A stretch of DNA of 6,749 nt. Origin: a virus. Lineage: Duplodnaviria > Heunggongvirae > Uroviricota > Caudoviricetes. The first letter of the stretch is position 1, and each line of letters opens with the position of its first letter. This document shows, one piece after another, positions 1 through 6,749 of this stretch. Made by a program: the position numbers and the translations under genes. The notes beneath the pieces were generated by a model, which made no database searches, was not told the origin of the DNA, and saw nothing but the letters and a program-made list of their open reading frames with translations. Location of the stretch: IMG/VR virus record IMGVR_UViG_2684622619_000016. The stretch is one strand, 5' to 3'.

Positions 1-62
1 TTAGTCATCCTGTTTACCTCTTTCTCAGGGAGTTTAGTCTCCAGGATTCCCGGGGCGGTTCA
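1..62 (-). mobile_element. Terminal 62 bp of an IS3-family insertion sequence (IS629/IS1203-like left end): terminal inverted repeat, RBS and first codons of an outward-reading transposase orfA; the IS body lies left of the window
   Basis: Seen: 1..62 is the reverse complement of 6690..6749 with one mismatch (position 49 vs 6703). On the minus strand it reads TGAACCGCCCCGGG...GAGAAAGAGG(8 nt)ATGACTAA, i.e. a terminus starting with TG, an AAGAGG Shine-Dalgarno (17..22) and ATG at 8..6 reading out of the window. Recalled, not searched: this matches the IS629-type left end and an OrfA beginning MTK. Confidence 0.75.
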
Positions 63-684
63 ATCTGCTGGCCGGAACTAATGAATTTATTGGTGAAGGT
101 GACGCATACATTCCGCCTCATACAGGTCTGCCAGCAAACAGTACCGATATTGCACCGCCAGATATTCCGGCTGGCTTCGTGGCTGTTTTCAACAGTAATG
201 AGGCATCGTGGCATCTCGTTGAAGATCATCGGGGTAAAACGGTTTATGACGTGGCTTCCGGCGACNNNNNNNNNNNNNNNNNNNNNNNNNNNNNNNNNNN
301 NNNNNNNNNNNNNNNCATCGGGGTAAAACGGTTTATGACGTGGCTTCCGGCGACGCGTTATTTATTTCTGAACTCGGTCCGTTACCGGAAAATGTTACCT
401 GGTTGTCGCCGGATGGAGAGTGTCAGAAGTGGAACGGCACATCCTGGGCGAAAGATGCAGAAGCAGAAAAACTGTTTCGGGTACGGGAGGCAGAAGAAAC
501 AAAAAACAGCCTGATGCAGGTAGCCAGTGAGCATATTGCGCCACTTCAGGATGCCGTAGATTTGGATATTGCGACGGAGGAAGAGGCATCGTTACTGGCT
601 GCATGGAAGACATATCGGGTATTGTTGAATCGTGTTGATACAACAGTAGCAGCGGATGTTGAGTGGCCAGTCGCCCCACAATAA
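63..684 (+). CDS. tfa: Tail fiber assembly protein (Tfa/gpG-like), 5'-truncated at the IS junction and interrupted by a scaffold gap; possibly a pseudogene
   Basis: Frame 2 translation 38..265 ([76 protein letters not shown]) continues after the gap in frame 1 (316..684: ...[48 protein letters not shown]...[16 protein letters not shown], stop TAA 682..684). This is the characteristic phage Tfa sequence. There is an in-frame TAG at 35..37 inside the IS and no ATG between 38 and 178; the first start-like codon is GTG at 179. Confidence 0.85.
227..354. repeat. Identical 39-bp direct duplicate (227..265 and 316..354) flanking a run of 50 N (266..315): scaffold gap with unmerged overlapping contig ends
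   Basis: Seen: CATCGGGGTAAAACGGTTTATGACGTGGCTTCCGGCGAC occurs on both sides of the N run. Removing 266..354 (89 nt) restores one continuous Tfa reading frame. Confidence 0.9.
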
Positions 685-690
685 AAAGAA

Positions 691-720
691 AAAGCCATCG
701 ACAGAAATATCGATGGCTTT
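691..720. terminator. Candidate bidirectional rho-independent terminator between the convergent tfa and acetyltransferase genes
   Basis: Seen: perfect 11-bp stem AAAGCCATCGA (691..701) / TCGATGGCTTT (710..720) with an 8-nt loop. An A-run lies at 683..692, which is a T-run on the minus strand, and TTT follows on the plus strand. It sits 6 nt past the acetyltransferase stop and 7 nt past the tfa stop. Confidence 0.5.
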
Positions 721-727
721 ATGTACT

Positions 728-1204
728 CTATTTATACAATACAACACCACTCTTTTTAGTTATATATGTGCAGTTTGATGGTATATCTTTATTTATAAAA
801 GACATTGCACCTATTTTTACATTATCCCCAATTTTACGTGATAATCCAATGATGCAACAATTAGCTCCGATATCAACGTTACTACCAATTTTTACTCTTG
901 AACTAGGCATATCACCATCTATCTGTCCAATGGTAGTATTCTGTCGTAATACCAGATTTTCACCCGCATCAACAGCAAAATGAACAACAATTCCAGCATG
1001 ATGGGGAATTGTCAACCCTTTTCCAATATTTGCGCCCAATCCTATTTCACAACCAAACTTGTTAATTATTTTACTGTTTAACTTTTTGGCTGCTTTCTTA
1101 TGTAATTTATTACCATTAATATACATTTCGTTAGCCAACCGCCACCAGAAAAGGAAATTCCGGTTACGCTGCTTTTTCTCTCTTAAAAGCCTCCAGATAT
1201 CCAT
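728..1204 (-). CDS. Hexapeptide-repeat acetyltransferase (left-handed beta-helix, serine acetyltransferase CysE/WcaB-like), cargo gene in an AT-rich island
   Basis: The translation contains tandem [LIV]-G-x4 hexapeptide repeats and a CysE/WcaB-like core (GCEIGLGANIGKGLTIPHHAGIVVHFAVDAGENLVLRQNTTIG...VKIGSNVDIGANCCIIGLSRKIGDNVKIGAMSFINKDIPSNCTYI). I chose the ATG at 1204 (MDIWRLL..., about 158 aa, the size of WcaB-like enzymes). The six-frame ORF extends to a GTG at 1333 (201 aa), but that N-terminal extension is low-complexity, AT-rich translation with no Shine-Dalgarno; the start is uncertain. Confidence 0.7.
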   Translation of the reverse strand: MDIWRLLREKKQRNRNFLFWWRLANEMYINGNKLHKKAAKKLNSKIINKFGCEIGLGANIGKGLTIPHHAGIVVHFAVDAGENLVLRQNTTIGQIDGDMPSSRVKIGSNVDIGANCCIIGLSRKIGDNVKIGAMSFINKDIPSNCTYITKKSGVVLYK

Positions 1205-1351
1205 ACGTTTCCGCCGAATTACTTCATGTTTCCAGAAGTTTTTTAAATTAGTAGAGTTTCCAAATAAAACAAAGTGAATTGCCATTAAGTAAGATAGCAC
1301 GATAATCTCCTTAATTATTATTTCAGACCACACATGTTATAAGGTTAAGAG

Positions 1352-1380
1352 ATTATAAAATCCTGTTATTTGTTATTCAA
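1352..1380 (-). promoter_or_regulatory. Candidate sigma70 promoter for the acetyltransferase cargo gene
   Basis: Seen on the minus strand: -35 TTGAAT (1380..1375), 17-nt spacer, perfect -10 TATAAT (1357..1352), in the AT-rich spacer between the gpU stop and the cargo gene. Confidence 0.4.
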
Positions 1381-1456
1381 AAACAATTTTCTGAGAAGGA
1401 CATACAACAGCAAGTCGCCAGTCACCTTCATCAGGAAATTGGCGACATACGTTAAA

Positions 1457-1951
1457 TCAGAGCAGCCCCTTAACTGAGCTGGCCGCGCTATTAAGGGATG
1501 ATGTCACCTTATCTTTGAAGCCGGACAGCATATCGCTGAACGATGAGGATTGCAGGCGCTCCCGCAAATCCTCATCACAGCGTTCAAGAGTCAGTGAAAA
1601 TTCTATCTTTTTCGCCTTACCGTAGCGATCAAACTCGGAGCGGGTCGTATTCGTTCCGGTCAGGACATACATGCCGTAAATCTGCCCGACGCCATCAATC
1701 AAAGGCCAAGGACGTCCTGTATATGCCTGCGTGGTCAACAACGACAGCGACACTTCGCCACCAGTAATCTCAGGATAAAGAACACCAGAAAGAACGATGC
1801 GATCATCACCTGCACCGATATACTGCCAGCTTGCTGAACGGTTAACGCGTTCATTTTTCACATGTCGCCAGCTTTTGTTTTGCTGTAACTGCTGATGCGG
1901 CAACGTGCGCAGCTCAAAAACAAACATGCCGTAGATCATCATCATGGCCAT
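1457..1951 (-). CDS. Phage tail protein gpU-like (P2 family)
   Basis: 164-aa ORF beginning MAMMMIYGMFVFELRTLPHQQLQ..., matching the P2 gpU family as I recall it. ATG at 1951 with a GGAG Shine-Dalgarno 4 nt upstream, 6 nt after the tape measure stop. Confidence 0.9.
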   Translation of the reverse strand: MAMMMIYGMFVFELRTLPHQQLQQNKSWRHVKNERVNRSASWQYIGAGDDRIVLSGVLYPEITGGEVSLSLLTTQAYTGRPWPLIDGVGQIYGMYVLTGTNTTRSEFDRYGKAKKIEFSLTLERCDEDLRERLQSSSFSDMLSGFKDKVTSSLNSAASSVKGLL

Positions 1952-1957
1952 GACTCC

Positions 1958-4797
1958 TCAATCTTTATCGTAAAAACTGCCACGCCTGGCACGGGCGCGC
2001 CGTTCCATTTCTGCCCTGACCATTTCGCCGACCAGTTTCGCCAGTTCGCGGGGATTCTGCGTAACAACGTTATGCAGATGAACATGAATTTCACCGCCAA
2101 ATCCGGAGGCAACAGGCTCCCGGTTACGGGAAGTTGCAGGAACTGATGCCACTGGCGATCGTATGGCCTCCACCACCGGGCGGGAGCTGGCCGCAACAAC
2201 AGGGACCAGCGCCGGAGGCAGCGGAGCCGGGACCACGGGTGTGATATTAATTGCGGGGGCAGGCTTACTGACCTGCGCAATCTTCCGCTCCTGCCACTCC
2301 CCACGAACAGCAAGTGCGCGGGGCAGGTTCTTAAAGACAATATCGCCGGGGCCAATGCGTTTTTTTGTCTCATCAACCAGCTTACCTGTGTTATCAGCAA
2401 TTTTGCTGAGTCTGCGTAGCGTGCCGGTATTGCTGTCTGTGAGAGGTTTGTTGTCTTTGGGTTTATCATCTCCGGTGCCATTGCTATTTCCCGCAGACTT
2501 CGGCGGATTGATTTTCGCAATGTCTCCCTGAAACAGAGCAACCTTGTCCTGAAGAATGGCCGCACGTTGTGCGTCTTCGATTTTCTTGCGCGCCCTTTCC
2601 GCTTCATCCGGAAGCACACCGAGTTTTTCAAGTATCCACGCCAGCGTATCCAGCAACATTTTTGCAGGCGTCAGAACAAGCTGTAACGCACCACCAAGAA
2701 CGTTACCGAATACCTCGCCAGCACTGGTACATTTATCCAGCGTTTCCTTGCTGGACTCCATCGGTGACAGCAGCGATTTAAACCAGTTAAACACCTGGCT
2801 GAACCGCTTCCGATTACGTCAAAAACAGGGCCAAACCGTTCAAAGGTGTCGCGCAACGGGGTCAGCCTTTCCATAATCCCGCTGAACACCCCGGCAAAGA
2901 AAGCCCTGATAGGATCCCAGTATTTCCAGATAAGAACGGCAGCTCCGGCAAGCGCAGCCACGATAAGACCAACCGGACTGAACAACGCCCCGATAACGCC
3001 TCCCAGTAAAGAAACGGAACCCGTCACCATTCCCCATAGCGCAGGTAACACCCTGACGACATTCATTGACCGGGTAAGAATGTCAAAACCAAGACGCAGG
3101 GTGGCCAGCTTCCCGTAAAGCACCCCAATAACCAGCGACAACGAGCCAATCGTTGCAGTCATTGCCAGCAACGCACCGCCTGCTATCAGTAGCTGGCGCG
3201 TCAGTACCGGATGGGCCTGCGCCAGCGAGGTGATTTTTTCAAGCACCCGCGTGAGCCACTGCGTGACAGAACGCAGCGGACCGTCAACCAGATCACTGAT
3301 GCGAATACGAAGACCTTCCCATGCGCTGTCGAGATTTTTCAGGTCCCCATCAAGATTATCAGCCATTACTTTTGCGACGCGATCGGCCTCTCCCCTTGCC
3401 CCCTGCAATTCTCTGGTCAGTTTTTGCAGCTCTCCTGAACCAGCCGCCGCAACAAGCGTCTGCAAACCAACGAACGCCTCTTCTCCGGCGATGTCCTTGA
3501 AGAAGGAGACCTGGTCCACCTGTCCGTATTTTTGTGTCGCCTTATAGAGATCAAGCAGCACATCCTCCATCGGGCGCATTTTGCCTCTGGCGTCAGCAAC
3601 TGACACCCCCAGCTCTTTCAGTGCATCAGCCGCAGCTTTTGGCGGTGATGCAAGGCGGGACAGACTTGCGCGCATGGCCGTGCCAGCATCGCTTCCGCGA
3701 AGACCATTATTGGCAAGCATCCCGGCCATGGCCGCCGCTTCTTCAAGACTGATACCAAGTTTTGCGGCAACCGGACCGGTATACTTCATGGTTTCGCCCA
3801 GCGCGCGTAAATCAGTATTGGTCCGGGTAAATGCTGCTGTCAGCGTATCGCCCACCCGGTCCATTTGATCGGCTGTCAGGTTGAACTGTGTGAGGATATT
3901 GGAGCCTATATCAGCCGTCTCGCCGAGTTCGACGCCACCTGCCAGCGCCATATTAAGAACACCGGGCAATGCGGCCTGAATGGCCTGCGGAGTAAAACCA
4001 GCCATTGCCAGAAAGCTCTGCCCACTGGCGGCATCACTCGCAGTAAACTGTGTTTCAGCAAGTTTTAACGCCTGCTCACGCAGCGCCTTAAACTGCGGGC
4101 TGTTTTTGTCGATTCGCGTCAGTGCCTGAACGCGGGACATCTCTTTGCCGAACCCGATCGCAGGCTGCAAAAAACGCCCGGCAGCATAGCCGCCCGCCGC
4201 TGCCGCACCAATTGCCAGCGCACCACCTGTTTTCAGTTTTCCCGCGGTTTCCTGCGCGTGCGAATACCGCTCACGCGCCTGCGTTACACGCGCAAGCGCC
4301 TGCCGTTCGCGTTCAAGCTGGTTGTTGTATTGTTCGGTGCGTCTGATGGCCTGCTGAATGGTGTTATCGCTGCCTGTCAGGGAAATGCCGTGGCGTTTCA
4401 GCTCTCCGCCAAGTTCCCTCATTTTCTGAATTTCCCGTGTGCGCGATTCATTCAGGCGTTCAAGCCGGGTGCTTAACTGCTGCATCAGCTTTTGTTGTTT
4501 TTCGCTGAGCACTGTACCCGTGCGTTGTAACTGATTAAGGGCGTTAAGCTGGCGTCGTGCTTTCACGATGCCAGCATCCGCTTTACTGACAGCGTCGCGG
4601 GCGCGCTCAAATGATCGCGCCTGACGCTCGAGATTTTTGATCGCCCCCTGCGTTCGCTGGATGGAGTCACCAAACTGCCCCATCAGGCGGCGTGCGTTTT
4701 CGGCAGGTCGGGTCAGCCTGTCAACGGCGCTGAAAGCGACCCGGATATCAAGAGTCTTCATTGTCTGCATTCCCGCTGCGAAGTGCCGCCCGCTCAC
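1958..4797 (-). CDS. Tail tape measure protein (gpT-like) with an apparent frameshift near 2795..2815 that splits it into 708-aa and 278-aa ORFs
   Basis: The large ORF 2671..4797 is Ala/Leu/Gln/Arg-rich with predicted coiled-coil character and a glycine-rich hydrophobic segment, typical of tape measure proteins. ORF 1958..2794 continues in another frame (...FNWFKSLLSPMESSKETLDK...RRGSFYDKD) and ends 6 nt before gpU. The last ~40 codons of the 708-aa frame look like out-of-frame read-through. Start is ambiguous: GTG 4797, ATG 4770 or ATG 4761, all overlapping the E' end. Confidence 0.85.
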
Positions 4798-5277
4798 GCC
4801 AGCTAACCACTTCGCCGGGCGTCATCATGAAGATTTCGGCGGGCGACCAGTTAAAAATAACGGCAATATCTGCCACAAAGTCTTCTATGTGCTCAAAGCA
4901 CACAACCGTGATCAGGCTTCCGTCGCCTGTTCGTTCTTCCCGCCAGAGTCCGCACCGCTCAAAAAATTTACGGCAACCACACATAACTGAATAAAGTCAC
5001 GGGATGCCATTTTTTTGATCGTCACTTCATCCAGTCGCGGTGATGTCACGCGTGACAGCAGCGTAAACATGGATTCCGCTTTCAGATTCAGCACATCAGA
5101 CAGCGACAAATCTCGCAGAGATCCAGCCTGCTCAATAGCCCCGGTGATCTCCACATACGTGATTTTTTCGCCGCCTCGCTCAATTGGTTGGGTAAGTTTT
5201 ACACCACGCTCACTGGTTTCTTTCACAGTGTCAGTAACTACCGTGTTTTCGGTATCGATGTTTTTCGTCTCTTTCAT
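4748..5277 (-). CDS. Tail assembly chaperone gpE-like (4912..5277) and its -1 frameshift extension product E+E' (to the stop at 4748..4750)
   Basis: gpE ORF has ATG at 5277 with an AAGGAG Shine-Dalgarno 8 nt upstream and stop TGA at 4912..4914. The overlapping -1 frame ORF 4748..4984 (…FFERCGLWREERTGDGS…) is entered at the TTTTTTG heptamer. Its end overlaps the tape measure start, as in the P2 FI-FII-E-T-U-D operon. Confidence 0.75.
4960..4966 (-). other. Programmed -1 ribosomal frameshift slippery heptamer T TTT TTG (E to E+E')
   Basis: Seen: minus-strand ...GCC GTA AAT TTT TTG AGC... in the gpE frame. A -1 shift reads TTT TTT GAG CGG..., which is exactly the 4748..4984 ORF. Recalled: the P2 E/E' frameshift uses this heptamer. 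Confidence 0.7.
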
Positions 5278-5331
5278 CAGGAAACTCCTTTCAGTCAGAG
5301 GCGACGCACTGCGCCGCCTGCATATTACTTA

Positions 5332-5844
5332 TCAGCCAAGCCCAAGCGCGGAACGGATGCGATCGGGCACAATGTCCTTGCCGTCCTTCCGGTAAATGAA
5401 GTTCAGCAGGTCAATCTCCCACAACGGGCGATCGTTAACACTCAGCTTGTAGTAGGTGTTTTTAATGGCGTAAGTGTGTGATGTGGCTTCGCCCTGTTTG
5501 GCTTCCCCCATATCAATTTCCGTCACACGTCCGCGCATTTCGACTTCATACAGGTCGCTTTCATCATCGGTGTAGTATTCCCCCGCAAAACGCAGTAGCG
5601 TGCCGTCAATCGTGCCGCCATACTTCAGGAACAGCTCACGAACTGCGCCCCCCATGACAAAGCTCGCATCAAGCGCGGAGTCGTCCAGGCCGAGGTCAAT
5701 ACTTACCGCACCCATCATGCCACCACCCCGGTAGCTGTCGGTTTTGCGCGTCAGTTTAGGCAGGGTGACGGACGTCACCTTACCCACTTCGTTTTCACCA
5801 TCCACAAACAGCGTAAAAAAGCGAAGATGTTTTGGTACAGCCAT
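5332..5844 (-). CDS. Major tail tube protein (FII-like, P2 family)
   Basis: 170-aa ORF (MAVPKHLRFFTLFVDGENEVGKVTSVTLPKLTRKTDSYRGGGMMGAV...) with the P2 FII architecture. ATG at 5844 with a GGGAGG Shine-Dalgarno; the start overlaps the sheath stop as TGATG. Confidence 0.9.
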   Translation of the reverse strand: MAVPKHLRFFTLFVDGENEVGKVTSVTLPKLTRKTDSYRGGGMMGAVSIDLGLDDSALDASFVMGGAVRELFLKYGGTIDGTLLRFAGEYYTDDESDLYEVEMRGRVTEIDMGEAKQGEATSHTYAIKNTYYKLSVNDRPLWEIDLLNFIYRKDGKDIVPDRIRSALGLG

Positions 5845-6689
5845 CAGGCACCTCCCAGCACCGCAAATGCGGGACCAAAGAATTCATCAGTAAACGACTG
5901 GTAAAGCTCCATGTCTTCCAGCGGAGGAACGGGCGTATATTTGTAGCGAATACGCACACGCCCCTGACGTAAATTCGTGGTGCTGTTATCCTCGATGTCA
6001 TACCAGCACTCCGCGCCAATCAGTTTCCCGGCAGTAACCAGTGAATCCAGTTTTGCCCTGATGGCACTGATAACATCCTTCACGTTCGCAGGTGTCAGTG
6101 GACTGTCGATGGTTTCAAACTGCGCTTCCGCAATTGAATCAGCCAGCACCTGTGCGGTTCGGGTATACACCTCAAAGATGTAGGCGTTCGTTTCCGGTGT
6201 GCGGTTGCCCCAGAAGCGGAACCCGTTGCGACGAATAATGGTCGTGATTTCTTTGTTGTTGAGGCTGTTGGCATCACTGTCTTCGGCCTGCAACGACCAG
6301 AACACATGCCTCGACATCCCAAGCACATTTTTAACCGGAACGTTGGACAGCGATTTGTGCCAGCCCTGCTCATGGTCAATGTACGCACGAAGGCCGCACG
6401 CATAAGCAGGCGCGGGGAACGTTTCGTTTTTGCCACTTTTCAGGTTGTAGGCGATGAAGTCAGGCCATAAGAGCATCACCTCACGTTCGTTGAATTTCTG
6501 GCGGTAGGTAATCGCCTCAGCCATCGTGTTACAACCATGTGGCATACACAAACGCGCGCAGTTTACCCGCAATCACGCACAGGGATTTTGTTACCGCCTC
6601 CGTGTCCAGCTCCGGCGCGGCCAGAATACGCGGACGGTATCCGATGCTTTCATCCTGCTCTGCAACAAGCAGCGCATACATCCCCGTAT
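5844..6689 (-). pseudogene. Tail sheath protein (FI-like), 5'-truncated by the IS at 6689/6690 and carrying an apparent frameshift at about 6535..6540
   Basis: The C-terminal part (to the stop at 5844..5846) reads ...AITYRQKFNEREVMLLWPDFIAY...HEQGWHKSLSNV...IIRRNGFRFWGNRT...YKYTPVPPLED, which is sheath-like. The part upstream of the shift is in another frame (6689..6532: NTGMYALLVAEQDESIGYRPRILAAPELDTEAVTKSLCVIAGKLRAFVYATW). Together they correspond to roughly residue 115 onward of a ~390-aa sheath. There is no start codon; the frame runs into the IS end. Confidence 0.85.
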
Positions 6690-6749
6690 TGAACCGCCCC
6701 GGAAATCCTGGAGACTAAACTCCCTGAGAAAGAGGTAAACAGGATGACT
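6690..6749 (+). mobile_element. Terminal 60 bp of a second IS3-family (IS629/IS1203-like) copy, left end, with transposase orfA starting at ATG 6744 and reading out of the window
   Basis: Seen: TGAACCGCCCCGGAAATCCTGGAGACTAAACTCCCTGAGAAAGAGGTAAACAGGATGACT. It is inverted relative to 1..62 and differs at one base (6703), so these are two distinct copies rather than an assembly duplication. Confidence 0.75.

Follow-up and report, generated by a model that had tools for sequence, protein, structure and literature searches.

The window analysed here is a stretch of 6,749 nt, and the features found in it are collected in Table 1. At both edges stands the left end of an element of the IS629 family (IS3 family), the two being inverted relative to each other, and between them lie the decayed tail genes of a cryptic P2-like (P88/Xuanwuvirus-type) prophage, Sp13. 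Once a gap and a duplicated piece described below are removed, the remaining 6,660 nt are 100% identical to positions 2570015-2576674 of CEC13091, a closed E. coli O157:H7 genome (ONT and Illumina). In strain Sakai the same locus is annotated as 'prophage Sp13, P2-like phage'.

Table 1. Coordinates of the features in the window.
Feature	Position	Strand	Remarks
Left IS end (IRL, leader, first orfA codons), IS629 family	1-62	-	remnant in the closed genome
Tail fibre assembly gene (tfa), tfaQ type	63-684	+	Pfam Caudo_TAP; first 46 nt missing; interrupted by the scaffold gap
Scaffolding artefact	266-354	none	50 N (266-315), then exact 39-nt duplicate (316-354) of 227-265
Serine O-acetyltransferase-like (hexapeptide-repeat) cargo gene	728-1300	-	
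gpU-like tail protein	1457-1945	-	Pfam Phage_P2_GpU
Tail tape measure pseudogene	1958-4761	-	1-nt deletion at 2805/2806; stop at codon 697 of 936
Tail chaperone genes	4748-5277	-	gpE 4912-5277; GpE-family/E' 4748-4903
Major tail tube protein (FII)	5332-5844	-	Pfam Phage_tube
Tail sheath gene (FI), 3' two-thirds	5844-6689	-	cut by the IS
TAT, one copy of the 3-bp target-site duplication of the right IS	6687-6689		second copy beyond the IS, outside the window
Left end of the right IS (IRL, leader, ATG ACT of orfA)	6690-6749	+	complete 1,310-bp IS629/IS1203

The tail module is of the Peduoviridae, P88/Xuanwuvirus type. The genes for sheath, tube, gpE/E', tape measure and gpU stand in the P88 order, and Pfam matches were obtained to Phage_sheath_1/1C, Phage_tube, PhageMin_Tail and Phage_P2_GpU. 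Over 5.2 kb, the block U-T-E'-E-FII-FI shares 93.7% identity with Escherichia phage P88 (Peduoviridae, Xuanwuvirus) and is oriented in the same way with respect to tfa and D, and against the P88-group phages the identity is 91-97% with the order kept. P88 is a complete phage that carries an invertible tail-fibre segment and a DNA invertase between tfa and U; in the prophage of the window, on the other hand, the acetyltransferase gene has taken the place of that segment, and the genes for head and baseplate have been lost by deletion. The module is also defective, the sheath and tape measure genes both being pseudogenes. The latter is labelled 'frameshifted' by PGAP in all O157 genomes whose annotation was inspected. 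The sheath gene has a lineage-specific 5-nt deletion at 6535/6536, and the right IS follows nucleotide 337 of its 1,185 nt. At the other end, position 63 corresponds to nucleotide 47 of the tfaQ-type gene, such that 15 codons plus 1 nt are missing. An Rfam scan returned only the IS009 family, inside tfa, which has no bearing on the insertion sequences.

In Sakai, Sp13 (ECs_2617-ECs_2649) is a CP-933T-type P2-like remnant at the leuZ-cysT-glyW tRNA cluster. It shares with the window the locus, the gene order, the frameshifted tape measure and a 1,057-bp IS629/IS1203 remnant abutting a truncated tfa. The two differ in the sheath gene, which in Sakai is intact, with no IS629 on the right side, whereas in the strain of the window it carries both an IS629 and the 5-nt deletion.

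The window appears to be an entire short-read scaffold from an O157:H7 clade 8 isolate, either CEC13091 itself or one nearly identical to it. Drafts of the CEC strains were built with Platanus_B scaffolds (PMC9997748). The sequence stops 60-62 nt into an IS629-family element on both sides, most likely because short reads cannot resolve a multi-copy repeat; the IS629 left end is found at some 18 places in CEC13091. The run of 50 N and the duplicate behind it fall inside tfa, where the closed genome has a single copy of the 39-nt stretch and nothing in between. The gap with its duplicated flanks is an artefact, and the break that it makes in the reading frame of tfa is spurious. Such an artefact, together with ends lying in a multi-copy repeat, might raise the suspicion that the terminal repeats are themselves an assembly chimera and that the arrangement is absent from the cell. 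We give this next to no probability, since the independently closed long-read genome contains both junctions and the IS copies beyond them, in exactly the arrangement of the window.

We now turn our attention to the two ends. A repeat search returned inverted arms at 3-64 and 6688-6749, each of 62 nt, that are 98% complementary (61/62 identical). With the IS termini (TGAACCGCC...) at 62/63 and 6689/6690, the left end comprises 62 nt of IS and the right end 60 nt. The arms differ solely at IS nucleotide 14, where the left copy has G and the right copy A. At each end the orfA ATG reads outward (8 to 6 on the minus strand, 6744 to 6746 on the plus strand), and on the right side the transposase annotated in the closed genome begins at the position of 6744. 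A first-pass annotation, made from the letters of the window, had described two separate inverted IS3-family (IS629-like) copies with their left ends facing inward, with transposase genes starting at the edges and reading outward, and with junctions inside tfa and the sheath gene. All of this is borne out by CEC13091, which has both junctions and, beyond them, the whole extent of each IS copy. The statement that the copies differ at one base holds for the first 60 nt; over the 1,057 bp that the two elements have in common there are 50 mismatches (95.3% identity), and the longest perfect runs are 125, 74 and 68 bp.

The same annotation noted an AT outside each IS end and considered that it may be chance, which is also how it is best read. 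The AT of the right copy is part of its 3-bp target duplication, and the flanks of other IS629 copies vary: at the same position, eight others in the region have CT, GT, GC, CC, TT, AG, TT and AC. A target preference for AT was rejected, the ten flanks having no consensus.

The right copy is a recent and intact element. It is 1,310 bp long (L001 14601-15910) and has both imperfect inverted repeats, TG...CA, whose ends match at 23/25 positions when inverted. Its orfA (108 aa, HTH_Tnp_1) and orfB (296 aa, HTH_21 plus rve, i.e. DDE) are joined by a programmed -1 frameshift, for which PGAP gives 'programmed frameshift' and an AL1L pseudoknot, and the encoded transposase is apparently intact. Length, ends, the two reading frames and the target duplication all place it in IS629/IS1203 of the IS3 family (IS3 group), a family whose transposition is generally of the copy-out-paste-in type. 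It is identical to the IS629 copy that sits in an IS30 of strain 17B6-2. Among 5,426 complete genomes, the contiguous right junction occurs in CEC13091 only, at the same locus.

For this copy, the comparison of target-site duplications proposed by the first-pass annotation gives a clear answer. TAT is present on both sides of the element, and with the element taken out the flanks join up as in the intact sheath gene of strain 17B6-2. The duplications are therefore matching and not swapped, and the right IS is a simple in-situ insertion into the sheath gene. This agrees with what is known of IS629, which makes 3-4-bp duplications and is enriched in prophages (PMC3271280).

The left copy is of a different kind: an old, dead remnant and not a functional element. 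In the closed genome it comprises nt 1-1,057 of the 1,310 bp and is annotated as a frameshifted, incomplete pseudogene, and in Sakai the same 1,057 bp are annotated as 'IS1203 family: IS3 partial' (ECs_2636/2637). The right inverted repeat of this copy is absent from CEC13091, and its orfB ends at ...TGDSYD, before the last catalytic residue, E. It thus has neither both inverted repeats nor a complete DDE transposase. At 95.3% identity it is also of a different subtype from the right IS629/IS1203; the variants described as IS629 subtypes I and III are 4-5% apart (PMC3271280). The junction between this remnant and tfa is found in 264 of the 5,426 complete genomes. The two IS copies are unrelated events.

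While the structure of the left junction is directly observed, its history, probably one insertion and one deletion, is less certain because the other end of the IS and its duplication are gone. An IS629 variant would have inserted into tfa first. A later deletion probably took the last 253 bp of this IS as well as the 5' end of tfa, and the same deletion probably removed the phage head and baseplate genes as far as the parM/parR-like genes.

A segment flanked by two related IS copies in inverted orientation resembles the composite transposons Tn10 and Tn5, and the first-pass annotation had offered a composite-transposon-like unit as one reading, in which the two copies would cooperate to move the 6.6-kb tail segment. 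The inverted IS629-family pair and the apparently intact transposase encoded by the right copy are compatible with this. However, the left copy has lost its right inverted repeat, so that the unit has no left outer end, and the transposase of this copy, its orfB being cut short, is both truncated and frameshifted. As to the right copy, a matching duplication of its own in the sheath gene shows that it inserted alone. In contrast to Tn10 and Tn5, there is no duplication around the whole unit and no sign of movement, the unit with both junctions being present at one locus in 1 of 5,426 complete genomes. The probability that the segment moves in this way is accordingly negligible.

The other reading offered was that the segment is a substrate for inversion or deletion by homologous recombination between the copies. 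Deletion can be dismissed, as inverted copies can only yield inversion. Inversion is theoretically possible with 1,057 bp at 95.3% identity, but no instance of it was found. The present order might, for example, be a derived, flipped state produced by recombination between the two copies, considering that the genes from FI to U are on one strand and tfa and D on the other, unlike in phage P2. The opposite orientation is, however, native to P88 and to a fuller P88-like prophage without IS. The duplications of the right IS match and are not swapped, and strains lacking the right IS have the same order, which is identical in Sakai, 17B6-2 and P88. A flipped present state is on these grounds extremely unlikely. 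An older inversion of the FI-U block, in view of the genes being co-directional with tfa and D in P2, was likewise considered and rejected, as P88 and the fuller prophage, in strain 503025, natively have the opposite orientation.

We have also considered the case where the pair is a live substrate, with RecA-dependent recombination turning the segment over in part of the cells or in certain lineages. Repeats in prophages are known to drive inversions in O157 (PMC7430833). The inverted homology of 1,057 bp with its perfect runs would provide the sites, and 51 complete genomes have an IS629 in this inverted orientation just to the right of the sheath gene. On the other hand, the 4.7% divergence is generally expected to depress recombination, and mismatch repair limits homeologous recombination. 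All genes involved are pseudogenes or belong to a cryptic remnant, and no selectable outcome is apparent. Neither a reversed order nor the swapped duplications of an IS-mediated inversion were observed: among the 264 genomes with the left IS/tfa junction none is inverted, the uninverted order parM-parR-IS'-tfa-acetyltransferase being found in 264 genomes, although these are consensus assemblies in which a minority inverted subpopulation would stay hidden. We regard a live substrate as very unlikely. In the consensus genome, the flanked segment is neither a mobile unit nor inverted.

The stretch of ca 2.2 kb from the sheath gene through the neighbouring IS30 was also compared between strains. 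In nine genomes examined, IS629 occupies nine different positions. Those nine loci agreed in orientation, but they had come from a search that joins same-strand pieces only. When all complete genomes were examined with two orientation-neutral searches, the left end pointed toward the sheath gene in 51 cases and the opposite way in 9, and the idea that IS629 always has the same orientation here was rejected. The idea of exactly one IS629 per genome in the region was rejected as well, Sakai having none. It may be that this stretch is a regional hot spot for IS629 and, separately, that the inverted pair flips in a minority of cells, but we consider this improbable. The best explanation overall, in which we have high confidence, is that the window is a repeat-limited scaffold of the Sp13 remnant with two unrelated IS events, and that the segment between them is neither mobile nor inverted.

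The finding as such is an ordinary one and was known before. What the segment holds is a dead tail module of a prophage, which carries little biological weight, and the polymorphism of IS629 insertions in prophages of O157:H7 has been amply documented and already serves for strain typing. A word of caution follows for the reading of draft genomes, where a contig that ends on both sides in inverted IS stubs normally signals a repeat-limited assembly and not a composite transposon. In addition, the sheath::IS629 junction (6689/6690) could be used, along with the deletion of 5 nt in the sheath gene, as a lineage marker for CEC13091-like strains of clade 8. Finally, if the positions near the sheath gene and the 51:9 skew represent independent events and not shared ancestry, they would point to an undescribed local rule of target selection or orientation for IS629.

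A repeat search of the window finds two inverted arms of 62 nt each, at 3-64 and 6688-6749, that are 98% complementary; a match at 61 of 62 positions between the two termini of a 6.7-kb stretch far exceeds what chance would produce. The IS terminus (TGAACCGCC...) places the left boundary at 62/63 and the right one at 6689/6690, so that the left stub is 62 nt of IS629-family DNA on the minus strand and the right stub 60 nt on the plus strand. An orfA ATG reads outward in each stub, and that of the right stub is the exact start of the annotated transposase in the closed genome described below. The first-pass annotation, which had proposed inverted IS left ends with outward-reading transposase genes and junctions inside phage genes (tfa on the left, the sheath gene on the right), was correct in these respects. 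It had also allowed that the AT found next to both IS ends might be chance, and no consensus is indeed found across ten flanks; the AT beside the right IS belongs to a TAT duplication.

The 6,660 nt left after removal of an N run and a 39-nt duplicate match positions 2570015-2576674 of E. coli O157:H7 CEC13091 (NZ_AP026108.1) at 100% identity. This clade 8 strain is a clinical isolate from Japan whose genome was closed from ONT and Illumina reads, in a study whose draft assemblies are Platanus_B scaffolds (PMC9997748). The locus adjoins the leuZ-cysT-glyW tRNA genes and pgsA-uvrC, and is annotated in Sakai as 'prophage Sp13, P2-like phage', a placement that also rests on PMC7430833. Since CEC13091 contains the IS629 left end about 18 times, we infer that a short-read contig stopping 60 nt into this multi-copy element is expected assembler behaviour. 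Two features had previously been overlooked, namely the 50 N at 266-315 and the exact duplication that flanks them (227-265 = 316-354). Across 227-354 the closed genome has a single copy and no added DNA, and because the joined 6,660 nt match it at 100%, the gap is a scaffolding artefact, with two overlapping contigs left unmerged by the scaffolder, and tfa is really continuous. The artefact falsely breaks the tfa reading frame in the window.

Gene assignments follow Pfam and the PGAP annotation of the closed genome, whose sequence is identical.

Prophage genes in the window, and the IS629-bearing loci compared with it (L numbers denote fetched loci; L001 is CEC13091)
Feature	Coordinates	Strand	Remarks
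tfa, 5'-truncated	63-684	+	begins at nt 47 of tfaQ-type gene
Hexapeptide-repeat acetyltransferase	728-1300	-	PGAP/Pfam
gpU	1457-1945	-	PGAP/Pfam
Tape measure pseudogene	1958-4761	-	stop at codon 697 of 936 after loss of 1 nt at 2805/2806
E' and E	4748-5277	-	PGAP/Pfam
Tail tube	5332-5844	-	PGAP/Pfam
Sheath gene, 3' 846 nt	5844-6689	-	5-nt deletion at 6535/6536
Nine IS629-bearing loci	L001 14300-17900; equivalent region in L002, L004-L006, L009-L012

Compared with its intact counterpart in strain 503025, the tape measure gene carries a 3-nt in-frame deletion at 4058/4059 besides the 1-nt deletion, and PGAP marks it 'frameshifted' in every O157 genome inspected. The sheath deletion removes one CATGA/CATGT unit and shifts the frame; because it is confined to CEC13091 among the 13 loci fetched, the sheath gene has been struck twice in this lineage, by the deletion and by IS629. 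PGAP calls the truncated tfa a complete 176-aa protein (WP_001310336.1) with a CTG start at 65-67, 2 nt past the IS end, a call that arises artificially from the truncation. The Rfam family IS009 (RF02111) matches at full length at 449-647 (+), scoring 191 bits where the gathering cut-off is 117. The match lies wholly within the tfa CDS, and the family may do no more than describe conserved coding DNA of tfa.

In CEC13091 the right IS is complete, with 1,310 bp (L001 14601-15910), both inverted repeats, an orfA with HTH_Tnp_1, an orfB with HTH_21 and rve, and a programmed frameshift annotated by PGAP. A comparison of target duplications had been proposed earlier, and the matching TAT on both flanks indicates a simple in-situ insertion; the rejoined flanks give the sheath gene as it stands, intact, in strain 17B6-2. 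That strain has, within IS30, an IS629 copy that matches the element at every one of its 1,310 bp. The junction of the right IS with the sheath gene is matched contiguously in CEC13091 only, among 5,426 complete genomes.

The alignment of the left IS to the right one is confined to nt 1-1,057; it is ungapped and has 50 mismatches (95.3% identity). The one-base difference claimed for the two copies holds for the window stubs (nucleotide 14, G on the left and A on the right) but not for this full shared length. In the closed-genome copy the right inverted repeat is absent, and orfB stops at ...TGDSYD, ahead of the catalytic glutamate; PGAP treats the element as a frameshifted, incomplete pseudogene, and Sakai labels it 'IS1203 family: IS3 partial' (1,057 bp). 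Its sequence variant, which fits the published IS629 subtypes with 4-5% divergence (PMC3271280), is also found at other sites in O157 chromosomes and on pO157. Full-length elements with G at nucleotide 14 lie right of the sheath gene in strains 4276 (L005 3990-5299) and SS17 (L010 12343-13652), the former 100% identical to the remnant across all 1,057 bp, so the left-type variant exists as complete copies too, pO157 included. The simplest history of the remnant would be an insertion into tfa followed by a single deletion that took the tfa start as well as the head and baseplate genes, from IS nucleotide 1,058 as far as the parM/parR-like genes.

A composite-transposon-like unit, as originally suggested, is excluded: the outer end of one copy is missing, the right IS has its own duplication, and the bracketed unit occurs at one locus in one genome. 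A past inversion of the segment is likewise excluded, since the duplications of the right IS match and the order is the same as in strains without that IS and in phage P88. Homologous recombination between inverted repeats cannot yield a deletion, which disposes of that part of the earlier proposal. A future inversion between the copies is a possibility, given that the longest runs of perfect identity are 125, 74 and 68 bp; however, the IS/tfa junction is present in 264 complete genomes and the uninverted parM-parR-IS'-tfa-acetyltransferase order in an equal number, 264, and no flipped genome was seen.

The FI-to-U block (sheath to gpU) lies on the opposite strand from tfa and D. An old inversion of this block is ruled out, the same layout being native to phage P88 and to the fuller prophage of strain 503025. 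Phages of the P88 (Xuanwuvirus) group share the tail block at 91-97% identity, but have an invertible tail-fibre segment and a DNA invertase (6823-8971 in the P88 locus, L008) where the window has the acetyltransferase gene (within 700-1450). Copies of the latter are found in the unrelated phages JL22 and vB_EcoM-Ro157c2YLVW (about 90-93% identical) and, beside a tfa gene, on an O103:H2 plasmid (94%), which suggests that tfa-acetyltransferase is a mobile cassette.

Nine closed O157 genomes each have IS629 at a different position within about 2.2 kb that comprise the sheath gene, a D' fragment and the adjacent IS30. Perfect 3-bp duplications are present at seven of these loci (TAT, TCT, TCC, GTT, CAG, GTT and AAC) and adjacent deletions at two; Sakai has no IS629 in this sheath-IS30 region. 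The nine loci were picked by a method biased to one orientation, and two orientation-neutral searches were therefore added. Over all complete genomes, the left end faces the sheath gene in 51 and the opposite way in 9, these being counts of genomes rather than of insertion events. The 2.2-kb region may be a regional hot spot for IS629.

The inverted-IS observation is thus correct and the arrangement real; the window shows it through the interrupted ends of what appears to be a short-read scaffold. Annotated reference genomes and the IS629 literature already contain all that is described here, and the two IS copies are unrelated events in a decaying cryptic prophage.

What the first reader, a model, noticed from the sequence alone, without database searches (positions are those of the whole stretch)
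63..1951. Non-canonical gene order: tfa convergent with the sheath-to-gpU operon, and gpD missing
In P2-like phages the tail fiber and Tfa genes and the FI-FII-E-T-U-D genes are co-directional, and gpD follows gpU. Here the operon ends at gpU, is followed by the foreign island, and meets a Tfa fragment on the opposite strand at a shared hairpin. This points to a deletion or rearrangement, possibly IS-mediated, or to a chimera of two prophage remnants. Without a baseplate, gpD or intact sheath the element cannot make tails, so a functional phage or tailocin is unlikely from this locus alone.
Basis: partly seen in the sequence, partly recalled or inferred. Interest (0 to 1): 0.5.

Follow-up and report, generated by a model that had tools for sequence, protein, structure and literature searches.

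The report
Native gene order, decayed O157 prophage
The odd-looking gene order is the normal layout of P88-like (Xuanwuvirus) relatives of phage P2; the window is the long-known defective prophage Sp13/CP-933T of E. coli O157:H7, further broken by insertion sequences, so the finding is ordinary.

Summary
A 5'-truncated tfa gene on the + strand (63-684) meets a low-GC acetyltransferase gene (728-1300, - strand) at a strong hairpin (691-720). gpU (1457-1945, - strand) follows, and there is no gpD in the window.

With an assembly artefact removed (the N-run plus a duplicated 39 nt), the window is 100% identical to E. coli O157 strain CEC13091. It is near-identical to EDL933, where it lies in the known P2-like defective prophage.

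Two working phages, P88 and Citrobacter phiSM, have the same layout: fibre and tfa genes converge on U-T-E-FII-FI, and gpD sits beyond FI on the other strand. Strain UTAK-15 carries an apparently intact prophage at the same chromosomal site with exactly tfa, acetyltransferase, gpU.

So the orientation and the position of gpD are native, not a rearrangement or a chimera. The real damage is separate:
- An IS629-like element replaced 16.4 kb and the first 15 tfa codons.
- The tape-measure gene has a 1-nt deletion.
- The sheath gene has a 5-nt deletion and an IS1203 insertion.
- gpD is cut by IS30.

One side lead is mildly interesting: the fibre tip, tfa and acetyltransferase move together between unrelated phages.

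The parts
1..62 (-). Terminal 62 nt of an IS629/IS1203-like (IS3 family) element. It reads leftwards out of the window. In complete genomes this copy is a truncated, frameshifted 1059-nt remnant.
   Evidence: Inverted repeat with 6688-6749, 98% complementary. RefSeq annotates 'IS3 family transposase, frameshifted; incomplete'. It is 95.3% identical to the full IS1203 copy. The IS|tfa junction is present in 264 complete genomes.
63..684 (+). tfa (tail fibre assembly) gene lacking its first 15 codons and native start. In this window it is also interrupted by the assembly artefact.
   Evidence: Pfam Caudo_TAP, E=5.4e-40. Homology to the full-length 579-nt tfa of UTAK-15 begins at nt 46 of that gene. 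RefSeq calls a CDS from a CTG at window 65.
266..354 (.). Scaffolding artefact: 50 N plus a duplicated 39 nt (316-354 = 227-265).
   Evidence: Direct repeat D1. The window without 266-354 is 100% identical over 6660 nt to CEC13091.
691..720 (.). Hairpin between the convergent tfa and acetyltransferase genes. It looks like an intrinsic terminator, with a good T-run on the - strand and a weak one on the + strand.
   Evidence: 13-bp stem followed by TTCTTTTTAT on the - strand. Energy is -20.5 kcal/mol (z -7.5) on the - strand and -16.1 kcal/mol (z -4.9) on the + strand.
728..1300 (-). 190-aa left-handed beta-helix (hexapeptide) acetyltransferase, annotated 'serine O-acetyltransferase'. It is low-GC cargo (a moron).
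   Evidence: PHROG 2154, E=2.9e-87. NCBIfam EpsC, CysE and WcaB hits are all far below their cut-offs. PDB CysE C-terminal domains match at E=1.5e-12. GC is 0.32-0.37. GTG start at 1300, preceded by AAGGAG at 1312-1307.
1352..1380 (-). Promoter-like site (TTGAAT, 17 nt, TATAAT) upstream of the acetyltransferase gene.
   Evidence: Consensus scan, 10 of 12 matches. The number of such sites in the region is not above chance, so this is suggestive only.
1414..1446 (-). Hairpin just downstream of the gpU stop; a candidate terminator of the FI-U operon.
   Evidence: -21.3 kcal/mol, z -4.3; sequence. Homology to P88 ends at 1451.
1457..1945 (-). gpU tail protein gene, the last gene of the FI-FII-E-E'-T-U operon.
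   Evidence: Pfam Phage_P2_GpU, E=1.5e-38. 97% nt identity to P88 gp44. RefSeq 'phage tail protein'.
1958..4761 (-). Tape-measure gene T, a pseudogene. It has a 1-nt deletion near 2803 (frameshift) and an in-frame 3-nt deletion near 4059, relative to intact relatives.
   Evidence: Indels against UTAK-15, SMN197SH3 and P88. RefSeq 'frameshifted'. Split ORFs at 1958-2794 and 2671-4797.
4748..5277 (-). gpE (4912-5277) and the E' extension (to 4748), with the -1 slippery heptamer T TTT TTG at 4966-4960.
   Evidence: ORFs; sequence. RefSeq 'GpE family' and 'tail protein'. The E+E' frameshift is annotated in P2.
5332..5844 (-). FII tail tube gene.
   Evidence: Pfam Phage_tube, E=1.3e-47.
5844..6689 (-). 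3' 846 nt of the FI sheath gene. It carries a 5-nt deletion at 6536 and is cut by the IS1203 insertion.
   Evidence: Pfam Phage_sheath_1 and Phage_sheath_1C. 5-nt gap against EDL933. IS junction with a 3-bp TAT target duplication in CEC13091.
6690..6749 (+). First 60 nt of a complete 1310-bp IS1203/IS629 copy inserted in the sheath gene.
   Evidence: 100% identical to the annotated 'IS3-like element IS1203 family transposase' copy in CEC13091.

Best explanation
The window is the tail-gene end of the defective P2-like prophage Sp13/CP-933T of E. coli O157:H7. It comes from a draft assembly of a strain like CEC13091, and the contig stops at IS629/IS1203 copies on both sides.

**The gene order is native (shown).** This prophage belongs to the P88-like lineage (Xuanwuvirus, Peduoviridae). 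In that lineage the FI-FII-E-E'-T-U block lies in the opposite orientation to P2. It converges on the tail-fibre/tfa genes, and gpD, followed by ogr, is transcribed divergently from the far side of FI.

**The variable slot (shown).** The slot between tfa and gpU holds an invertible alternative-fibre segment plus an invertase in P88 and phiSM. In this sublineage it holds a low-GC acetyltransferase moron. The position and convergent orientation are the same as for fun(Z) after gene G in P2.

**Later decay (shown).**
- A truncated IS629-like element replaced about 16.4 kb (head, lysis, baseplate and fibre genes) plus the first 15 codons of tfa.
- IS30 and a 3.3-kb deletion destroyed gpD, ogr and hok.
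- T acquired a 1-nt frameshift.
- In this strain, FI acquired a 5-nt deletion and an IS1203 insertion.

**Inferred.** The acetyltransferase is an independently transcribed lysogenic-conversion gene with its own promoter-like site, Shine-Dalgarno sequence and terminator hairpin. It probably O-acetylates a cell-envelope polysaccharide precursor rather than serine.
For: **Identity**
- Window 316-2100 is 100% identical to EDL933 and many other complete O157:H7 genomes.
- The de-gapped window is 100% identical over 6660 nt to CEC13091, including both IS junctions.
- In EDL933 and CEC13091 the locus lies between yecA and tRNA-Leu/Cys/Gly. The order is int, early genes, replication endonuclease, ParM, IS3-family remnant, tfa(+), acetyltransferase(-), U, T (frameshifted), E', E, FII, FI (-), gpD fragment (+), IS30.
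- Sp13 is published as the only P2-like prophage of O157 Sakai and as lacking most morphogenetic genes (PMC2669165).

**Native order**
- P88 has fibre+, tfa+, tfa'-, fibre'-, invertase+, then U-, T-, E'-, E-, FII-, FI-, then D+. It is 93.7% identical to window 1451-6689.
- phiSM has the same order. Both phages are functional.
- UTAK-15 has a prophage at the same chromosomal site running from integrase to hok. All morphogenesis genes are annotated intact, with H+, tfa+ (579 nt), SAT-, U-, T-, E'-, E-, FII-, FI-, D+ (1101 nt), ogr+.
- SMN197SH3 shows the same order at a different site.
- The 1001-nt tfa/SAT/gpU junction probe is at least 80% covered in 510 of 5426 complete genomes.
- P2 itself is H+, G+, fun(Z)-, FI+ ... 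U+, D+, ogr+.

**Decay**
- Deletion limits against UTAK-15.
- IS1203 with a 3-bp target duplication in FI.
- 5-nt deletion in FI.
- 1-nt deletion in T.
- IS30 with a 2-bp duplication in gpD.

**Moron**
- GC profile.
- Promoter-like site and terminator.
Against: - No isolated phage in the phage collection carries the exact tfa/acetyltransferase/gpU arrangement. No record covers at least 80% of the probe.
- The UTAK-15 prophage is judged intact from annotation only, and two small early ORFs are flagged partial.
- The promoter-like site is not statistically distinguishable from chance (4 found, 3.8 expected).
- The substrate of the acetyltransferase is unknown. A paper on phage JL22 says so explicitly (PMC9603915).
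- The names Sp13 and CP-933T are assigned from the published description plus my own memory of the locus, not from a coordinate match to the Sakai record.
Confidence: 0.93

Rival explanations
1. A P2-type co-directional layout was rearranged in this element, by IS-mediated inversion or deletion or by fusion of two prophage remnants. That rearrangement placed tfa opposite gpU and removed gpD.
For: - IS ends flank the window in inverted orientation.
- An IS-associated deletion truncates tfa.
- P2 itself is co-directional, with D after U.
Against: - The same order occurs without any IS at these junctions in the functional phages P88 and phiSM and in the UTAK-15 and SMN197SH3 prophages.
- Homology to UTAK-15 runs unbroken from tfa through the gpD 5' end.
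- gpD is present beyond FI.
Confidence: 0.03
2. An assembly artefact. The N-run at 266-315 marks a false join between a tfa from one prophage and the tail operon of another.
For: - There is a 50-N gap inside tfa.
- tfa-like sequences occur at several places in each genome.
Against: - The gap flanks overlap by 39 identical nt.
- The de-gapped window is 100% identical and collinear with the complete genome of CEC13091, and collinear with EDL933 apart from one 5-nt gap.
Confidence: 0.01
3. Recombination between the two inverted IS629-type copies in this strain flipped the 6.6-kb segment relative to the rest of the prophage.
For: Two IS copies lie in inverted orientation and are 95% identical over 1059 nt.
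Against: - In CEC13091, which has both copies, the segment has the same orientation relative to the flanking ParM and gpD genes as in EDL933, which has only the left copy.
- Such a flip would not change the internal tfa/SAT/gpU order in any case.
Confidence: 0.02

Closest known systems
Prophage Sp13 (Sakai) / CP-933T (EDL933) of E. coli O157:H7
   Same: It is this element. Identity to O157:H7 genomes is 100% or near it, with the same chromosomal neighbours, the same IS|tfa junction, the same T frameshift and the same gpD remnant. It is published as a P2-like prophage that lacks most morphogenetic genes yet still excises and replicates after mitomycin C (PMC2669165).
   Different: The strain behind this window, like CEC13091, has two extra lesions in the sheath gene: a 5-nt deletion and an IS1203 insertion. 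Only 1 of 5426 complete genomes shares that junction in one piece.
Phage P88 and Citrobacter phage phiSM (Xuanwuvirus, Peduoviridae)
   Same: The fibre and tfa genes converge on U-T-E'-E-FII-FI, and gpD is divergent beyond FI. Nucleotide identity to P88 is 93.7% across window 1451-6689.
   Different: - They are complete, functional phages.
- Between tfa and gpU they carry an inverted alternative fibre/tfa set plus a DNA invertase, where this element has the acetyltransferase.
- Homology to P88 stops at window 1451.
Phage P2 (Peduovirus)
   Same: The same set of tail genes, including the E/E' frameshift. A non-essential lysogenic-conversion gene, fun(Z), also lies convergent directly after the tfa gene G.
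   Different: In P2, FI-FII-E-T-U-D-ogr is one co-directional operon downstream of H and G. Here the FI-U block is in the opposite orientation and D is separate.
Tail-fibre C-segment of P1-like phage-plasmids JL22 and vB_EcoM-Ro157c2YLVW (Punavirus)
   Same: The fibre C-terminal tip (about 610 nt), tfa and the convergent acetyltransferase are about 94% identical as one 1.8-kb block, with the same tfa -> <- SAT layout.
   Different: The backbone is unrelated. In those phages the block sits inside the invertible C-segment next to S'/U' and cin, not next to gpU.
NeuO, the polysialic acid O-acetyltransferase of prophage CUS-3
   Same: It is a prophage-encoded hexapeptide-repeat O-acetyltransferase that modifies a surface polysaccharide and raises resistance to phage (titles and abstracts of PMC3046976 and PMC13001214). 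This makes it a functional precedent for the inferred role.
   Different: NeuO is not among the 33 PDB sequences matched at E<=0.001. The window gene has no 5' heptanucleotide repeat tract, and its substrate is unknown.

Membership tests
P88-like Peduoviridae (Xuanwuvirus) prophage | High nucleotide similarity of the tail operon to P88 | tested here: met
   Window 1451-6689 is 93.7% identical to P88 27594-32841. The gpU/T segment is 95.7-97.1% identical to P88, P884B11, 520873, 503458, 500465-2, PhiR44_2 and phiSM, and 92.8% to phage Chuche.
P88-like Peduoviridae (Xuanwuvirus) prophage | Gene order: fibre and tfa converge on U-T-E-FII-FI, with gpD divergent beyond FI | tested here: met
   Order in P88, phiSM, UTAK-15 and EDL933/CEC13091, compared with the window ORFs.
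Canonical P2 (Peduovirus) late-gene layout | H-G and FI-FII-E-T-U-D are co-directional, and D is immediately downstream of U | tested here: not met
   P2 annotation against the window and EDL933.
Sp13/CP-933T of O157:H7 | Sequence identity and chromosomal position in O157:H7 genomes | tested here: met
   100% identity to EDL933 and many other O157:H7 strains. Position between yecA and tRNA-Leu/Cys/Gly. The published description of Sp13 matches. The names themselves rest partly on my memory.
IS629/IS1203 (IS3 family) | Terminal sequence identical to an annotated full copy, with a short target-site duplication | tested here: met
   Window 6690-6749 equals the start of the 1310-bp copy annotated 'IS3-like element IS1203 family transposase'. 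A 3-bp TAT duplication flanks it in CEC13091. The left copy (window 1-62) is a truncated 1059-nt remnant, 95% identical.
Serine O-acetyltransferase CysE (equivalog) | Score above the curated NCBIfam cut-off, and an N-terminal SATase domain | tested here: not met
   TIGR01172 scores 62.4 bits against a cut-off of 210.65; PRK11132 scores 36.6 against 397. There is no Pfam SATase_N hit. PDB matches cover only the C-terminal beta-helix, residues 54-180.
Left-handed beta-helix (hexapeptide) acyltransferase superfamily | Hexapeptide repeats and similarity to LbH acetyltransferase domains | tested here: met
   PDB CysE, maltose and galactoside acetyltransferases match at E from 1.5e-12 to 1e-6. There are 19 NCBIfam LbH families at E<1e-3. 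Pfam Hexapep scores 24.4 bits, just under its cut-off of 27.
Phage moron (lysogenic-conversion cassette) | Non-essential gene with deviant composition, its own promoter and terminator, inserted between conserved phage genes | tested here: inconclusive
   - Met: GC is 0.32-0.37 against 0.50 or more.
- Met: terminator hairpin.
- Met: the slot is occupied by different cargo in P88.
- Not decisive: the promoter-like site is not above chance.
- Not testable here: expression.
R-type tailocin / functional contractile tail module | Intact sheath, tube, tape measure, baseplate, hub (gpD) and fibre genes | tested here: not met
   - Baseplate and fibre genes are deleted.
- T is frameshifted.
- The sheath gene is interrupted.
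- gpD is truncated.

The most novel reading that the evidence does not exclude
The fibre tip, tfa and convergent acetyltransferase form one portable 'recognise and mask the receptor' cassette. The beta-helix acetyltransferase would O-acetylate the envelope polysaccharide (LPS or an exopolysaccharide precursor) that the cognate fibre tip binds. That would protect lysogens from superinfection and stop progeny being lost on debris.

Support:
- The 1.8-kb block is about 94% identical between P88-like prophages and P1-like phage-plasmids.
- Acetyltransferase homologues of 38-57% identity sit at the distal end of the tail-fibre module in four further backbones: phiNP, Hafnia phage yong2, a Salmonella remnant and ESSI2_ev040.
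- Tfa and acetyltransferase identities fall roughly together across these phages.
- phiNP uses LPS core as its receptor.

Not excluded: the end of the fibre operon may simply be a permissive landing site for any moron.
Probability: 0.25. Interest if true: 0.45.

Novelty: already known. Interest (0 to 1): 0.1.

Why it matters
It matters little for biology. The element is a well-described defective prophage of O157:H7, and its gene order is the standard one for a recognised phage genus.

The practical lesson is for annotation. P2 is not the synteny reference for all P2-like phages, and a contig bounded by IS ends with an internal N-run should not be read as a rearrangement.

The strain-specific IS1203 insertion and the 5-nt deletion in the sheath gene are small markers of continuing IS629-driven decay, and could be useful for O157 subtyping.

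The only forward-looking point is the recurrent linkage of a function-unknown acetyltransferase with tail-fibre and tfa genes. If that gene modifies a receptor, it would add a new class of lysogenic-conversion and superinfection-exclusion genes.

Tried and rejected
- **Misjoin at the N-run.** Rejected: the flanks overlap by 39 nt and the de-gapped window is collinear with closed genomes.
- **Inversion between the two inverted IS copies.** Rejected: CEC13091 and EDL933 have the same orientation.
- **An isolated phage with the exact tfa/SAT/gpU junction.** None found. The best phage records cover either tfa+SAT (P1-like) or gpU+T (P88-like), never both. Only prophages in bacterial genomes have it.
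- **True CysE, WcaB or EpsC.** Rejected: every curated NCBIfam cut-off is missed by a wide margin.
- **Ogr-type activator site.** A strict TGT-N12-ACA search of the FI/gpD divergent intergenic region found nothing. It also found nothing in P2's own pF region, so the test was uninformative.
- **Rfam scan.** It returned only 'IS009' inside tfa, which is irrelevant to the gene order.
- **Literature on the acetyltransferase.** The only paper that holds all three search terms says its role in phage JL22 is unknown. The C. rodentium paper lists the phiNP homologue only as 'fitness' cargo.
- **Not run.** I did not run the large protein-database searches or structure prediction. The question about gene order was settled without them.
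Full report
**What is in the window.**
- A tail-fibre assembly gene fragment lies on the + strand at 63-684 (Caudo_TAP, E=5.4e-40).
- A 190-aa hexapeptide acetyltransferase gene lies on the - strand at 728-1300. Its GC is 0.32-0.37, against 0.50 or more in the flanks.
- gpU lies on the - strand at 1457-1945 (Phage_P2_GpU, E=1.5e-38).
- Upstream on the - strand are T, E/E', FII (Phage_tube, E=1.3e-47) and the 3' part of the sheath gene FI.
- A 13-bp-stem hairpin at 691-720 separates the convergent tfa and acetyltransferase genes. It folds at -16.1 kcal/mol on the + strand and -20.5 kcal/mol on the - strand, with z-scores of -4.9 and -7.5. The proper T-run is on the - strand.
- There is no gpD in the window.

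- The N-run at 266-315 is flanked by an exact 39-nt duplication (227-265 = 316-354). Removing 266-354 gives a 6660-nt sequence that is 100% identical, end to end, to the complete genome of E. coli CEC13091. The gap is a scaffolding artefact.
- The window ends (1-62 and 6690-6749) are inverted copies of one IS end. In CEC13091 the right one is the start of a 1310-bp element annotated 'IS3-like element IS1203 family transposase'. It is inserted in the sheath gene with a 3-bp TAT target duplication. IS1203 is an isoform of IS629, from my own knowledge. The left one is the end of a truncated, frameshifted 1059-nt IS3-family remnant. The contig therefore simply ends in repeats.

**Where it comes from.**
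- Window 316-2100 is 100% identical to EDL933, TW14359, EC4115 and many other complete O157:H7 genomes.
- In EDL933 the locus lies between yecA and tRNA-Leu/Cys/Gly. The order is integrase, early genes, replication endonuclease, ParM and a partition gene, the IS3-family remnant, tfa (+), acetyltransferase (-), gpU, T (frameshifted), E', E, FII, FI (all -), a 267-nt gpD fragment (+), then IS30.
- This matches the published Sp13 of strain Sakai. It is the only P2-like prophage of O157 and lacks most morphogenetic genes, yet still excises and replicates after mitomycin C (PMC2669165).
- Against EDL933 the window differs only by a 5-nt deletion in FI at 6536 and by the IS1203 insertion. Only CEC13091 among 5426 complete genomes shares that FI|IS junction in one piece.

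**Is the order a rearrangement? No.**
- Phage P88 (Xuanwuvirus, Peduoviridae) is annotated as fibre+, tfa+, tfa'-, fibre'-, invertase+, then U-, T-, E'-, E-, FII-, FI-, then gpD+. It is 93.7% identical to window 1451-6689.
- P88 was induced with mitomycin C, forms plaques and shows myovirus particles (PMC5285337).
- Citrobacter phage phiSM belongs to the same genus and has the same order. It is spontaneously released, forms plaques and lysogenises (PMC6456863).
- E. coli UTAK-15 carries a prophage at the same yecA/tRNA-Leu site, running from integrase to hok. All head, lysis, baseplate and tail genes are annotated intact. It has exactly H+, tfa+ (579 nt), acetyltransferase-, U-, T-, E'-, E-, FII-, FI-, gpD+ (1101 nt), ogr+.
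- SMN197SH3 shows the same order at another chromosomal site.
- The tfa/acetyltransferase/gpU junction probe is at least 80% covered in 510 of 5426 complete genomes.
- P2 itself is H+, G+, fun(Z)-, FI+ ... U+, D+, ogr+.

So relative to P2 the whole FI-U block is inverted in this lineage, and D-ogr stays put. A convergent conversion gene right after the tfa gene is already a P2 feature. The convergent order is thus native in two functional phages; they carry an invertible segment rather than the acetyltransferase cargo, and the exact cargo arrangement is seen only in an untested prophage.

**What really happened to this element.** The comparison with UTAK-15 and related checks show four lesions.
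- About 16.4 kb was lost, from just after the partition gene to nt 45 of tfa. This removed the portal, terminase, capsid, lysis, R/S, baseplate and fibre genes, and the IS629-like remnant now sits in their place. The IS|tfa junction is present in 264 complete genomes. RefSeq nevertheless calls the truncated tfa a CDS from a CTG codon.
- gpD is split by IS30 after nt 267, with a 2-bp CT duplication. About 77 nt later a 3.3-kb deletion removes the rest of gpD, ogr and hok.
- T has a 1-nt deletion near 2803 relative to three intact relatives.
- In this strain, FI is hit twice, by the 5-nt deletion and the IS1203 insertion.

**The cargo slot.**
- Homology to P88 ends 6 nt after the gpU stop, at window 1451.
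- In UTAK-15 the segment from the fibre C-terminus through the acetyltransferase replaces P88's fibre tip, tfa, inverted tfa'/fibre' and invertase.
- That segment (fibre tip of about 610 nt, tfa and acetyltransferase) is about 94% identical to a block inside the invertible C-segment of the P1-like phage-plasmids JL22 and Ro157c2YLVW.
- The roughly 150 nt between the acetyltransferase start and gpU is specific to this variant. It holds a hairpin after gpU (-21.3 kcal/mol, z -4.3), a TTGAAT-17-TATAAT site and an AAGGAG-N6-GTG start.
- The protein belongs to phage family PHROG 2154 (E=2.9e-87).
- It resembles the beta-helix domain of CysE, EpsC and WcaB but misses every curated cut-off and has no SATase N-domain. 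'Serine O-acetyltransferase' is a name by similarity only.
- Its role in JL22 is stated to be unknown (PMC9603915).

**A side lead.**
- Homologues of 38-57% identity sit at the distal end of the tail-fibre module in several other backbones. In Citrobacter phiNP and Hafnia phage yong2 the gene is convergent, immediately after tfa. The same placement is seen in a Salmonella prophage remnant, and in ESSI2_ev040 if its linear record is treated as circular.
- Tfa and acetyltransferase identities to the UTAK-15 pair fall roughly together: 94/91% for JL22, 57/44% for phiNP, 55/44% for ESSI2_ev040 and 46/38% for yong2.
- By analogy with the prophage-encoded hexapeptide O-acetyltransferase NeuO, which modifies the K1 capsule and raises phage resistance, I infer a surface-polysaccharide-modifying, possibly receptor-masking, conversion function.
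- This is inference only. The end of the fibre operon may simply be a tolerant landing site for any moron.

**Verdict.** The element and its gene order are already known, so interest is low.

Noticed in passing
window 266-354: A 50-N run is followed by an exact repeat of the preceding 39 nt. This is a scaffolder gap placed between overlapping contig ends, and it splits the tfa ORF artificially.
   Followed up: yes
window 449-647 (+): Rfam family RF02111 'IS009' matches at 191 bits (gathering score 117), entirely inside the tfa coding sequence. This candidate sRNA family appears to coincide with a conserved part of tfa genes.
   Followed up: no
L001 27130-27140 and 28300-28330 (EDL933); L004 26890-26900 and 29420-29440 (SMN197SH3): IS30 is inserted at the identical nucleotide of gpD (after nt 267), in the same orientation and with a 2-bp CT duplication. 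The two prophages sit at different chromosomal sites (yecA/tRNA-Leu and pdxB/flk). This is either an IS30 hot spot or shared ancestry followed by relocation.
   Followed up: partly
window 65-684; L001 19839-20369: RefSeq annotates the IS-truncated tfa as a complete 176-aa protein (WP_001310336.1) starting at a CTG immediately after the IS end. The native ATG and 15 codons are missing.
   Followed up: partly
window 6536 and 6689/6690: This strain and CEC13091 have a 5-nt deletion (CATGA in EDL933) and an IS1203 insertion (TAT duplication) in the sheath gene. EDL933 has neither. These are lineage-specific markers of continuing decay.
   Followed up: yes
L005 18934-20733; L006 5178-6977; L007 5180-6977: The fibre C-terminal tip, tfa and the convergent acetyltransferase are shared as one block, about 94% identical, between P88-like prophages and P1-like phage-plasmids. 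More distant homologues of the acetyltransferase also sit next to tfa in phiNP and Hafnia phage yong2.
   Followed up: partly
window 4960-4966 (- strand): The slippery heptamer T TTT TTG for the gpE/gpE+E' -1 programmed frameshift is conserved about 50 nt before the E stop. RefSeq annotates E' as a separate 'GpE family' ORF.
   Followed up: partly
L012 13408-15859 (phiSM, OR565851.1): The GenBank record of phiSM labels the sheath gene 'late control gene D protein' and the gpD gene 'ogr/Delta-like zinc finger'. Judged by position and length against P88, these are annotation slips.
   Followed up: no
window 62-265: The 5' part of this tfa is 94-98.5% identical to tfaQ and tfaR of lambdoid prophages in many E. 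coli genomes. tfa is a widely exchanged mosaic unit.
   Followed up: no

Follow-up and report, generated by a model that had tools for sequence, protein, structure and literature searches.

The acetyltransferase island and its neighbours

The stretch of DNA analysed here (6,749 nucleotides, referred to as the window) contains an island at positions 685–1456 that is filled by one ORF on the minus strand, encoding a hexapeptide (left-handed β-helix) acetyltransferase. The genes and signals at the locus are as follows.

62–684, plus strand: tfa, tail-fibre assembly gene of the P2 gpG type (Pfam Caudo_TAP, 5e-38, and alignment to the O157 tfa), convergent with the acetyltransferase gene
691–720, minus strand: intrinsic terminator, a 13-bp stem then TTCTTTTTAT, just past the acetyltransferase stop codon and between the convergent tfa and acetyltransferase genes
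728–1300, minus strand: acetyltransferase gene, 190 residues, intact (ORF and PGAP call)
1307–1312, minus strand: Shine–Dalgarno sequence AAGGAG, 6 nt upstream of the GTG start (read from the sequence)
1352–1380, minus strand: candidate sigma-70 promoter, TTGAAT-17 nt-TATAAT, 10 of 12 consensus matches
1414–1446, minus strand: hairpin GTCGCCA...TGGCGAC, just past the gpU stop codon, at the boundary of conserved P88-type DNA with the island (read from the sequence)
1457–1951, minus strand: gpU, last gene of the inverted FI-FII-E-T-U block (Pfam Phage_P2_GpU, 1.5e-38; 93.6% identical to P88), upstream of and co-directional with the acetyltransferase gene

The acetyltransferase gene lies directly downstream of gpU on the same strand, as the first-pass annotation of this DNA had placed it. 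The GC content of the island is 0.338, compared with 0.50–0.54 in the flanks (0.501 on the left; 0.541 across 1457–6687), and that of the gene itself is 0.340 (GC3 0.288). Elsewhere every 772-nt segment has a GC content of at least 0.500 (SD 0.019), and the island is more than 10 SD lower than the rest. The difference in composition from the flanking tail genes, claimed earlier, is therefore real on measurement.

The longest form of the ORF spans 728–1333. We take the GTG at 1300 as the likely start because it is preceded by AAGGAG and agrees both with the PGAP call and with the N-termini of homologues. Terminator-like sites are in excess (2 found, 0.6 expected), and the terminator at 691–720 is probably bidirectional. 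Promoter-like sites in the AT-rich region, by contrast, number 4 against the 4.1 expected from shuffled sequences, and the site at 1352–1380 is for that reason only a candidate. Thus, of the promoter and terminator with which the gene had been credited, the terminator is strong and the promoter plausible. The RNA fold of 1301–1460 has z = −3.0, with a stable hairpin at 1414–1446. Rfam identified no regulatory RNA in the island, its sole match (IS009) being within tfa, and no tandem or phase-variation repeats were found within 600–1560.

The prophage backbone and the position of gpD

The prophage is P2-like and belongs to the P88 group (genus Xuanwuvirus, Peduoviridae) of E. coli. Positions 1451–6689 of the window are 93.6% identical to Escherichia phage P88, the homology resuming 6 nt past the gpU stop codon. 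The gene order common to the O104:H4 and echidna isolates and to P88 is H, G → ← (variable locus) ← U ← T ← E ← FII ← FI | D →. Since intact relatives and P88 have the same layout, the FI–U block is natively inverted in the genus. The ends of the window are inverted copies of the left end of IS1203/IS629; inversion through these IS copies as the means of bringing gpU beside the island is ruled out, as IS-free prophages at other integration sites and P88 have the same orientation. A programmed FI–U inversion was likewise rejected, the flanking inverted repeats being at chance level only (15–27 nt, 70–93% matches). Aligned to each other, the P_F promoter of P2 and that of the inverted lineage prove highly diverged.

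The suggestion that the acetyltransferase stands where gpD should be does not hold. In intact relatives, a full-length D ORF with a ribosome-binding site is found 158 nt from FI and divergent from it. This intact D on the far side of FI rules out its loss or replacement, and the island belongs instead to the tail-fibre/tfa side. PGAP annotates only a shorter form of gpD in these relatives.

The prophage is decaying in the window, with two IS ends, frameshifts in T and FI, and a tfa whose 5′ end is truncated by IS1203 (tfa is also interrupted by an N-run scaffold join at 266–315). In O157, IS1203 truncates T. The adjoining T, FI and tfa are damaged, but the acetyltransferase ORF is complete and does not differ from the O157 allele: O157:H7 genomes carry it at 100% DNA identity, where its PGAP product is WP_000954203.1.

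Fold and family of the protein

The protein matches the family phrog_2154 (E = 2.9e-87, 291.9 bits; residues 13–190 against positions 3–181 of the 185 in the profile). The Pfam Hexapep match (E = 2.7e-5) scores 24.1 bits, slightly below the gathering score of 27, and most homologues have a precomputed PF00132 match. The AF2 model (pLDDT 83) predicts five N-terminal helices and a left-handed β-helix, with short strands from residue 84 on. In Foldseek, CysE structures match with probability 1.00 and account for all of the best PDB neighbours; among the top 50 PDB structure matches, query-normalised TM-scores lie between 0.5 and 0.71. On the predicted fold, the protein is a member of the left-handed β-helix (hexapeptide) acyltransferase superfamily.

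Every NCBIfam cutoff was missed: the best match, EpsC (NF041874), reaches 76 bits against a cutoff of 150, and WcaB (TIGR04016/PRK10191) 54–55 bits against cutoffs of 194.65 and 196, with cysE also below its cutoff (see below). The earlier description of the product as a CysE/WcaB-like hexapeptide acetyltransferase agrees with these CysE-, WcaB- and EpsC-type matches and with the predicted β-helix. WcaB (colanic acid) and EpsC fall in a similar short size class, and their matches, among the top ones in NCBIfam, cover the β-helix and the preceding helices. Both are cytoplasmic enzymes acting during glycan assembly. Unlike wcaB, the gene here is in a prophage tail region and not in a wca or polysaccharide cluster.

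NeuO of prophage CUS-3, which had been put forward as an example, is also a prophage-borne hexapeptide O-acetyltransferase; it modifies a surface glycan, the K1 capsule, and affects phage sensitivity (PMC13001214). The comparison stands as a functional analogy. In family it fails: the NeuD/NeuO-type model TIGR03570 scores 30.6 against a cutoff of 160.8, NeuO is of another hexapeptide subfamily in another prophage type and locus, and its heptanucleotide phase-variation repeats are absent here.

Relation to serine acetyltransferases

The RefSeq name of the product is 'serine O-acetyltransferase', and phage records also call it serine (O-)acetyltransferase. If the name were correct, the gene would be an auxiliary metabolic gene raising O-acetylserine and cysteine in the lysogen or during phage growth. 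CysE has likewise a helical N-domain followed by a left-handed β-helix and provides the closest PDB matches in both sequence and structure, the closest solved structures all being CysE. The catalytic acid/His pair is also kept: E85 aligns to CysE Asp143 (VDI motif), at a position where the family has only E or D, and H100, which hardly varies, aligns to His158 (DHATG motif).

The features specific to the cysteine pathway are nevertheless missing. Scores against the cysE models are far below cutoff (TIGR01172, 62.3 bits against 210.65; PRK11132, 36.4 against 397), and SATase_N (PF06426) gave no match in Pfam. The 'GDRHP' loop of CysE, in which Arg192 and His193 bind the serine carboxylate, is not conserved; it corresponds to 'SSRV' here, in a stretch that is variable across the family. 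At 190 residues the protein is about 80 shorter than CysE (~273). CysK binding requires an Ile-terminated CysE tail, and the C-terminus here, ...VLYK, is without one; C-termini vary among homologues. Nor are the homologues all chromosomal housekeeping cysE genes, which would have counted against the earlier reading; they are mostly phage or islet genes. On these sequence comparisons the database name is almost certainly wrong and the protein is not a true cysteine-pathway enzyme; we regard a genuine serine acetyltransferase as very improbable.

A variable locus equivalent to Z/fun of P2

The island is the counterpart of the P2 Z/fun hotspot, a variable locus beside the tail-fibre assembly gene. 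P88 has the same inverted FI–U block, with D divergent from FI, and is collinear on both sides of the locus; it differs in carrying an alternative tfa′/fibre′ cassette and a DNA invertase in place of the acetyltransferase, which it lacks. In P2-like phages of canonical gene order, homologues of 49–67% identity are found between G and FI on the opposite strand, the slot occupied in P2 by fun(Z), which by annotation is a lysogenic-conversion gene blocking T5. Like the acetyltransferase gene, fun(Z) is immediately downstream of and convergent with G, and is a single non-essential gene of atypical composition. The two have no sequence relationship, and the far neighbour is FI in P2 but gpU here, where the F block is inverted.

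The proposed location in a P2-like hotspot is thus supported, as a Z/fun-type locus whose content varies among collinear phages. The proposed origin as a horizontally acquired single-gene moron is supported as well, the island being one foreign, low-GC ORF in a P2-family hotspot. In its GC content, its terminator and candidate promoter, and its variable presence, the island has the properties of a moron in a hotspot adjacent to the tail fibre.

Recognised hotspots for accessory and defence genes in P2-like phages include the Z/fun and tail-gene locus (PMC13586616), and P2-family hotspots are rich in such genes (PMC9122126, PMC13586616). This favours a rival in which the enzyme acts inside the cell and leaves envelope glycans alone, serving anti-phage defence or acetylating a small molecule, nucleotide, protein or xenobiotic. 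Many unannotated P4-satellite hotspot genes proved protective against phage when tested (PMC13586616), and homologues are found beside an Abi-family gene in the integrase-side hotspot and beside HicAB in phiNP. A search of 5,027 PADLOC models (PADLOC-DB v2), however, returned 0 matches even at E ≤ 1, which speaks against a described defence system, though not against an undescribed one. We know of no defence system built on a left-handed β-helix acetyltransferase. The gene is single and small and has neither a sensor nor an effector as partner; the families closest to its product are O-acetyltransferases of sugars or amino acids; and the co-transfer with fibre tip and tfa described below would be left unexplained. 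An intracellular role is, in our judgement, rather unlikely. The P2/P4 hotspot papers do not mention this gene.

Linkage to tfa and transfer between phages

A 1,798-bp segment of 95.9% identity, comprising the fibre C-terminus, tfa and the acetyltransferase gene, is common to a P2-like prophage and a P1-like phage and stops at the acetyltransferase start codon. At the sequence level, this demonstrates that a cassette of fibre tip, tfa and acetyltransferase moves horizontally between P2-like and P1-like phages. The P1-like phage-plasmids JL22 and vB_EcoM-Ro157c2YLVW carry the gene ('sacF' or serine acetyltransferase) at 91% identity and Citrobacter phage phiNP carries one ('sat') at 44%, in each case convergent with tfa and on a backbone other than that of the P2-like prophage. 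In the P1-like phage, the gene lies where the alternative U′/Sv′ fibre arm of P1 would be, and only a truncated U′ is left. The 'sacF' and 'sat' genes have been listed as cargo of unknown role (PMC9603915, PMC6456863).

Homologues of 35–67% identity adjoin tfa, mostly convergently, in several other phage backbones. In Hafnia phage yong2 and E. coli phage 613R2, too, the homologue is convergent with tfa; in the Salmonella STM4195–4203 prophage remnant it comes after the tail-fibre genes and shares their strand. When homologues were clustered at 85% identity, a gene of the tfa/fibre family was present within three genes in 13 of 73 clusters, and in 11 of these 13 the next gene downstream is tfa, in convergent orientation and 4–54 nt away. 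In some P2-like phages, homologues are near the integrase end, away from the tail fibres.

That the gene adjoins tfa and fibre genes so tightly and so often on different backbones raises the idea that the enzyme serves the phage's own tail fibre, being expressed late to acetylate or mature the fibre or Tfa, or to change the receptor so that progeny are freed from debris. In the P88-type layout, the gene is indeed downstream of and co-directional with the late FI–U operon, with only a hairpin lacking a T-run between. Against this, it is mostly convergent with tfa and on the strand opposite to all late genes, and so not in the late operon, and it has its own candidate sigma-70-like promoter. Its atypical GC and patchy presence among near-identical phages, P88 being without it, imply that it is dispensable for virion assembly. 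We therefore consider service to the tail fibre improbable.

Distribution and selection

Of the 5,426 complete E. coli genomes, 510 (about 9%) have the gene, and its carriers include O157:H7, O104:H4, O26, O111 and O45 pathogens as well as P1-like phage-plasmids. Annotations of this cargo gene already exist in hundreds of genomes, and it is both real and conserved. We found no experimental study of it in the literature, and nothing on Sp13 or CP-933T together with 'acetyltransferase'.

A functionless hitch-hiker, linked to a tail-fibre cassette that is often exchanged, might be expected from the decay of the surrounding prophage (the two IS ends and the frameshifts in T and FI) and from the lack of any reported function (PMC9603915). 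Between alleles, though, dN/dS is 0.03–0.19, and by this comparison the gene is demonstrably under purifying selection. Hundreds of genomes share an identical, intact ORF, the terminator and Shine–Dalgarno sequence are preserved, and the family is conserved to about 40% identity with its catalytic and β-helix residues invariant. These observations make the hitch-hiker highly improbable.

Some non-phage homologues adjoin LPS or glycan genes (Kdo/WaaP kinase, heptosyltransferase, HldE, EptB-like, NeuB, Ugd). Such neighbours are a small minority, however, of the 114 nearest neighbours, among which 132 Pfam families are represented with at most three members each. A uniform chromosomal context for the distant homologues was rejected on this heterogeneity, and the neighbours support the LPS link weakly.

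A possible role in envelope glycan acetylation

Tentatively, and with somewhat less than even confidence, we favour the reading that the gene is a single-gene moron whose product, from the uncharacterised family phrog_2154, is an O-acetyltransferase acting on an envelope glycan such as the LPS core and serving lysogenic conversion or superinfection exclusion. The protein would be a cytoplasmic, acetyl-CoA-dependent left-handed β-helix O-acetyltransferase related to CysE, WcaB and EpsC. Expressed from the prophage, it would O-acetylate a sugar of a conserved envelope glycan during assembly at the cytoplasmic face. Of such glycans the LPS core is the most likely target: one and the same allele is spread over many O-serotypes, and carrier phages are thought or shown to use the LPS core as receptor. 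The altered surface would amount to lysogenic conversion, reducing adsorption of phages that use that receptor. The role would be akin to that of other prophage receptor-modifying genes and may fill the niche of fun(Z) in P2. Counting against it, we know of no report of O-acetylation on either the O157 O-unit or the R3 core.

In favour of glycan acetylation are the hotspot location, the co-transfer of the gene with fibre tip and tfa, the LPS or glycan genes beside some non-phage homologues, and the homologue beside tfa in phiNP, the receptor of which is the LPS core GlcII (PMC6456863). The top NCBIfam matches, albeit sub-threshold, are enzymes of polysaccharide clusters (EpsC, WcaB) together with cysE. 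On the other side, the end of the tail-fibre operon is a generic moron landing site, so that linkage to tfa may reflect a permissive site instead of a function; some P2-like phages have their homologues near the integrase end; most non-phage neighbours are heterogeneous; and promoter-like sites are no commoner than in shuffled sequence. The inverted layout, moreover, could allow read-through from the late FI–U operon, which would argue for a late rather than a lysogenic role.

A more specific form of the glycan reading, which we consider doubtful, is that fibre tip, tfa and acetyltransferase are co-inherited as a 'receptor-binding plus receptor-masking' cassette, the enzyme acetylating the very LPS-core epitope recognised by the linked tip. 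On moving among P2-like, P1-like and other myovirus backbones, such a cassette would bring along a host-range specificity together with superinfection exclusion to match. It would be comparable, at the level of glycans, to the pairing of pb5 and Llp in T5.

Implications

Should no glycan be modified, the gene would be one more uncharacterised moron. If the LPS core or another conserved envelope glycan is modified, phage susceptibility would be affected, with consequences for phage typing and for phage therapy of STEC, and serology and innate immune recognition may be affected as well. The spread of tail-fibre cassettes would also be influenced, a self-excluding cassette having a built-in selective advantage.

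Layout of the window and composition of the island

The acetyltransferase gene lies in an AT-rich island, 685-1456, between the tail-fibre assembly gene tfa and the tail gene gpU. The features of the window are:

1-62 and 6688-6749, left ends of IS1203/IS629 in inverted copies (98.4% identity to the O157:H7 IS truncating T)
ends 684, + strand, tfa (Pfam)
720-691, - strand, 13-bp hairpin and T-run directly after the acetyltransferase stop codon
728-1333, - strand, acetyltransferase ORF (ORF call)
1380-1352, - strand, candidate promoter TTGAAT-17-TATAAT (sequence match)
1457-1951, - strand, gpU (Pfam)
1958-4797, - strand, tape-measure gene T (Pfam)
about 4912-5277, - strand, E/E' (Pfam)
5332-5844, - strand, tube gene FII (Pfam)
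5844 to about 6687, - strand, C-terminal two thirds of sheath gene FI (Pfam)

One IS end cuts tfa 45 nt from its start; the other has removed the first ~340 nt of FI. Positions 316-4267 match E. coli O157:H7 chromosomes at 99.95% identity. The 50-base N-run inside tfa (266-315), with a perfect 39-bp direct duplication on either side (227-265 = 316-354), is a scaffold-join artefact without biological meaning. T has a 1-nt deletion at about 2803-2807 relative to O157, O104 and P88 (a sequenced Xuanwuvirus phage), which divides it into ORFs 1958-2794 and 2671-4797, and FI has a 5-nt deletion at 6536 relative to O104 and P88; the prophage is either decaying or these are draft-assembly errors. Rfam IS009 (RF02111, 191 bits, full length) matches at 449-647 (+), wholly within the tfa coding region, and this "RNA family" appears to have been built on conserved tfa sequence.

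The GC content of the island is 0.338 (gene 0.340, GC3 0.288) against 0.50 in tfa and 0.54 in the tail block, and no 772-nt window across 1457-6687 falls below 0.50. The likeliest start is the GTG at 1300, with AAGGAG 6 bases upstream, in agreement with the PGAP call and with homologue N-termini. The first-pass annotation, which described a low-GC island whose gene has its own terminator and candidate promoter, is therefore accurate: the computed GC contrast and the hairpin past the stop codon bear it out, and a promoter-like site is present. Sites of this type are no commoner in the island than in shuffles, so the promoter stays a candidate.

Position of the locus in P88-type prophages

Among 5,426 complete E. 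coli genomes, 510 have the same gene (>=95% identity), and in all but one of these (509/510) tfa and gpU lie on either side of it as in the window. Intact prophages from O104:H4 C227-11 and an echidna isolate, at an integration site different from that of the O157 copy, have the following layout.

...V W J I H G -> <- acetyltransferase <- U <- T <- E <- FII <- FI | D -> (variable gene) ogr

Both have a full-length D whose ATG and RBS lie 158 nt away from FI. P88 is 93.6% identical to window 1451-6689, the homology starting 6 nt beyond the gpU stop, and has the inverted FI-U block in common with it, but its interval from G to U is taken up by tfa', an alternative fibre segment and a DNA invertase. 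Since the intact prophages and P88 share this layout, the inverted F block is a genus trait; no inverted repeats were found around the FI-U block. The gene had been placed "where gpD should be", and this has to be corrected: gpD is not replaced, D being intact beyond FI and the F block natively inverted. As judged from these comparisons, the island occupies the variable locus on the tail-fibre side.

Canonical-order P2-like phages (L147, L149, L151, L025) have homologues of 49-67% identity in the G-FI interval, on the opposite strand, the same position and orientation as fun(Z) of P2; the Z/fun and tail-gene hotspot of P2 is established (PMC13586616, PMC9122126).

Several further observations concern the prophage copies. 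A stretch just past the constant part of the O104 fibre gene (L005 10047-10438) matches the alternative (inverted) fibre segment of P88 (L171 8266-7875) at 88%, in reverse orientation, which suggests that the locus with the acetyltransferase comes from an invertible fibre segment now fixed in a state lacking the invertase. P88-type gpD (L005 18331-19597; L171 14582-15840) is divergent from FI across a ~158-nt spacer and thereby set apart from the remaining P2 F operon; PGAP annotates there only a shorter D of 266 aa, plus a spurious pseudogene on the antisense strand. A second slot, between gpD and ogr, holds a different single gene in each copy (DUF3800, DUF2971, YecA-family; L005 19689-20858, L006 19733-20518, L001 26961-28100) and resembles a further hotspot for morons or defence genes in P88-type phages. 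Outside the window, the O157:H7 PV15-279 copy has a 300-aa macro-domain protein between the tail-fibre gene and tfa (L001 18596-19498), missing from the O104 and echidna copies, and the O104:H4 copy has a 626-aa DUF6645 protein among the lysis genes (L005 3922-5802), missing from the O157 and echidna copies.

Linkage to the fibre tip and tfa

A single 1,798-bp segment with 95.9% identity, ending at the acetyltransferase start codon, is common to the P1-like phage vB_EcoM-Ro157c2YLVW and the O104 prophage; it takes in the final ~610 nt of the fibre gene together with tfa and the entire acetyltransferase. Plasmid records make up 66 of the E. coli matches; the listed ones measure ~98-99 kb, as P1-like phage-plasmids do. 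Surveyed homologues (160 loci and six others) formed 73 clusters at 85% identity. In 13 of these, among them Gilliamella, Buttiauxella, Salmonella and Citrobacter phiNP, a gene of the tfa/fibre family lies no more than three genes away; the number is a lower bound, since other families of tfa escape the profile used. In 11 of the 13, tfa follows directly downstream in convergent orientation, 4-54 nt away. The convergent arrangement recurs in E. coli phage 613R2 and Hafnia phage yong2. The homologue in the Salmonella prophage remnant STM4195-4203 comes after the tail-fibre genes and shares their strand, and some P2-like phages have theirs at the integrase end. The alignments show the acetyltransferase moving together with the fibre tip and tfa. 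A late function in service of the fibre is unlikely.

The remaining homologues are mostly lone genes in heterogeneous neighbourhoods. A minority adjoin LPS/glycan genes (Kdo/WaaP kinase, heptosyltransferase, HldE, EptB-like, NeuB/PseH/PseG-like, Ugd), which hints at a glycan substrate.

Identity of the protein

The best NCBIfam matches all fall below cutoff: EpsC (76 bits, cutoff 150), cysE (62, cutoff 210.65) and WcaB (54-55, cutoffs 194.65 and 196). PHROGs assigns the protein to phrog_2154 ('unknown function', 292 bits). CysE enzymes head the 33 PDB sequence matches. In the AF2 model (pLDDT 83), built with 32 homologues, five helices at the N-terminus precede a beta-helix, and the top 50 Foldseek matches in the PDB are all CysE (query-normalised TM-scores 0.5-0.71). 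The proposed CysE/WcaB-like hexapeptide enzyme is upheld by the predicted fold, with family scores below cutoff. The catalytic residues also correspond: E85, an acidic residue (E or D) in every family member, aligns with CysE Asp143, and the nearly invariant H100 with His158. The protein is probably an active O-acetyltransferase.

A true serine acetyltransferase would account for the shared acid/His pair but is improbable. In contrast to CysE, the protein has no Pfam match to SATase_N, a variable stretch lies opposite the GDRHP loop, and the C-terminus (...VLYK) varies among homologues. We conclude from these features that it is no CysE-type serine acetyltransferase. That it is a passenger without function is very improbable; inter-allele dN/dS is 0.03-0.19, and the gene is intact in the window while its neighbours T, FI and tfa are decayed by deletions and IS ends.

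Possible role and significance

The gene is foreign and conserved, sits in a tail-fibre-adjacent hotspot and encodes a beta-helix O-acetyltransferase that is probably active. Expressed in the lysogen, it could acetylate an envelope glycan at the cytoplasmic face and so bring about lysogenic conversion or superinfection exclusion, a reading that we put at a little under an even chance. The LPS core would be the favoured target, because one allele is found across many O-serotypes (O157, O104, O26, O111, O45), which argues for a conserved target, and because P1 and P2 fibres bind the LPS core. Binding of phiNP to LPS core GlcII (PMC6456863) is a further reason. Prophage acetyltransferases that alter surface glycans are already known, for example NeuO (PMC13001214) and those of Klebsiella prophages (PMC13123978). 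An undescribed intracellular defence, or some other acetylation, is rather unlikely, though less so than a fibre-related function; a PADLOC search with the acetyltransferase gave no match.

The gene is already annotated in RefSeq, and papers on P1-like phage-plasmids (PMC9603915) and on phiNP (PMC6456863) list it as cargo whose role is unknown. What is new here is its placement at the tail-fibre locus of a P88-type phage, with no replacement of gpD, the evidence against a CysE identity, and a fibre-tip/tfa/acetyltransferase cassette common to different phage families.
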